From assembly GCA_963842085.1 (NCBI GenBank), contig CAWJET010000001.1:2592001-2656000 (forward strand): 64,000 bases of DNA, given 5' to 3'. Below, piece after piece: positions 1 through 64,000 of the stretch. The notes below the pieces were generated by a model. The model was given only the letters and a program-made list of their open reading frames with translations, did not search any database and was not told the origin of the DNA. Position numbers and translations under genes: made by a program. This DNA is from an uncultured delta proteobacterium. Its GTDB lineage: Bacteria > Desulfobacterota > Binatia > Binatales > Binataceae. Every line of letters starts with the position of its first letter. Positions within the stretch are counted from its first letter, which is position 1.

Positions 1-988
1 CTTGGCGATACCATTTAATAGCATCGATTATTGTTTCAGTAAGGGGCCGTGGCGTGATGCCAAGCTCATCAAGCTCTCGGCCGGGAACCATGTAATCGAA
101 TAACCTGGCCATCATCATTCCGCCGGCGGGTAGCCGCGTTTGCTCACCGATCGTTCCCAACATCAGTTCCATCGCGTATGCTCCCGCGAGCGCAAAGCTG
201 GCCGCGGTAGAGATCCTTGGAGGCGGCACACCGCCAAGCTCGCAAATCAGCGAATACAACTCGCCGGTGGAGATATTGTGGCCGCTCATCTGTATCGGCT
301 CGCCGTAGCGTTCCGCAGCAAGGGCAGCGACAATCGCGGCGGCCACATCGCGCACGTCGACCACATTCAACCTCTGCCTGATTGATGAAGGTATCTCACC
401 GCGCAGCAGTAACGGTATCGTACATAGTTGACGGTCGTGCATATCCCACGGGCCGAGACAGTAGGTGGGATTCGCCATAACTACTCGAAGCCCGCGCCGG
501 CTCGACGCGAGAATCTGCGCTTCGATTAGTTCCTTCACCTCGAAGTAGGGATGCGCGAGCCGCATCATCTGATGCTCGAGCCGCTGCGCACTCGTGCCTG
601 GACGGGCGAGTGTTACGAACGAGCCGACGTAAACGAGCCGCGCGTTGTGTTTGCACACCGCATCAAGGAGCAGTCGCGTCCGCCGCTCGGCGTGCGCGAC
701 AGGATCCTTTCCGGCTTCGCTCACTGGAGAGAACACACTGAGCGGATAAGGGGCTGCGGCGTCGACGACCAAGTCCTGGCCTGCTATCCATTTGTCGAAC
801 TGACCGGGTGTTTCTGTATCCCCTGATGAATAGCGGACGGGCAAGCCGAGTACATTTGCGGGTGGAACGCTTCGGCGTCCGCACGCGGTGACCTCATATT
901 TCCGCTCCAGCAAGGCGCGAACGATTGCGTTGCCCAGGTGCCCGGAGGCGCCTACGACGACCGCTTTGATGGCTGACCGTCGAGCCAC
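1..988 (-). CDS. NAD-dependent epimerase/dehydratase (extended SDR, dihydroflavonol reductase/HpnA-like); 3' end runs off the window
   Basis: Absent from the ORF track because there is no stop in the window. Manual translation from GTG at 988 gives VARRSAIKAVVVGASGHLGNAIVRALLE (Rossmann GxxGxxG). The same frame at the window edge reads ELGITPRPLTETIIDAIKWYRQ, a typical C-terminus for this family. Confidence 0.8.
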   Translation of the reverse strand, partial: MARRSAIKAVVVGASGHLGNAIVRALLERKYEVTACGRRSVPPANVLGLPVRYSSGDTETPGQFDKWIAGQDLVVDAAAPYPLSVFSPVSEAGKDPVAHAERRTRLLLDAVCKHNARLVYVGSFVTLARPGTSAQRLEHQMMRLAHPYFEVKELIEAQILASSRRGLRVVMANPTYCLGPWDMHDRQLCTIPLLLRGEIPSSIRQRLNVVDVRDVAAAIVAALAAERYGEPIQMSGHNISTGELYSLICELGGVPPPRISTAASFALAGAYAMELMLGTIGEQTRLPAGGMMMARLFDYMVPGRELDELGITPRPLTETIIDAIKWYRQ

Positions 989-1008
989 GACTTATGAGCC
1001 AGTGGGCT

Positions 1009-4000
1009 TCAACGAGCGAGCGAAGGCGTCGCACGCTTGGGAGCAGGAGTAGAGGTCGAGGTCGATTTGAGCTCGGCCAGAATAGCTTTGGCAGTTTTCA
1101 GCTCCGGCCAATCGAATCCTTCAGTGAACCAGTCGTGAATGGGCTGCAGAATACCAAGTGCCTCTGCTTGCCTGCCGCTGTTCATGAGCATTCGGCTCAA
1201 GCTGGTTGCCGCCCGCAGTTCGAGCGTCTTCGCGCCGCGCGCGCGGGCAATCTCAATAGCTTTGCGAAAGCTTTGTTCGGCCTCAGATTCAGCTTCTCGA
1301 ACATTCGCCGGGTTCGATGAAGCACACGCCTGTCTCAGCTTCAGTTCTCCATTGATCCTGCATAATTCGGACTCTACGTATCGCTCGTCGTTGCGCTCCA
1401 TCACCTCCCGAGCTTCGGCGAGCAATACTAAAGCCATATCTACTTGTCCGAGGCTGCCTAATGATTCTGCTATCGCCGATCGAGCCCAAGTGTGCGCCAG
1501 CTCATATCCTGCTGCGGAAAACCCACCGGGGGTGCCACCTCCTGCGGTCATCAGATCTATTCTTCCTCGTGCGGCCGCACTCATCGTGCGATAGGCGATC
1601 AGCGATGCTTCAAAAAAAGCGAACCCATACTCTTTAGTGAGGGTGAGTCCTTCGGCTATTACTTTGTCGGCGGCTCCATAGTCATGACGCATGGTGCAGT
1701 ACATGGCGATCATGGTGAGACACCAAGTTAGAGTGAACGGATATCCCAGCTCACGGGCAAGGACGATTGCCTCCTGCGCCTTTCTTTCAGCTTGATCGGG
1801 ACAACCAAGCATCCACAGCGTCATCGTATCGAAACAGAGGCAACTAACGCACGGGTCCTGGCCGAATTGGAACGCCAGCGTTCGGTGCTTTTGCTGATCG
1901 TACAGCCCGATACCCCGCCGGAGACTCGCGTGCGCCTCGGCAAATTGGCCCTTAAAGAATCGACTACAACCCGAGGCCCAGTCTGCCTGGACCAGCATGC
2001 CGTCATTTTGCAGGCGCGGCGCCAGGTGAGTCATCTCATCGGCGTAACCGCATGCCATTGCGTGCTCACCGCGAACGAGATGGAAGCTCCACAGGCCGAA
2101 TAGCACCGAAAATAGCCTTGAATCATCACCCAAACTCTGGCATAGCTCCCGAGCACGCCTATAAGCGCTTCCCATCTCAGGAGCATACCAACCCTTGGTG
2201 GCGAGCAGCGCGACACCAAAGTCGATTTGTATGTCCAGTTCGCGCCGCACGCGCTCTTGAGAGTAGGGCAATCCTTTGAGCAGCTCCAGGGCATTCTGGA
2301 AAGAACGAAGCGCTCCTTCATACGCGCTTTGCTTCAGTGCCTGAGCCGCAGCGAGCGCAAGGTACTGAACGGTCTTGTCAGCATCGGCAGCCCGGCCCGC
2401 TTGCCACAAGTGATGCGCCAGATCGCCCGCCTGGTCCTCGAGAGCATCGGCGTGCACGCGCTCGATAGCGTTGGCCACATTGAGATGGAGCCGTTGACGA
2501 CGCGGGGCGGACAGATCACTCAGGACTGCCTGGCGAATCAGCTCATGGGAGAACTGAAAGCTCGCCTCCGGATAGCCCAAGGTCGAGTAAATCAATCCTG
2601 CCTTTTCTGCTTCTTCGACGTAATCGAGCAGCGAGTCCGCGTCCAGGTTGGTTGAGGCTTCAAGGAGTTCGAAGGTGAACGAACGTCCTATGACCGCGGC
2701 GGGTCCCAGGATTTTTCGCGCTTGATCGCTAAGCCACGCGAGCCGCCGTCCTATAACCAGGCGCAGGCTTTGTGGCACGTCGATCGCCGCAAGATTGAGA
2801 TCACGGCGAAACTCCCCGTTGCTATCCAGAAGCCTGCCGCGCTCGATGAGATGGTGGAAAAGCTCCTCGACGAAGAAAGGATTCCCATCGGTGCCCAAGT
2901 AGATAAGGTTCACGATCGCGGGCGGCGGTTCTTTTCCACTTAGGGCGCGGATCATCTCGGCGACCGAATCCTGCGGCAGGCCTCGCAGACTGATCCGCTC
3001 GAGCATATGGATGCGCAGCAACTCGTCGAGGGTCTGCGTGAGGGGACCGGCGGAATCGAACTCGTTGTCGCGAAAGGTGCCCAGAATCAGCACAGGAATT
3101 TTGGAGATCGAGCGCGCAATATGATTCAGCAGCGACAGAGTTCCCTCGTCGGCCCAATGCAAATCTTCGAAGAGCAGAAGGATCGGACGAGTCGCCGCGG
3201 TCCGGCCGAGAAGTTCCACAACCGCATTGAAAAGGATCCTTCGCGATTGCTCCGGCGAAATTTCCAGCGGCGGCGGAACGTCCGGGAAGAGGCGGCGTAG
3301 CTGAGGCATCAAGCGAGCCATCTCGCCCGCGTCATTTCCGAGCGCAGTTCGGAAGGCTTCCTGGCTCGGCGATTGAGCCATCGCGGACTCGAGGATCTCA
3401 ACGAACGGGTTGAAGGGGAGGGAGTTTTCGCGATCGTAGCAACTGCCGACCAGCGTGATGAATCCTCGATCCGCAGCCTCTGCCGCAAACTCGGCGGCGA
3501 TCCGAGTTTTGCCCACGCCAAGCACGCCTCCGATCATCGCCACACCGCCCTTGCCGCCAAGCGCGCGTTCAAGCAGCCGGCGAAGTACGGAGCGTTCCGC
3601 TTCTCGGCCGACGAAAGTAGTGCGATCGGCGAGCGACTGGACGAGGCTGTTTTGAGGCCGCGAAAAAATCGGTGCAGTGACTTCCGCGACCGCGGAAGGC
3701 TTGATGCCCTCGTCGAGGGAGAACTGCCACGTTATCGGGGCGTGAGGATTTGCAAGATAGCAACTGAAGGATCCGGTCCTGATCGATCTGTCCAGCTGCT
3801 CGCCCAGTTGGCCATTATGCTCGGAAATTTTCTGCAGCGCAGACTTGATCGCGCGAGTGACGTTGAGCCGCGCACGCTCGGCCGCAGATCCCGCGCGCCG
3901 GTCGCGTCCGCCGAGACCGACCGCACGGGCTATCTCGCGCAGGAGAAAATCAATCTCGCTCTCAACCCGAGCGGCACGCGCCTCGTCGCCACGTTCCCGC

Positions 4001-4392
4001 AGGACCTCCAATTCCTCTCGGAGTTCGACGATTCTGCGCTGGTATTCCTGTTTGGCTTTGGCATCCAGCATCTCGCCCGCGTCGCCGAGTCCACCGACGC
4101 TGACGGTGGCGCCGCCAAGCAGCGAAGCTTTGTCTGTACCCTCGAGTTCGGCGGCGGCGCCCGCGCCGGGGCCGTTAAGGAGGTCCAGTGAATGGAATTC
4201 TTCGCCGGGATGCTGCAGCAGACGCTGAATGTAGCCGAGTCCCTTGATGTTCTTCAGTGAGAAGCTGGCATTGGCGTAGCCGAGGGTCCAATACTCGCCG
4301 TTGCAGGCGAACACCCCCGTCTGCGCGGCGGCAACTGGCTGCGACCTGGGATGGCTTCGATGCTCGGCTGAGCCGCCATCATTTTGTGCCAA
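1009..4392 (-). CDS. STAND-type AAA ATPase/TPR signal-transduction regulator with an N-terminal putative effector domain
   Basis: 1127 aa. FVGREAE motif, Walker A GVLGVGKT, Walker B LLFEDLHWAD, GNPFFVEE motif, F-HELIR motif, and a TPR-like C-terminus ending LELRAATSL...WFTEGFD as in cyclase/kinase-AAA-TPR proteins. Confidence 0.85.
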   Translation of the reverse strand: MAQNDGGSAEHRSHPRSQPVAAAQTGVFACNGEYWTLGYANASFSLKNIKGLGYIQRLLQHPGEEFHSLDLLNGPGAGAAAELEGTDKASLLGGATVSVGGLGDAGEMLDAKAKQEYQRRIVELREELEVLRERGDEARAARVESEIDFLLREIARAVGLGGRDRRAGSAAERARLNVTRAIKSALQKISEHNGQLGEQLDRSIRTGSFSCYLANPHAPITWQFSLDEGIKPSAVAEVTAPIFSRPQNSLVQSLADRTTFVGREAERSVLRRLLERALGGKGGVAMIGGVLGVGKTRIAAEFAAEAADRGFITLVGSCYDRENSLPFNPFVEILESAMAQSPSQEAFRTALGNDAGEMARLMPQLRRLFPDVPPPLEISPEQSRRILFNAVVELLGRTAATRPILLLFEDLHWADEGTLSLLNHIARSISKIPVLILGTFRDNEFDSAGPLTQTLDELLRIHMLERISLRGLPQDSVAEMIRALSGKEPPPAIVNLIYLGTDGNPFFVEELFHHLIERGRLLDSNGEFRRDLNLAAIDVPQSLRLVIGRRLAWLSDQARKILGPAAVIGRSFTFELLEASTNLDADSLLDYVEEAEKAGLIYSTLGYPEASFQFSHELIRQAVLSDLSAPRRQRLHLNVANAIERVHADALEDQAGDLAHHLWQAGRAADADKTVQYLALAAAQALKQSAYEGALRSFQNALELLKGLPYSQERVRRELDIQIDFGVALLATKGWYAPEMGSAYRRARELCQSLGDDSRLFSVLFGLWSFHLVRGEHAMACGYADEMTHLAPRLQNDGMLVQADWASGCSRFFKGQFAEAHASLRRGIGLYDQQKHRTLAFQFGQDPCVSCLCFDTMTLWMLGCPDQAERKAQEAIVLARELGYPFTLTWCLTMIAMYCTMRHDYGAADKVIAEGLTLTKEYGFAFFEASLIAYRTMSAAARGRIDLMTAGGGTPGGFSAAGYELAHTWARSAIAESLGSLGQVDMALVLLAEAREVMERNDERYVESELCRINGELKLRQACASSNPANVREAESEAEQSFRKAIEIARARGAKTLELRAATSLSRMLMNSGRQAEALGILQPIHDWFTEGFDWPELKTAKAILAELKSTSTSTPAPKRATPSLAR

Positions 4393-4509
4393 TCACATCC
4401 CCTCGATCGATTCGCCGCATGGTTCCTGATTCGACCCGGTGCGAATCCAGCCGATGCGCGTCGATGCCGCCCCCTTTGCGACAGGACCTTAGGCCGACGC
4501 TACCATCCG

Positions 4510-4525
4510 TTTACACTAGTGTAAA
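4510..4525. promoter_or_regulatory. Perfect 16-bp palindrome TTTACACTAGTGTAAA, candidate operator
   Basis: AT-rich perfect inverted repeat in the intergenic region between the divergent STAND and SDR genes. Confidence 0.5.
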
Positions 4526-4625
4526 TCCACCGGCGCAAACAGTATTTTGAAGTTGGCTGCCCGAGTGCAAGTAACTGCCCCTAGCGGCGCGATAATACAT
4601 CGAAGAGAGACCGCCGAGAGGTACT

Positions 4626-5357
4626 ATGGACCCCAACGGAAAAGTAGCGTTAATCACAGGCGGCGCGCGGATCGGACAGGTTGTCGCCGGTGCGCTGGCA
4701 AGCCGTGGATGCTCGCTGGCGTTAACCTACCGCGACTCGCGCGACGCCGCTCAAGCGACCGCGGCGGCGGCAAGAGCGGCGGGCGTCAAGGCCACGGTGA
4801 TTCGCGCGGACGCGACCGATGAGACGGAGATCACCGCGGCGGTGAACGAAACGGTGAAGTCGCTTGGACGTCTCGACATTCTGATCAACATGGCGGCCAT
4901 ATATGAAAAGACGCCGAATCCGAGCGGCGCACTCTGGTCCACTATCCAGGACGCGAACGCGAAGAGCGCCTTCCTTTACTCGATTCATTCCGCGCCCGTC
5001 ATGAAACAAAACGGCGCCGGGCGAATAGTAAACTTCTCGGACTGGCTGCCGGTAACCGGCCGTCCCCACTACAAGGATTACGTTCCGTACTATGTATCGA
5101 AGGCCTCAGTCGCCGCGCTGACCGAGGCTTTGGCGCTGCAACTCGCGCCCGAGATTCTGGTCAACGCGATCGCGCCGGGTCCGATCCTTGCGCCACCCAA
5201 CCTGACGGCCGAAGAAAATGCGCAGGTGATCGAGGCGACGCCGCTGGCGCGATGGGGAGGCGCGGAGGAGATCGCGAAGACGGTAATGTTCTTCGTCGAC
5301 ACCGATTTCGTGACCGGCGAATTTATACGGGTCGACGGCGGTCGTCATCTGTTCTGA
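4626..5357 (+). CDS. SDR oxidoreductase, pteridine reductase/FolM-like
   Basis: TGGARIG cofactor motif, catalytic YYVSK, VNAIAPG, and C-terminal VTGEFIRVDGG. Confidence 0.85.
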   Translation: MDPNGKVALITGGARIGQVVAGALASRGCSLALTYRDSRDAAQATAAAARAAGVKATVIRADATDETEITAAVNETVKSLGRLDILINMAAIYEKTPNPSGALWSTIQDANAKSAFLYSIHSAPVMKQNGAGRIVNFSDWLPVTGRPHYKDYVPYYVSKASVAALTEALALQLAPEILVNAIAPGPILAPPNLTAEENAQVIEATPLARWGGAEEIAKTVMFFVDTDFVTGEFIRVDGGRHLF

Positions 5358-5370
5358 GCAGCTTGCAAGA

Positions 5371-6504
5371 CTAACCCCAAATTTCCCTGGCGACATCGAC
5401 CACCAACTCGAGCTTGGCGCGCTGGTCCGCCGCCGAAATGCGATTGCCGGGCGCGGTGCTCGCAAATCCGCATTGCGGACTAATCGAGAGTTGGTCAAGT
5501 CCGATGAATCTGGACGCCTCGTCGATTCGACGCTTGAGTGAATCCTTCGATTCGAGTTCGGGAAATTTGCTCGAGACAAGTCCGAGCACCACGGTTTTGT
5601 TTTTTGGGACCAGCCGCAGCGGCTCAAAGGTTCCGGCACGCGGAGTGTCGTATTCAAGGAAATAGGAATCGACGTTGATTTTGTTGAATAGCGTATCCGC
5701 CACCAGGTCATAACCGCCTTCGGCGCTCCAATGACTCTGATTGTTGCCGCGGCAAATATGCATCGCGAGATGCAAGGTGGCCGGGCGTCCCGCAAACGCG
5801 CGATTCATCACGTGCGGATAGGTATCGAGCAACAGCGTGCGCGCGTCATCGCCGCGCTTTCGCAAAGGCTCCCAGATTCGCTTGTCGCTCAGCGACGCCA
5901 GCGTGGTCTCATCGATCTGCACGTACCTGCAACCGGCGTCGGCAAGCACTTTCAATTCCCGGTGGAACGCGTCGACGATGTCGTCCCAGAAAAGATCGAT
6001 GTCGGGATACACATCGCTGCTGATATTCTGGCGGCCCGCGCGGAAATGGATGATGGTTGGCGATGGAATCGTAATTTTCGGCGTACGCGAGGTGGCCGCG
6101 CGAAGGAATTTGAAGTCATCCACGTGGATCGGACCGTGCCAGCGCATCCGCGCCTGCACGCGCGGAACCAGCAGCGGGAGCTTATGGCCTTCGCGGTCGA
6201 TGAAATAGACTTCGTCAATCGACGATGGATCGTAGGCTACCGTGCCGCCGCCGAGGCCGCGGAAATAGAAGTCCGAGTAGAAAATCTCGCGACGGTATTC
6301 ACCGTCGGTAATTGACTGAAGGCCGACGCTTTCCTGAAAGGCGACTGCCTCGCGAATGAAAGAGTCCTCGACGGCGCGCAACTCTTCGGCTGAGATTTTG
6401 CCGGCGGCGCGATCGCTGCGCACCTTCAGCAATTCGGGCGGCCGCAGCAGACTGCCGACGTGGTCAGCGCGAAACGGAGGATCGTGCGGTGAATTGCCTT
6501 CCAT
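5371..6504 (-). CDS. Cobalamin-independent methionine synthase II family protein (single-barrel MetE/YxjG-like)
   Basis: RADHVGSLLRP, ITDGEYRR, Zn-ligand motifs HICRGN, FLEYD and SPQCGF. Confidence 0.9.
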   Translation of the reverse strand: MEGNSPHDPPFRADHVGSLLRPPELLKVRSDRAAGKISAEELRAVEDSFIREAVAFQESVGLQSITDGEYRREIFYSDFYFRGLGGGTVAYDPSSIDEVYFIDREGHKLPLLVPRVQARMRWHGPIHVDDFKFLRAATSRTPKITIPSPTIIHFRAGRQNISSDVYPDIDLFWDDIVDAFHRELKVLADAGCRYVQIDETTLASLSDKRIWEPLRKRGDDARTLLLDTYPHVMNRAFAGRPATLHLAMHICRGNNQSHWSAEGGYDLVADTLFNKINVDSYFLEYDTPRAGTFEPLRLVPKNKTVVLGLVSSKFPELESKDSLKRRIDEASRFIGLDQLSISPQCGFASTAPGNRISAADQRAKLELVVDVAREIWG

Positions 6505-6530
6505 TGAAGCCTCCTGATTGCGAAGGGCCG

Positions 6531-7886
6531 CTAGCCGAGTGCGGCAACCCGCGCGACGACTCGATCGACGAAAGCGCCGGCGGATCCAAGGTACGAGTTG
6601 GGATTGGTAAGGCGATCGATCTCGGCGTCGGTCAGATGCGGCCGCAACTCGCGATCGTCGCGCAGAATCGTTGCGAGCGGCACGCCCTCGGCAATCGACC
6701 GGTTGCAGGCGCGAGCGACTGCGGCCTCGGCGGCGGCACGACCGAGCGGGGCAACGAGCGCAGTCGCAATCGCTTCGGCCATGATCAATCCGCCAGTCAG
6801 TTCGAGGTTGCGGCGCATGCGCTCAGTGTCAACCGTCATTCCTTCCGCAATTGAACGAGCGTGGGCCAATGCGCTCGCGGTGAGGGCTACGCATTGCGGC
6901 AGCGCGAGCGATTCGCTTTGCCACGGCCCGGTCGCGCGCTCGTGATCCGCGATCATCGCCCCAAGCATCACCGGCACCAATGCGTGCACAGTGCGCGTTG
7001 CAGCAAGGATGTATTCGCTGGCGATTGGATTGCGCTTTTGCGGCATCGTTGACGACCCGCCCCGGCCTTCGTCGTGCGGCTCGGATACCTCGCCGACTTC
7101 GGTTTGCATCATCAAGGTTATGTCGAGCGCGAATTTCGACAAGCTTCCGCAAATCAACGCCAACAGCGCGGCAGTCTCGGCAAAGCCGTCGCGCCGAGAA
7201 TGCCACGGCAAATCCGGAACGCCGAGCGCGAGTTCGCGCGCAAGCGCTTCGACGACGGCGGGTCCATCCGCACCGAGCGCCGCCAGCGTTCCCGCTGCGC
7301 CACCGAGCTGGACCACGAGGACTCGCGGTACAGCCTGAGCCAATCGCTCGAGGTGAATGACCAATGGCGACGCCCACACCGCGCATTTGAGGCCGAACCT
7401 AGTAGGGACAGCGTGCTGAAGATGGGTGCGGCCGGCCATCGGCGCGTTGCGAAAACGCACGGCTCGATCGGCGAGAGCGCGTGCGAGCGCAATCAAGTCA
7501 CGGCGCACAATGGCGAACGCGCGCTGCAGTTGCAGGACAAGCGCGGTGTCGAGAATATCCTGAGTGGTCGCGCCGAGATGGATGTAACGCGCGGCTTCGG
7601 CGCCCGCGACCCGGCCGAGTTCGTTGACCAGCGCGACGACAGGGTAGCCGACGCGACGCGTGCTATCCGCGATGTAGTCGAGCCGCAAGTTCTCGACTCG
7701 GGCGGCGCGGCCGATGGCGTCGGCGACAGGCGCGGGAATCAAGCCATGCTTCGATTCGGCCCGGGCCAAGGCGGCCTCGACATCGAGCATGAACTGCAGG
7801 TGAGCCTGGTCGGAGAACAGCGCGCGGATTTCGTCGGTGCCGTAGAGCGCGCCAAAAATTTGAGAGTCGGCAGGATGAATGCTCAT
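6531..7886 (-). CDS. pcaB: 3-carboxy-cis,cis-muconate cycloisomerase
   Basis: Fumarate-lyase signature GSSTMPQKRNP, HLGATTQD, GRTHLQHA. Directly downstream of pcaG. Confidence 0.9.
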   Translation of the reverse strand: MSIHPADSQIFGALYGTDEIRALFSDQAHLQFMLDVEAALARAESKHGLIPAPVADAIGRAARVENLRLDYIADSTRRVGYPVVALVNELGRVAGAEAARYIHLGATTQDILDTALVLQLQRAFAIVRRDLIALARALADRAVRFRNAPMAGRTHLQHAVPTRFGLKCAVWASPLVIHLERLAQAVPRVLVVQLGGAAGTLAALGADGPAVVEALARELALGVPDLPWHSRRDGFAETAALLALICGSLSKFALDITLMMQTEVGEVSEPHDEGRGGSSTMPQKRNPIASEYILAATRTVHALVPVMLGAMIADHERATGPWQSESLALPQCVALTASALAHARSIAEGMTVDTERMRRNLELTGGLIMAEAIATALVAPLGRAAAEAAVARACNRSIAEGVPLATILRDDRELRPHLTDAEIDRLTNPNSYLGSAGAFVDRVVARVAALG

Positions 7887-8449
7887 AAGTCGAAGAACAC
7901 CGTCTCGTGCTCTCCCTGCAATACGATGTCGAACAGCAACACATCCGGTCGCTCTGCGTTTCGTGCGACAAGTGTTGAGCGTCGCTCGGGAGTGACGATG
8001 TTCAACAGGGCGTCGGCGGCGTTCATCGGCTCGCCGGGAAAGTAGATTCGCGTGATTAGCCGCTTCAGCAAGCCGCGCGCGAAAATCGATACGTTGATGT
8101 GCGGTGCTTGAAGGACGTTCCCGGGACCCGGAACGGAGCCTGGCTTGATCGTGTAAAAGCGAAAGCGCCCGCGCTCGTCGGTCGCAGCGCGGCCAAATCC
8201 GTGAAAATCGGGGTCGAGCAGTTTTTCCTGCGAGTCGTCCGGATGGTCATAGCGGCCGTCGGCGTTGGCCTGCCAGAGCTCGATCATGGCGTCGCTCACA
8301 GGGGTAGCATCGCCGTCGAGCACGCGGCCTTCGATCGTGATGCGCTCGCCACGAGATTTGGGCGTTGCCAGTGACTCCAGTCCGGGGCGGATCAGTGCGG
8401 GCTTGAAGAAAGGGCCGATCGTCTGCGATGGCGTTTGCAACTGACGCAT
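7883..8449 (-). CDS. pcaG: Protocatechuate 3,4-dioxygenase alpha subunit
   Basis: TPSQTIGPFF, ELWQANADGRY, QAPHINV, LITRIYFP, IVLQGEHETVFF. Start moved to the ATG at 8449, just after the pcaH stop. Confidence 0.93.
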   Translation of the reverse strand: MRQLQTPSQTIGPFFKPALIRPGLESLATPKSRGERITIEGRVLDGDATPVSDAMIELWQANADGRYDHPDDSQEKLLDPDFHGFGRAATDERGRFRFYTIKPGSVPGPGNVLQAPHINVSIFARGLLKRLITRIYFPGEPMNAADALLNIVTPERRSTLVARNAERPDVLLFDIVLQGEHETVFFDL

Positions 8450-8450
8450 T

Positions 8451-9155
8451 TCAGCCTGGCGTCGAAGTGGCCTCACGGCCGCGCAGTACAAAGTCAAATC
8501 GATAACCGAGTGCATATTCCGGAATAGTAACTTCGATATCAAATGTTGCTATCAGCCGCTCGCGCGCGGCGCGGTCGGGGACGCTGTTGAAGATCGGGTC
8601 AATAGCCAGAAGCGGATCCCCGGGAAAGTACATCTGAGTAATCAGGCGAGTCGCAAAGCTCGGACCGAAAAGGCTGAAGTGAATATGATTCGGGCGCCAT
8701 GCATTGTGATGATTGCGCCACGGATATGCACCCGGCTTGACGGTCATGAAGCGATACGCGCCGCGCTGGTCGGTAATCACCCTTCCGATGCCGGCAAAAT
8801 GCGGATCGAGCGGCGCCTCGTGCCGGTCCTCGGCGTGGGCATAACGGCCGGCGGCATTGGCCTGCCAAATTTCGATCAAGGTGTGAGGAATCGCGCGGCC
8901 GTCTTCGTCGAGCACGCGGCCGGCCACGACGATCCGCTCGCCCAGCGCCTCGCCGCCGTTGAAGTGCGTCATGTCGTCCTCGCCTGAGGCAAGTGTCTCG
9001 TGTGTGAAGCGAGGTCCGGTGATTTCCGACAGCGTGTGTTCGAGCCGCACCGGCGCGTGCCGCGGCGCGCGTTTGTGGGTGCTCGCATAGGAAGGATGGT
9101 CGTACGGCGGATGAACCGCCGAGGTCTCGCGCCGATAGCCGGCCGGCACTTTCAT
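8451..9155 (-). CDS. pcaH: Protocatechuate 3,4-dioxygenase beta subunit
   Basis: LSEITGP, EIWQANAAGRY, PGAYPWRNH, WRPNHIHFS (iron-binding Tyr/His region). Confidence 0.95.
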   Translation of the reverse strand: MKVPAGYRRETSAVHPPYDHPSYASTHKRAPRHAPVRLEHTLSEITGPRFTHETLASGEDDMTHFNGGEALGERIVVAGRVLDEDGRAIPHTLIEIWQANAAGRYAHAEDRHEAPLDPHFAGIGRVITDQRGAYRFMTVKPGAYPWRNHHNAWRPNHIHFSLFGPSFATRLITQMYFPGDPLLAIDPIFNSVPDRAARERLIATFDIEVTIPEYALGYRFDFVLRGREATSTPG

Positions 9156-9541
9156 CGCGGGCTCTCTTTCGCCATTTCCTCGAACACGGATTTTGCGATT
9201 CGGAACGCAGAGTTAGCCGCGGGCACGCCAGCATAGACTGCGACTTGTAACAGCACTTCCTTGACCTCGTCCGCAGTCACGCCTGTATTGCGAGTCGCGC
9301 GAACGTGCAGGTTCAGTTCTTCATGACGGCCGCCGGCCGCCAGCAGGGCTATCGTGATGAGGCTGCGCGTTCGATGGTCAAGTCCGGGCCGCGTCCATAT
9401 ATCACCCCATGCGTGGCGTGTGACGAGCTGCTGGAAATCCTCGTCAAAACTCGTCGCGTTCTCCAGTGAACGATTCACATGCGCGTCGCCCAGGATGCGA
9501 CGCCGAACCGCCAGGCCCGCATCGTATGCCGGATCTTTCAT
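9152..9541 (-). CDS. pcaC: 4-carboxymuconolactone decarboxylase
   Basis: AWGDIWTRPGLD...RSLITIA and VYAGVPAANSAF. ATGA overlap with pcaH. Confidence 0.93.
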   Translation of the reverse strand: MKDPAYDAGLAVRRRILGDAHVNRSLENATSFDEDFQQLVTRHAWGDIWTRPGLDHRTRSLITIALLAAGGRHEELNLHVRATRNTGVTADEVKEVLLQVAVYAGVPAANSAFRIAKSVFEEMAKESPR

Positions 9542-9693
9542 GACGTCACTCCCCGATGGTCGAGGTTCGAATTCCAGAATCGAGCCAGTTGAAAGCTACC
9601 GCGCCGCAGGCGGCAACGTCAAAAGGGAATCGACGGCGCGATTCAATTTGTAGTATTGCGCACTAGAGGGCGCGAATCGGGAGGTACACCGCC

Positions 9694-10560
9694 ATGCGGC
9701 GCGAAGACTTTTCTTTCAACAGCGAGGACGGACTCGAAATAGCCTACTATCGATGGCGAGCTCCCGGACGGGCTGTCGGAATCGTGCAGATCGCCCACGG
9801 TATGGGAGAGCATTCGCTCCGCTATGCGCACGTCGCGGAGTTTCTCAACCAGGCCGGATTTCATGTCTATACCAACGACCATCGCGGGCACGGGCGCAGC
9901 GTGAAAGGTCCCGAGTCGCTTGGTGATTTCGGCGCCGGGGGATGGAACGGATTAGTCGCCGACATGCTGACGCTGACCCGGCTCGCACGCACACGCGAAG
10001 GTCGTCTGCCGGTGGTCCTGCTCGGCCACAGCATGGGTTCGTTCGCCGCGCAGCAGTACGTGCTCGACAACAGCGCGCTTATTGCGGGCCTGGTGCTCTC
10101 CGGGTCGGCGGCGGTGGACAAGCTGGCGATCGATCCGTCGCGGGAGGCGGATCTCACGGCGTTCAATCGTGCGTTCGAGCAGGCGCGGACGCCTCACGAT
10201 TGGCTGAGCCGCGACCCGACGGTGGTGGACGCGTATGAGGCGGATCCGCTTTGCGGATTCGGAATCAACAAGAAGGCGATGGAAACGATGGCGGCGGCCG
10301 CAGCCCGGTTAACTGAGCCAGCCGCGCTCGCGCAGATTCGCAAGGATCTGCCGGTCTACATTTTCGCTGGCGACAAGGACCCGATTAACCACGACCTCGA
10401 ATGGCTGAAGCCGCTCGCCGAGCGATATCGCGCGGCGGGAATCGCGAACGTCAGCGAGAAGTATTATCCCGATGGCCGGCACGAGATGCTGAACGAAACC
10501 AATCGCGACGAGGTGATGCGCGACCTCTTGAGCTGGCTGCAGAAGGCGATCGCGGCGTAG
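9694..10560 (+). CDS. Alpha/beta hydrolase, lysophospholipase/monoacylglycerol lipase family
   Basis: HGMGEH, DHRGHG, nucleophile GHSMG, GDKDP, RHEMLNE. Confidence 0.9.
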   Translation: MRREDFSFNSEDGLEIAYYRWRAPGRAVGIVQIAHGMGEHSLRYAHVAEFLNQAGFHVYTNDHRGHGRSVKGPESLGDFGAGGWNGLVADMLTLTRLARTREGRLPVVLLGHSMGSFAAQQYVLDNSALIAGLVLSGSAAVDKLAIDPSREADLTAFNRAFEQARTPHDWLSRDPTVVDAYEADPLCGFGINKKAMETMAAAAARLTEPAALAQIRKDLPVYIFAGDKDPINHDLEWLKPLAERYRAAGIANVSEKYYPDGRHEMLNETNRDEVMRDLLSWLQKAIAA

Positions 10561-10563
10561 CGA

Positions 10564-11784
10564 TCAGCCGGCGGCGATGCGGCGCTTCACCATGTCGTCG
10601 ATCGCGCGGTCATCGTAACCGAGCGCACGCAGAACCTCGCGCGTGTTTGCGCCGAGCTCCGGCGCGGGCGCCGGCGTTCGCTTGTCGGTTCCCGCCACAA
10701 AAACCGGGCTGTTGATCGTTTCGATCGTCCCGTGCTTCGGATAGTCGAGTTCCACAAAGGCTCCGGCGGCGCGCATCTGCGGATCGCTCACAACGTCCTC
10801 GAGTGCCGGCAGGAGCGACCACTTGATGTCGTACTCTTTGAACCCTTTGCGCCAATCCGCCAGATCCCTGGATTCGAACTGCGATTGCAGAATCGCGAAC
10901 AGCTCGGCGGCATGTTCGGTTCGGCTCGCGTCGGTCGAAAACATCGGGTCGGTCGCGAGCTCCCGCGCACCGAACATCCTGCATAAGCGCGGAAACTCAT
11001 GCGCGGGATCGAGTTGGATGAGCAGGAACACCTTCGCGTCGCGCGTCACGTATGCTGCCGAGAGTGGATTTATCGGATGCGATCCCGGAACCGGCTGCGG
11101 GAAGGTCGCGCCCAGCATGCGCGCCTGCAGGTCGCAGCTATGGGTCCAGGCGCCGCTCGCCATCAGCGAGGTGCCGACTTTCGATCCGCGTCCGGTGCGT
11201 TCGCGGTTGTACAGCCCGAGCATGATCGCGCCGAACAGCGCCATCGCGGTCGGATGGTCGCCGATTCCCGGCCGCGGACCCGACGGCGAGCCGTCGCGTC
11301 CTGTCACGCTGGTCATCAGACCCGAGCGCGCCCAATAGGCCAGCGCGTCGAACGCGGGCAGGTCCGCATCGTCGCCACTTTCGCCGTAGCCGGTGATGTG
11401 GGCGAAAATGAGCCGTTCGTTGACGGCGTGCAATTCGTCCCAGGTCAGATGGAACTTCGTCAGTAGTTGGTTCTGGTAGTTGGTAACGAAAACGTCGGCA
11501 GTTTTGACGAGCCGGAGGAGAGCCTCATGGCCTTCCGGACTGGCGAGATCGAGGGCGACGCTTTTTTTGTTCCGCCCGGTCAGGATCCAGGCGTAATTCA
11601 GCTCCGACTTCGGAGTGCCGGGCAGGTGCGGAAAGAGTCGCCACAGATCCCCTCCGTCCGGGCGCTCGATCTTGAAGACTTCGGCTCCAAAGTCCGACAT
11701 GACGGTGGCCGAGGCCGGCCCCGCGATGTAGGTACCGCAGTCGATCACCCTGATTCCCGACAAGATTCCGTTTTGCATCGCCAA
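10564..11784 (-). CDS. Family III CoA-transferase (CaiB/BaiF)
   Basis: IAGP, FGAEVFKIERPDGGD, RNKKSVALDL, catalytic Asp in GIGDH, APELGANT. Confidence 0.9.
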   Translation of the reverse strand: MAMQNGILSGIRVIDCGTYIAGPASATVMSDFGAEVFKIERPDGGDLWRLFPHLPGTPKSELNYAWILTGRNKKSVALDLASPEGHEALLRLVKTADVFVTNYQNQLLTKFHLTWDELHAVNERLIFAHITGYGESGDDADLPAFDALAYWARSGLMTSVTGRDGSPSGPRPGIGDHPTAMALFGAIMLGLYNRERTGRGSKVGTSLMASGAWTHSCDLQARMLGATFPQPVPGSHPINPLSAAYVTRDAKVFLLIQLDPAHEFPRLCRMFGARELATDPMFSTDASRTEHAAELFAILQSQFESRDLADWRKGFKEYDIKWSLLPALEDVVSDPQMRAAGAFVELDYPKHGTIETINSPVFVAGTDKRTPAPAPELGANTREVLRALGYDDRAIDDMVKRRIAAG

Positions 11785-11997
11785 CCACCCGACGAACGAG
11801 ATTGCAGACTGTGGTCGTTAGTATAGCGGTTGGCATTCGGCAATCCCTCCGGCGCTGGCGGTGGCAAAAGAAAAGTGCTCCGGCATTTCTCTTATGCGTT
11901 GGGGGATCTGAAGTTCGGAACTCGGTAATCGTGAAATGCGACAGCTGTGCGACGCGGTTACCGGCTTGTTTTGCGACGGATTCGCAGTGACAACAAC

Positions 11998-12321
11998 CTA
12001 AAGCACTGCGACTAGAGCGAGCACTATAGCGGTCGGCGTCACGACACGTTCGGGACCAGCTTCACGATTGTGATTCTCGACACTCGTAGCGTTCGCAGCC
12101 GTGGAGCTGGACGCCAAAAGCCCGCGAATACTGGCATAGCCCGCCATGCCGGCGACGAGAAGAACCATCAGCGCCAGGCTGCATACCACCGCCATGTATC
12201 TTTCGATTTCCAGGGTCGGACGTACGCTTAGAGTTGACGGGGACGGTCGTGCCTGGCGACGATTACTGGACGCCACTGAGAGCGTCTGCGCTTGAATGCC
12301 TGACTTGCTCGGCACATTCAT
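11998..12321 (-). CDS. Hypothetical small membrane protein
   Basis: 107-aa ORF with one clear hydrophobic segment and a hydrophobic C-terminus, purine-rich RBS-like leader, sigma54-like site upstream. No family recognised. Confidence 0.45.
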   Translation of the reverse strand: MNVPSKSGIQAQTLSVASSNRRQARPSPSTLSVRPTLEIERYMAVVCSLALMVLLVAGMAGYASIRGLLASSSTAANATSVENHNREAGPERVVTPTAIVLALVAVL

Positions 12322-12404
12322 TCGTTAAGTTCTCTCTTTTTGACCTGCATCGTGCCCGTGGAAGTGTCCTGCCACTCGCCTGAGCCCGCCAAACCGAGGG
12401 TGAA

Positions 12405-12421
12405 CGCAAGTTCCGTACCGG
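12405..12421 (-). promoter_or_regulatory. Candidate sigma54 (-24/-12) promoter
   Basis: Minus strand reads CCGGTACGGAACTTGCG versus consensus YTGGCACGRNNNTTGCW, with correct GG-N10-GC spacing, about 85 nt upstream of ORF 11998-12321. Confidence 0.45.
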
Positions 12422-12526
12422 TGATGTGTTTGGCCAAAAAGGGCCGTGGCGATTGCGATTCACCGCAAGAGCCAGTGGTAGATGTCGCAGTAATGCCACT
12501 CGAGGAGCGCGATGACAAAAAAGTGA

Positions 12527-13921
12527 CTATCGGGAGGCGCCGCGCGAATCAAATCGTCGACTGGCTTCGACCCCCGTTCTGCGCAAACGGTTGTAGGTGC
12601 GGCTTCCTGTCACACAAATCACCAGCCAGCACCCCCCAAGCGCGAATCCCCCGATGATCGCGCTCAGCGCCAATCCCGAATAAATACCCGCCAATGCTAT
12701 CAGCGCCACGATATAGAGCGCTCCCACCACGCTTAGCGTTTGCAGACGCCAGCTCCCGGTCTCGGCCGCAAGCATGTAACTGACCATCCCATAGGCCGCG
12801 GTCGACGCGGTCAGGGCGGCACTGGGAAAGCCTGCAAATCCGTTTACCAGCACCGGTTGGGGTTGATGGGCGTAGAGCTTCGCAAACATCGCTTGCAGGC
12901 TGTAGGCGAGCACATATGCGCCGCCGAGAAACAGCACGGCCCCGATTGACAGACTCGCGTCACGGCGGCGCGCGTAGCTGATTGCTCCAGCTCCCACGAC
13001 GAAGACCAACCAGAGCGGATTGGCCAGCATGGCAACCACGCTCACGGCTGAGTCGAGGCGCGCAGTGCGTTGAGCGGCGACGAACATCGCCACCGTTCTG
13101 TCCAACCCGCCCAACGGACCTTGCTCGGAGATGGCATCCACGATGCCACCGAAGAGCCACGCCAGCGCTACCAACGCAATCAAACCCGCCGTCAGATGAA
13201 GCCCAAGATAACCGCGCGGCGAGAAGCGGGCGCGGACGAAATCCACAAACGGCGTCAGGTCGAAGCCATAGCGCCCGGTTAGATGTCGATTCCATGCGGC
13301 GATGATCTCGGGTTGGCGCCGGGCAATCGAGCGCCACAGGCCGGCCATCATGGCGGTCAGGATCGCTACCGCAACAATTCCCGCGCTGAGCGACCTGAGC
13401 CATTTCTCGACCAGTCTCCAGTCAGAACCCAGCATGTAGCCAAGGCCGACCGCGACCGCGGCCCACAGCATCCCTCCGATTACCACGATCGGCGCGAAGT
13501 TGCGGATTCGCATCCCGGACAGGCCTGCCGCGAACGGAACGAAAGCGCGCCCCACCGCGACGAAGCGGCCGACCAACACCGTCGCGCCACCGAAGTGCTC
13601 GAAATAGTATTCGAGGCGCTCGCGATGCTTCTCATATTGCAGTTGCGCGAATGCCCATCGCGTCAACACGACCTGCCCTTTTGTGTGACCGATCGTATAT
13701 CCCGTCAGGTCGCCAATCATCGCGGCGATTGCCACGACTGCGAATGCTGTCCACGGTGAGAAGAAATTATCGGCGGCCATGGCGCCCGCAATCAGCGCCA
13801 TCATCTCGCCGGGGAAAATCAACCCTAAACCGGCCGACGACTCCAGCACGATCACGATAAAGACTACGAGCAGCGACCAGGGCCCGGCCCGACCAAGGAA
13901 GCTTGCAACCGCGGCGATCAT
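12527..13921 (-). CDS. DedA family / PAP2-like fusion membrane protein with degenerate PAP2 motifs
   Basis: DedA motifs LESSAGLGLIFPGE, IGDLTGY, GRFVAVGRAFVPFAAG; linker RFSPRGYLGLHLTAG; PAP2-position segments FPSAAL and AGIYSGLA lack the usual catalytic His/Arg. Confidence 0.85.
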   Translation of the reverse strand: MIAAVASFLGRAGPWSLLVVFIVIVLESSAGLGLIFPGEMMALIAGAMAADNFFSPWTAFAVVAIAAMIGDLTGYTIGHTKGQVVLTRWAFAQLQYEKHRERLEYYFEHFGGATVLVGRFVAVGRAFVPFAAGLSGMRIRNFAPIVVIGGMLWAAVAVGLGYMLGSDWRLVEKWLRSLSAGIVAVAILTAMMAGLWRSIARRQPEIIAAWNRHLTGRYGFDLTPFVDFVRARFSPRGYLGLHLTAGLIALVALAWLFGGIVDAISEQGPLGGLDRTVAMFVAAQRTARLDSAVSVVAMLANPLWLVFVVGAGAISYARRRDASLSIGAVLFLGGAYVLAYSLQAMFAKLYAHQPQPVLVNGFAGFPSAALTASTAAYGMVSYMLAAETGSWRLQTLSVVGALYIVALIALAGIYSGLALSAIIGGFALGGCWLVICVTGSRTYNRLRRTGVEASRRFDSRGASR

Positions 13922-14044
13922 CGATCGTAGTTAAACATGAAGCGGCCGAATAACTCACGCGATCGTGGGTTGCGCAGGTGCGGCGCGACTGAAACAATGC
14001 ATCGGTTGCCGCCCGATCCATCGTGGCGGCCTCTGCACCTGCCG

Positions 14045-15097
14045 ATGCGCCGCCTCGAGACATTCTTCATCGTTATAGCGATCGCGTTTTACGCCTGGTT
14101 CCTGACCCATTACGGGCCGCGGCAGGTGATTGGCTACGTGCGAATGGCGGGATGGGGCCTGGCGCTGACGATTTCGCTGGAGGCGCTCGCGCGAATCGCA
14201 AACACGCTCGGCTGGCGGGTGACGATTGAGCACTATCCGCCGCACCTCAGGTTCATCGAGTTGTTTGCGGCGCGAATTGGCGGCGAGGCGGTCGACTACG
14301 TGACGCCGTCGGCGCAGCTCGGCGGGCAGATCGTGATGGCGGTGGATGTGCGCGAGAAGTTGCGCATGCCGGTGGGGCTGGCGACGGTAGTCGTCGCGGC
14401 GCTGGCCGAAGCGGTCGGGCAGATCGTGTTTCTTTCGAGCGCGCTGGTGATTTCGCTGCGCCTGATACCGGTGGCGGCCAAACTCTACTGGACGATAGTG
14501 GGCGGGTTCGCGCTGGCGGTGGCGCTGGCGGGCGGGTTCTTTTTCGTGCAGATGAAGCGGCCGTTTTCTCATCTGTGGCGTGCCGCGACCAGGTTGGATA
14601 TAGCGCGAATCAACACCGAGGAAATCCGCGAGTCGGCCGAGGACGCCGACGCGATGCTGCTCGACTTTTACGCGCGCCATCGCCTCCGGCTTGCCGCGTC
14701 GTGCCTGTGCTATGCGGTCGCGTGGAGTCTGGGGCCGCTCGAAATTTATATCCTGCTGCGGCTGCTACATCAGGCGGCGTCGCTGCAGACGGCGCTGCTG
14801 GTCGAGGCGGTCGGGCTGCTGATCGAACGCGCGACCTTTCTGATTCCAGCCAAGCTGGTAAGCCAGGAGGGCGGCAAGGCGCTGATCCTGGGACTGCTCG
14901 GTTATCCGCCGGGAATCGGCTTCGCGGCGGGGTTTCTGCGCCGGATCAAGGAAATGGTATGGGTGTTGTTCGGGCTGGTGGCCCTGATGATACATCGGAT
15001 GGTCGTGGAGCAGCGCGGCGATATGACGGGCGCCGCGGTTGCCGGGCGCGACTCTGTGATGAAAATGCAACGAGCACAAGGAGAGCAATCGCTATGA
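14045..15097 (+). CDS. Lysylphosphatidylglycerol-synthase TM (flippase-like, UPF0104/HpnL-like) membrane protein
   Basis: Multi-pass hydrophobic pattern, GEAVDYVTPSAQLGG, FLIPAKLVSQEGG, LRRIKE. Start uncertain (13937-14045). Confidence 0.75.
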   Translation: MRRLETFFIVIAIAFYAWFLTHYGPRQVIGYVRMAGWGLALTISLEALARIANTLGWRVTIEHYPPHLRFIELFAARIGGEAVDYVTPSAQLGGQIVMAVDVREKLRMPVGLATVVVAALAEAVGQIVFLSSALVISLRLIPVAAKLYWTIVGGFALAVALAGGFFFVQMKRPFSHLWRAATRLDIARINTEEIRESAEDADAMLLDFYARHRLRLAASCLCYAVAWSLGPLEIYILLRLLHQAASLQTALLVEAVGLLIERATFLIPAKLVSQEGGKALILGLLGYPPGIGFAAGFLRRIKEMVWVLFGLVALMIHRMVVEQRGDMTGAAVAGRDSVMKMQRAQGEQSL

Positions 15098-15894
15098 AGA
15101 AATTAACCGCCTTGGTTGCGGGAATGACGCTCGCAATGACCGCGCTGCCCGCGGCCGCCGGGGTCGTCATCACGCAGAAGCAGCACGTGACGAGTGGAAC
15201 CAACTCTCGCGACGCCGAGCAAACGATTTACGTTCAGGACAACAAGCAGAAGATGGTGACTGAGCGTCACACGATTATCACTGACCTCGACAAGGGCATG
15301 ATGTACGTGCTCGATCCGAAGACGAAGAGTTACTTCGAGATAGAGTTTCCGCCCAAGGGCCAAATGGCCGCGATGATGGCGGCGAGCACGAACGCCGCGA
15401 TGAACTTCAAGAAGGCCGGAACCACGCACGAGGTCGCCGGCTACAAGTGCGCCGACTATAACGGCGGCGGGCACATGATGGCGGGCGATTATACGGTCAA
15501 GGAATGCTTCTCGACCGACGCGCCTGGCGCCGAGGAGTATGCGGCGTTCGAGAAAAAGATGGCTGATGCGCTCAAGGGCGCAGCCACCGGTCAGTCCAAC
15601 GGCGAGATTCCGGGCGGAGTCCCACTCGCGCTGGATTCGTCGATGAAGATGGGGAACGTCAACATTCCGGGGATGGCGCCGGAGCAGGCGGCCAAGATTA
15701 ACGAAATGATGGCGAAGCGCCCGCCGGTCGTGACCAAAACGATGGTCGAGAAGATCGAATCGAAGAAGCTGGCGGCCAGCGATTTCACGGTTCCCGAGGG
15801 CTACACCAAGCGCGAACTGCCGGGACCGAGCTCGATGCGGATGCCGCCAATGAAGATGGCGCCAGGGGCTGGCGCGTCGCCGGCAGCACATTAG
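15094..15894 (+). CDS. Secreted DUF4412-like protein
   Basis: Signal peptide MKKLTALVAGMTLAMTALPAAA, AGYKC motif, DFTVPEGY C-terminal motif. ATGA coupling to the upstream gene, with GGAG RBS. Confidence 0.75.
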   Translation: MKKLTALVAGMTLAMTALPAAAGVVITQKQHVTSGTNSRDAEQTIYVQDNKQKMVTERHTIITDLDKGMMYVLDPKTKSYFEIEFPPKGQMAAMMAASTNAAMNFKKAGTTHEVAGYKCADYNGGGHMMAGDYTVKECFSTDAPGAEEYAAFEKKMADALKGAATGQSNGEIPGGVPLALDSSMKMGNVNIPGMAPEQAAKINEMMAKRPPVVTKTMVEKIESKKLAASDFTVPEGYTKRELPGPSSMRMPPMKMAPGAGASPAAH

Positions 15895-16003
15895 GGCGTC
15901 CAGCGGCGATTCGCGCATTCATGCGAGCGTCGCGCGGAGTAGAAGATAAAACAAGAGCGGGGTCCATCGGGGCCCCGCTCGTCGTTTCAGCTCGGCGCGA
16001 AAA

Positions 16004-16645
16004 CTACATCGCCTTTGACGCCGACGACTGCTGTTTGGGTGCGTTAAGCGCGGCGCACGCATCCCAGATCCACTTCGCGGTCGAGAGCTCGTCTTCGGCA
16101 AACAACCGCAATGCTTCCTTGGTCGAGAGATCTTGCTTCAGCAGCTCCGCGAACTCGCAGATGGGTTTGATCGCATCCTCAGGCTTGCCCACGTCCTTGG
16201 TGAAGCGAAGCAGTTTTTCGTTGTCGGCAATCGACGGGTTGCCGAAATAGGCAGTCAACTTGCGGCCGTCTTCGGTGGTCGTCGCGCGCGTCTCGCCGCC
16301 GAGTTCCGCCAGGCGCTGCGCAAAAATCCGCGAATGATAGGCTTCGCGCTCGGCCACCATCCGAATGCCGGTGCGGATGCAATCGGTGGTGCAGACTTCC
16401 GCCCATGCCGCGAATGCTTCGCCGCCGTTGGCCTCGCCCGCGCGAACCTTGTCGAGAAAACTGACGACTGCCGCGCGTTCGGATTTGTAAGTACGGCCAA
16501 ACGCCTTGAAACCGCCGCTGGCATTGCCGTTGGTCGTCGGCGTGCCGGCTTCGAGCCACGCCATCTCGGCCTCGAAAGTTGACTGCGAAATAATCCCGCT
16601 GCGATAGGCTCGCAGCAGTTGTTTGAATTCAAAATCGCGGCTCAT
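16004..16645 (-). CDS. Ferritin-like fold protein with a short SHOCT-like N-terminal segment
   Basis: E...EREAYH helix pair. The N-terminal LLRAYRSGIISQSTFEAE resembles SHOCT. GGAGG RBS. Confidence 0.6.
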   Translation of the reverse strand: MSRDFEFKQLLRAYRSGIISQSTFEAEMAWLEAGTPTTNGNASGGFKAFGRTYKSERAAVVSFLDKVRAGEANGGEAFAAWAEVCTTDCIRTGIRMVAEREAYHSRIFAQRLAELGGETRATTTEDGRKLTAYFGNPSIADNEKLLRFTKDVGKPEDAIKPICEFAELLKQDLSTKEALRLFAEDELSTAKWIWDACAALNAPKQQSSASKAM

Positions 16646-16680
16646 CGGGTGTACCTCCAGCTTGCTTGGACGCGTTTCCT

Positions 16681-16698
16681 ACTAAACGAGCGTTCAGT
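16681..16698. promoter_or_regulatory. Imperfect palindrome ACTAAACGAGCGTTCAGT, TetR-type operator candidate
   Basis: 14 of 18 positions are symmetric. It lies in the divergent promoter region, about 35 nt upstream of the ferritin-like gene. Confidence 0.45.
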
Positions 16699-16853
16699 GG
16701 TCGAGACCGAAAGCATAAGGCGGCGTTCGCGGAATTGTCAAATTGCGGGTTGTGCCGGCTCTGAGTGCTGGCATCGATGCGAATATTGCCGCATGATTCG
16801 CGATGCCGCGGCTTTGCGAGGGACTCGCGCCGCAGTCATTCGAGGGACTGGCG

Positions 16854-17813
16854 ATGGGCGGATTCAAGCGCAGTTTCGTGCGGACCAACGCGATCATAAT
16901 GCACGTGGTGGAGAGTGGGGAGGGCTTCCCGGTTGTGTTTTGTCACGGCTTTCCCGAGATGTGGTACTCGTGGCGGCATCAGATGAAGGCGCTGGCCGAG
17001 GCCGGCTTCCGCGCGATCGCGCCCGACCAGCGCGGCTACGGCGAGACCTCCACTCCGGTGCGGATCGACGCATACACGCAGCGCAAACTGGTCGGCGACA
17101 TCGTCGGCATGCTCGACGTGTTCAGAATCGACAAATGCGTGATCGTGGGGCACGATTGGGGCGGTATGGTCGCGTGGAATACGGCGATGCTGGCGCCCGA
17201 CCGCGTCGAGCGCGTGATCGGCATCAACACGCCGTTCATCCCGCGCTCCCCGATCAAGCCAACCGATGCGATGCGCGCGATGGCGGCCGGCGGCTTCCAC
17301 TACATTCTCTATTTTCAAACGCCCGCGGCGAGAGCGGAACTCGAGCGCGACGTGGCGCGATCGCTCCGTGCTTTTTTCCAGGATCCGCCCGAAGTCGATC
17401 CAGCCGAGCTTCGCAAGGCGCCGCCGGGAGTGTTCGGACGCGCAGGCGGCGGACTGCTGGAACGATTCGCGGATCGCCCGCATGGGAAATTTCTCACCGA
17501 CGAGGACTTCGAGGTCTTCGTGCGCGCGTTCAAGAAGAGCGGCTTTCGCGGCGGCCTGAACTGGTATCGATGCATCGATCGCAACTGGGAGGAAAGCGCG
17601 GGCCAGATCGATCGCGTCGAGCAGCCGGCGCTGATGATCACCGCCGAGCTCGACGTCGTGCTGCGTCCCGAGATGGCCGAGGGAATGAAGACGTGGGTGC
17701 CGAACCTGCGCAAGACGGTGCTGATCAACGGCTCGGGCCATTGGACGCAGCAGGAGAAGCCGGCCGAGGTGAACGCGGCGATTCTGGATTTTATTTCCGA
17801 TATGAAAAAGTAG
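16854..17813 (+). CDS. Epoxide hydrolase (alpha/beta hydrolase, EphA/soluble EH type)
   Basis: HGFPE, DQRGYG, nucleophile GHDWGG, lid Tyr motifs HYILYFQ and LNWYR, GHWTQQE. Confidence 0.9.
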   Translation: MGGFKRSFVRTNAIIMHVVESGEGFPVVFCHGFPEMWYSWRHQMKALAEAGFRAIAPDQRGYGETSTPVRIDAYTQRKLVGDIVGMLDVFRIDKCVIVGHDWGGMVAWNTAMLAPDRVERVIGINTPFIPRSPIKPTDAMRAMAAGGFHYILYFQTPAARAELERDVARSLRAFFQDPPEVDPAELRKAPPGVFGRAGGGLLERFADRPHGKFLTDEDFEVFVRAFKKSGFRGGLNWYRCIDRNWEESAGQIDRVEQPALMITAELDVVLRPEMAEGMKTWVPNLRKTVLINGSGHWTQQEKPAEVNAAILDFISDMKK

Positions 17814-17816
17814 CCT

Positions 17817-18662
17817 CTACTCGAGCGGCGGCGGAGAAACGCGCTCGCCGTTTTTCAGAATCAGGTACTGGCGATCGGGCGCGTCGCAGGCGGTGTCGGT
17901 CTGCACGACTCGCGCGCCGTCGGGCGCGTACTGCAGAATGTACGACTTGCGCACGCCGGTGGTGAGGTTGGGGCCGGTGCGATGCGGCATCAGCGACGAG
18001 AATACGACGACGCTGCCCTCGCGGACCGGAACGGCGAGCGCCTCCGGGCCGTCCTCCTCTCGACATACATAGCCGAGCTTCGACAGGCGATGCGCGAGCG
18101 TCCCGCGCAGATGGCCACCCGCAATCACCCACGGGCAACCGTTGTCGAGCGTCGCGTCGTTCAGAGCGACCCAGCAGGTCAGGTACGCCTGCGGTTCGAT
18201 GTAGGTGTAGCCGTTGTCCTGATGCCACGGGAACGGCTTCGGATACTCGGGCTTCTTGTACACGGCCTGGTCCCAGTAAAGGCGCACGTCGGGGCCGATG
18301 AGATCGTGGCATAAATCCTGGAAGACGCGGCTCGCCGAGAACTCGCGGCATACAGCGGAAAGTCGGACGAGATGCACGGTGAAGCTGATTCCGTCGGCCT
18401 GCGCGATGAACATCCGGCCGTCGGGACGCGAGCGCAAGAACTCTTCAGTCTTCGCCTCGAAGGGATCGATCGCATCGCGCACGCGCTCGATGTCCGCGGG
18501 ATCGAGCGCATTTTCGAGCACGAAGAAGCCGCGCTCGTTGAATGATTGCGCTTGCGCGTCAGTGATCAGGCGAAACGGCCCGCGCACCGGCGTCCAGGTG
18601 AATCCGTGATTCAGCGGATGCAGCGCAGGGGCGGCGGTGTTAGTTGATGCGAGTGAGCTCAC
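17817..18662 (-). CDS. Phytanoyl-CoA dioxygenase (PhyH) family Fe(II)/2-oxoglutarate oxygenase
   Basis: HxD in PWHQD, LTCWVAL, NGC, distal His in PHRTGPN, and RKS. Confidence 0.88.
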   Translation of the reverse strand: MSSLASTNTAAPALHPLNHGFTWTPVRGPFRLITDAQAQSFNERGFFVLENALDPADIERVRDAIDPFEAKTEEFLRSRPDGRMFIAQADGISFTVHLVRLSAVCREFSASRVFQDLCHDLIGPDVRLYWDQAVYKKPEYPKPFPWHQDNGYTYIEPQAYLTCWVALNDATLDNGCPWVIAGGHLRGTLAHRLSKLGYVCREEDGPEALAVPVREGSVVVFSSLMPHRTGPNLTTGVRKSYILQYAPDGARVVQTDTACDAPDRQYLILKNGERVSPPPLE

Positions 18663-18828
18663 GTTCCTCAGCCAGCGTGCGATTCGCAGCCAGGACGAGC
18701 GCGACTGCTTCTTTCAGATTTGCGCGAGTCTCACCCAGCGTACGCCCTTGCGTATTTGTTCCGGGTAGTTCCTCGACAAATCCTACATATCCGCCTCGAA
18801 CCTTTTTGAATACCGCAGTCAGTTTCAT
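18640..18828 (-). CDS. hicB: HicB-family antitoxin (short, orphan)
   Basis: GGYVGFVEELPGTNTQGRTLGETRANLKEAV is the HicB/UPF0150 RNase H-like core. Confidence 0.8.
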   Translation of the reverse strand: MKLTAVFKKVRGGYVGFVEELPGTNTQGRTLGETRANLKEAVALVLAANRTLAEERELTRIN

Positions 18829-18871
18829 TCTTCGGCCTCGAGCGAGCGCTCGGCATCATATCAGGTCTGAG

Positions 18872-20983
18872 TCACTTTGTGTTGACGCCGGTGGATTCGG
18901 CGACCAGTTCCGCGAGGTCGCGCACGCGCATTGTCTCTTCGAGCGAGCGCGACTTCACTGCGTCTTCCATCATCGTCATGCAGAACGGGCATCCGACCGC
19001 GACGCACTTCGGCTTGGCTTCCTGCAATTGATCGAAGCGCTTCTGATTGATTCGCGTGCCCTCGTGTTCCTCTTTCCAGAAACATCCGCCGCCTGCGCCG
19101 CAGCAGAACGTGCGATTCTTCGATTGCTCGACCTCCGCCACTTCGGCGCCGGGAATCGCGCCGAGTGCGCTGCGAGCGCTGTCCCATTTGCGATTGTGCC
19201 GCGCCATGTAGCATGGGTCGTGATAGGTGATGCGCTCGCTGATCTTGCCGCGCGGCTTCAGACGTCCCGCCTGGATTAGCTCGTCAATAAACTCCGCTTC
19301 GTGCAACACAGTATAGTTGCCGCCGAAGTCTGGATACTCATTCTTCAAATTATGAAAGCAATGCGGGCATTGAGTGACTATTCGCCGCGGCTTGTAGCGA
19401 TTGAGCGTCTCGACATTTTGCGCGGCGACGGTTGCATACAGGTATTCGTTGCCGAGCCGGCGGGCCGGGTCGCCGGTGCAGGTCTCCTCACGCCCGAGGA
19501 TCGCGAACTTGACGCCGGCTTGCTTCATCAAGCCCGAGAACGACTTGCTGACGCGCTGATTGCGCTCGTCGTACGAGCCGGCGCATCCCACCCAATACAG
19601 CACGTCGAGCTCTGACGGATCTTCGAGCTCGGCGATCTCAGGAATCGCGAGTCCCTGCGCCCATTCGGCGCGCTTTTCCTGCGCGAGTCCCCACGGATTT
19701 CCCTGGTTCTCGATTCCCTTGAACGCTCCCGTCAGCTCGGTCGGGAATCTAGACTCCATCAGTACGTCGTAGCGCCGCATATCGACGATTCGCTGAATGT
19801 GCTCGATGCCGACCGGGCATCCTTCTTCGCACCATCCGCACGAGGTGCATCCCCACACCGCTTCTTCGGTCGCGACCTGCGTGATCATGTCGGGTCCGTT
19901 CCACGCGGGCGCCGCGGCGCTTTGGTTGTCGCCGGTCTTGGCGTTGGCCTTGGCCGCGAGCAGGAACGGCGCCTTGTCGAGCAGATGCTCGCGCTGTTCG
20001 ATCACGAGATACTTGGGATTGAGCACCTTGCCGGTGCTGACGGTGGGACAGTTGATCGTGCAGCGGCCGCATTCGAGGCACGAGCCCATGTCGAGGAGTT
20101 GCTTCCAGGTGTATTGCTCGACCTGCGAGACGCCGAACGTCTCGGCGTTTTCGAAGTCCTTGATCGGTGCGAGCCGCCCGCGCGGACCCATGTTGCGGAA
20201 GAAGAGATTCAGCGGGCCGAAGATCAGATGACGCAGCTTGGTGAACGGAAAACAAAACAGAAGCGCGTACACGATCAGCACGTGCACCAGCCACAGCCAT
20301 CGGTGGTACGTCACGCCGGCGCCGAGCGCGCCTTCGATATGACCCACGACCCGTCCAACATATGCCCACTCGGTGAACGCGGGATGCGCGGCGTTGATGC
20401 GCGCGCCCTCGAGCATCAGGCCCGTGAGCGCGGTCAGCACCATCATCGACATCGGGAACCAGTAGCCAAGCCGGTTTTCGAGGTTGTCGCGCATCTTGTC
20501 GGCGGGCGGCTCATTGAGCACGGTGGGTTTGCGAAGAGAGCGCCGCGCACCCTCCATCAGCACGCCCAGGATCAGCAAAAGGAAGAAGGTGTCCATCGCG
20601 GCTTTGAAAATGAGATAGAAGTCGCCGTAGTAGAAGTAGAAGTCGAGGCCGAACAGATCGAACAGGTCGCGCACGTCGCTGTTGATCGCGACGATCGTCG
20701 TGCCGATGAGTAGACCAACGAACGCGACGTAGAACGCGTAATGCATCCAGCCCCAAGTCTCGCGAATCACGTTGCCCTGGCCGAACGAATCGCGCAGCGC
20801 CAGCAGCAGGCGCTCGACCGGATGGTCAAGGCGATCGTCGGACACTCCGAGGCTCACCAGCCGGTACCACCTGATGCCGGCGTAGATGAACGCGGCGATC
20901 AGCAGCCCGAGCAGCCCATACATCAGCACGATGAACGGCACGGGGACGTTCCACAGGATCTGGCGGGTAACTTGCTCGTTCAT
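18872..20983 (-). CDS. FadF/HdrD-like membrane Fe-S oxidoreductase (NarI-like TM region, 2x[4Fe-4S], 2 CCG domains)
   Basis: CLECGRCTINCP, CTSCGWCEEGCP, YWVGC, CTGDPARR, CPHC, YHDPC, CCGAGGG, CPFC. Confidence 0.92.
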   Translation of the reverse strand: MNEQVTRQILWNVPVPFIVLMYGLLGLLIAAFIYAGIRWYRLVSLGVSDDRLDHPVERLLLALRDSFGQGNVIRETWGWMHYAFYVAFVGLLIGTTIVAINSDVRDLFDLFGLDFYFYYGDFYLIFKAAMDTFFLLLILGVLMEGARRSLRKPTVLNEPPADKMRDNLENRLGYWFPMSMMVLTALTGLMLEGARINAAHPAFTEWAYVGRVVGHIEGALGAGVTYHRWLWLVHVLIVYALLFCFPFTKLRHLIFGPLNLFFRNMGPRGRLAPIKDFENAETFGVSQVEQYTWKQLLDMGSCLECGRCTINCPTVSTGKVLNPKYLVIEQREHLLDKAPFLLAAKANAKTGDNQSAAAPAWNGPDMITQVATEEAVWGCTSCGWCEEGCPVGIEHIQRIVDMRRYDVLMESRFPTELTGAFKGIENQGNPWGLAQEKRAEWAQGLAIPEIAELEDPSELDVLYWVGCAGSYDERNQRVSKSFSGLMKQAGVKFAILGREETCTGDPARRLGNEYLYATVAAQNVETLNRYKPRRIVTQCPHCFHNLKNEYPDFGGNYTVLHEAEFIDELIQAGRLKPRGKISERITYHDPCYMARHNRKWDSARSALGAIPGAEVAEVEQSKNRTFCCGAGGGCFWKEEHEGTRINQKRFDQLQEAKPKCVAVGCPFCMTMMEDAVKSRSLEETMRVRDLAELVAESTGVNTK

Positions 20984-21076
20984 TTGCGCTCCGGTGGCGA
21001 GGGTGCCTGTATGAGAGTCTTAAATCAGACGATGGAGGATGAATTCAATCCATCGAGACCGCGAGGCGGCAGCGGT

Positions 21077-22393
21077 CTAAAACCCCAAGACGCGACGACT
21101 CGCCGGGAACTTGGTCGCGAGCTGCTGGGGATAGTTGTCCTTCATTTGCTGCGCCACCTGCTTGAACGCCTCGACGTTCTGGTTGCTCGGCGGCAGCGGG
21201 GCGGGCAAGGTCGTCGACGGCTCGACGATCGCGGTTGGAGCCGGCGGCGCGGGGCGATCGGGCTGCGGCGCTGCTGAATCGAGGATATCGGCGACGCTGC
21301 CAACGAGCGCGTGTCTGTCGACCTCGGGCGAATAGCCGCCGCCCATACCGAACTTTTGCCCGAGAAACTTGAGAATCGAAGTGTGATCGAAGTTTGCGTT
21401 GCAGACCGAACCGGCGGAAACAAATGGCGACACAATCACCGCCGGCACGCGAACTCCAGTCGTCGGGAATGGCGCGTACTGTCCCGCCGGCGGCGTGGTT
21501 TCAACCGGCAATGGCTGCACGTGGTCGAAGAATCCGCCGTGCTCGTCATACGTGACGATCAGAATCGAGTTGTTCCAATGACGGCTGCGCAACAGCGCGC
21601 TGTACACATCGAGCATCAGGCGCTGACCGCCCGTGACCGATGACGGCGAATGATCGTCCGTTCCTTCGGCCTCAGCGTGAGGCGCGTCCGTGTATATGGG
21701 TTCGACGAAAATCACTTGCGGGAAGGTATCGTCGCTTTCCAGCTCCATGTCGGTCGCGAACCGGTCGAACTCGCGGAATTTGTCGCTGGTCGCGATTTCG
21801 GGCAGCCATCGCGGCATGATGCTGAAGAACGGGAAGAAACCCTGGTGATATACACGCCAGCTCACACTATGCGCGTTCAACCAGTCGTAGACGAGCACAT
21901 GATTCGGAAGGACCGGGACGTTGCCGTCAATCAGCGAATATCCCGCCATCGCCATCAGCCGGTTTGGCTGCGTGCTCGCGGGCAGCGGCGAGAACCAATG
22001 GTCGCAAATGCGGAAGTTGCGCGCGAAAAAATCCAGGATCGGAATTTTATCCGGCGTCTGATAGCGCATTACCTCTGAGTCGCCGCTGGCGCTCGCAATA
22101 AACCCGTCGAGCGGAAATCCGTTTGCGCCGACCTGGCCTAGTTGCGTCGCTATGTCGGGGCGCTCGTGCGGCGGATCGGGGATGCGCGGTTCCAGCAGCG
22201 GCCCGGGCTGATACAGAAACCCCTGCCACTTGTTTGCTACCGCATTCAGCCAGGCCTGATCGTCGCGCACGCCGTCGACGTTGATATTGCCGCCGCACGC
22301 GGGCAATCGCAGGTATCCCAGCATGTGATCGAAGGAGCGGTTCTCCATCAGCAAAATGATGACCGTCTGAATCTGCGCGAGGTCCGTTGGCAT
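21077..22393 (-). CDS. Phosphoesterase / phospholipase C (AcpA-PlcH family), no evident signal peptide
   Basis: LMENRSFDHMLG, STQPNR, DDHSP, TYDEHGGFFDHV, GVRVP, DHTSIL. Confidence 0.9.
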   Translation of the reverse strand: MPTDLAQIQTVIILLMENRSFDHMLGYLRLPACGGNINVDGVRDDQAWLNAVANKWQGFLYQPGPLLEPRIPDPPHERPDIATQLGQVGANGFPLDGFIASASGDSEVMRYQTPDKIPILDFFARNFRICDHWFSPLPASTQPNRLMAMAGYSLIDGNVPVLPNHVLVYDWLNAHSVSWRVYHQGFFPFFSIMPRWLPEIATSDKFREFDRFATDMELESDDTFPQVIFVEPIYTDAPHAEAEGTDDHSPSSVTGGQRLMLDVYSALLRSRHWNNSILIVTYDEHGGFFDHVQPLPVETTPPAGQYAPFPTTGVRVPAVIVSPFVSAGSVCNANFDHTSILKFLGQKFGMGGGYSPEVDRHALVGSVADILDSAAPQPDRPAPPAPTAIVEPSTTLPAPLPPSNQNVEAFKQVAQQMKDNYPQQLATKFPASRRVLGF

Positions 22394-22509
22394 AATATTT
22401 CCCCACTGCGGGAAGGTTTACGAACAGAGAGAGGTTAAGAAAAGGGCGAGCGTTGAGATAGATCCCAGCAACCGGCCCCGCTCACTCCTCGCATGGAGCG
22501 GGCGAGGAA

Positions 22510-22587
22510 GAACTGGTACCGGCTTCGCTGGCGCGAAGCTGTCCGAGATCCTTCCTCAGCTCGCGATGCTCGCATCGTCAGGATGAC
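22510..22587 (+). repeat. REP-like hairpin repeat, copy A
   Basis: ACCGGCTTCGCTGGCGCGAAGCTGTCCGAGATCCTT...CAGGATGAC, shared with the copies at 24011, 48532 and 63081. Confidence 0.9.
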
Positions 22588-22594
22588 GGATCGG

Positions 22595-23977
22595 TTAGTC
22601 GTGAATCGCGAGGCGATCCTGCTCGACGTCTTCGAACCACGACGCCAGTGCGTTGGTCATCCTGGATACGCGGTCGGGTTCGCGCGCGGCGAGATCCATC
22701 CGCTCGAAGGGATCGTTGATGATGTCGAAGAGTTGCGCGGGCGGCGGCGCGGGTTTGATGCGCCCGGGCTCGGGGGCATGCGAGATGTCGTGGAAATTTT
22801 CCGGGTTGTATTTGGCCTGGATGTCCATCGCGAGGTCGTCGTTCGACACCTGCATCAACTCGCGAATCGCCGGCCGCACGAGCTTCCATCGGCCGTCGCG
22901 CATCGCGGCGTTGCATTCACCGTCGGGCGTGTAGCGATTCCACTGCCAGAAGCGCTCAGTCGGCGCTTTGCCACGCTCGCCTCGCAGCGTTGGCATCACG
23001 TTGATTCCGTCGAGCTTGAGCTCGCGCGGCGGCTCGGCGCCGGCAATCGCGAGAAGCGTCGGCAGCCAATCGGTGAAATGAATCATGTCGTGGACCTGGC
23101 GGCGGCCGTCGAGCGCGGCCGGCCAGCGGATCACCATCGGGAGGCGGATTCCGCCCTCGTACACGAGCGTCTTGGCGCCGGCGAAGCCGCAATTGAAGCG
23201 GTCGGTGCACATCTCGCCCATCCCGCCGAACTGCGGCCCATTGTCGCTCGAGAACATCACGATCGTGTTGTCGGCCAGGCCGGAACGGTCGAGCGCGTCG
23301 AGCACGCGCGCAATCCCGCGATCCATGCATTCGATCATCGCGTAGATTTGGTTGACCGCGGGCGTGAAGTTGCCGCTCGCTTTGTACGGCGCGGCGTCGG
23401 CCTCGGGCGCCTCGAAGGGAAAATGCGGCGCGTTGTACGCGAGGTAGAGAAAAAACGGTGCGCCGCGATGGCGCCGGACGAACTCCGTCGCTTCCTCGGT
23501 GAACACATCGGTCAGATAGCGGCCGTCGCCGCGCGACACTGAACCGTTGCGATCTAGATTCCACTGATAGTACGGCTGCCAGCCGCCGGAAAATCCGGCG
23601 AACTCGTCGAAGCCGCGCCGGTTGGGATGGTAGCGCGGATCGTACGCGCCGTTGTGCCATTTGCCGACGAGGCCAGTTGTGTAGCCCGCCCGTTTCAGGA
23701 GTTCGGCGACGGTCAATTCGCGCAGCGCAAGACGATCGAGGCCGCGCGTTTCGAGCGTGTCGATGACGCCGGTGCGATGCGGGTAGCGGCCGGTCATCAG
23801 CGAGGCTCGTGCCGGCGCGCAAACGGGAGAGGCAGAGTAGTGCTGGGTCAGGCAGACGCCTTCGCTCACGAGATGGTCGAGCGTCGGCGTGCGCGAGGCG
23901 CCGTAGTTGAAGCATCCGAAGTCGCCGTAACCCATGTCGTCGGCGAGAATCAGGATGATATTCGGCTGGGCGGTCAT
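22595..23977 (-). CDS. Arylsulfatase (Cys-type formylglycine sulfatase)
   Basis: PNIILILADDMG, CAPARASLMTG (CxPxR), GKWH, APH, SDNG, EGGIRLP. Confidence 0.93.
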   Translation of the reverse strand: MTAQPNIILILADDMGYGDFGCFNYGASRTPTLDHLVSEGVCLTQHYSASPVCAPARASLMTGRYPHRTGVIDTLETRGLDRLALRELTVAELLKRAGYTTGLVGKWHNGAYDPRYHPNRRGFDEFAGFSGGWQPYYQWNLDRNGSVSRGDGRYLTDVFTEEATEFVRRHRGAPFFLYLAYNAPHFPFEAPEADAAPYKASGNFTPAVNQIYAMIECMDRGIARVLDALDRSGLADNTIVMFSSDNGPQFGGMGEMCTDRFNCGFAGAKTLVYEGGIRLPMVIRWPAALDGRRQVHDMIHFTDWLPTLLAIAGAEPPRELKLDGINVMPTLRGERGKAPTERFWQWNRYTPDGECNAAMRDGRWKLVRPAIRELMQVSNDDLAMDIQAKYNPENFHDISHAPEPGRIKPAPPPAQLFDIINDPFERMDLAAREPDRVSRMTNALASWFEDVEQDRLAIHD

Positions 23978-24010
23978 TCGATGAGCCTCAACCGAATTCG
24001 TATCACAGAA

Positions 24011-24166
24011 GAACCGGTACCGGCTTCGCTGGCGCGAAGCTGTCCGAGATCCTTCCGCTCCGCTCGCGTTGCTCGCTTCGGTCAGGATGACAGACTTGCC
24101 GCTCGCGTTGCTCGCTTCGGTCAGGATGACACGAGTCTCGGGCCGCTCGTCCGGGGCAGGATGACA
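24011..24166 (+). repeat. REP-like repeat copy B with a tandemly duplicated 3' half
   Basis: One full unit, then CCGCTCGCGTTGCTCGCTTCGGTCAGGATGACA repeated (24060-24092 and 24099-24131), and a degenerate third half-unit. Confidence 0.9.
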
Positions 24167-24178
24167 AGCCGGAGCGCG

Positions 24179-25942
<1,764 letters not shown>

Positions 25943-26355
25943 TCGTTTTTGCTTCCGTTCTGCGCGGGCGTTGGCCGCCGATGCGATGTGCGAAAATTGG
26001 CGCGCAATGCCGTCGTCATTGCGACCGCAAGCCGGGAATCAAGTAGCCTCATTTATACAGACGAAAATACAAAGGCAAGTGAGCGACACCAAAGATCCAA
26101 TCTAAAGATCGATTCCATGGGAGTCAACCAAACCTCACCGGCCCGCGCGATCAACCGGCGAATCACGCTCTCCCGAGACGCGATTTCGCGCTCGTCGGTA
26201 ACAGTTACAACTATTATACGCATCATTTACCGGTTTGGCTGCATCGCGGCCGATTTTTTCCTCCGAGCCAACCCGGACTGCTCGAAAAATTCAAGCTGGA
26301 AATCGCGGGCGTGCCTCTCTATTCTCGACGCTCCTCCGCTCCTTTGAGCTAAATC

Positions 26356-27375
26356 ATGGCAATCCACGTGATAATCCTGGCGCTCAGCTTCGCGATAATC
26401 CTCGTCGGCTCGGAACTCTTCACCAACGGGGTCGAATGGGCGGGCCATCGACTGCATATTGCCGAGGCCGCGGTCGGAAGCCTGCTCGCCGCGGTCGGAA
26501 CCGCACTGCCGGAGACGTTCATCCCGGCGGTGGCGCTGCTCAGCGGCCGCGATGCCGCGGCCGCCCACACAGCGGTCGGACTTGGCGCGATTGTCGGCGC
26601 ACCGCTGATGCTCTCTACGGTGGCGCTGTTCGTGATGGGCATCGCGGCGCTCGCATTTCGCCGGCGTCGCGGGCGGATTGTGATGAGCGTCGTGCGCGAG
26701 GACGCGCGCCGCGACCTCGCATTCTTCTTCCCGGTTTTCCTGTGCATCGTGATCGCGGGCACACTCGAGATGAGCCCCATCCTTCGCCACGTCTTCGCGG
26801 TCGCATTGTTGATAGTGTACGCGAGCTATGCCGTCGTGATGCTGCGGCTAAGGCGTGCGGTCGGCGCGGAGGTAGAGCACGGACTCTACTTTGAGTCGAT
26901 TTTGCGCAGGGATCCGCTCCATCCGCACGCATCGGTCATCGCCATTCAAGTAATCGTCGGCGTACTCGCGATCCTGGTCGGCGCCGTCCAGTTCGTCGAT
27001 CAGATCATCCTGGTCTCCGCGCATGCGCATCTGAATCCCGGCGTGCTCTCGCTGATCTTGAGCCCGCTCGCAACCGAGCTGCCCGAGAAGTACAACTCCG
27101 TCGTCTGGATTCGGCAGAGCAAGGACCATCTGGCCCTTGCCAATATCACGGGCGCGATGGTCTTCCAGTCGTGCATCCCGGTGGCACTTGGCCTCGCGTA
27201 TTCGCCGTGGCATCTGACCAATCCCGAGCTGCTGGCGGGATCCATCGCGCTCGCCTCGGTGGTGATTCTCTACATCAACCTGCGCGACTCGGAACTCGGC
27301 ACTTCGACCCTGATGATCGGCGGAGCCGCGTACGCGATCTTTCTGATTGGCCTCAGCTACCTCGGCGTGTTCTGA
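26356..27375 (+). CDS. Sodium/calcium (CaCA family) antiporter
   Basis: Two alpha-repeats, GTALPE and ATELPE, and about 10 TM segments. Confidence 0.88.
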   Translation: MAIHVIILALSFAIILVGSELFTNGVEWAGHRLHIAEAAVGSLLAAVGTALPETFIPAVALLSGRDAAAAHTAVGLGAIVGAPLMLSTVALFVMGIAALAFRRRRGRIVMSVVREDARRDLAFFFPVFLCIVIAGTLEMSPILRHVFAVALLIVYASYAVVMLRLRRAVGAEVEHGLYFESILRRDPLHPHASVIAIQVIVGVLAILVGAVQFVDQIILVSAHAHLNPGVLSLILSPLATELPEKYNSVVWIRQSKDHLALANITGAMVFQSCIPVALGLAYSPWHLTNPELLAGSIALASVVILYINLRDSELGTSTLMIGGAAYAIFLIGLSYLGVF

Positions 27376-27438
27376 ATTTATTCGCGCGGGCGCGTTGTCT
27401 GAGGCGGGCGCGCGGGTGCACAATCGGGGCTGATCGCG

Positions 27439-29775
27439 ATGACCACCTACCAGGAAATTTCTGCGCAGTTTTACAGCAACCGCCTGTTGTTCGGCGATCC
27501 CGCCGACCCGGGCGTGGTCGCGGTCGAGATCGCATCGAAGACCGAAATCGACGTGTACCGGCGCGTGTCGGGCAAGCTTAGGCGCGAGCGCCGTCCGATT
27601 CGGCTGTTTGCGCTGGTCGAGAATATGTCGTTGCTCGAAGGCTTCAGGGTGCCGCATGAGACGCGCGTGCTCGACGGCGATTTCCGTTACCGGGTGCTCG
27701 TCACCTTCAGCTCGATCGACGCTCTGGAAGCCGCCCGGCGCCATCTCAGGAATGTGACCGGCAAGGCGCCTAACGCCCCCGACGCGCCATATCTGGTGCT
27801 GGCCGATCCGGTCGAGCAGCATCTGATTCTGTCCGGGACGACGTTTTTCATCGGGATGGACTTCGCGGAACTGCGCCGCCTCCAGCTCGACATCGAGACC
27901 TATATCTCGCCCGGGTTTGAGTTTCCGTCGGCGGCGCGCGAGGGCGATCGCGTTATCGCGATTTCGCTCACCGACTCGACCGGTTTCGAGCGCCTGCTGA
28001 AGGGCACCGAGATGGACGAGCGCGCGATGCTTGAGGAGATGGTGGCCATTATCCAGGAACGCGATCCCGACGTCGTCGAGGGTCACAACCTGTTTCGCTT
28101 CGATCTCGAATACCTGGAGGCTCGCGCGCGCCGCCACCGGGTGAAGCTCAAGATGGGTCGCGACGGCAGCGAGCTGCGTGCGCGTCCGTCGCGCATGCAG
28201 ATTGCGGAGCGCTCGATCGCCTACCGCCGCTACGACATCCCCGGCCGCAACATCATCGACACGTGGATCCTAGCACAGCGTTACGACATTTCGAGCCGCG
28301 AACTAGAGAGCCTGGGACTGAAGCAGCTCGCGCAACATTTCGGGCTGGCACGCAAGGAGCGTGTTTATATCGACGCGTCGAAAATCAGCCACTACTTCGA
28401 GCACGAACCCGAAAAGCTCTACGAATACGCGCTCGACGACGCTCGCGAGACGTGCGCGCTCGCCGAGACCCTCTCTCCCAGCTACTTCGTGCAGGCGCAG
28501 ATATTTCCGTACTCGTACCAGAGCGCGGTGCTGCGCGGTAACGCGACCAAGATTGACGCGCTCATGATGCGCGCGTACCTGGCCGCCGGGCATTCAATTC
28601 CCGAGCCCTCGCAACCCGCGCCGGTCGCGGGCGGCTACACAGAGGTTCGCCGATGCGGCGTCGCGCACGGTGTCCTGCACTGCGACGTGACGTCGCTGTA
28701 TCCGTCGTTGATGCTGCAATATCGGCATGCGCCCGCCGCGGATCGGCTGGGCGTCTTCCTCAAGCTGCTCGGCGATCTACGCAGCTTCCGCGTGCAGGCC
28801 AAGGCGCTCGCGCGCGAACTGCAGGGGACCGAGAGCCGCAATGCCAACGCCCTGCAGCAGACGTTCAAGATTTTAATCAATTCATTTTATGGCTATCTGG
28901 GATTTTCGCTCGGGCACTTCAATGATTTCGGCGAGGCGAACGCGTTGACGAAGCGTGGACGCGAGCTGATTCAGCGCGCGGTCGCGGAACTCGAGCAGCG
29001 CGGCGCGCAGGTAATCGAGGTCGATACCGACGGAATCTATTTCGTGCCGCCTCCCGACGCCGCCAGCGAGGAAGGCGCTGAGAGGCTTCTGGAGCAGGTC
29101 GGTTCGATCATGCCCGAAGGAATCCGGCTGGAGATCGACGGCCGTTACGCCGCGATGTTCTCCTACAAAATGAAAAATTACGTCCTGCTGGATGACGCGG
29201 GAAAGATGACGATTCGCGGTTCGGGGCTGCGCTCGCGAGGACTCGAACGCTTCCAGCGCCGCTTCATGGAGGAGATGTTCCGCCTGCTGCTCGAAGATCG
29301 CCGCGGCGAAATTGAGAAACTCCACGGCGACTATCGCGCGCGACTCGCTCGCCACGAAATCGGAATCGCCGACCTGATGAAAACCGAGACGCTGCAGGAT
29401 TCGCTCGACACTTATCGCAGCAAAATAGGCGACAACAGTCGCAACCTCGCGGCCGCCTACGAGCTCGCGCTCAAAGCCGAGCGGCCGTATCTCGCGGGCG
29501 ATCAGATTTCATATTACGTCACGGGGCGGCGCGCGAGTGCGAGCGTGAACGCGTTCGCGAAAATGGCGGCTGAGTACGATCCAAACGACCCCGACGAAAA
29601 CGTCGAGTATTACCAAACCAAGCTCGCCGACCTATACGAAAAATTCCGGATATTCGTCGACCGCCCCGGCCTGTTCGCGCCGGTAGCAGAAGACGACGAC
29701 AATCCGGCTCAGCTCTCGCTGTTCGGCGCCCCGCCACTCAAATCCGAAGAACCAAACGCAGAGCCCGAGGCATGA
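27439..29775 (+). CDS. polB: Family B DNA polymerase with 3'-5' exonuclease
   Basis: ExoI DIET, ExoII GHNLFRFD, ExoIII YALDD; polymerase motif A DVTSLYPS, motif B KILINSFYG, motif C DTDG. Confidence 0.92.
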   Translation: MTTYQEISAQFYSNRLLFGDPADPGVVAVEIASKTEIDVYRRVSGKLRRERRPIRLFALVENMSLLEGFRVPHETRVLDGDFRYRVLVTFSSIDALEAARRHLRNVTGKAPNAPDAPYLVLADPVEQHLILSGTTFFIGMDFAELRRLQLDIETYISPGFEFPSAAREGDRVIAISLTDSTGFERLLKGTEMDERAMLEEMVAIIQERDPDVVEGHNLFRFDLEYLEARARRHRVKLKMGRDGSELRARPSRMQIAERSIAYRRYDIPGRNIIDTWILAQRYDISSRELESLGLKQLAQHFGLARKERVYIDASKISHYFEHEPEKLYEYALDDARETCALAETLSPSYFVQAQIFPYSYQSAVLRGNATKIDALMMRAYLAAGHSIPEPSQPAPVAGGYTEVRRCGVAHGVLHCDVTSLYPSLMLQYRHAPAADRLGVFLKLLGDLRSFRVQAKALARELQGTESRNANALQQTFKILINSFYGYLGFSLGHFNDFGEANALTKRGRELIQRAVAELEQRGAQVIEVDTDGIYFVPPPDAASEEGAERLLEQVGSIMPEGIRLEIDGRYAAMFSYKMKNYVLLDDAGKMTIRGSGLRSRGLERFQRRFMEEMFRLLLEDRRGEIEKLHGDYRARLARHEIGIADLMKTETLQDSLDTYRSKIGDNSRNLAAAYELALKAERPYLAGDQISYYVTGRRASASVNAFAKMAAEYDPNDPDENVEYYQTKLADLYEKFRIFVDRPGLFAPVAEDDDNPAQLSLFGAPPLKSEEPNAEPEA

Positions 29776-29829
29776 AAGCTAGCCGCGGCTGCCGGATTGA
29801 TCGATACTTCCCGTCTGCGGAGGAAAACG

Positions 29830-30903
29830 ATGGCCGACGAAAAGCAGCAGCTCGACTGGGACAAGATCAAGAAATTCTCGATGCAGGTATCGAATGACAT
29901 CGGCGCCGCGATGCTCGGTGCGCTGAGCTATATCGGCGACCGCCTCGGGATTTTCGGCGCACTGGCGCAAGCGGGCGCCGTCACCAGTGCGGGACTCGCG
30001 GAGCGGACGGGACTCAGCGAGCGCTATCTGCGCGAATGGCTGAGCGCGATGACCGCCGCCGGATACGTGAACTACGACGCCGCGGCGAAGACCTACACGA
30101 TGCCGGCTGAGCATGCGATGGTGCTGGCGCGCGACGACTCTCCGTTCTTCGCCGGCGGCTTCATCGAAATGATCGTTCCCAACATGTCGATTGCGCCGAA
30201 GGTGATGGAGTCGTTCAAGGACGGGCGCGGCGTATCGCAGAGCGAATATCCCCCCGAGACGTGGGAGGCGATGGAGCGTTCGTCGGCCTCGATGTTCCGG
30301 GATCGGTTGGTCCGCAAATGGTTGCCGGCCATGCCGCAGGTGGTCGCGAAGCTGACCGAAGGCGGCTCGTCGCTGGACGTTGGCTGTGGCAGCGGACGCG
30401 CGGCGATCGCGATAGCATCGGCGTTTCCCAGGGCCAAGGTTTTCGGCTTCGACGCGCACCTCGGCTCGGTGGAGCGCGCGCGGGCAAACGCGAACGCCGC
30501 CGGTCTGGGTGACCGAATCAAGTTTGACCTGGTTGATTGCACCAGGCTGCCGGCCGCGCAGTTCGATTTCATCTCGACCTTCGACGTCGTGCACGATTCG
30601 GTCCATCCTGACGCCCTGCTGAAGTCGATTCGCGGTGCGCTCAAGCCCGACGGCACCTACCTGATGGTCGAGGTGAACGTGTCGTCGAATCTCGAAGACA
30701 ACATCAATCCGATGGGTCGGATGATGTATTCGATCAGCACGCTGTACTGCATGACAGTGTCGCTCGCGCACGGCGGCGCGGGAATCGGCGCGTGCATGGG
30801 CGAGGCCAAGGCGCGCGAGCTGGTCGCGGCGGCGGGCTTCAAGCACTTTCGCCGCATCCCGATCGACGATTTGTTTTCGGCGCTCTACGAAATCCGGGTG
30901 TAG
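29830..30903 (+). CDS. Class I SAM-dependent methyltransferase with N-terminal winged helix (Rv2258c-like)
   Basis: GDRLGIF...ERYLREWL, LDVGCGSG, FDVVHD, YCMTVSLAHGGAGIG. Confidence 0.9.
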   Translation: MADEKQQLDWDKIKKFSMQVSNDIGAAMLGALSYIGDRLGIFGALAQAGAVTSAGLAERTGLSERYLREWLSAMTAAGYVNYDAAAKTYTMPAEHAMVLARDDSPFFAGGFIEMIVPNMSIAPKVMESFKDGRGVSQSEYPPETWEAMERSSASMFRDRLVRKWLPAMPQVVAKLTEGGSSLDVGCGSGRAAIAIASAFPRAKVFGFDAHLGSVERARANANAAGLGDRIKFDLVDCTRLPAAQFDFISTFDVVHDSVHPDALLKSIRGALKPDGTYLMVEVNVSSNLEDNINPMGRMMYSISTLYCMTVSLAHGGAGIGACMGEAKARELVAAAGFKHFRRIPIDDLFSALYEIRV

Positions 30904-30913
30904 TTGCAGCCAA

Positions 30914-32737
30914 TCATTGAAGGCGCCGCTGGAAGGCGTCCTGTAGCGCAGGCAGGATCGTTTGCCAATCGGCGACCAGCCCGATGTTCGCACGCTCGAA
31001 GATCAGCGCGTCGGCGTCGTTGTTGATCGCGACGACGGTCTGCGCGCGCTTGAGACCGCACGTGTGATTAGGCGCGCCGCGCACCCCAATCGCGATATAC
31101 AAGCGCGGATCGATCGATTTGCCGGTCAGCCCGACCTGCAACTGCCGCGGCACCCATCCCAGGTCCGTCACCCGGCGTGTCGCACACATCGCGGCGCCGA
31201 GCACTCGCGCGAACGCCGCGACTCTCGCGACTCCGTCAGGGCCGCCGACGCCAGTGCCGACGCCGACGACGACTTCAGCGCCTTCGAGCGGTGTAATGGT
31301 GGGGTCGAGAGTCGAGTGCGCCTTTATGAGCCGGCTTTTCGGCGCGCTCACCTCGACGCGCGCGATCTGGATCTCAGCTTGCTTCACTGCCGATGGCGCC
31401 GCGAGTTCGAGCACACCCGGCCGCACCGTCGCCATCTGCGGAAAAGTTTTCGAGTAAATCGGCGCGACGATGTTGCCGCCGAAAGCCGGCTTGAGCGCAA
31501 CCATCCGATTCTCCGCGTCGAGCTCGATCTCGATCGCATCGCCCGTGAGCCCCAGGCCAAGCCGCGCCGCCAGCCGCGGTCCCCAGTCGCGCCCACGCTC
31601 GGTCGCACCGAGCAAAATTCCCCACGGCGTGTGAATCGAAACGAGCTGCGCAACAGCCTCGGCGGCCGTCTCGGGCGTGTACGAAAGCAGGGCCGGATGC
31701 TCGATCGTCAGCACCTGGTCGGCGCCGAAACTCGCCAGCAGTCCAGCGTGACGCGCGATGGCGCCGTCAAATCCCACTGCGACCATCGCGCCGCCGAGTC
31801 GCGACGCTAGCTCGTCGCCGCGCGAAAGCAGCTCGAGTGTGCCGCGCGTGATGCGGCCCTCAAGAGCCGTCTCGCACACGATCCATATGTCGCGACCGCG
31901 CTTGCCCACGCGTCGCACCGCACCGATCGGGCGACGATTGTGTACGCGCGGGTTGAGCGCGCCGAGCGTCTCGAGCGCCGACATCGTCTCGGCGGCGGCG
32001 CGCTCCGCGTCGGTCGCGTCGATAAATTTGCATTGAGTCTTCGGCGTCGCGACAACGCGAACCTCCTGCACCCACGTCGGCGAGCCCGCGAGTCCGAATT
32101 CTTTCGCATCGGGACTGAGTTCCGCCGCGCGCAAGGATTGGATCGGCTTGGTCTGCGCTTCGTCGGAAGCGCCCGGCTTGACCTTGACGGGCTGCGCGAT
32201 GCGCTCGGCGCAAGTGATCACCGCGGGCATCTGCGCCTCGACTTCATCGAATCCTTCGTCGCTCTCCCGCTCGGCGCGGAGCGTGCGGCCGTCGATGTCC
32301 AGCTTGCGCGCGCCGGTTATCTGCGCGGCGCCGATCAATTCCGCGATTTCGGGGCCGACCTGCCCCGTCTCCGCGTCGAGGGAGTACTTGCCCAGCAAGA
32401 TGAGATCGAAGTTTCCGCGCGCCAGCCAAATTGCGAGCGCACGCGCGGTCGCGAGCGTATCCGCTCCCGCGAACGCACGATCTTCCAGGTGGGTCGCGCG
32501 GTCCATTCCCATCGCGAGCGCATCCACCAGCACGCCGCGCGCCTGCGGCGGTCCCATCGTGACCACGGTAGTCTCGGCGCCGTGGCGATTTTTCAGCTCG
32601 ACGGCGAGCGAGATCGCGCGCAGGTCGAATGCGCTGATCACGTTGGGGCCGTCGCGCTTGATCGTTCTGGTCGCGGCGTCGAAGTTGGCTTCCTCGATCA
32701 GCGGTATCTGCTTGATGCAAACGGCAATCTTGAGCAC
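30914..32737 (-). CDS. Fused electron transfer flavoprotein (beta + alpha subunits)
   Basis: EtfB motifs KIAVCIKQIP, MGPPQA, GADTLATA, DAETGQVG, followed in frame by EtfA motifs KPAFGG, TVRPG, QVGLTGK, AINNDADALIF. GTG start with GAGGAG RBS. Confidence 0.9.
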   Translation of the reverse strand: MLKIAVCIKQIPLIEEANFDAATRTIKRDGPNVISAFDLRAISLAVELKNRHGAETTVVTMGPPQARGVLVDALAMGMDRATHLEDRAFAGADTLATARALAIWLARGNFDLILLGKYSLDAETGQVGPEIAELIGAAQITGARKLDIDGRTLRAERESDEGFDEVEAQMPAVITCAERIAQPVKVKPGASDEAQTKPIQSLRAAELSPDAKEFGLAGSPTWVQEVRVVATPKTQCKFIDATDAERAAAETMSALETLGALNPRVHNRRPIGAVRRVGKRGRDIWIVCETALEGRITRGTLELLSRGDELASRLGGAMVAVGFDGAIARHAGLLASFGADQVLTIEHPALLSYTPETAAEAVAQLVSIHTPWGILLGATERGRDWGPRLAARLGLGLTGDAIEIELDAENRMVALKPAFGGNIVAPIYSKTFPQMATVRPGVLELAAPSAVKQAEIQIARVEVSAPKSRLIKAHSTLDPTITPLEGAEVVVGVGTGVGGPDGVARVAAFARVLGAAMCATRRVTDLGWVPRQLQVGLTGKSIDPRLYIAIGVRGAPNHTCGLKRAQTVVAINNDADALIFERANIGLVADWQTILPALQDAFQRRLQ

Positions 32738-32842
32738 TGCGAGACTCCTCGTCCCGACGAGGCTAGTTGAGCGCGTCACGGGGATGCAACAAAGCGCGAG
32801 CGTGCGCTTACGGGCGCCGGTGCGATCAGGTAGTTTCGCGAT

Positions 32843-33712
32843 GTGGGCTCGTATCGACTCGCGGCCGCCGCCGCGCTCTGCGTGTATGCAATCGCGCTCG
32901 CTGCGCCGGCGGGTGCCGCTGCTCCGATGCGAATCGTATCGCTGGCGCCGAGTGTGACGGAGACCCTGTTTGCGCTCGGCGCGGGGCGCGAGGTCGTCGG
33001 CGTTTCACAGTATTGCGACTACCCGCCGCAAGCGCGCGCGCTGCCGCGAGTTGGTACCTTTCTCACGCCGAATCTCGAGGCGATCATCGCACTCCGGCCC
33101 ACGCTGGTGGTCGGGCTTGAACTCTCATCGGACGTGCGCCAGATTCGCGCGTTGAATTCGATGGGCTATCCGGTGCTGCTGGTCAGCGACGACTCTTTGC
33201 AACAAATCGAAACCAGTATCGAGACGGTCGGCGCGCGCATCGATCGCCAGGATGAGGCGCATCGGCTCGTCGCGCACATTCGGATGGAGATCGCCGCCGT
33301 TCGGGAACGCCTCGCAAACGTCAAGCCCGAGCGTGCGCTGATGCTGGTCGGTCATCAGCCGATCGTCGCGGTGGGCGCCGGCACTTATCTCGACGAGCTC
33401 ATGCGGCTCGCGCGCGCCGACAATATCGTCAGGGACGCCGGCGAGCAGTGGCCGCATCTGAGCATGGAGTTCATCATCGCGATGCGTCCCCAGGTTATCC
33501 TGGACGGTTCGATGGGTACCGATCCCTCGGCGTCGGACGATTTCTGGAAAGGGTATCCGCAGATTCCGGCGGTGCGCGACCATCGCGTGCTCGGCTATCC
33601 GCAGGATCTCATTCTCCATTCCGGCCCGCGCGTGGGGCAGTCGCTCGAGCTGATCGCGCGCATGATTCATCCCGAGGCATGGCCACGCGCCGCCGCCGGT
33701 GCCGGTAAGTGA
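32843..33712 (+). CDS. ABC transporter substrate-binding protein, BtuF/TroA-like (cobalamin or iron-chelate)
   Basis: Signal peptide, RIVSLAPSVTETLFALG, YCDYPP, HSGPR. Confidence 0.88.
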   Translation: MGSYRLAAAAALCVYAIALAAPAGAAAPMRIVSLAPSVTETLFALGAGREVVGVSQYCDYPPQARALPRVGTFLTPNLEAIIALRPTLVVGLELSSDVRQIRALNSMGYPVLLVSDDSLQQIETSIETVGARIDRQDEAHRLVAHIRMEIAAVRERLANVKPERALMLVGHQPIVAVGAGTYLDELMRLARADNIVRDAGEQWPHLSMEFIIAMRPQVILDGSMGTDPSASDDFWKGYPQIPAVRDHRVLGYPQDLILHSGPRVGQSLELIARMIHPEAWPRAAAGAGK

Positions 33713-34746
33713 ACGCGCCGGCGCGCAATCCGGTGGCGGCGGCGCACCTGACGCGCACCCGCTTGCTCTCGATACTGGCCGCGCTCGCAATTCTGCTGGT
33801 CGTTTGCGCGCTCGCCGGCGCGTTGTTTGGCAGCGCGCATATCAGCCTCACGCGCGCGTTTTCCGATCCCGACAGTCCCGATCACGCAATTTTCTTCGCC
33901 GCCCGTCTGCCGCGCGTCCTGATGGGTGTGATCGTTGGTGCGATACTGGCAGCGGTCGGAACGGCTCTGCAAGCGCTCGTGCGCAACCCGTTGGCCGAGG
34001 GCGGCATCCTCGGGATCTCCGGCGGCGGCGCGCTCGGCGCGATCCTCGCGCTCGTAATGTCCGCGAAACTCGGCGGCGGCGAGGCGGCCGTCCCGCTCTG
34101 CGCATTCGGCGCGGCGCTGCTCTCGACCGTCGCGGTTTACCGGCTCGCGATGGTTGACGGCCAGCTCGAGCCGTTCACGCTGCTGCTGGTCGGCGTGATC
34201 TTCAACGCGTTCTGGGGCGCGGCCATCATGCTCGTGAATAGTGTCGTCAACTTCTACTACGCGCACAGCATCCTGTTCTGGCTGATGGGCAGCCTCGAGG
34301 CGCCGACCTACGGCGAAGTTGCGATGGTCGCGATTTTGGGACTGGCGGGATTCGCAGTCCTGATGTATCGCGCGCGCGACCTCAACCTGCTGAGCCTCGG
34401 CGACGAGTCGGCGGCCGAACTTGGCGTCGACGTGGACCGCCTTCGGCGCATCATCTTCGTCGCGACTTCGGTCATGATCGGCGCCGCGGTCTCCGTCAGC
34501 GGAATCATTTCGTTCGTCGGACTAATCGTTCCGCATACCTTGCGCCTGGTGTTCGGCGCCGATCATCGGCTCCTGCTGCCCGCGTCGCTGATCGGCGGCG
34601 CCTCGTTCATGGTCGCAGCGGACTTGCTCGCGCGGGTCGCGATCGCGCCGGCCGAGATTCCCGTCGGCGCGATCACCGCGCTATGCGGCGGCCCGTTCTT
34701 CATCTACATGCTGCGCCGCGAAGGCCGGAGACCGCTTTCGCTATGA
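33709..34746 (+). CDS. ABC transporter permease, BtuC/FecCD family
   Basis: RLPRV, QALVRNPLA, LGDESAAELGV, FVGLIVPH, IPVGAITA. Confidence 0.92.
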   Translation: MNAPARNPVAAAHLTRTRLLSILAALAILLVVCALAGALFGSAHISLTRAFSDPDSPDHAIFFAARLPRVLMGVIVGAILAAVGTALQALVRNPLAEGGILGISGGGALGAILALVMSAKLGGGEAAVPLCAFGAALLSTVAVYRLAMVDGQLEPFTLLLVGVIFNAFWGAAIMLVNSVVNFYYAHSILFWLMGSLEAPTYGEVAMVAILGLAGFAVLMYRARDLNLLSLGDESAAELGVDVDRLRRIIFVATSVMIGAAVSVSGIISFVGLIVPHTLRLVFGADHRLLLPASLIGGASFMVAADLLARVAIAPAEIPVGAITALCGGPFFIYMLRREGRRPLSL

Positions 34747-35561
34747 CGACACAATCGCGCGACACCGAGGCCGCCATGCGTGCGACCGCGATTCATGCCG
34801 GATATCCCGGGGTGCCCGTCCTGCACGGCGTCTCGATCGAAGTGGCGGCCGGCGAAATGCTTGCGATCGTGGGGCCCAACGGCGCCGGCAAGTCCACGTT
34901 GCTCAAGGTCATGGGCGGCTCGATTAAGCCGGGCGCGGGCAGCGTCGAACTGTTCGGCCGTTCGCTCGATTCGATCGATCGCCGCGAGTTCGCGCGAACT
35001 GTTGCATCCGTCGGCCAGGAAAACGCGGTCGCGTTCCGCTTCACGGTCCTTGAGATCGTGCTGATGGGACGCGCGCCGCATCTCGGCGCCTTCCGCTTCG
35101 AGAGTCCGCACGACCTGGAGATCGCGTCCGCTGCGCTTGCTCGCTTCGACCTGCTCGATCTCGCAGCCCGCCACGTGCAGGAGCTGTCTGGTGGCGAGCG
35201 CAAGCGCGTGTTCCTGGCCCGCGCGCTGGCACAGGAACCGAAGATTGCGCTGCTCGACGAGCCGACCGCGTTCCTCGACCTTAAGCACGTCGCCGAAATT
35301 TTCACGCGCTTTCGCGAGCTGTGCACCGAGCGCGGCATGGCCGTAATTGCGACGCTCCACGATCTCAATGCCGCCGCGCTTTATGCCGATCGCGTGTTGC
35401 TGCTCGCCGACGGCGCCGCGGTCGCGTATGGAACTCCCGCCGAAGTTCTGACCGTCGAGAATCTGCGCCGCGTTTACGAGACCGACGTGTACGTCGGCCG
35501 CAATCCCTCGACCGGTGCGCTGATAATTCTGCCCGCGGCACTTCCCAATGTTCGCGCCTAG
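34743..35561 (+). CDS. ABC transporter ATP-binding protein (BtuD/HmuV/FepC-like)
   Basis: GPNGAGKS, LSGGE, LLDEPT, HDLN. ATGA overlap with the permease. Confidence 0.92.
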   Translation: MTTQSRDTEAAMRATAIHAGYPGVPVLHGVSIEVAAGEMLAIVGPNGAGKSTLLKVMGGSIKPGAGSVELFGRSLDSIDRREFARTVASVGQENAVAFRFTVLEIVLMGRAPHLGAFRFESPHDLEIASAALARFDLLDLAARHVQELSGGERKRVFLARALAQEPKIALLDEPTAFLDLKHVAEIFTRFRELCTERGMAVIATLHDLNAAALYADRVLLLADGAAVAYGTPAEVLTVENLRRVYETDVYVGRNPSTGALIILPAALPNVRA

Positions 35562-35585
35562 CCGCGCGATGCTAGTGTGCCTGAT

Positions 35586-35609
35586 TACGGCGTTGTACGG
35601 ACGCCGTAC
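35586..35609. promoter_or_regulatory. Nested inverted repeats upstream of the TA operon (autoregulatory operator candidate)
   Basis: TACGGCGT-N7-ACGCCGTA (35586-35608) overlapping GTACGG-N3-CCGTAC (35595-35609). Confidence 0.6.
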
Positions 35610-35657
35610 GTGCGCTAGATTCCAAGACCCCAACTAGGAGAAGAATGAGGCCGAGCG

Positions 35658-35930
35658 ATGGCAACCGCAGCTACTCGAAGCGATCGGATCGAACTACGCG
35701 CTACCCGCGAGGAAAAGCAGCTCATTTCTGAGGCAGCGGCGTGTGAGCAGCTCGACATCACGCGGTTCATTATGCGCAACGTCCTTCCGGTGGCGCGCGC
35801 CGTAGTGGAGCGATCCGAGCGCATCGTGCTTTCGGAGCGTGATTCGAAGCGCGTGCTCCAATTGTTGAAGAAACCACCGAAGCCCACGGCAGCGCTGATC
35901 GCCGCAGCCAGGCGGCTGGCGAAAGCGTGA
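35658..35930 (+). CDS. DUF1778 RHH antitoxin (TacA/AtaR/KacA-like)
   Basis: RIELRATREEKQLISEAAA and IVLSERDSKRVLQLLKKPPKP. GTGA overlap with the GNAT gene. Confidence 0.9.
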   Translation: MATAATRSDRIELRATREEKQLISEAAACEQLDITRFIMRNVLPVARAVVERSERIVLSERDSKRVLQLLKKPPKPTAALIAAARRLAKA

Positions 35931-36451
35931 GCGGTAGAATCGTCTGGCGTGAGCAAGCAATCAGCCGCCGCCACGATCGCAGGAATTTCGATTGTGGCTC
36001 TCAGGAACTCAACGAGTATCTACGCCGCTACGCGCGGCAAAATCACGAATCCGGCGGCGCCAAGACTTTTGTGGCGGTGTCACCGGACGACGCTGTCCGC
36101 ATCCTTGGCTATTACACGATCAGTCCGGGCGCAATTGAATTTGCGAAGATGCCCGCCGCGATAACTCGACGACTCGGCCGGTACGAAGTGCCTGTGTTCC
36201 GTCTCGCGCGGCTAGCCGTAAACCTAACGAGTCAGGGCGGCGGACTAGGCGGCGAGATCTTGCTCGCTGCCGGCAGGCGCGCGCTCTCGGTCGCTGTCGA
36301 GGTGGGCGGGGTGGCGCTTGCAATTGACGCGAAGAGCGAACGCGCGGCCGAGTGGTACGAGCGCTTCGGTGCAGTGCGGCTGCTCGATGATCCTCTGAAA
36401 CTAGTCCTGCCATTGAAGACGATCGCTGATGCGCTCGCTTCTGCGCGGTAG
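35927..36451 (+). CDS. GNAT acetyltransferase toxin (TacT/AtaT-like)
   Basis: HDRRNFDCGSQELNEYL, LARLAV..QGGGLG, DAKSERAAEWYERFG. Confidence 0.9.
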   Translation: MSGRIVWREQAISRRHDRRNFDCGSQELNEYLRRYARQNHESGGAKTFVAVSPDDAVRILGYYTISPGAIEFAKMPAAITRRLGRYEVPVFRLARLAVNLTSQGGGLGGEILLAAGRRALSVAVEVGGVALAIDAKSERAAEWYERFGAVRLLDDPLKLVLPLKTIADALASAR

Positions 36452-36497
36452 CGGCTATTCCATCATAGAAACGGTCCCAAATCCGCCCGGATCATCC

Positions 36498-36521
36498 CTG
36501 GGTGCAGGGGTCATCCCTGCC
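36498..36521 (+). repeat. Short hairpin repeat CTGGGTGCAGGGGTCATCCCTGCC (second copy at 63202-63224)
   Basis: Near-identical to 63202-63224 (one indel, one mismatch), with a GCAGGG/CCCTGC stem. Confidence 0.6.
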
Positions 36522-36562
36522 CCGATTGCCTGCCTCGGCGCGCGCCGGTACTCTGTACACGG

Positions 36563-37267
36563 ATGTCTTCTTCTTCGACTGAGTCTTTGAATCTCGTCTT
36601 CGACGCCGACGACACGCTCTGGGATTCCAATATCCATTTTCTCGAGGCGTTTGATTTCTTCGCTGCGGCCGTCGGCGACGCCGCCCTCGGCATCTCGCGC
36701 GACGAGATTCACGCCGCCGTGCGCCGCGCCGAACTCCGGCTGATCAAAACACACGGCTACGGCCGCCGGCCGTACGTGATTGCGCTGCATCAGGCGGCTG
36801 CTGACCTGGCGCCCGCAGGTCACGACGGCTTGCGCGAGGAGATCGAGCGAATCGGTGCGCATCTGCTCGAGCGCGACTGCGCGCTGCTGCCCGACGTCGA
36901 GCCGACCCTGCACGAGCTTTCGCAGCGTCACCGGCTCCTGATCTTCACCAAGGGCCAGCGCGACGAACAGTTGCAAAAGCTCGCGCGTTCCGGACTCGGG
37001 CCACTGTTCGATCGTGTCGAGACGCCCCGCGAGAAGGACGTCGACGCCTATCGACGCCTGGTGCGCGACGCCGACCTCGATCCGTCGCTGACTTTCATGA
37101 TCGGGAACAGTCCGCGCTCGGACATCAATCCGGCCGTTGCCGCCGGTTTGCGCGCCGTTTTCATTCCGCATCCGCACACCTGGGAACTCGAGCACGAGGA
37201 AATCAATCAAGCCGGCGACCGGATTATCGAACTGACCTCCTTTCGCCGCCTGGTCGAAGTATTCTAG
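36563..37267 (+). CDS. HAD-superfamily hydrolase
   Basis: Motif I FDADDTLW, TKG, EK, MIGNSPRSDINP. Confidence 0.9.
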   Translation: MSSSSTESLNLVFDADDTLWDSNIHFLEAFDFFAAAVGDAALGISRDEIHAAVRRAELRLIKTHGYGRRPYVIALHQAAADLAPAGHDGLREEIERIGAHLLERDCALLPDVEPTLHELSQRHRLLIFTKGQRDEQLQKLARSGLGPLFDRVETPREKDVDAYRRLVRDADLDPSLTFMIGNSPRSDINPAVAAGLRAVFIPHPHTWELEHEEINQAGDRIIELTSFRRLVEVF

Positions 37268-37280
37268 TATCCATATTCCG

Positions 37281-38273
37281 ATGCCCACTGCCGAATTAAT
37301 CGACGACTTGCCGCCGAGCAAGCCGCATGCTGCCGCCGCCGGCCGCGCCACGACCAAGCCTCCTCCCTTGGCGCTGCGCCCGCTGCATCGGATGTGGCGG
37401 CACACGATCGACGACATTCACGTGACCGAAGTCGATCTGCCGGTGCGCGGATTGCCCGATGCTTTGCGCGGACTCGTCGCCTGCCAGATAAGCGACTTCC
37501 ACGTCGATCGCGACGAGGATCTCGAACGCCTGGGGTTCGCCGTCGAAGCCATCAACCAACAGTCTCCCGACCTCGTCTTTCTTACCGGCGATTACTTTTC
37601 CGGCCCCGACACGATGCATCGTTATCTCGGCGCGTTTCGCGACGCGTTGAAAAACCTGCGCCCGCACGCTGGCCTGTTCGCGATCCTGGGTAATCACGAT
37701 CACTGGTCGTCGGCCGAGCGGATCACCGATTCGCTCAAGCGTGCCGGCGCCGACGTGCTCGCCAACGACAGCCGCCGCGTCATCGTTCGCAACGAGCAGC
37801 TCGTGGTCGTCGGCATTGACGATCTGTGGTCGCGCCGCGCCGAGCCTGCGCGCGCATTTGGCGACGTCAATCGCGACGACTGCACGATCGTCCTCGCGCA
37901 CAACCCCGACACTGCGCTCTACACGCGCCATCTGAAGCCGGGCGTGATGCTCTCCGGCCACACGCACGGCGGCGTCGTGCGAATTCCGTTTTACGGTTCG
38001 CCGCTCAAATCGATCCTGCGCATCGGCAAGGAATTTTACTCGGGCCTGAATCGTTACGAGGATTTTTACATCTATACCAATCGCGGCCTGGGCACGTTCT
38101 GGCTCCGCATCCGCATCAACTGCCCGCCCGAAGTCTCGCGCTTCTCGCTGACCCCGCTAATCGAAGCAGCTCCCGCCGAGAAACCAACTGCGAAACTGCA
38201 TCCGTTGAAGCGCGTCCGCCGGCGCCGCACCCAGCGTCCCGTCACTCATCGAACGCATCGCAAGCAACGCTAG
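37281..38273 (+). CDS. Calcineurin-like metallophosphoesterase (YkuE-like)
   Basis: SDFH, TGDY, GNHD, AHNPD, SGHTHGG, NRGLG. Confidence 0.9.
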   Translation: MPTAELIDDLPPSKPHAAAAGRATTKPPPLALRPLHRMWRHTIDDIHVTEVDLPVRGLPDALRGLVACQISDFHVDRDEDLERLGFAVEAINQQSPDLVFLTGDYFSGPDTMHRYLGAFRDALKNLRPHAGLFAILGNHDHWSSAERITDSLKRAGADVLANDSRRVIVRNEQLVVVGIDDLWSRRAEPARAFGDVNRDDCTIVLAHNPDTALYTRHLKPGVMLSGHTHGGVVRIPFYGSPLKSILRIGKEFYSGLNRYEDFYIYTNRGLGTFWLRIRINCPPEVSRFSLTPLIEAAPAEKPTAKLHPLKRVRRRRTQRPVTHRTHRKQR

Positions 38274-38288
38274 TCCCGGGCCGCGACG

Positions 38289-39671
38289 GTGCTCGATCTC
38301 GCGATTGTCGGCGCAACCGTAGTAACGCCCTTCGGCGTGGCGCCCGCCGACGTTGGCGTGGTCGCCGGGAAGATCGCGCACGTCGCACCGCCGGCGGCGC
38401 TCCAATCAGCCCATCGCACCATCGACGCGCGCGGGATGCTCCTCATTCCGGGCGCCGTCGATCCGCATACGCATCTCGACGCCGAGATGTTCTCGATGCA
38501 CACCATCGACGACTTCGAGTCGGGCACCGCTGCCGCGGCCGCCGGCGGCGTTACGACCATCGTCGACTACGCATTCCAGGCGCAAGGCGGCTCGCTCGCC
38601 GACGCGATCAAAAAATGGAGCGCCAAGGCGCACGGTCGCGCGATTATCGACTACGGCTTCCACGTTGCGATTCTCGATCCGTCGCCCGAGGCGATCGCTG
38701 AAATTCCGCGCGTCGTCGATCGCGGCGTCACCAGCTTCAAGATCTTCATGATGCAAGGCTTCGAGGCCCGCGCGCGCGACTACTTGCGCGCGTTCGAGGT
38801 GGCAGGTGACAGCGGCGCGTTGTTGGCGATTCACGCCGAGGACGAGCACCTGATTGGATTCTGCACCGAACGTCTGCTCGCCGCCGGCAAGCATGACGTG
38901 ACGCACTTCGCCGCCAGCCGCCCCCCGCTGTCCGAGGCTGCCGCGGTCCGCCGCGCGCTCGCGATGACCGAGTTGTCCGCCGCCCCCGCCTACTTCGTGC
39001 ACTTGTCGAGCCGCGATGCGGTCGACGAAGTGCGCTGCGCGCGGGCCCGCGGTCGCACGGTGCTCGCCGAGACCCGGCCCATCTACCTGTATCTGACGGA
39101 AGAGCGGTTCCTCGAACCCAACGGCGCGAGATACGTGGGCTATCCTCCGCTGCGCAGCGCCGAACATCGCGACGCCCTTTGGCAGGCGCTCGCGGACGGT
39201 ACCGTGGACGTCGTCGCGACCGATCATTGCAGTTGGACTCTCGAGCGCAAAATTTCCGCCGATCGCTTCACCCGGATGCCGCCCGGGATGTCCAATCTCG
39301 AAACCCTCGTGCCGATGCTCTATTCCGAGGGCGTCGCGACGGGCCGCATCTCGATTTCGCGATGGGTCGATCTGACGGCGACCAACGCCGCGAAAATTTT
39401 CGGCATATATCCGCGCAAGGGCGCGATCGTCGAAGGCGCCGACGCTGACCTCGTGGTCTTCGATCCCCATCGCAGAGTCGTGATCAGCAGCCGCGAGATG
39501 CACTCGCGCTCCGACTACGACCCGTTCGAGGGATTTGAAGTCACCGGCTGGCCGAAGATGACAATCTCGCGCGGTGCGCCAATCGTCACCGATCGCAAGG
39601 TCGATGCGCCCGCCGGACGCGGCGAGTTCATCGCGCGCGAGCGGTTCTTCCCCGGCTGGCGAAGCCGATAG
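38289..39671 (+). CDS. hydA: Dihydropyrimidinase / D-hydantoinase
   Basis: PGAVDPHTH, GGVTTIVDY, SFKIFM, HAED, VHLS, ATDHC, KG-I-GADAD. Confidence 0.88.
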   Translation: MLDLAIVGATVVTPFGVAPADVGVVAGKIAHVAPPAALQSAHRTIDARGMLLIPGAVDPHTHLDAEMFSMHTIDDFESGTAAAAAGGVTTIVDYAFQAQGGSLADAIKKWSAKAHGRAIIDYGFHVAILDPSPEAIAEIPRVVDRGVTSFKIFMMQGFEARARDYLRAFEVAGDSGALLAIHAEDEHLIGFCTERLLAAGKHDVTHFAASRPPLSEAAAVRRALAMTELSAAPAYFVHLSSRDAVDEVRCARARGRTVLAETRPIYLYLTEERFLEPNGARYVGYPPLRSAEHRDALWQALADGTVDVVATDHCSWTLERKISADRFTRMPPGMSNLETLVPMLYSEGVATGRISISRWVDLTATNAAKIFGIYPRKGAIVEGADADLVVFDPHRRVVISSREMHSRSDYDPFEGFEVTGWPKMTISRGAPIVTDRKVDAPAGRGEFIARERFFPGWRSR

Positions 39672-39703
39672 CCTCGGCGCGGATTCAAGCTCAGAATCAA
39701 TCG

Positions 39704-40618
39704 ATGGACGCAAAAATCGTCGCTCTCGCGGGCGGCTCCGGATTCATCGGTCGCGCGATCGCGCGGCGCCTGCTCGCTTCCGGTGCAACCAGGGTGCGCG
39801 TGCTCACGCGAAATCCCGACAAGGCGCGCGCGCAGCTCGACTTGCCCGGCATCGAGTTCGTTCTCGCCGATATCGGACAGCCAGCATCGCTTGCGGATGC
39901 GCTCCGGGGCGCAAGCACGATTGTCGATGCGATCCAGTTCGACGGTTATCCCGTCGAAAATCCGCGCCGCGGCCTCACCTTCGAGCGAGTCGACTACGGC
40001 GGTGCCGTCGCGCTAATCGACGCCGCGAAGCAGGCCGGCGTGCAGCACTTCATCTACATAAGCGGCGCTGCCGCCGACGAAAACAGCGCCCATCCCGGCT
40101 TTCGCGCCAAGGGCCGCGCCGAGCGCGCGCTGCGCGAGGCGGGATTGACATACACGATCTTCCGCCCGTCGCTGGTGTACGGGCCCGAGGACAAAGTCGT
40201 GAACGGACTCGCCCGCGCGCTCCGTTTCGCGCCGGTCTTCGGCGTGCCCGGCACGGGCCGGCAGAAAGTTCAGCCAGTGCTGGTCGACGATCTCGCCGCC
40301 TGCGTCATGCTCGCGGTGTCGGGGCGCGGCCGCAACGGCACTTACGAAATCGGCGGACCCGACCTGATGACGTTCGACGAAATGATGCGGATCATCATGG
40401 ATGCGAGCGGACGCCGCCGCACGCTGTTTCATATTCCGGAAGGCGTCATGCGCGCTGTCGGCGGCCTGCTCGAAAAGCTGCCGAAGCCCCTCCTGTCGCG
40501 TGACGCGGTCACGTTTGTCACGGCTGACAACGCGTGCAACATCAAGCCGCTGCTCGATGAGTTCGGAATAAATCTCACGCCGGCCCGCGTCGGGATGGCG
40601 TATCTCGCGAAAAAATAG
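39704..40618 (+). CDS. NAD(P)-binding atypical SDR (NDUFA9-like)
   Basis: GGSGFIG, AKGRAE, FRPSLVYG, QPVLVDDLA, YEIGGPD. Confidence 0.85.
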   Translation: MDAKIVALAGGSGFIGRAIARRLLASGATRVRVLTRNPDKARAQLDLPGIEFVLADIGQPASLADALRGASTIVDAIQFDGYPVENPRRGLTFERVDYGGAVALIDAAKQAGVQHFIYISGAAADENSAHPGFRAKGRAERALREAGLTYTIFRPSLVYGPEDKVVNGLARALRFAPVFGVPGTGRQKVQPVLVDDLAACVMLAVSGRGRNGTYEIGGPDLMTFDEMMRIIMDASGRRRTLFHIPEGVMRAVGGLLEKLPKPLLSRDAVTFVTADNACNIKPLLDEFGINLTPARVGMAYLAKK

Positions 40619-40630
40619 CTTTCGTTGCCG

Positions 40631-41554
40631 CTACAATCGCCGCCAGCCCGAGCCTTCGTGGCCGAAATGGAAAAGCTCCGGATGCGCTATCTCGGCGAGA
40701 ATTTCCAGCGACTCGGCGATTCGCGGGCCGGGACGGTTGAAATACTGATTGCCGTCGGCCATGAAGACACGCCGCTCGCGCACCGCCTTGAGCCCTTGCC
40801 ACTCCGCACGATTCGTCAGCGCGGGCAGGTCCTGCGCCGCGCGATCCATGCTGAAGCCGCAGGGCGAAATCAGGATCGCATCCGGATCCTTGGCAGCCAG
40901 CTCGTCGAATTTCATCCACGGCGAATGCTCGCCCGCGATGCCGAACAGATTTTCTCCGCCCGCCATCTCGACCAGCGTCGGCATCCAGTTTCCCGCCGCC
41001 ATCAGCGGCTCGATCCACTCAATCGTGGCGATGCGCGGTCGTTCCGACGCGCCGCGGGCCTTGTCCGCAATCCTGAAGAGTCGCGCACGCAGCCGCTCGA
41101 CCAGTTCGGTCCCGCGCGCTCCCGCATCGAGCGCATCCGCCACCCGCTGCATGTCGGTGAAGATGTCGTCGAGGCTGTACGGCGCAAGCGAAACGATCGT
41201 CGGCCGCGCGCCGAGCCACTCGGCGACCGCGGCCTCCACCTCGCGCGCGCTGACCGCGCACACCTCGCACTGCGATTGAGTGACGATCACGTCGGGCCGA
41301 AGTTCGCGCAGCCGGGCCGCATCGACGCGATAGACCGAGAGCGCCTCGCCGACGATTTTCTTCACGCGCTCATCGATCTCCGCGCTGCTGCCTTCGGGAT
41401 TGAACTTCGCTTCGGTCAACGCGGGTACGCGCGCGACCGAGCGCGGGAAGTCGCATTCGTGCGAGCGGCCGACCAATCGATCTTCGAAACCGAGCGCGCA
41501 AACGATCTCCGTAGCGCTCGGCAGCAGTGTTGCGATTCGCGGCACCCGGTTCAC
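40631..41554 (-). CDS. BtuF/TroA-fold binding protein without a signal peptide
   Basis: RIATLLPSATEIV, GRSHECDFP, TQSQCEVCAV, PCGF, YFNRPGPR. GTGA overlap with the upstream gene. Confidence 0.85.
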   Translation of the reverse strand: MNRVPRIATLLPSATEIVCALGFEDRLVGRSHECDFPRSVARVPALTEAKFNPEGSSAEIDERVKKIVGEALSVYRVDAARLRELRPDVIVTQSQCEVCAVSAREVEAAVAEWLGARPTIVSLAPYSLDDIFTDMQRVADALDAGARGTELVERLRARLFRIADKARGASERPRIATIEWIEPLMAAGNWMPTLVEMAGGENLFGIAGEHSPWMKFDELAAKDPDAILISPCGFSMDRAAQDLPALTNRAEWQGLKAVRERRVFMADGNQYFNRPGPRIAESLEILAEIAHPELFHFGHEGSGWRRL

Positions 41555-41976
41555 TGCTTGATTCCCTGGCGGCTGCATTCCTTGATTTCGTCCCTGGCCA
41601 CCGCGGTATTCATCAATTTGAATCGCACATGGGCGCCAACGCCGCTGGAATCGACGTCCTCCTTGATGAAGTATTGCTCGCCGGCGCGCGCGTCAAACTT
41701 TAACTCCGCCGAAGTGTCGGTGGCGGCCACGCAGGTCACCGGCCCGCTGTCCGCGACAAACTCGTAAAAGCCGGCCGTCTCCAATTCGATGCTCTCATGC
41801 CCGCAGGTGATCATTGGGTTCGCCTGCGAACTGAGCAGGCCGTACGGCCGGTAAATGTAGATGACGCTCTGCGATGCGGGAGTCGCCCTCAGCTGATACG
41901 CTTCGCCCTGCGCGCCGCATCCGGCGAGCGTCACGCAAATTGCTGCCGCAAGTATCGCAGTCCGCGTGCGAATCAT
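41551..41976 (-). CDS. DUF2846-like lipoprotein
   Basis: Lipobox LAGC, VIYIYRP, GEQYFI. AGGA RBS before the ATG at 41976. Confidence 0.7.
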   Translation of the reverse strand: MIRTRTAILAAAICVTLAGCGAQGEAYQLRATPASQSVIYIYRPYGLLSSQANPMITCGHESIELETAGFYEFVADSGPVTCVAATDTSAELKFDARAGEQYFIKEDVDSSGVGAHVRFKLMNTAVARDEIKECSRQGIKQ

Positions 41977-41983
41977 TCCTTGC

Positions 41984-42781
41984 TCACGACTTCGACGCGC
42001 GGACGTAGAGGAACAGCGCGATGTGATCGCGAAATTTGCGAAAAGCTTCCGGATGCAGCGCGCACGCGGACTCGGGCGCGCGCGGCTCGCAAATCTGCTC
42101 GAGCCGCAGACCCGCTGCGACGGTCGGGTTGATGTAGTCGGCAAGGGTGCGATCGAAACGCGGCACCGCGAACTCCTCAACCTGCGCCGCGTCGGGCGCG
42201 TGGCCGAACTTCCAGCGCTCGATCCACGCCTCGTCGTTGAAGTAATCAGCGACGGTGAATTTGATTGCGCGCCCGGAGTCATCCCGAATCCAGCCGAACC
42301 CCTTGGTCGAGAAACATGGATGCAGGATGCTGTACGCAAGCGTCCCGCCTGGACGCAGCACGCGCGCGATTTCCCGCATCGCGCCGGGAAAATCAGGGCC
42401 GTCCATCAGCGCCATCGTTGAGATGACCGCGTCGAATGATTCTGCGCCGAAGATCGCCAGGTCGGTGAAGGAAGCGCGCTCGTAGCGGATTCCCAGCGGT
42501 TCGCGGAGTTCCTCCGCGCGCGCAAACTCGATCATTTTAGCGGACAGGTCCACCCCCGTCATGCGAGCGCCGCGCCGCGCGAAGATCCTCGTGTTGTGGC
42601 CCTCGCCGCAGCCGGCATCGAGCACGGTCTTGCCGCTCAGATTGCCGGCGAATTCCAGGAAAGCGGGATTGTTCCAATGCTCGCGAAAGATGTCCCAGCG
42701 GTTGCGAACCTGGTCGGCCCACACGTCGGCATTACGATCCCATTGGGCGGCGACTTCGGACTCCGCGATCTTCGGCGGCAC
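41984..42781 (-). CDS. Class I SAM-dependent methyltransferase
   Basis: VLDAGCGEG, GVDLS, FDAV, RVLRPGG, HPCF. Confidence 0.9.
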   Translation of the reverse strand: MPPKIAESEVAAQWDRNADVWADQVRNRWDIFREHWNNPAFLEFAGNLSGKTVLDAGCGEGHNTRIFARRGARMTGVDLSAKMIEFARAEELREPLGIRYERASFTDLAIFGAESFDAVISTMALMDGPDFPGAMREIARVLRPGGTLAYSILHPCFSTKGFGWIRDDSGRAIKFTVADYFNDEAWIERWKFGHAPDAAQVEEFAVPRFDRTLADYINPTVAAGLRLEQICEPRAPESACALHPEAFRKFRDHIALFLYVRASKS

Positions 42782-42968
42782 TGGTTTCTCTCCTTCGCGC
42801 AAGTGCGATGCGCGGCAGAAAAAAATGCGGACGAGGTAATCTCGTCCGCTAAAGGACCGGGTTGTGGCGGATGAGCGGTCGCATCGCGATCGTCATCCTG
42901 AGGGTTTGGCGAGTATATGCGTGTTGCTCAACGTTGACAAGCGTGCGGCTCGCCTTGATCGTGAACGC

Positions 42969-44306
42969 ATGATGCAGGAACGCTCCAGCGCTTGCGCCGC
43001 GGCTAGAGTTGAGGCGGTCGGTCTCGATTTCGGCACCACCAACAGTGCTATCGCGATCGTCGGCGCAGACGGCTCGCCGCGCCTGGCGCGGTTCCCCGCC
43101 GCGGAGGGTGGCGATGCGTCCGACACCTTCCGCTCGATTCTGTTTTTCGAGGCGCCCGAGGAAACCGGCGGCACCGATTCGGCGGTCGCGGTCGGCAACG
43201 ACGCGATTCGGCGCTACCTTGCAGCCGCGGGCAACGGCCGGCTGGTGCAATCGCTCAAGTCGTTTCTGGCGGACAAGACGTTCGAATCGACCGACATCAT
43301 GGGCGAGACGTACACGCTCGGAGATCTGATCGCGCCGATCATCAGCGCCCTCCGCGACGCCGCGATTGCGCAGTTCGGCGAGTTGCCACCGCGAATCGTC
43401 GTCGGCCGCCCGGTTCATTTCGCCGCCGCCGGCAATCCGGACGAGGCGCTCGCGCGCAGCCGGCTGGATATCGCGATCCGGCGGGCAGGATGGACCGACG
43501 TGGTGTTCGAGTACGAGCCGGTTGGGGCCGCGTACGACTACGCGCTGCGAATCACGCGCGACGAAACAGTATTGATTGCGGACTTCGGCGGCGGCACCAG
43601 CGATTTCTCGGTGCTGCGATTGAAGCCGCGGGCGGCCGCGAAGCATGGCGTGGCGCGCTACGAGATTCTGGGCAACGACGGCGTCGGCATCGCAGGCGAC
43701 GCCTTCGACGGCCGCGTGATGCGCCATCTGGTCGCGCCCGCGCTGGGCCGCGGCACGAAATACCGTTCGCCGTATGGGATGGTGCTGCCGGCACCGACCT
43801 GGCCGTACACCAAGCTGGAGCGATGGCACCATCTGTCGTTCCTTAAGGCTCGCGCGACGATGCTCAGGTTCGAGGAACTGAAGCGCGAATCGTTCGAGCC
43901 TGAAAAGATCGCCGCGCTGATTCATATCGTGGAAAATGATCTCGGCTACTTTCTGTTTCGAGCGGTGGAGAAGACCAAGCTCGCGCTGTCCGAGCTGGAA
44001 GCGGCGCACTTCATGTTTTCCGATCCGCCGGTCTTGATCGAGAAGATAGTGGCGCGGCCGGATTTCGAGAATTGGATCGCACGCTATCTCGAACAAATCG
44101 CCGGATGCGTCGATCGGCTGATGAAGACGGTTGCGCTCAAGCCCGGGGCGATCGATAGCGTGTTCCTGACCGGGGGGTCGTCGTTCGTGCCCGCCGTCCG
44201 ACGGATCTTCATCGATCGCTTCGGCGCCGATCGAATCCGAATGGGCGGCGAGTTCACCTCCGTCGCGCGCGGCCTGGCATTGCGCGCGCTCGACGCAAGC
44301 GAATGA
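42969..44306 (+). CDS. Hsp70-family protein, YegD-like (ATPase domain only)
   Basis: GLDFGTTNS, GRPVHF, YEPVGAA, DFGGGTSDFS, LTGGSS, SVARGL. TTGACA lies about 35 nt upstream. Confidence 0.9.
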   Translation: MMQERSSACAAARVEAVGLDFGTTNSAIAIVGADGSPRLARFPAAEGGDASDTFRSILFFEAPEETGGTDSAVAVGNDAIRRYLAAAGNGRLVQSLKSFLADKTFESTDIMGETYTLGDLIAPIISALRDAAIAQFGELPPRIVVGRPVHFAAAGNPDEALARSRLDIAIRRAGWTDVVFEYEPVGAAYDYALRITRDETVLIADFGGGTSDFSVLRLKPRAAAKHGVARYEILGNDGVGIAGDAFDGRVMRHLVAPALGRGTKYRSPYGMVLPAPTWPYTKLERWHHLSFLKARATMLRFEELKRESFEPEKIAALIHIVENDLGYFLFRAVEKTKLALSELEAAHFMFSDPPVLIEKIVARPDFENWIARYLEQIAGCVDRLMKTVALKPGAIDSVFLTGGSSFVPAVRRIFIDRFGADRIRMGGEFTSVARGLALRALDASE

Positions 44307-44364
44307 CGGCGGCAAGGACCCACGGCTTCTGAATGATGGCCCGCACAATGGCGCTTTAGATTTC

Positions 44365-45219
44365 TCACGCGAGCGAGACGAAGTAGCGCTCTCTCAGGCT
44401 GGCGATGTGTTCGATTAGCCAGCTTGGAACTTCAACCTGCGACGCCCAGGAGTCCCACAATTCCGGATAACTCATGGAAATGAATTGAGGAAAGCTGCCG
44501 TTGACCATCTTCTGAAATCGGCGGATTTCGTCTCGATGCTGCTCAAAAATAGGGAACTCGAAGGCATTCGCGGGCTCCCAGAACACGTATAGCAGGATGG
44601 TAGGAATTCCTTTGAAGCATCGGGCCAAACCGAAGGCATGTTTTATCAACTGGGGCACGTCTAAGTGCAGAAACTCGGAGTTCCCACTGATGATTGACTC
44701 CATTGAGGCAAACCAAGGACCGTCGCGGCGCTCGTCATGAATTTGTGCCGAGTATGCGGGGCTAAAGCGCCGCGATACTTTTACGCCAAAGTATTCAGTG
44801 CATTTTGACTCCATGGCAACGACTGTTGTCTGGCCTTCGCTGACCAGGTCTAAATTGGGCGCTGTACCACCTCGCAGCCCGGGTGGACACTTCCTCTCAA
44901 ATGTAACGGCGTTGAATCCCACGGTTCCCGCAAGGGCCAGTTCTCGCGCACGCTTTCCGATCTTAAACGGCGCGAAACAATTTACTACCAACGCGGAGGA
45001 GGAGTGTGCCGCTAGGAATTTCGACTCTAGTTCGTTGCCATCTCCTTTTCTCAGCTCGGTTTCGAACTGAGCCCGCGACACTCCAGGAAGGAGATTATCC
45101 TCGATACAGCCGACGTAGCCGATGTCCGAAATTTTTGCAGTCGGCTTCGCGAGAGAAAAGCCCTTCGCTAACGCTCGGCAGGCGATCGCTTGCAATCCAG
45201 TTTTCAGTGAGATCGGCAC
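44365..45219 (-). CDS. Putative PD-(D/E)xK nuclease (PGN_0703-like putative restriction endonuclease)
   Basis: HSSSALVVNCF, FERKC, PNLDLV...VAMESKCTE, LDVPQLIKH, LLYVFWEP. Visibly AT-richer than its neighbours. Confidence 0.65.
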   Translation of the reverse strand: MPISLKTGLQAIACRALAKGFSLAKPTAKISDIGYVGCIEDNLLPGVSRAQFETELRKGDGNELESKFLAAHSSSALVVNCFAPFKIGKRARELALAGTVGFNAVTFERKCPPGLRGGTAPNLDLVSEGQTTVVAMESKCTEYFGVKVSRRFSPAYSAQIHDERRDGPWFASMESIISGNSEFLHLDVPQLIKHAFGLARCFKGIPTILLYVFWEPANAFEFPIFEQHRDEIRRFQKMVNGSFPQFISMSYPELWDSWASQVEVPSWLIEHIASLRERYFVSLA

Positions 45220-45224
45220 TTCTG

Positions 45225-45983
45225 TCAGGCGAGGGCGTGGGGGTAGGTGGTTGTTAGTGCTGGCATTTCCAGGCCTAGCTGCTCGCAGCGGCGGGCCAGC
45301 ATCGTGACGTACAGCTCGGCGAGTTCTTCGTTGTCGCGGGATTTCAGGCCGTAGCGGAGGCAGTCGTAGGTGAAGCCGGTGCCGGGCGGGCCGAAGAAGT
45401 TCACGGCGCGCGGGAGCCATCGGCGCAGCGCGGTGTTGACCGACTTGACGCCGAAGCGCTCGACGGCGTTGCCGAGCTGGCGCGAGGCGAAGATTTCGTG
45501 GTCGGCTTCCTCGTCGAGAATTATTTCGGCGGCGCGCGCATGCGGCGCGTAGCTCGACTCGCGGTAGTTCTCGCCGATCATGATGAGGCCGGTGGTGTCG
45601 AGGCTCAGCGACGCCATCATGAGGTCGAGCTCGCCTTCGGCCCTGGAGGCAAAGTAGCTAGGCGCGTCGAAGGAGGGCGCCTTGAGCACGGCGATCATCG
45701 AGCGGTCGGCGGCCTGCTGGGTGACGCCGAGTTCTTCGAGCGCATCGTAGATGAGCCGCGCGTGTTTTTTTTCTTCGGCGAAGTTCTTCTCGACGATTGG
45801 CCGCAGCTCGGGATTGTCGAGCGTCGCGAGCGCGCGCTGATAGCCGAGCGCCGTGAGCTTCTCGGCCATCGCGTGCGCCGCGAGCAGGCGCAGCAACACC
45901 TTGGTGTAGTGCGAATCGACGCGACCCTCGTTGAGCGCGGCGGCGTCCAGCGATCGCGGCGGGAACTCGCGCCGGATCGGCAT
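45225..45983 (-). CDS. PaaA/BoxB-like ferritin-fold diiron oxygenase subunit
   Basis: Ligand pattern E(AEK)...EEKKH...D(LDTTG)...EEADH. WLPRAVNFFGP and GLKSRDNEEL resemble the PaaA C-terminal motifs. Confidence 0.75.
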   Translation of the reverse strand: MPIRREFPPRSLDAAALNEGRVDSHYTKVLLRLLAAHAMAEKLTALGYQRALATLDNPELRPIVEKNFAEEKKHARLIYDALEELGVTQQAADRSMIAVLKAPSFDAPSYFASRAEGELDLMMASLSLDTTGLIMIGENYRESSYAPHARAAEIILDEEADHEIFASRQLGNAVERFGVKSVNTALRRWLPRAVNFFGPPGTGFTYDCLRYGLKSRDNEELAELYVTMLARRCEQLGLEMPALTTTYPHALA

Positions 45984-46002
45984 CGCGGGTTACCTCATTG
46001 CC

Positions 46003-46443
46003 TCACTGGCTCGCGGCGCGCGAGGGCAGGATCACGGTGGCGGAGCCCGGCGTGGTCTTTTCGCCCTTGGCGTTCTCGAGCCAGATTTCGCAATCGACCA
46101 GGTGGTGGCCGCCATCGGTGTATTTTTTGGAGACCTTGCCGCGCGCGACCACCTTGGTCCCGGGCTGATCCATCCCGCGGTACTGGACGCCGAGCTTGCG
46201 CAGCCATCCCAGCTCGCCGGCGAAGTCGGTCATCAGGTGGCCGAGGAACGCATTCTTCAACGCGCCGTGCAGGATTACGCCGGGGAGGCCGTTGCCGAGC
46301 GCGAAGTCCTTGTCGTAGTGGATTTGATAGAAGTCGCCCGACGCGCCGGCGTACCTGACGAGCTGCTGGGTGGTCGGATTCTTTTCGAGCGGGCCGATCT
46401 CGGTGCCGACTTCGACATCTTCGAAATAGATTTGCCTGGCCAT
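46003..46443 (-). CDS. MaoC-family hotdog dehydratase (catalytic, HadB-like)
   Basis: YAGASGDFYQIHYD...GLPGVILHG. Confidence 0.9.
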   Translation of the reverse strand: MARQIYFEDVEVGTEIGPLEKNPTTQQLVRYAGASGDFYQIHYDKDFALGNGLPGVILHGALKNAFLGHLMTDFAGELGWLRKLGVQYRGMDQPGTKVVARGKVSKKYTDGGHHLVDCEIWLENAKGEKTTPGSATVILPSRAASQ

Positions 46444-46466
46444 CGTGGATATCCCCTTCAGTGACT

Positions 46467-46916
46467 CTAGTAGCGGATTCCGGTCGAGCGTTGAATGACG
46501 CAGACCTCGCCGAACTGGTTGGTGTAAGTGGTCTCGACCACGGTGAAGACCATCGGGCCGAGGCGGCCGGCGGCCTCGCGCAGATCGACGAGTCTGGACT
46601 GCACGGTGATGCGGTCGCCGGGGCGAATCGGGACGAAGTACTCCCAGTCCGAGCCGCCGTCGAGGCCGCGGAAGGTGGGCATGTCGAGCCTGATGTCTGG
46701 AATCGGCGAGCCCATCGAGCGGCAGAACGTCGGTGGTGCGATCATGCCGCCGAAGCGGGTCTGGCGCGCGTCGCGCTCGCTGTTGAAGAGCGGATTGCGA
46801 TCCTCGATCGCCTCGGCGAAGCGGCGGATCGCGCCGCGCTCGACGTCGTAAGTCCGCGGTTCGGAGACCTTGCCGATTTGCTTGCGCGCTTCGTCAGTGA
46901 CGTATTTGTTCGCCAT
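46467..46916 (-). CDS. MaoC N-terminal/FAS1-like hotdog protein (HadA-like partner)
   Basis: VERGAIRRFAEAIED.NP, IAPPTF, IRPGD, TNQFGE. Confidence 0.88.
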   Translation of the reverse strand: MANKYVTDEARKQIGKVSEPRTYDVERGAIRRFAEAIEDRNPLFNSERDARQTRFGGMIAPPTFCRSMGSPIPDIRLDMPTFRGLDGGSDWEYFVPIRPGDRITVQSRLVDLREAAGRLGPMVFTVVETTYTNQFGEVCVIQRSTGIRY

Positions 46917-47060
46917 CGTCTTTTGGTTGTTCCCTCATTGGATTACGGGTGCATCGGCGATCTATTACCACAGCCGCGCGCGACGGTATAACGCCGCGTC
47001 ATTTGCGCTTGGGATGCGCGGGACTAGGATGGGGACGGGCCGCAATCGGAGGATACACAA

Positions 47061-47354
47061 ATGGCGAAGCTCAGCGCGGAGCAGATAGCGGAGAAGCTGA
47101 AGGCGTTGCCAGGATGGGAGTACAAGGACAACGCCATCAGCAAAATGTTCAAGTTCAAGGAGTACCTGCACGGCATCGAGTTCGTGCAGAAGGTCGCCGA
47201 GATTGCCGAGGCCGCCGACCATCATCCGGACATTACGATCAACTACACGCGTGTGACGTTCTCATGCTCGACGCATAGCGAGAGCGGGGTGACCGACAAG
47301 GACTTCAAGCTGGCGGACAATATTGAGATCGCTTTCAACGATCGCGACACGTAG
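47061..47354 (+). CDS. phhB: Pterin-4-alpha-carbinolamine dehydratase
   Basis: AEAADHHPDI, STHSESGVTDKD. GGAGGA RBS. Confidence 0.92.
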   Translation: MAKLSAEQIAEKLKALPGWEYKDNAISKMFKFKEYLHGIEFVQKVAEIAEAADHHPDITINYTRVTFSCSTHSESGVTDKDFKLADNIEIAFNDRDT

Positions 47355-47357
47355 CGC

Positions 47358-47687
47358 TCAGCCGGCGAGCGTGATCCAGGCTGCCGCCGCGGCGGTTTTC
47401 GGCGCCGCCTGGATTTCGCCGACCAGTTCGCGTAGCGCGGACAGTGCGACGCGCTCGACCGCTTTCAGAGCGTTGGGCACGACGCGCGCGCTTTCTGCGG
47501 CCGCCAGCTCCGGCTCGGCGTGATACGGCTGATAGGACTCGGGAATCGCAGGATCGAACAGTTGCAAGCTCCTGCGCGAGAGCACGCGAGGTGCAGTCGC
47601 CGGTCCGGCCATCACGACCGCGGTCGCACGGCCGGTCTTGACGCGAAAGCCGATCGCGAGCTGCGGTAATTTGTCTTTCGACACCAT
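47358..47687 (-). pseudogene. Hypothetical protein, probably internally deleted
   Basis: AIGFRVKTGRATAVV...SYQPYHA recalls a conserved hypothetical family I remember as longer. The ORF jumps to a C-terminal-type KTAAAAAWITL. This rests on recall and was not verified. Confidence 0.4.
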
Positions 47688-47704
47688 CGCCTTGGGTCAA
47701 AACA

Positions 47705-48166
47705 TCAGCGGGATTTCCAAATCGAATACTTCGGCGGCCAGGAGCCGTGGCCGCCCGGGTATTTCGCGTGCATCACGCTTTCGATGCCGAACTCGAATGG
47801 AAGATCGTCGTGGGTGCTGGTCATGCCGCGGTCGACGCAGTCGGTGCGGACTTTGTCGGCGATGGCGCCGCTGTCGATGAACATCGCGCGGCCCATCAGG
47901 AGGAACTCGTCGTCAACGTTGACCGGCGGAAAGGTGTGCAGCGCGTAGCGGCCGTCGCGGCGGAGGTCGGCGCGCTTGGGCGACGGACCAATGAGCGCAT
48001 AGAGGTGGCCGCCCACGATGGTGGGGCAAATGGGATGCAGGCGCGGTGCGCCGTCTTTGCGCAGGGTCGCCAGGAAGGCCAGGCCAACTCCGAACTGGTA
48101 GAGCAACTGTTTTCCGGCCGCCGCGATATCGGGCGCGTCGTTCTCGAGTTCACTCCAGGTCGCCAT
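47705..48166 (-). CDS. Pyridoxamine 5'-phosphate oxidase-like split-barrel protein (FMN/F420-binding)
   Basis: AFLATLRKDGAPRLHPI, SPKRADLRRDGRYALH. GGAGGAG RBS. Confidence 0.85.
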   Translation of the reverse strand: MATWSELENDAPDIAAAGKQLLYQFGVGLAFLATLRKDGAPRLHPICPTIVGGHLYALIGPSPKRADLRRDGRYALHTFPPVNVDDEFLLMGRAMFIDSGAIADKVRTDCVDRGMTSTHDDLPFEFGIESVMHAKYPGGHGSWPPKYSIWKSR

Positions 48167-48531
48167 GGGATTTCTCCTCCTTGGAGCGACTATTTTCGTC
48201 ATTTGTTCGCCTTAGGTCAAGGGTGAGTTGTGGAGGATCAATTCGTGCCCAACTGCTCAAATTAGGCGGGACTGGTGCGATTTCCGACTGACCGAAAATG
48301 GTTGGGAGGAGGCAACTCATACCATGTGTAGTGGTTCCGCGCCGGTGCCCTACCGTCGGTGGGTTCGTTCCGTCAAAAATTGTTTCAGCCGCGAGCCGAT
48401 GTCGCCCGATCTCAGCCGAGCCGAACAAGTGGAGAGTATCGTGATGGGTGTCCATACCACAGTAGTAGCACAGATACGCCGGCGGGGTCAGGCTGAATAG
48501 TTCCCGGCCTGAAGACAAGATTGGACGCGGA

Positions 48532-48939
48532 GACTCGAAACCGGAACCGGCTTCGCTGGCGCGAAGCTGTCCGAGATCCTTTCTCGGCTCGCGTTGCTCG
48601 CGTCGTCAGGATGACAGATGGCCGCTCGCGTCGTCAGGATGACGGGATAGGAGGCAGCGACTCGAAACCGGAACCGGCTTCGCTGGCGCGAAGCTGTCCG
48701 AGATCCTTCCTTGGCTCGCGTTGCTCGCGTCGTCAGGATGACACAGAGACTGCGCTCGCGTCGTCAGGATGACAGGATAGGAGGCAAAGACTCGAAACCG
48801 GAACCGGCTTCGCTGGCGCGAAGCTGTCCGAGATCCTTCCCTGCGCTCGCGCTGCTCGCTTCGTTCAGGATGACAAAGAGACTGCACTCGCTTCGGGCGG
48901 GATGACAAAGAGACTGCGCTCGCTTCGGGCAGGATGACA
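48532..48939 (+). repeat. Tandem array of the REP-like element (3 full units plus extra half-units)
   Basis: Units start at 48532, 48659 and 48789 (periods 127 and 130). Each has GACTCGAAACCGGAACCGGCTTCGCTGGCGCGAAGCTGTCCGAGATCCTT followed by two or three ...GGATGAC half-units. Confidence 0.95.
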
Positions 48940-48949
48940 AACAACGCCC

Positions 48950-49588
48950 TCAATTCTTGCGGGGGACGAAGTACTGGGTACCGGGGCCGGCGTGGTCGAT
49001 TTCGCGAATCAACTGGACGAGGTCGTCGCGATTGGCGACGAAGTCGATAGCCGAGGTATCGACGACCAGCAGCGGGGCCTCGTCGTAGTAGAAAAAGAAG
49101 TCGCGGTAGGCTGACGACACGCGCTCGAGGTAGTCGAAGCTGATGTGGCGCTCGAAATCGCGATTGCGCTTGCGCAGGCGCTCGGCCAGCACCTCGATCG
49201 TCGCGCGCACGTAGACGACGAGGTCGGGCCGGGCCATCTCGGCGTCGAGCAGCTTGTACACGTTGTCGTAGAGCTTGAGCTCGTCGGGTGCGAGGTTCAT
49301 CGCGGCGAAGATTTTATCCTTGGCGAAGAGATAGTCGGCGACGGTGGCCTGGGCAAAGAGGTCCTGCTGCTTGAGCTCGCGCTGCTGGTTGTGGCGGGTG
49401 AGCAGAAAATAGAGCTGAGCGGGAAACGCGTACTTGTCGGGGTCCTGGTAGAAGCGGGGCAGGAACGGGTTGTTGTCGGCGTCCTCGAGGATGAGGCGCG
49501 CACCCAGCTCGCGGGCGAGCGCCTGCGCGAGGCTGGTTTTGCCGACCCCGATGGGGCCTTCGACCGCGATATAGCCGCGCCGGCGCAT
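48950..49588 (-). CDS. Deoxynucleoside kinase (dAK/dGK family)
   Basis: IAVEGPIGVGKT, NPFLPRFY, QLYFL, RNRDFE, IDFV. Confidence 0.92.
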   Translation of the reverse strand: MRRRGYIAVEGPIGVGKTSLAQALARELGARLILEDADNNPFLPRFYQDPDKYAFPAQLYFLLTRHNQQRELKQQDLFAQATVADYLFAKDKIFAAMNLAPDELKLYDNVYKLLDAEMARPDLVVYVRATIEVLAERLRKRNRDFERHISFDYLERVSSAYRDFFFYYDEAPLLVVDTSAIDFVANRDDLVQLIREIDHAGPGTQYFVPRKN

Positions 49589-49646
49589 CGGGCCTCGATT
49601 GTGGCACTAGCTCATCGCAGTCGCGAGCGTGGAGCGCCGACGCCGG

Positions 49647-50504
49647 TCACTTGCGATGCTTCTTGGCCAGGTCGCGGAGTTTGCGAACCTGGTCGTCGGG
49701 CGCGCCGCCGCGCTCTTCGAGGTCGGCGGCGGTGTCATAGTCGGGCGGAGTCCGGCTGAGATAGATCTGAGCCAATTCGAGGTTGGCGACCTTGTTGTCG
49801 GGATAATCGCCGATCACGTCATTGAGCAGCTTGAAGTTCGCGTCAGGCGTGCCGGCGTCCTTGGCGGCCTCGTTGATCTTGTGCATCATCGGGTCGGCTT
49901 CGGGCCCGAGCGTGTCCATCTTGTGCGCTCTGGCGAGCAGCATCGCGGCGCGGATGCCTTGTTCGTAGCTATCGATGGCGTCGTGGTACTTCTTGTCCTG
50001 CATCTGCTGGTCGCCGACTCTTTCTATGATCGGGATCGCATCGGAGAGCGCGTTGACCGCTTTCTGACGCGCCGCCGGTATCTTGGTCGTGAAGATGATT
50101 TCCTTCAGCCTGCCGACACCGTCATCGACCTTGCCCGCCTTGATGTCGTCGAGCGCCTGGCCCGAAGAGTTCGCCAGGTCCTCGAGCTGCTTGTAGAGCC
50201 GGGCCTTGTCGAGCAGTTTCTGATCGGTGGGATCGAGTGCCGAGGCTGCCATGTATTCCTTGGCGGCGCCTTCCTGGTCGCCGAGCGCTTCATCGATATT
50301 GGCGAGCGCTTTGTGCGCGTCGAGGCTGGAGGGGTCGTCCTTTATGGACAGCTCGAGCTCTTTCTTGGCGCCGTCGAGGTCGCGCTTTTCGAACAGATCT
50401 TCAGCTTTGTACAGATGCTTCTTCGCCTCGGACTGGCATCCGCTGACGAACGGTATTGCCAGCAGGACCGGCAGTATCAGCGCGCGCGCGATAACTGTTC
50501 GCAT
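49647..50504 (-). CDS. TPR-containing lipoprotein
   Basis: Signal peptide with lipobox VSGC, followed by helical TPR-like repeats. Confidence 0.75.
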   Translation of the reverse strand: MRTVIARALILPVLLAIPFVSGCQSEAKKHLYKAEDLFEKRDLDGAKKELELSIKDDPSSLDAHKALANIDEALGDQEGAAKEYMAASALDPTDQKLLDKARLYKQLEDLANSSGQALDDIKAGKVDDGVGRLKEIIFTTKIPAARQKAVNALSDAIPIIERVGDQQMQDKKYHDAIDSYEQGIRAAMLLARAHKMDTLGPEADPMMHKINEAAKDAGTPDANFKLLNDVIGDYPDNKVANLELAQIYLSRTPPDYDTAADLEERGGAPDDQVRKLRDLAKKHRK

Positions 50505-50627
50505 CGGAATGTTCCTCTCGGGGTTAGGCGAAATCCGGATGAGTCTGCAAGCAATGGCGCGGAATTGTCAAGTTGAAACGCGACCCGCGCGGCGTGCGCG
50601 CATACTTTGCGAAGATCGCGGCGCGGC

Positions 50628-51569
50628 TCAGTCCGCAGGCATCGGGAGCGGGAAATGCACGCGCTCCTTGGCGACGCTGAGCAGCTCGACCTCGGCGCCG
50701 GCGCGGGCGAACGCTCCGATAATTTCCTCGACCAGCCATTCGGGCGACGACGCGCTCGCAGTCAAGCCGAGCGCGCGCACACCGTCGAGCATCGCCGGCT
50801 CGACGTCGGCGATCGAATCGACCAGGAACGCGCGCGCGCCGCGCATCCGCGCAACCTCGACCAGCCGGTTGGCGTTCGAGCTTTGCTTCGAGCCGACGAC
50901 CAGCACGGCGTCGCTGACCTGCACCAGTTCCTTGACGGCGTTCTGGCGGTTTTGGGTGGCGTAGCAGATGTCGTCGGTCTTCGGCGCCTGCATCGAGGGG
51001 AAACGCTGCTTGAGCGTCTCCATGATGTCGCGCGTGTCATCGACGCTGAGCGTGGTCTGCGTGACGGCGGCGATGCGCGCGGAATTCTCGACCGGCACCG
51101 TGCGCGCCTCGGCGACAGTGCCGACCAGCACCACCTTGCCGGGCGCGACCCCGAGAGTGCCCTTCACTTCCTCGTGGCCGGCGTGACCGATGAGAATCAC
51201 GGTGCGGCCCTCGTCGTCGTACTTTTTGACTTCGAGATGGACCTTGGTGACGAGCGGGCAGGTGGCGTCGATGACGCGCAGTGAGCGATCCTTGGCGCGG
51301 TCCCATTCGCTGGGCGCTACTCCGTGGGCGCTGAAGATGACGCGCTGGCCGGTCGGCACCTCGTCCAGGCTCTCGACAAAAATCGCGCCTTCGCGTTCCA
51401 GCGCTTCGAGGACGAAGCGGTTGTGGACGATCTGATGGCGCACGTAGAGCGGGCGGCCGTATGACCGCAGCGCGCTGCGGACGGCCTCGACCGCGCGATC
51501 GACGCCGGCGCAAAAGCCGCGCGGCTCAGCCAGGATGATTTTTTCAACCGATGTTTCGCCCAACGCCAT
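50628..51569 (-). CDS. ispH: 4-hydroxy-3-methylbut-2-enyl diphosphate reductase
   Basis: PRGFCAGV, IVHN, SAHG, DATCPLVTKVH, QTTLS, DICYATQNRQ, SSN. Confidence 0.97.
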   Translation of the reverse strand: MALGETSVEKIILAEPRGFCAGVDRAVEAVRSALRSYGRPLYVRHQIVHNRFVLEALEREGAIFVESLDEVPTGQRVIFSAHGVAPSEWDRAKDRSLRVIDATCPLVTKVHLEVKKYDDEGRTVILIGHAGHEEVKGTLGVAPGKVVLVGTVAEARTVPVENSARIAAVTQTTLSVDDTRDIMETLKQRFPSMQAPKTDDICYATQNRQNAVKELVQVSDAVLVVGSKQSSNANRLVEVARMRGARAFLVDSIADVEPAMLDGVRALGLTASASSPEWLVEEIIGAFARAGAEVELLSVAKERVHFPLPMPAD

Positions 51570-51675
51570 GCTTCATTTGTAACTGGTAACTGTCCGGGCG
51601 GTCAATGATGCTCTGGTCCTCGGCCCGTTATTTCACGGCAGAGGTCAGATGAGGGTTCTGTGGCGTGGCAATGTT

Positions 51676-52389
51676 CTATTTGAGCGCAGGCGGATGCGAC
51701 GTCTGGCAGCCGATCCAGACTTCACCGCCTTCGAAATGCTCCTTCTTCCAAATCGGTACGATTTCCTTCAGCCGATCGATTGCGAACCGGCACGCCTCGA
51801 ATGCCTCTGCGCGATGCGGCGCCGAGACCGCGATCGCCACCGAAGTCTCGCCAATCTCGACTAGGCCGACGCGATGCGCGATCGCGATGCGCGTGATTTT
51901 CCATCGCGCTCCCGCCTCGACTGCAAGCTTGCGCATCTCGGACAGCGCCATCGGCTCGTAGGCCTCATACTCGAGGCGAATCACGACGCGGCCCGCGTTG
52001 TCGCGCCGAGTCGTGCCGGTGAACGATACGATCGCACCGGCGGCAGGGTCGGCAACTTCGCGCTCGAGAGCGGCAACGTCGACAGGATTGCGGCCAATCG
52101 TGATCTTGCCGACGTAAGAAGGCATCTCAGCACCGCTGTCGGCACCGCCGCTGACGGGAGGGATGAAGGCGATCTCGTCGCCGCTCCGCGGCTTGAAGCT
52201 GCCCTCGACGTATTCCTGGTTGACGGCGAAACCCACCGAATCGTGATGTCCGCGAAGCTCGGGAAACTCGACGACCATCTGCCGCCAGATGTCGGCGACA
52301 GTGGTGCCGTCGGGAAACTCGCGGGTCAGTTCGGCCGCATGCGCGCGCTCGCGCAGCGTGGCGAACAGCTTGATCGTGAAGCGATTCAT
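51676..52389 (-). CDS. moaE: MoaD-MoaE fusion (molybdopterin synthase, MoaX-like)
   Basis: MoaD part (LFATLRE...AVNQEY...IPPVSGG) continues in frame into MoaE (GAIVSFTGTTR, LEYEAY, HRVG, PIWKKE). Confidence 0.92.
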   Translation of the reverse strand: MNRFTIKLFATLRERAHAAELTREFPDGTTVADIWRQMVVEFPELRGHHDSVGFAVNQEYVEGSFKPRSGDEIAFIPPVSGGADSGAEMPSYVGKITIGRNPVDVAALEREVADPAAGAIVSFTGTTRRDNAGRVVIRLEYEAYEPMALSEMRKLAVEAGARWKITRIAIAHRVGLVEIGETSVAIAVSAPHRAEAFEACRFAIDRLKEIVPIWKKEHFEGGEVWIGCQTSHPPALK

Positions 52390-52883
52390 TTGCTCAGCAG
52401 ATAAGTGATGTGCCCGAGCTGCGGGATTAGCAGCTTCTCCATCGCGAGCCGGCACGCGTCGGGCGAGCCGGGAAGCGCGGCGACGAACTTGCCATGGCGC
52501 ACACCGGCGACCGCGCGGCTCATCATCGCGGCCGCGCCGATTTCCTGATACGAAAGCATCCGGAACAATTCGCCGAAGCCTTCGAGCTCCTTATCGATTA
52601 CCGATTTCACAACTTCGGTGGTTTCGTCGCGCGCGGTGATGCCGGTGCCGCCGTTGACGATGATGGCGTCGAGATTCTCCAGATTATTGACGAGCGCGGC
52701 GGAAATCTTCTCGCGGTCGTCGGGCAGGATCTCGTAGTAGTCGACGCGGTGGCCGGCGGCCTCGAGCATGGTGCGGATGAGCTTGCCGCTCTCGTCGGTC
52801 TCCGGGGTGCGCGAATCGCTGGCGGTGATTACGCCGACTTTGAGGCTGGTGCGCGCGTGTTTTTCGTGCTCGTGGACCGACAT
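52386..52883 (-). CDS. moaB: Molybdenum cofactor biosynthesis protein B (MoaB/Mog family)
   Basis: SDSRT..TDESG, PDD, GGTGITARDET, GFGELFR, SRA, LPGSP. Confidence 0.92.
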   Translation of the reverse strand: MSVHEHEKHARTSLKVGVITASDSRTPETDESGKLIRTMLEAAGHRVDYYEILPDDREKISAALVNNLENLDAIIVNGGTGITARDETTEVVKSVIDKELEGFGELFRMLSYQEIGAAAMMSRAVAGVRHGKFVAALPGSPDACRLAMEKLLIPQLGHITYLLSK

Positions 52884-52995
52884 GCAGATTAGAATTACAC
52901 AATCCAGGGTGGCATTATAAGCAGTCCACGTACGCGATGCCGGCGGCGGAAAATAAACCGCCCGCGCCGCGAGTTGCAAGTCCCGGAACCTCGAG

Positions 52996-53706
52996 ATGAC
53001 CACCGCATCCAGCCGAGCCGCCAGGTTTTTTCGGCCAAAAATTCTGCTCTTCGCGCTGGCCGCAATCGCGATCCTCTACGGTGCGCATCGCGTCGGCGCC
53101 GGGCCGTGGCTGGCCAACGCGCTCGACTGGATTCGCGGGCTGGGCGCGCTGGCGCCGGTCGTGTTCATCGCGATTTACATCGTGGCGTGCGTAGCGTTTG
53201 TTCCCGGCTCGATTCTGACGATAGGCGCGGGGGTGATTTTCGGAGTCGTGCGCGGCTCGATCTACGTTTCGATCGGCGCGACGCTCGGCGCCACCGCGGC
53301 ATTTGTCGTGGGCCGCTACCTTGCGCGCGATTGGGTGAGCGAAAGGCTCCAGGGCAACGCGAAGTTCAGGGCGCTCGACGAAGCGGTCGGCAGAGAAGGC
53401 TGGAAGATGGTTTTCCTCACGCGGCTGTCCCCGGTGATTCCATTCAGCCTGCTCAACTACGGGTTCGGGCTGACGCGCGTGACTCTGCGCGACTATTTTT
53501 TCGCGTCGTGGATCGGGATGATTCCGGCCACGATTCTCTACGTGTATATCGGCTCGCTCAGCGGCGACCTCGCGCGCGCAGCCGGGGGCGGCGCCCGGCG
53601 GACGCCCCTTGAATGGGCGCTTACCGCGGTTGGATTCGTCGCGACGGTCGCGGTGGTCGTGTACGCAACCCGAATCGGCGCGCGGGCGCTGCGCCAAGAG
53701 ACCTAG
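52996..53706 (+). CDS. TVP38/TMEM64 (VTT/DedA superfamily) membrane protein
   Basis: PGSILTIGAG, GATLGA, RLSPVIPFSLLNY, GMIPAT. Confidence 0.92.
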   Translation: MTTASSRAARFFRPKILLFALAAIAILYGAHRVGAGPWLANALDWIRGLGALAPVVFIAIYIVACVAFVPGSILTIGAGVIFGVVRGSIYVSIGATLGATAAFVVGRYLARDWVSERLQGNAKFRALDEAVGREGWKMVFLTRLSPVIPFSLLNYGFGLTRVTLRDYFFASWIGMIPATILYVYIGSLSGDLARAAGGGARRTPLEWALTAVGFVATVAVVVYATRIGARALRQET

Positions 53707-53720
53707 CCGGGCGACACGTC

Positions 53721-55244
53721 ATGGGATCGCACGCGCTGAAGCATGAGCCGCTCGACGCTTACAACCTCGCGCTCACGGAGAATCTGCATCCCGCCGGATG
53801 GATCAACCCCGAGCCTGCCGACCGCTACAACCTGGTGGTGATCGGCGCCGGCACCGCGGGCCTCGTGACGGCGGCGGGCGCGGCGATTCTTGGTGCGAAG
53901 GTCGCGCTGGTCGAGCGCGACCTGATGGGCGGCGATTGTCTGAACTTCGGATGCGTGCCTTCGAAGGCGCTCATCCGCTCGGCGCGCGCCGCCGCTGCGG
54001 TCCGCGACGCGGGCCACTTCGGCGTTGAGGTGCCGCCGGGTGCGCGCCTGAATTTTCCGGCCGTGATGGAACGGATGCGCAAGCTGCGCGCCGGGCTCAG
54101 CCCGACCGACTCCGCCAATCGATTTCGCGGCCTTGGCGTCGACGTCTTCATCGGAGACGGACGCTTCGTTGCGCCCGACTGCGTCGAGGTCGACGGCAGG
54201 CGACTGAAATTCAAGAAGGCCGCGATCGCTACCGGGGCGCGCGCCGCGGCGCTGCCGATCCCAGGTCTTGCCGAGGCCGGCTATCTGACCAACGAGACGG
54301 TTTTTTCGCTGACCGAAATGCCGCGGCGAATCGCGGTAATTGGCGCCGGACCGATCGGATGCGAACTAGCGCAGACTTTCGCGCGATTCGGCGCGCAGGT
54401 CACGCTGCTCGAAGTCGCACCGCAAATCCTGATACGCGAGGATCGCGACGCCGCTGAGCGAGTCGAGCGCGCAATCGTCGGCGACGGCGTGGAAATCATC
54501 ACCGGCTGCAAAATTTCCGGGGTCGAGTTGCGCGGCAATGAAAAAATGATCACCACCGAGCGCGACGGCGTCCGCCGCGAAATTGCCGCCGACGAAATAT
54601 TGATCGGCGTCGGCCGCGTCCCTGCGGTCGAGGGGCTGAACCTCGAAGCCGCGATGATCGAATACGACAGGCAAAACGGCGTGAAGGTCGACGACCACCT
54701 GCGCACGACGAATCCGCTGGTGTACGCCGGCGGCGACGTCGCGTCGCCATACAAGTTTACTCACCTGGCCGACGCCCACGCGCGCATCATCATCCGCAAC
54801 GCGCTGTTCTTCGGGCGCCAGCGCGCGAGCCAACTGACTATTCCATGGTGTACCTACACCGATCCGGAAATCGCGCACGTCGGACTCTACCAAGCCGAGG
54901 CGAAGGAGCGCGGAATCTCAGTCGCGACCTATACGCAGGAACTGGCCGAGGTCGATCGTGCCGTGCTGGACGGCGAGACCGACGGCTTTGTGAAGGTGCA
55001 CGTCCGCGAGGGGAGCGATCGGATCGTCGGCGCGACCGTGGTCGCGAGCCACGCCGGCGAGATCATCTCGGAACTCACGACCGCGATCAAAGCTGGAGTG
55101 GGACTGGGCAGCCTCGGCGACGTGATCCATCCATACCCGACGCAGGCCGACGCGATTCGCCGCGCCGCCGGCCTCTACGCGCGCACGCGGCTCACGCCGT
55201 TCGTCGCGGGTCTGATGAAGCGATGGTTCGCGTTCACGCGATGA
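53721..55244 (+). CDS. Pyridine nucleotide-disulfide oxidoreductase ('mercuric reductase-like'/LpdA family)
   Basis: GAGTAG, redox motif GGDCLNFGCVPSK, GAGPIG, HPYPT. No C-terminal Cys-Cys pair. Confidence 0.9.
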   Translation: MGSHALKHEPLDAYNLALTENLHPAGWINPEPADRYNLVVIGAGTAGLVTAAGAAILGAKVALVERDLMGGDCLNFGCVPSKALIRSARAAAAVRDAGHFGVEVPPGARLNFPAVMERMRKLRAGLSPTDSANRFRGLGVDVFIGDGRFVAPDCVEVDGRRLKFKKAAIATGARAAALPIPGLAEAGYLTNETVFSLTEMPRRIAVIGAGPIGCELAQTFARFGAQVTLLEVAPQILIREDRDAAERVERAIVGDGVEIITGCKISGVELRGNEKMITTERDGVRREIAADEILIGVGRVPAVEGLNLEAAMIEYDRQNGVKVDDHLRTTNPLVYAGGDVASPYKFTHLADAHARIIIRNALFFGRQRASQLTIPWCTYTDPEIAHVGLYQAEAKERGISVATYTQELAEVDRAVLDGETDGFVKVHVREGSDRIVGATVVASHAGEIISELTTAIKAGVGLGSLGDVIHPYPTQADAIRRAAGLYARTRLTPFVAGLMKRWFAFTR

Positions 55245-55262
55245 AGAAAATAACTCGCGGAG

Positions 55263-55487
55263 TCAACGCAGGCGCAGGTTGAATGCCTGTCGCCCTTTCT
55301 CACCCGACCGCACGTCGAACTGAACTTCGTTGCCTTCGCGGAGGTCGTCGAAATAAACCTTGGGCGACAGCGCCGAGCGATGAAAGAAGACTTCGTCGCC
55401 GCCGTCGTCCGCGATGATGAAGCCGAAGCCCTTGTCCTTGACTATCTTCTTGATTGTGCCAAACACGCGATCCTCCGCCGATGACAT
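55263..55487 (-). CDS. Cold-shock domain protein
   Basis: RNP1 KGFGFI, RNP2 VFFHRS, GEKG.QA.N. Confidence 0.88.
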   Translation of the reverse strand: MSSAEDRVFGTIKKIVKDKGFGFIIADDGGDEVFFHRSALSPKVYFDDLREGNEVQFDVRSGEKGRQAFNLRLR

Positions 55488-55558
55488 TGCCCGGCGTCTT
55501 GAGCTTACGACGCTGGCAATTTAAGTAAAGACGTACTCATCGAAAACACGAGGCGCGC

Positions 55559-55792
55559 ATGCTCAAGGCCGTGACGCTGAAGGAAATCGAGAGAATCTTC
55601 GCGGTGATCGAGCCGATGGGCATTTCGCGCGAGGCGGTCGTGATTCCGCTGCGCACCGAGCATCCGGGACGCGTCTCGATTTTGAAAAACGGCAAGCTGG
55701 AGATAGTCGTCGAGCGCGACGGCGATTTCGAGGATTGGATCACTCGACTCGAGGCGCAGATTCGCGAGCTGATGCATCCGGCGGCGGACTGA
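55559..55792 (+). CDS. Small hypothetical protein
   Basis: Protein-like composition and GAGG RBS. It overlaps the convergent BCCP 3' end by 53 bp. Confidence 0.6.
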   Translation: MLKAVTLKEIERIFAVIEPMGISREAVVIPLRTEHPGRVSILKNGKLEIVVERDGDFEDWITRLEAQIRELMHPAAD

Positions 55793-56270
55793 GCTCGATC
55801 AGCACCGCGCCGTGATCGACAGTCTGACCCTCCTCGACGCGGACATGCTTCACCGTCGCGGCGCTCTCGGCGGCGAGCGTCGTTTCCATTTTCATCGCCT
55901 CGATCACGACCAGCGGCTGCCCGGCCTCGACCAGGTCGCCGTCGCGCACCATCACCAGCAGCACCTTGCCGGGCATCGGCGCGGTGATTTCCGGCGCCGC
56001 CAGCCCGCGTGCGCGGCGGCGCGCAGCCGCTTCGGCAGGCTTGAACTCGAACGACGCCGGCCCGACTGAAACGAGGATCGAATCCTTGCGCCGCGCGCCG
56101 AAAACCGGGTAACGCCGCCCGTCGATCGCGAGAACCCCGCCGCCGTCCGCATTCGGCGTAAACTCCGCGGCGATCTCCCGGTCTCCGATGCGGACGCGAA
56201 TCGTGCCGCCGTCGCGCGCGACCACTTCGGCGTCGTATTCGCGCGAGTCACCGGCGCGCGTGAGCTTCAT
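55740..56270 (-). CDS. Biotin carboxyl carrier protein with N-terminal BT-like domain
   Basis: APMPGKV, EAMKME biotinylation motif. ATGA coupling with the biotin carboxylase gene. Confidence 0.9.
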   Translation of the reverse strand: MKLTRAGDSREYDAEVVARDGGTIRVRIGDREIAAEFTPNADGGGVLAIDGRRYPVFGARRKDSILVSVGPASFEFKPAEAAARRRARGLAAPEITAPMPGKVLLVMVRDGDLVEAGQPLVVIEAMKMETTLAAESAATVKHVRVEEGQTVDHGAVLIELSPPPDASARESAPRVE

Positions 56271-57760
56271 CGCCGCCCTCTCCACAACTCGAAGTTGCTC
56301 AGGAGGTCCCACGGCGAACGCCGCTCGTTATTGTTTCGCGGCGATGCGTCATTTTCCATTTGCGGATCGCCCGCGGCGATGGCGGCCGCGACGATCGCCG
56401 CATCGATTTCCGCGGGATCGATCTTCCACTCGGGGAAAAATTCATCGATAAAGCGGGTCGAGAGCCGCGCGTTGCGAAACTGCTCGCTCGCCACGATGTC
56501 GCGCAGGTAGGCGGCGTTGTTCGTCACGCCGAGCAGAGCGAATTCGCCCAGCGCGTTGAACAGCCGGCCGCGCGCCTCCTCGCGATTTGCGCCGTAACAG
56601 ATGAGCTTGCCGAGCAGGCCGTCGTACCACGGCGTCACTTCGGCGCCGCGCGCCAGATGCGAGTCGAAACGCACGCCTGGACCGCCGGGAACGCTCAGAT
56701 GAAGCACGGTCCCGGTTGCCGGACGGAAGTCATGCTCGGGATCCTCGGCGTTGATTCGGCATTCGATTGCCGCGCCGCGCGGGGCCGCGGGCTCCGAGAC
56801 CTTGCCGCCCGCCGCGATCCGCAATTGCTCGCACACCAGGTCGCATCCGAACCGCATCTCGGTGACCGGATGCTCGACCTGCAGCCGCGCGTTGACTTCG
56901 AGAAAGTAGAAATTATCGCCCTCGAGAAGAAACTCCACGGTGCCGGCGTTGGTGTAATGCGCCGCGCGGACGAGCTTCAGCGCCGCATCGATCATTTTCG
57001 CGCGCATCGCGGCGGAAAGTCCCGGCGCCGGCGACTCCTCGATGATCTTCTGATGCCGGCGCTGCACCGAGCAATCACGCTCGCCGAGCGCGACTACGGC
57101 GCCATGTTCGTCGCCAAGAATTTGTATTTCGACGTGCCGCGGATGCGCGAGGTATTTTTCGATGAAGATACGCCCGTCGCCGAACGCCGCCGCCGCTTCA
57201 CGCGCAGCCGCATCCAGAGCGCTCTCCAGTTGCGCGGCTTCGGCGACCACGCGCATCCCGCGTCCGCCGCCGCCGGCGGCAGCCTTGACCAGAATCGGAT
57301 AGCCGGCGTGCGCGGCGAATTCGCGCGCCGCGGAAATTTCCGCGGCGTCGATTCCCGGCACGACCGGAACCCCTGCCGCAGCCGCGATTCGCCGCGCCGC
57401 GACCTTGTCGCCCAGCGCAGCCATCACGTCCGGCCGCGGCCCGACAAAAGTGATCTGGGCTTCGGCCGCAGACCGCGCGAACTCGGGCCGCTCGGAGAGA
57501 AATCCGTAACCCGGATGAATCGCGTCAGCACCGGATTGTTTTGCGGCCACGATTATCGCCGCGATGTCGAGGTAGCTCTTCGCAGCCTCGGCCGGGCCGA
57601 TCGCAATCGCCTGGTCAGCCGCGCCGACGTGCGCGCTGTTCGCGTCCGCGGCCGAATACACGGCGACAGTCTTGAGGCCGAACAGCCGCGCACTGCGGAT
57701 GATCCGAAGCGCGATCTCGCCGCGATTTGCGACGAGCAGTTTTGTGAGCTGGCGTGCCAT
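56267..57760 (-). CDS. Biotin carboxylase subunit of an acyl-CoA carboxylase
   Basis: ANRGEIA, HPGYGFLSE, GGGGRGM, ERDCSVQRRHQK, EVNARLQVEHPVTE, RINAEDP. Confidence 0.95.
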   Translation of the reverse strand: MARQLTKLLVANRGEIALRIIRSARLFGLKTVAVYSAADANSAHVGAADQAIAIGPAEAAKSYLDIAAIIVAAKQSGADAIHPGYGFLSERPEFARSAAEAQITFVGPRPDVMAALGDKVAARRIAAAAGVPVVPGIDAAEISAAREFAAHAGYPILVKAAAGGGGRGMRVVAEAAQLESALDAAAREAAAAFGDGRIFIEKYLAHPRHVEIQILGDEHGAVVALGERDCSVQRRHQKIIEESPAPGLSAAMRAKMIDAALKLVRAAHYTNAGTVEFLLEGDNFYFLEVNARLQVEHPVTEMRFGCDLVCEQLRIAAGGKVSEPAAPRGAAIECRINAEDPEHDFRPATGTVLHLSVPGGPGVRFDSHLARGAEVTPWYDGLLGKLICYGANREEARGRLFNALGEFALLGVTNNAAYLRDIVASEQFRNARLSTRFIDEFFPEWKIDPAEIDAAIVAAAIAAGDPQMENDASPRNNNERRSPWDLLSNFELWRGRR

Positions 57761-57806
57761 CGATTCGTCGAAACTAGCACATCAATTGCAACCGGCGCGC
57801 CCGTCG

Positions 57807-57812
57807 TATAAT
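57807..57812 (+). promoter_or_regulatory. Perfect -10 box TATAAT six nt before the ATG (leaderless promoter candidate)
   Basis: TTGCAA (57786) - N15 - TATAAT - TCCCGG - ATG (57819). No Shine-Dalgarno sequence. Confidence 0.5.
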
Positions 57813-57818
57813 TCCCGG

Positions 57819-58292
57819 ATGGACGCGCCCGCGCATCGCAATCGCATGAACCGCTACTTCGAGGATTTCACCGCCGGCCAGACTTTCAAGCACTGGCCCG
57901 GCCGCACGATCACCGAGTTCGACAACACCTGGTTCACGCTCATGACGATGAACACCAACCCGCTGCACTTCGACGCCGCCTACGCTGCCACCACCCAGCA
58001 CGGGCGGCCGCTCGTCAACGGACTGCTGGTAATGGCGAGGGTGGTCGGCATGAGCGTGAAGGACGTGAGCGAGAATGCGATCGCCAATCTCGAATACGAA
58101 TCGGTGCGTCACAACGGGCCGACGTTCGCGGGAGATACACTGTACGCCGAGACGACGGTGCTTGAGACGACCGCGTCGAAGTCGAGAAGCGATCGCGGCG
58201 TCCTCTATCTCGAAACGCGCGGCCTTAATCAACGCGGCGAACAGATAATGATCCTGCGCCGCAAAGTCCTGGTCCCGCGCCGGCCCGTCTGA
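57819..58292 (+). CDS. MaoC-family dehydratase
   Basis: RYFEDF..GQ...HWPGRTIT, NTNPLHFD, PTFAGDTL, NQRGE. Confidence 0.9.
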   Translation: MDAPAHRNRMNRYFEDFTAGQTFKHWPGRTITEFDNTWFTLMTMNTNPLHFDAAYAATTQHGRPLVNGLLVMARVVGMSVKDVSENAIANLEYESVRHNGPTFAGDTLYAETTVLETTASKSRSDRGVLYLETRGLNQRGEQIMILRRKVLVPRRPV

Positions 58293-58303
58293 GCCGCGTC
58301 CTT

Positions 58304-61085
58304 ATGGATCAACTCTACTTCGTCGTTCACACGCATTGGGATCGCGAATGGTATCAGCCGTTTCAGCAGATGCGCGCGCGCCTGGTCGCGATGGCCGATC
58401 GCATGATCCCGCTGGTCGAGCGCGGCGCGATTCCCTCGTTTTATTTCGACGGCCAGACGATCGTGCTCGACGACTATCTCGAGATGCGCCCGCGCGCCGA
58501 GCCGCGGCTGCGCAATCTGATTCGCGCGGGCAAAATCCAGGTCGGGCCGTGGTACGTGCTCGCCGACAGTTTCCTGGTGAGCGGCGAGTCGCTGATTCGC
58601 AATCTCGAAATCGGCATGGCGATCGCGCGACGCTTCGGCCGGCCGCTCGACGTCGGCTACATCCCCGATCAGTTCGGACACATCGCGCAGATGCCGCAGA
58701 TTCTCGCCGGCTTCGGCTTCACGACCGCGGTGCTGTGGCGCGGGGTCGGCGGCGACGTGAATCGCAATCGCTTCGTCTGGGAGGCGCTCGACGGCAGGTC
58801 CGTGCTGACGGTCTATCTGCCCAACGGATATTCGAACGGCGCCAATCTGCCGCTCGAATCGGTTGACAGCTTCGTCGCGCGTGCCGAACAAATCGTGCGC
58901 CGCGAGCGCGAGTTCGCCGGCGGTGCGCCCATCCTCGTGATGAATGAACCGACCACGCCGAGCCCGACGCGCGGCTCACCGCGCGGATCAACGAGGCGCG
59001 CGAGATTTCCGCGATGAGCTTTGAGATCGGCTCGCTCGAAACCTACGTGCGCCGCCTCGCCGAACTTCCGCTCGACGGCACGCCGCGGCATCGCGGCGAA
59101 CTGCGTTCGCCCTTGCGCGCGCATCTATTGCCCGGGGTTACCTCCGCGCGCACGTGGATCAAGCAGCGCGACTTCGAGAATTGCCGCGCGCTCGAGCGCT
59201 ATGCCGACCCGCTCGCGGCGCTTGCCAACGCGCTCGGGCGCGGCGCCGGGCTCGACGCGTTCCTCGAGATGGCCTGGCGAACCGAAATTCAGAACCATCC
59301 TCACGATTCGATTTGCGGATGCTCGGTCGACCAGGTGCATGTCGACATGCGCTATCGATTCGATCAGGCTGCGATGCTCGCCGAGACCGCGGTGCGCCGC
59401 GCCGCCGCCTCATGCCTCAACACCCGCGATGTCGACGCCTCCGAAATCGCCGTCTTCAACCCGTCGTTCGCCCAAGGAGCACTCGTGCGCGGCGAGGCCG
59501 AAGTCGCCGACCCGGGCGCGCACTACGCCGTCGAAACCGCTGATGGCCGCCGCATCCCGGTCGCGCTCGACGTCGCCCGCCAGCAGCGCGTGCTCGATTC
59601 CGACGTGCCGGCGGCGGAATTCAAATCGATCGTCGGCGGGTTGAGCCAACCGGCCGTGTTTGGGCGCACCGTCAATCGCTTCGAGATAACGACCGCGCCC
59701 CACGGCGGCCCGCAGGTGAACCTTTTCATGAGCCGGGCCCCGTTCAGCGGCCTCGATCTCGAGGAATTCCGGCACGCGATTCGCGCATCCCCGATTCGGG
59801 CTCGGTACGCATACATGCGACCAGCGCCGCCCGCTGCACGATCAGTTTCGTCGCCGACGATCTCGCGCAAACGGGATTCAGTTTCTATCGGTTGGTCCGC
59901 GACGACGCCGGCGTCTTCCCGGCGAATCCCGCCGAGGCGGTCGCGTCGATCGAGAACGAATTTTTCCGCCTGACTCCGACGCCGCGCGGCCTGGAGATTC
60001 GCGACCTCGCGCGCAACGCTGCGATGGAACTGTATTTCGAAGACGACGGCGATCGCGGCGACGAGTACAACTACGATCCCGTCGGCGACGGCGCGTCGAT
60101 CGCCAATCCCACCTCGCTCTCCGCGAGCGTTATCGACCACGGTCCGCTGCGACGGCGTATCAAGCTCTCGATGACGTTCGATATACCGGCTGCGCTCGCT
60201 GCCGACCGAAGCGCGCGCTCGCCGCAATTCGAGCAACTCGACGTGGCTCTGACCGCGACGCTCTACGCGGGTCTCGACCACGTCGATTTCATCGCCGACG
60301 TGAACAATCGCGCGCGCGACCATCGCATCCGCGCCGCCCTGCGCACACCGATCCTCGCCAGCGACGCGGTTCACGACACGAGTTTCGGCGTGCTCCGACG
60401 CCGGCTCGCGCCGTCGGAACCGCGCGGCACCGAGGACCTCTATCCCACCGTGCCTCATCGCACCTTCACCGCCGTCGAGGGGGCGGACTTCTCGGCCGCG
60501 CTTGCGAGCCGGGGCATCCTCGAGGTCGAGGCGCGGCCGGAACCCGGGGGTGGCACGACGATTCTGCTGACTCTGCTCCGATGCGTCGGATGGCTGTCGC
60601 GTTCCGACCTCGCGACGCGCCGCGGCGGGGCCGGCCCCGAGCTGGAAACACCCGGCGCCCAGGAACCGGGCGAGCATCGCTTCGAATTTGCGGTCGCGAC
60701 GTTCCGCGGTAGCTATCTCGACAGCGGCCTGCTGCAACGCGTCGAGGCGTACACCTCGCCGCCGCGCGTCTTTTCCGGCCGGCGCGACGATCGCGAGACC
60801 GCCGCCTCGTTGCTGGGCTGCAACAATCCCCGCGCAATTTTTTCCACGGCGCGTCCTCTAGCCCGCGCGAACTTTTACCAAGTGCGCGCATACAGCGCAT
60901 CGCCGAATCCCGAGGCCGTCCGTTTCACGTTCGCAGCCGGCGCGCGCGCGCGCCTGGTCGATCTCGCGGGGCGTCCCGTCAAACGCACCGGCCTCAAGCG
61001 CTCGCGCGACGGTGCGATCGCGCTGGAACTCAAGCCGTTCGAGCTGGTCACGTTCGAAGTGCGCCGGGGGCGTCGGGTGACATGA
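58304..61085 (+). pseudogene. GH38 alpha-mannosidase / mannosylglycerate-hydrolase-like gene broken by two -1 frameshifts (or assembly errors)
   Basis: HTHWDREWY, FDGQ, GPWYV, PDQFGH in ORF1; NHPHDSICGCS in ORF2; DRGDEYNY, LLRCVGWLSR, LKPFEL in ORF3. The frame is restored by adding one nt near 58946 and one near 59785. Confidence 0.85.
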
Positions 61086-61263
61086 AGATTTTTTTGAGTT
61101 GAGCGTCAAAAAGGATTGATCGACGCCGCAATTTCACTATCTTGTTTAATCCAAGTTTGGCTTCGGGCGCGCTTTTGCGAAGCCGAAGACTTGAAACGAA
61201 AAAAGTCGCGATGCGTATCAAATGGCGGTGAGAGCAACTGACTCGAGGAGCGCTGGCGCAAGC

Positions 61264-61479
61264 ATGAGCGACAAAATCACGGTTCGCACCGTTTACGACT
61301 TCCCGGTTGCCGCGCATCTGTGCGACGACGGCACCGTGCGCTACATCAAACTGGTGCGTCGCAGCGGCCAACAGCCCGAAGGCACCTGCCAGCAGTGCAA
61401 GACCTCGTTTCAGTATCGCAAGCCCAAAGCCGCGAAAAACGCGCGCCATCCCGAGGGCGAGGGCATCGTCCACTTCTAG
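61264..61479 (+). CDS. Small hypothetical protein, possible Zn ribbon (HxC...CxxC)
   Basis: GAGGAG upstream of the ATG; HLCDDG...GTCQQCK. Confidence 0.6.
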   Translation: MSDKITVRTVYDFPVAAHLCDDGTVRYIKLVRRSGQQPEGTCQQCKTSFQYRKPKAAKNARHPEGEGIVHF

Positions 61480-61538
61480 CGATCGCATCCTCTCATCCGG
61501 TCCTCCTTTCGAGCGCGCGTTTTCCGAAATCAGTTCCG

Positions 61539-62345
61539 CTATTTTGCTCGACGATTGCCGTCCGCCGCATCGCGCCGCGTCTTCACCAGCATGATCAGCG
61601 GGCCCTTGTAGTAGCGCGCCGCCTCGTCGCCGACGAACGCCATTGCGTCATTCGGATCGAACCATGCGTGAAGCTTGGGCACGAAGGCGGCCACAATCAC
61701 GTTCAACCATCCAAAATCCGGGCGGATTTCGACGCGCAGCGCCTCGGCGCCATAGGCCGTCCACACCGCATTTCCGGGATCGACTTGCACGCTGATCGCA
61801 AATATCTTCGGGCTTGGCGCGCAGTTGAAGACGTGCAGCGGACGGCGCGCCTCCCTGGCGCCGGCGCGCAGAAAATCCTGGATCGGAATCACCACGCTCG
61901 CGCCCGCCCACGTGTCGTCCGGGATGCTGAGTACGGCGGACTCTACGCTCTTTTGTCCGCCGGAGTTGTCGATACAAGTCGCGGCGCCGGTTTTCAGATC
62001 GACGTGCGCGCGCTCAAGGATCGAGCCGTCGGCGTTGTAGAACGTGTGATCGAATTCGACCAGCCGCGGCGGCTCGCCGCCGGCCCCCAATTGCAGATGC
62101 GCGGTCTCGACGTCGGACTGATCGTCATAGTAGTTGTTCTGGCCGTGCAGCGTCGCGCCGTCGCGAGTGCTGTCTATACGGTAGCGGCTGCGCCCGATCG
62201 CGATACCGGTAGCGGGGTTCAGAATCGTAAAATCGGTCGGCGGAAAGCTGAGCGCATTCGCTGAAAACGCCGGCGCCGCGCACGCGATCGTCAGGACTAG
62301 CGTTAATGCCCCGGCGATCCATCGTCGTTCCCGTCTCCCGATCAT
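61539..62345 (-). CDS. Hypothetical exported protein
   Basis: Signal-peptide-like N-terminus and beta-rich mature part. No family recognised. Confidence 0.7.
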   Translation of the reverse strand: MIGRRERRWIAGALTLVLTIACAAPAFSANALSFPPTDFTILNPATGIAIGRSRYRIDSTRDGATLHGQNNYYDDQSDVETAHLQLGAGGEPPRLVEFDHTFYNADGSILERAHVDLKTGAATCIDNSGGQKSVESAVLSIPDDTWAGASVVIPIQDFLRAGAREARRPLHVFNCAPSPKIFAISVQVDPGNAVWTAYGAEALRVEIRPDFGWLNVIVAAFVPKLHAWFDPNDAMAFVGDEAARYYKGPLIMLVKTRRDAADGNRRAK

Positions 62346-62438
62346 GCCCTTGCCAATGCGCCGCTCGTCTGGAACCTTGGTCGCGTCTCACGACGCTCCT
62401 TTTACAATTGTCATTGCGGCGATGGAGCAACACAACAG

Positions 62439-63053
62439 ATGCTGGATACGATTTTCGGCGCGAACCCCGACCTCAAGCGCATGCAATCGCGATGCGCCCG
62501 CGCGCTCTTCCGCCTCGGCATCAGCGCGAACGCCGCGACGATTCTGGCCGCGATCGCCGGCATCGCGTCGGGGATCGCGTTCGCGCGCGCCTACACGACG
62601 TGGGCGATCGCCACGCTCGCGCTCAGCGCCGCCTGCGACGCGCTCGACGGCACCATCGCCCGTGAATGCGCCGCGCCCAGCCCGCTCGGCGGCGTGCTCG
62701 ACCTGTCGGCCGATCGCGTCGTCGAGGCCTGCGTAATCGTCGGCATCGCGTGGCGCGATCCCGCCCTCTATTTCCCGGCGTTAGTCCTGGTCGCCACCTG
62801 GTACGTGAACATCACGATATTTCTCGCAGTAGGAGCCGCGCTGGAAGGCCCAGGCGCCAAGCTAATCGAGTACCCACCCGGAATCCTTGAGCGCACCGAA
62901 GCGATAATTTTTTTCGTCGTGCTGGGCCTGCTGGAAGCAACCGCAATCACCCGCCCAATAGGCCCAATACTCTGCTACGCGATGGCAGCGCTGGAAATAG
63001 CAACCGGCATCCAACGCCTGCTCTTCGGCCTGCGAAAGCTGCGGGCGGAGTGA
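62439..63053 (+). CDS. CDP-alcohol phosphatidyltransferase family protein
   Basis: Signature DALDGTIAR...GGVLDLSADR, and ERTE. Confidence 0.9.
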   Translation: MLDTIFGANPDLKRMQSRCARALFRLGISANAATILAAIAGIASGIAFARAYTTWAIATLALSAACDALDGTIARECAAPSPLGGVLDLSADRVVEACVIVGIAWRDPALYFPALVLVATWYVNITIFLAVGAALEGPGAKLIEYPPGILERTEAIIFFVVLGLLEATAITRPIGPILCYAMAALEIATGIQRLLFGLRKLRAE

Positions 63054-63080
63054 TCTCTGCTCATTGGATGCAGCAACGCA

Positions 63081-63161
63081 GAACCGGAACCGGCGGCGCT
63101 TACGCGCCGCTGTCCGAGATCCTTTCCTGCGCTCGCGTTGCTCGCTTCGGTCAGGATGACA
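63081..63161 (+). repeat. REP-like repeat copy D (variant hairpin)
   Basis: Same flanks as the other copies, but the first stem is GCGGCGC-TTAC-GCGCCGC instead of GCTTCGC-TGGC-GCGAAGC. Confidence 0.9.
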
Positions 63162-63223
63162 AATCATCGTCTCCATGGCGGCGGTGCCGGTTTTCCTAAC
63201 ACTGGGTGCAGGGTCACCCCTGC

Positions 63224-63283
63224 CTACTCCACCGTCACCGACTTCGCCAGGTTGCGGGGCTGATCGACGTCGGTGCCGCACTT
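63224..63283 (-). pseudogene. glmS: Isolated 3'-terminal fragment of glmS (att-like remnant)
   Basis: Minus strand translates KCGTDVDQPRNLAKSVTVE*, the conserved GlmS C-terminus. An in-frame TAG (63284-63286) lies immediately upstream and there is no start codon at the head of the fragment. Confidence 0.9.
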
Positions 63284-63298
63284 CTAGTGCGCTGCTGC

Positions 63299-63841
63299 TC
63301 ATCCGACTGCGGACGGAATCTGCCCGCGCAGTTCCTTGACCACATCGTTCGCGACGCTGGCGAAGATCGTTTTCCATGCGCCGATCGTATAGGCCCCGCC
63401 GAACGACACGGTCCGATGCGCATCGACCGACCCGACCAGTTTTCCACTGACGCTCTCCTTCAACTCGCAATGCAGCGTGATGACTGTGCTGCCCCATCCG
63501 GGGAGCATCCACCGCTTGAAGGCGTTACCTTCGTCATACTCGATGATTTTGGTGGCGATGGTCAGATGGTTGCCCTGCTGACCTTGCGTCCATAGCAAGT
63601 TTTCGCTTTGCAATTGTTCACTGAGCGCATCGGTGAACATCTTTTGCAGATCGACGTCGAACGTCTTGCCGGTTTCATTGCTAACCGGGCCGACTTCGAT
63701 GCGGGTGTCTGCCTTGGGCACGAAGGTGGGTTCGAATTCCGCGCTGTGGCTCACTGAGCCGCATCCGGACCCCGCCATCGCCAAACTCCCGAGCAGACAC
63801 AGTATGACGAAGTTCTTCAGTAACCACGCGCGTCGAGCCAT
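63299..63841 (-). CDS. DUF4410-like lipoprotein
   Basis: Lipobox-like GSGC and IIEYDEGNAFKRWMLPGWG motif. GAGGA RBS. Confidence 0.7.
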   Translation of the reverse strand: MARRAWLLKNFVILCLLGSLAMAGSGCGSVSHSAEFEPTFVPKADTRIEVGPVSNETGKTFDVDLQKMFTDALSEQLQSENLLWTQGQQGNHLTIATKIIEYDEGNAFKRWMLPGWGSTVITLHCELKESVSGKLVGSVDAHRTVSFGGAYTIGAWKTIFASVANDVVKELRGQIPSAVG

Positions 63842-63869
63842 AGCGGGTTGTCCTCGAAGTTGAAGCACT

Positions 63870-64000
63870 CTAGTGTTCGGCCTTCTTCACCAATTGCGCT
63901 TGAAGCTCCATGGTCTTTTCACCCTTCGGGTCCAGCTCCTGCTTCCATTGCTCGTATCCGGGAGCGTCGACCGTAACCTGAAAATGGTTGTGGCGGTACC
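63870..64000 (-). CDS. 3' end of a gene entering from beyond the window (PEGA/carboxypeptidase-regulatory-like tail)
   Basis: Manual translation gives ...YRHNHFQVTVDAPGYEQWKQELDPKGEKTMELQAQLVKKAEH*. Confidence 0.5.
   Translation of the reverse strand, partial: YRHNHFQVTVDAPGYEQWKQELDPKGEKTMELQAQLVKKAEH

Follow-up and report, generated by a model that had tools for sequence, protein, structure and literature searches.

An orphan glmS 3' end beside a lipoprotein gene pair as a probable scar of homology-driven insertion-duplication

In the stretch of DNA analyzed here (the window, 64,000 nucleotides of a soil metagenome-assembled genome, G000), the 3' end of glmS occurs as an orphan copy next to a small insert carrying lipoprotein genes. 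We consider this arrangement, with moderate confidence, to be a homology-driven insertion-duplication scar that joins two gene orders and is not specific to glmS. Since small inserts next to other genes of the same genome are likewise bounded by leftover tails, the locus points to a general recombination scar and not to an element homing to glmS.

RESULTS

Structure of the locus

The minus-strand translation of positions 63224 to 63400 reads ...SAVG*AAAH*KCGTDVDQPRNLAKSVTVE*, reproducing exactly the GlmS C-terminal peptide that an earlier note on this DNA had described behind an in-frame stop. The upstream stop is at 63284-63286 and the stop codon of the tail itself at 63224-63226. That note had given the extent of the tail as 63224-63283, of which 17 codons (GTDVDQPRNLAKSVTVE) and the stop are indeed glmS, while its initial residues KC lie outside GlmS; to the homologous stretch belong also 8 nt past the stop and 2 nt upstream (Table 1). 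The body of glmS is absent from the window, as had been noticed, and the intact gene was found where it had been predicted, past position 64000 on the minus strand. It is a 617-codon ORF with SIS and GATase domains at 3006-4859 (minus strand) of record L009, equivalent to window positions 65006-66859, in the same orientation as the orphan and 1.72 kb away from it.

Table 1. Features at the right-hand end of the window (positions of the window).
Feature	Position	Strand	Evidence or remark
CDP-alcohol phosphatidyltransferase gene	62439..63053	+	Pfam PF01066, E 1.1e-12
Dispersed repeat, ~100 nt, MITE-like	63060..63164	.	Native flank, outside the insert
REP-like hairpin repeat, GCAGGGGTGACCCTGC core	63192..63224	.	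Right after the orphan stop codon; native glmS downstream flank
Orphan glmS 3' end	63216..63279	-	60/64 nt match to G000:C1:2656998-2657061 (own-genome search, E 1.2e-21)
Junction of orphan tail and cargo	63280..63298	.	Sequence read directly; contigs from 4 runs, 2 studies, bridge the junction
Cargo gene 1, DUF4410 lipoprotein	63299..63868	-	Pfam PF14366, E 2.8e-12; likely start ATG at 63841
Cargo gene 2, PEGA-domain lipoprotein	63870..64000	-	3' part in the window; gene extends to window-equivalent 64313

Self-BLAST of G000 recovered the glmS tail in exactly two copies, 1,718 nt apart and in direct orientation. All four differences between them are synonymous, third-position C/G changes; both have CCCCGCAAC and the 8-nt flank GCAGGGGT in common, and they begin to diverge 9 nt past the glmS stop codon. 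The orphan is contiguous with its REP-like flank, an arrangement found identically in G014 and G002, the closest relatives, where the repeat stands immediately 3' of the glmS stop codon. The glmS-proximal tail is followed by no more than the initial 8 nt of this repeat and then by other sequence. We infer that the orphan is the original resident glmS tail, displaced by the insert. At the junction with the cargo there is no useful microhomology beyond 2 nt (GC), which were already counted within the repeat.

Natively, the CDP-alcohol phosphatidyltransferase gene adjoins glmS in convergent orientation, as the empty sites in relatives show. The coding ends of both genes are 31 and 35 nt apart in G001 and G021, the kind of empty site that the earlier note had proposed, and about 30 nt apart in G041. 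The dispersed MITE-like repeat of this flank has 66 to 84 overlapping matches in its own genome and ca. 90% identical copies across many genomes of the genus, and in G011 it separates glmS from the CDP-alcohol phosphatidyltransferase gene. The REP-like repeat has dozens of weaker own-genome matches (self-BLAST coverage of 11).

The empty sites of G001 and G021 also bear out the proposal that everything from 63299 onward was acquired. The insert comprises, in ca. 1.72 kb, a DUF4410 gene (stop codon at 63299-63301), a PEGA-domain gene (Pfam PF08308, E 2.7e-6, at L009 1870-2313) whose translation carries an LSAC lipobox, and ca. 690 nt of repeat-rich spacer. The cargo between the tails is single copy in G000, and self-BLAST gave the same result for the DUF4410 gene taken by itself. 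The gene pair is conserved in further lineages. Among 150 other genomes of the family, the cargo DNA matched only G053, in which an 82% identical copy of the pair is located away from glmS, and, less strongly, G363; a donor order glmS-PEGA-DUF4410 without the orphan was not found in these 150 genomes. The neighbors of the cargo in a G053-like record (L054) are scattered across G000, so that synteny gives no clue to the donor.

Assembly of the locus

As the genome derives from a soil metagenome, two strain haplotypes might have been stitched together, and a chimeric path across them would give such a layout. However, contigs of four public soil-metagenome runs from two studies (the source sample may be among these runs) cover L009 1250-2799 with 0 to 2 differences and cross the junction between orphan and cargo, and further contigs cover 1133-1278 and 2803-3060. 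A junction bridged in four runs of two studies is not a misassembly, the possibility that the earlier note had kept in mind for this locus. Besides, separately assembled relatives show similar layouts, and we regard an artifact as highly improbable. The check with independent contigs covered the glmS locus only, and the nine other loci described below come from one metagenome-assembled genome. The depth of the cargo contig was similar to that of the flanking unique contigs in all four runs.

The same contigs did not contain the two tails joined in any interpretable way, although contigs cannot show rare forms. Some candidate joints were discarded as evidence of excision. Those at 1271>3295, 1277>3295 and 3052>3294/5 have short sides (29 to 36 nt) with unknown letters between them, and most likely stem from glmS genes of relatives, while the one at 1219>2770 connects one copy of the REP repeat with another.

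The same layout at other genes of the genome

Self-BLAST of G000 yielded 33 low-copy direct-repeat pairs, 10 of which, that of glmS included, were inspected. In all 10, a long ORF ended in one copy and the orphan was located 0.6 to 12 kb downstream, and the repeat ended at the stop codon or no more than ca. 9 nt from it. Nine other, unrelated genes thus show the succession seen at glmS, i.e., gene tail, small cargo and orphan tail, which means that glmS is not a special target. The duplicated homology measures 45 to 180 nt in most cases and is confined to gene ends. The cargos at the inspected loci include TumE, Gp49 with an HTH gene, BrnT with CopG, HicA with HicB, and single enzymes; four of them contain toxin-antitoxin genes. 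One mirror-image case, in which a 5' head was duplicated, was inspected too. With a crude, uncurated ORF map, ca. 20 of 65 low-copy repeat pairs had the tail-orphan geometry.

For the phosphotransferase (APH) locus, each of the two parental gene orders occurs among relatives. In G013 and G052 the gene is followed by the flank, with a single tail, and in G041, G001 and G023 by a toxin-antitoxin pair. G000 has the gene, the toxin-antitoxin pair, the orphan tail and the flank, in this order, and its orphan and flank together align with one uninterrupted stretch in each of G013 and G052.

Tails of glmS across the genus and class

An extra, partial glmS tail was present in 8 of the 47 genomes of the genus, seven of them detected by DNA and one (G009) by protein. 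They derive from at least five independent events that differ in the inner boundary of the repeat, which is found from 1 to ca. 27 nt upstream of GGCACC. In G000, G023 and G056/G041 the boundaries cluster within 1 to 3 nt at ...CGC|GGCACC, while the others are offset by ca. 12, 24 and 27 nt. The cargos at the glmS genes of relatives were a PEGA and Lipoprotein_16 pair, a restriction-modification set, a NIPSNAP-like gene and, in G023, a toxin-antitoxin pair. Frameshifts were found in the orphan tails of G009, G062 and contig 2 of G000. The last is a relic whose surroundings are rearranged among relatives, so that its insertion site could not be reconstructed.

A scan of 401 genomes of the class gave many with two matches. 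In the 15 inspected, the second match was mostly a full-length paralogue; G272, G009 and G254 had clear orphans, and the second matches of G356 and G239 are at contig ends and cannot be judged. A limited literature search found no description of duplicated glmS ends.

Search for a recombinase, Tn7 or a cassette array

The earlier note had suggested an integrase-driven island targeting glmS, an array of glmS-tail cassettes or a decoy attTn7, and none of these proposals found support. The insert has only two tail copies and is therefore not an array. Counting the copies and searching between them, as had been advised, gave these two and no integrase or tns gene; a family scan of the two cargo ORFs found no recombinase, transposase or tns gene in the 1.72-kb insert, matching only the DUF4410 and PEGA lipoprotein families. 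This cargo, the variable boundaries and the nine unrelated genes with the same layout speak against an island aimed at glmS, and the nine genes also against a decoy.

The nearest candidate for an integrase was rejected. Among 14 matches to PF00589 in G000, it is a XerC-like housekeeping gene adjoining hslU, beyond glmU and 4.5 kb away, whose product scores 312 bits against TIGR02224 and 134.9 bits against the integron-integrase model, with a cut-off of 265. We also discarded the idea that the region next to glmS is a hot spot of mobile elements. In relatives where 2 to 26 kb separate glmS from the CDP-alcohol phosphatidyltransferase gene, 86 ORFs from nine genomes (hand-picked from the 140 of 215 that passed a GC3 filter) gave no match to a recombinase; among them were a prolyl oligopeptidase, transporters and enzymes of metabolism. 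A tail duplicate was present at only 2 of the 15 loci.

Tail-flanked, non-autonomous modules with the glmS end as attachment site might still be integrated in trans, by a recombinase that has been lost or has its gene at another place. Integrase-driven islands classically leave direct repeats of a gene 3' end behind, and the inner boundary shared by the G000, G023 and G056/G041 events would agree with site-specific integration. So would the recurrence of one module, in which the NIPSNAP-like gene and a tail stand 3' of glmS in G059, G061 and G009, while the tail, spacer and flank of this module also appear at a non-glmS locus in contig 2 of G000 and in G062; the NIPSNAP-like gene itself is also present at this locus in G000. 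Against this, no integrase or transposase family matched among the ORFs scanned from the tail-bounded glmS inserts of relatives (the G023 toxin-antitoxin pair was judged by eye only) and none was among the 86 ORFs of the variable regions. The remaining events miss the shared boundary by 12 to 27 nt, no common motif was seen at the nine other genes with the layout, the orphans decay, as the frameshifts indicate, and the contigs of the four runs had no interpretable excision joint. Integration in trans thus seems distinctly unlikely.

The relation to Tn7 has largely been refuted. TnsD recognizes the C-terminal coding stretch of glmS in Escherichia coli, and this stretch, by analogy, would be part of both tail copies, so that a Tn7-like remnant or a spare TnsD site kept by selection could be imagined. 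Tn7, however, duplicates 5 bp of target ca. 25 bp downstream of glmS, whereas here the insert starts 9 nt past the stop, 64 nt are duplicated, and the cargo ORFs are lipoproteins in an insert without tns genes; the earlier note was right in dismissing classical Tn7 as the cause. Moreover, the layout occurs at genes that are not Tn7 targets, and the older orphans decay. TniQ (PF06527) had no match in G000, a weak argument, as the control genomes were likewise silent. We find a role of Tn7 or attTn7 barely conceivable.

Two alleles or a copy made in place

Over the paired copies of the 10 loci, 34 codons differ synonymously vs 15 nonsynonymously of 321 (4 vs 0 in glmS). As far as sequence comparison can tell, this bias agrees with two alleles that were both still coding during their divergence. 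The closest relative of glmS also changes along the gene. In the last 135 nt of glmS, G003 has 5 mismatches to G000 and the other aligned relatives 12 to 27 (G056 was only partly aligned), and upstream of this stretch the closest relative is G014. This mosaic signal is weak, with few sites and a relative chosen post hoc from 22.

The other way to obtain two tails would be a long target duplication made in place, in which a break at the gene end, or a fork stalled there, is repaired by joining of long staggered ends or by template switching, and foreign DNA is captured while 45 to 180 nt of the target are copied. It would account for the lineage-specific bases and the 8-nt flank shared by the two G000 tails, for pairs as similar as those of G056 (identical over ca. 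77 nt) and APH (98.9% identical), for the repeats ending near stop codons in the 10 inspected loci and for the lack of a recombinase gene in the scanned inserts. However, by a rough estimate, the synonymous fraction in a freely decaying orphan would be well under half, against the 34 vs 15 observed, and one repeat pair differs by AGG vs CGC, both arginine. The tract similar to G003 runs upstream of the duplicated part, and at the APH locus relatives hold both parental gene orders. On balance, duplication in place appears unlikely.

Proposed mechanism

Under the insertion-duplication that we favor, DNA of a related lineage, with the conserved glmS end followed by other downstream genes, would have recombined with the resident chromosome through the homology in glmS. 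Its second end would have been attached immediately 5' of the resident tail, either illegitimately or because the fragment had circularized and integrated in Campbell fashion. The outcome would be the glmS body, the incoming tail, the cargo, the resident tail and the native flank, with a functionless orphan left to decay. As glmS is kept intact, the event would be tolerated. Such a process would be independent of an element-encoded recombinase and not confined to glmS, where it would recur because this gene ends in a highly conserved stretch next to a variable region. We infer both which copy came in and the route, homologous plus illegitimate (or by way of a circle).

Some observations go against an insertion-duplication scar. 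The 150 family genomes yielded no donor order for the glmS cargo, and the join lacks microhomology beyond 2 nt. The boundaries at glmS cluster more tightly than random fragment ends would, repeats that end at stop codons would also be expected from a mechanism aimed at gene ends, and the lineage bases shared by the tails also fit duplication in place. A bolder possibility, which we rate as doubtful, is that modules of one to three genes are spread by a dedicated “gene-end landing,” in which a host-gene end of 45 to 180 nt might serve as homing adaptor and insertion might take place exactly at the stop (or start) codon, leaving the old end as an orphan. Toxin-antitoxin pairs, the restriction-modification set and lipoprotein pairs could be such modules, and glmS, with at least five independent events in the 47 genomes of the genus, could be their most reused pad. 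If true, this would be a cassette-like gene gain without an element-encoded recombinase, or with one not yet recognized, and the toxin-antitoxin cargo would guard the insert against loss via recombination between the repeats.

DISCUSSION

The result removes two tempting wrong readings of this locus, a new element homing to glmS and an attTn7 decoy, and leaves what is probably an ordinary trace of gene gain next to an essential gene. Orphan gene ends appear instead as a simple marker, readable in the sequence by itself, of the places and ways of entry of small accessory modules. They mark at least 10 loci in G000, four with toxin-antitoxin cargo, and the glmS end has been reused across this genus of uncultured soil bacteria. 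If these footprints reflect uptake of DNA from relatives followed by insertion-duplication, they would be indirect evidence for, and a measure of, such exchange in a lineage without cultivated members.

The closest known process is Campbell-type insertion-duplication, or homology-facilitated illegitimate recombination. There too, entry takes place via one stretch of homology, an element-encoded recombinase is not required, and insertion-duplication leaves one copy of the homologous segment at either side of the insert. Transformation-generated duplications have been reported in pneumococcus (PMC3784515). Such observations come from laboratory work with competent model bacteria, whereas here we see natural footprints in an uncultured soil lineage, with homologies mostly of 45 to 180 nt, at gene ends only and frequently with toxin-antitoxin cargo.

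With integrase-driven islands at the 3' ends of tRNA and protein genes, the locus has in common that the target is kept by a replacement end and that a partial copy marks the far edge. Unlike them, it lacks an integrase within or beside the insert, insert sizes reach only 0.4 to 3 kb, the repeat boundaries vary, and many unrelated genes are affected. Tn7 at attTn7 resembles it in the gene end involved and in the general location just downstream of glmS, but here there are no tns genes, the duplication is of 64 nt instead of 5 bp, and the insertion is 9 nt past the stop. For glmS-targeting Tn7-like elements, the portion of PMC11014353 consulted describes no duplication of the glmS end. Finally, integron cassettes and cassette-like islands likewise carry just a gene or two, in many cases a toxin-antitoxin pair, bounded by a short repeat. 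Tycheposons are cassette-like islands with repeated attachment remnants. In integron cassettes, however, the repeat is a common attC-type site and here it is the end of whichever host gene is located upstream, without an array and with no integron integrase seen, the XerC-like protein staying below the cut-off given above.

Duplicated end of glmS and its assembly support

The intact glmS gene lies beyond position 64000 on the minus strand, as the earlier note had predicted. Read on that strand, the region runs from a glmU-like gene through the glmS ribozyme, in the 5′ leader of glmS, to glmS itself, a spacer, two lipoprotein genes (the cargo), an orphan tail (an extra partial 3′ end of glmS without gene body) and a convergent CDP-alcohol phosphatidyltransferase gene (see the table). 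By eye, a leader like that of G000, the window's own genome, was seen upstream of glmS in the relatives G056, G041 and G059. In coordinates of G000, the window spans C1:2592001-2656000. Minus-strand translation of window positions 63224-63400 gave ...SAVG*AAAH*KCGTDVDQPRNLAKSVTVE*, the same peptide that had been reported as an orphan GlmS C terminus, with the stop of the DUF4410 gene 15 to 19 nt upstream of the fragment. When window positions 63180-63300 were searched against G000, a second site was found on the same strand, at C1:2656998-2657061 (94% over 64 nt, E 1.2e-21); numerous weaker hits come from a hairpin repeat that is dispersed in the genome and adjoins the fragment. Alignment of both sites places the tail homology at window 63216-63279, i.e., 2 nt, 17 codons (GTDVDQPRNLAKSVTVE), the stop and 8 nt past it. 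The leading KC of the reported peptide is not GlmS sequence. Self-BLAST confirmed exactly two copies of the tail in G000. The dispersed short repeats of the region are a unit of ca. 100 nt (66 to 84 overlapping self-hits), another of ca. 118 nt and the REP-like hairpin. Copies 85 to 95% identical are present across many genomes of the genus, and thus they behave like active miniature mobile elements.

The stretch was present in seven soil-metagenome runs from two studies (at least 0.68 of sampled words), and contigs from four of them, one of which may be the source sample, were aligned on L009, the locus fetched around glmS. One contig per run spans ca. 1250-2799 (1250-2728 in one run) with 0 to 2 differences, beginning within the orphan tail and continuing across both cargo genes. 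Further contigs cover 1133/1135-1256/1278 (hairpin and orphan) and 2803-3060 (spacer and functional tail). In every run, the depth of the cargo contig was close to that of unique flanking contigs. No interpretable joint between the two tails appeared in the contigs of the four runs, in which rare forms are invisible. The layout of the glmS locus is not a misassembly, and among the tail duplications described here, this independent-read support covers that locus only.

Empty and filled sites in relatives

The region was compared with 40 relatives, and 15 loci were then measured by tblastn. Empty sites, in which glmS abuts the CDP-alcohol phosphatidyltransferase gene as the earlier note had anticipated, were found in G001 and G021 (convergent gene ends only 31 and 35 nt apart), and G041 has the same look; the extra DNA in G000 is an insertion. 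The interval consists of dispersed repeats in G011 and G014 (116 and 94 nt), reaches 2.1 to 3.8 kb with a prolyl oligopeptidase gene in many other relatives and extends to 13 to 26 kb, with ordinary metabolic and transport genes, in G018, G012 and G006. The interval varies even where no tail is duplicated; among the 15 measured loci, a second tail was present in G000 and G023 only. The prolyl oligopeptidase (S9) gene was seen in loci L024-L031 (G013, G016, G003, G007, G022, G004 and G012) and is absent from the interval in G000, G001, G021, G011, G014 and G023. No integrase or transposase family was matched by 86 ORFs from the relatives' variable regions, hand-picked from 140 retained by a GC3 filter among 215 ORFs of at least 100 aa. 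G018 and G023 are unpublished, and statements resting on them need their depositors' permission to publish.

Across 47 genomes of the genus, an 88-nt query recovered extra partial tails in G000, G023, G041, G056 (two), G059, G061 and G062, and a 40-residue protein query added G009. The cargo proteins of G056 have only remote similarity to those of G000. In G056 and G041, a tail lies directly after glmU and is joined to the left half of the glmS promoter region. Behind it, between glmU and glmS, come an HTH controller, a 182-aa ORF that matched no family and an N4/N6 DNA methylase, most likely a restriction-modification set. Around this set, ca. 22 nt of promoter sequence occur on either side; G041 has its glmS on another contig. 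The small ORF in G254 has CxxC pairs and, by eye, looks like a zinc-finger antitoxin-type protein. A decayed tail relic at a non-glmS locus on contig 2 of G000 has an ortholog in G062:C8, and the sequence upstream of both matches the cargo that follows glmS in G059, G061 and G009. The older orphans (G009, G062 and G000 contig 2) are frameshifted and hence not maintained. The special glmS-targeting mechanisms suggested earlier (integrase-driven island, cassette array or decoy attTn7) are not supported: no integrase or transposase family was found among the ORFs scanned from the glmS-tail inserts of relatives, the boundary varies, and other genes behave alike.

Features of the glmS region, glmS-tail inserts and further gene-end duplications (L009, G000:C1:2654001-2670000, window coordinate = L009 coordinate + 62000; inner boundary of the duplication given relative to GGCACC)
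Feature	Location	Content or cargo	Inner boundary or remark
glmU-like gene	L009 5210-6631		read on minus strand
glmS ribozyme	L009 4966-5128 (-), G000:C1:2658966-2659128	RF00234, 76.1 bits (gathering score 37)	outside window
Intact glmS	L009 3006-4859 (-)	SIS + GATase domains	
Noncoding spacer	glmS to PEGA gene	about 690 nt	part dispersed repeats
PEGA-domain lipoprotein gene	L009 1870-2313		read on minus strand
DUF4410 lipoprotein gene	L009 1299-1868		read on minus strand
Orphan tail	L009 1216-1279		read on minus strand
REP-like hairpin, then 100-nt dispersed repeat	past orphan		own-genome searches
CDP-alcohol phosphatidyltransferase gene	L009 439-1053		convergent
Dispersed repeats	window 63060-63164, 63192-63224; L009 2715-2832		
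glmS insert, G000		DUF4410 + PEGA	2 nt upstream
glmS insert, G023 (unpublished)		RelE/ParE-like + Phd/YefM-like pair, by eye; 0.72 kb	1 nt upstream
glmS insert, G056		PEGA + Lipoprotein_16 protein	24 nt upstream; copies identical over ~77 nt
glmS inserts, G059, G061, G009		NIPSNAP-like 106-aa gene; in G009 also NHL-repeat-like gene, by eye	~12 nt upstream; decayed
Inserts, G056 and G041	L042 (G056:C9) 8363-10214; L047 (G041:C13) 2342-4193	HTH controller, 182-aa ORF, methylase	~3 nt upstream
glmS insert, G272 (another genus)		glycosyltransferase + P-loop protein	~27 nt upstream
glmS insert, G254 (another family of the class)	L061 (G254:C1:3909000-3916000)	one small zinc-finger ORF, by eye; 361-nt insert	orphan ~90 nt, 361 nt downstream of glmS
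Relic, G000 contig 2	L049 (G000:C2:1543000-1549000) 2492-3090		adjoins NIPSNAP-like 106-aa gene
ABC permease		TumE toxin	
Phosphotransferase (APH)		Gp49-like toxin + HTH protein	
Asp/Glu racemase-like gene		BrnT + CopG antitoxin	
Clp-type AAA protein		HicA + HicB	
Starch-synthase-like glycosyltransferase		epimerase-family (SDR-type) enzyme	
Host gene without assigned family		luciferase-like oxidoreductase	
Alkyl-sulfatase-like gene		chalcone-isomerase-like protein	
HtrA-like protease		AurF-like oxygenase	
225-270-aa ORF		12-kb island	
Nine further loci, G000:C1	2476326/2477254, 1981319/1982267, 2773977/2774698, 3113446/3114513, 428419/429526		
Nine further loci, G000:C2	661037/661797, 768774/769653, 1409007/1410331, 1358361/1370812		
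87-nt direct repeat	L079 (G041:C44) 1475-1561, 2357-2443		locus turned so that APH gene reads forward

The same layout at other genes

Whole-genome plus-strand self-BLAST of G000 for direct repeats of 40 to 200 nt, at least 85% identical and 0.2 to 30 kb apart, yielded 95 pairs, 33 of them with three copies or fewer. Each of the ten low-copy pairs inspected, glmS included, consists of the last 45 to 179 nt of a long ORF and an orphan 0.6 to 12 kb downstream, with the repeat ending at the stop codon or within about 9 nt of it. Scars of gene-end duplication form a class spread over the genome, to which the glmS locus belongs. Four of the nine further cargos carry toxin-antitoxin genes (TumE; Gp49 and HTH; BrnT and CopG; HicA and HicB). 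A wider scan with a crude, uncurated ORF map gave the 3′ geometry in ca. 20 of 65 low-copy pairs and the mirror-image 5′ geometry in ca. 7. The one 5′ case inspected consists of the orphaned start of a NicO-like gene, a TylF-type methyltransferase gene and then the intact NicO-like gene, with similarity that stops 8 nt before the start codon.

Origin of the inserts

In G014 and G002, the closest relatives by glmS identity, a REP-like hairpin directly follows the glmS stop codon, and its first 8 nt are present in G008. In G000, the orphan still shows this order; the functional tail matches the hairpin over its first 8 nt only, after which other repeats follow. Similarly, the distal copy in G023 retains the flank found at the G001 empty site. 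With the native flank kept beside these copies, the orphan would most simply be the original resident end, and the present glmS end would have arrived with the insert.

The paired copies at the ten loci differ by 34 synonymous and 15 nonsynonymous codon changes over 321 codons. All four differences in the glmS pair are synonymous C/G third positions, and one pair has AGG against CGC, both arginine. By a rough estimate, less than half of the differences should be synonymous in a copy made in place and then left to decay. The surplus of synonymous changes is what would be expected of two alleles diverging while each still encoded protein. Over the last 135 nt of glmS, G003 has 5 mismatches to G000 against 12 to 27 in the other aligned relatives (G056 partly aligned); farther upstream, the closest relative is G014, not G003. 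The G003-like tract reaches upstream of the duplicated part, a modest signal of a mosaic gene end in a comparison picked after seeing the data. At the phosphotransferase locus, G013 and G052 have the gene, with a single tail, and then the flank; G041, G001 and G023 have the gene and then the toxin-antitoxin pair of G000; and G000 has gene, pair, orphan tail and flank. The G000 cargo ends inside sequence that continues in G041 as a higA-like gene remnant, so the position of the join in the donor sequence was arbitrary. In G041, an 87-nt direct repeat also brackets the Gp49/HTH pair; it resembles the end of a higA-like gene with truncated body, suggesting nested events of the same kind. The PEGA and DUF4410 pair was found at a non-glmS locus in G053 (82% nucleotide identity) and is conserved as a two-gene unit in other lineages too.

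In the simplest account, to which we give moderate credence, two gene orders with the gene in common and different downstream sequence were joined in a homology-driven event. One crossover would fall within the conserved host gene and the second join just upstream of the resident tail, either by illegitimate recombination or as the closure point of a circularized fragment integrating Campbell-fashion. Only events leaving the host gene whole would survive, which would explain why the repeats always include the gene end. Loss of inserts through repeat-repeat recombination would be slowed where the repeats are short and diverged and where the cargo is a toxin-antitoxin system, hence perhaps the excess of both. 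Several observations sit badly with a homology-driven origin: three glmS events cluster at ...CGC|GGCACC, the repeats end very near stop codons, the searches found no donor genome for the glmS cargo, and some bases are common to both G000 tail copies. They keep two less likely candidates in view, a long duplication made in place during break repair, which we judge improbable, and a recombinase acting in trans, which we judge somewhat more so.

Comparison with known systems

We consider the locus of moderate interest, for the generality of the footprint and the toxin-antitoxin-rich cargo in an uncultured soil lineage. No relevant report of duplicated or truncated glmS ends was found in the literature searched. 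Tn7 insertion was rejected at this locus; Tn7-like elements targeting glmS have been described, and the available part of that report does not mention duplication of the glmS end (PMC11014353). Integrase-driven islands duplicate their attachment site in a layout like the one found here; however, the integrase that defines such islands is absent, and the boundary differs between events. Judging from the parts available of the reports concerned, the closest systems in their working are laboratory insertion-duplication and homology-facilitated illegitimate recombination (PMC3240628, PMC3784515).
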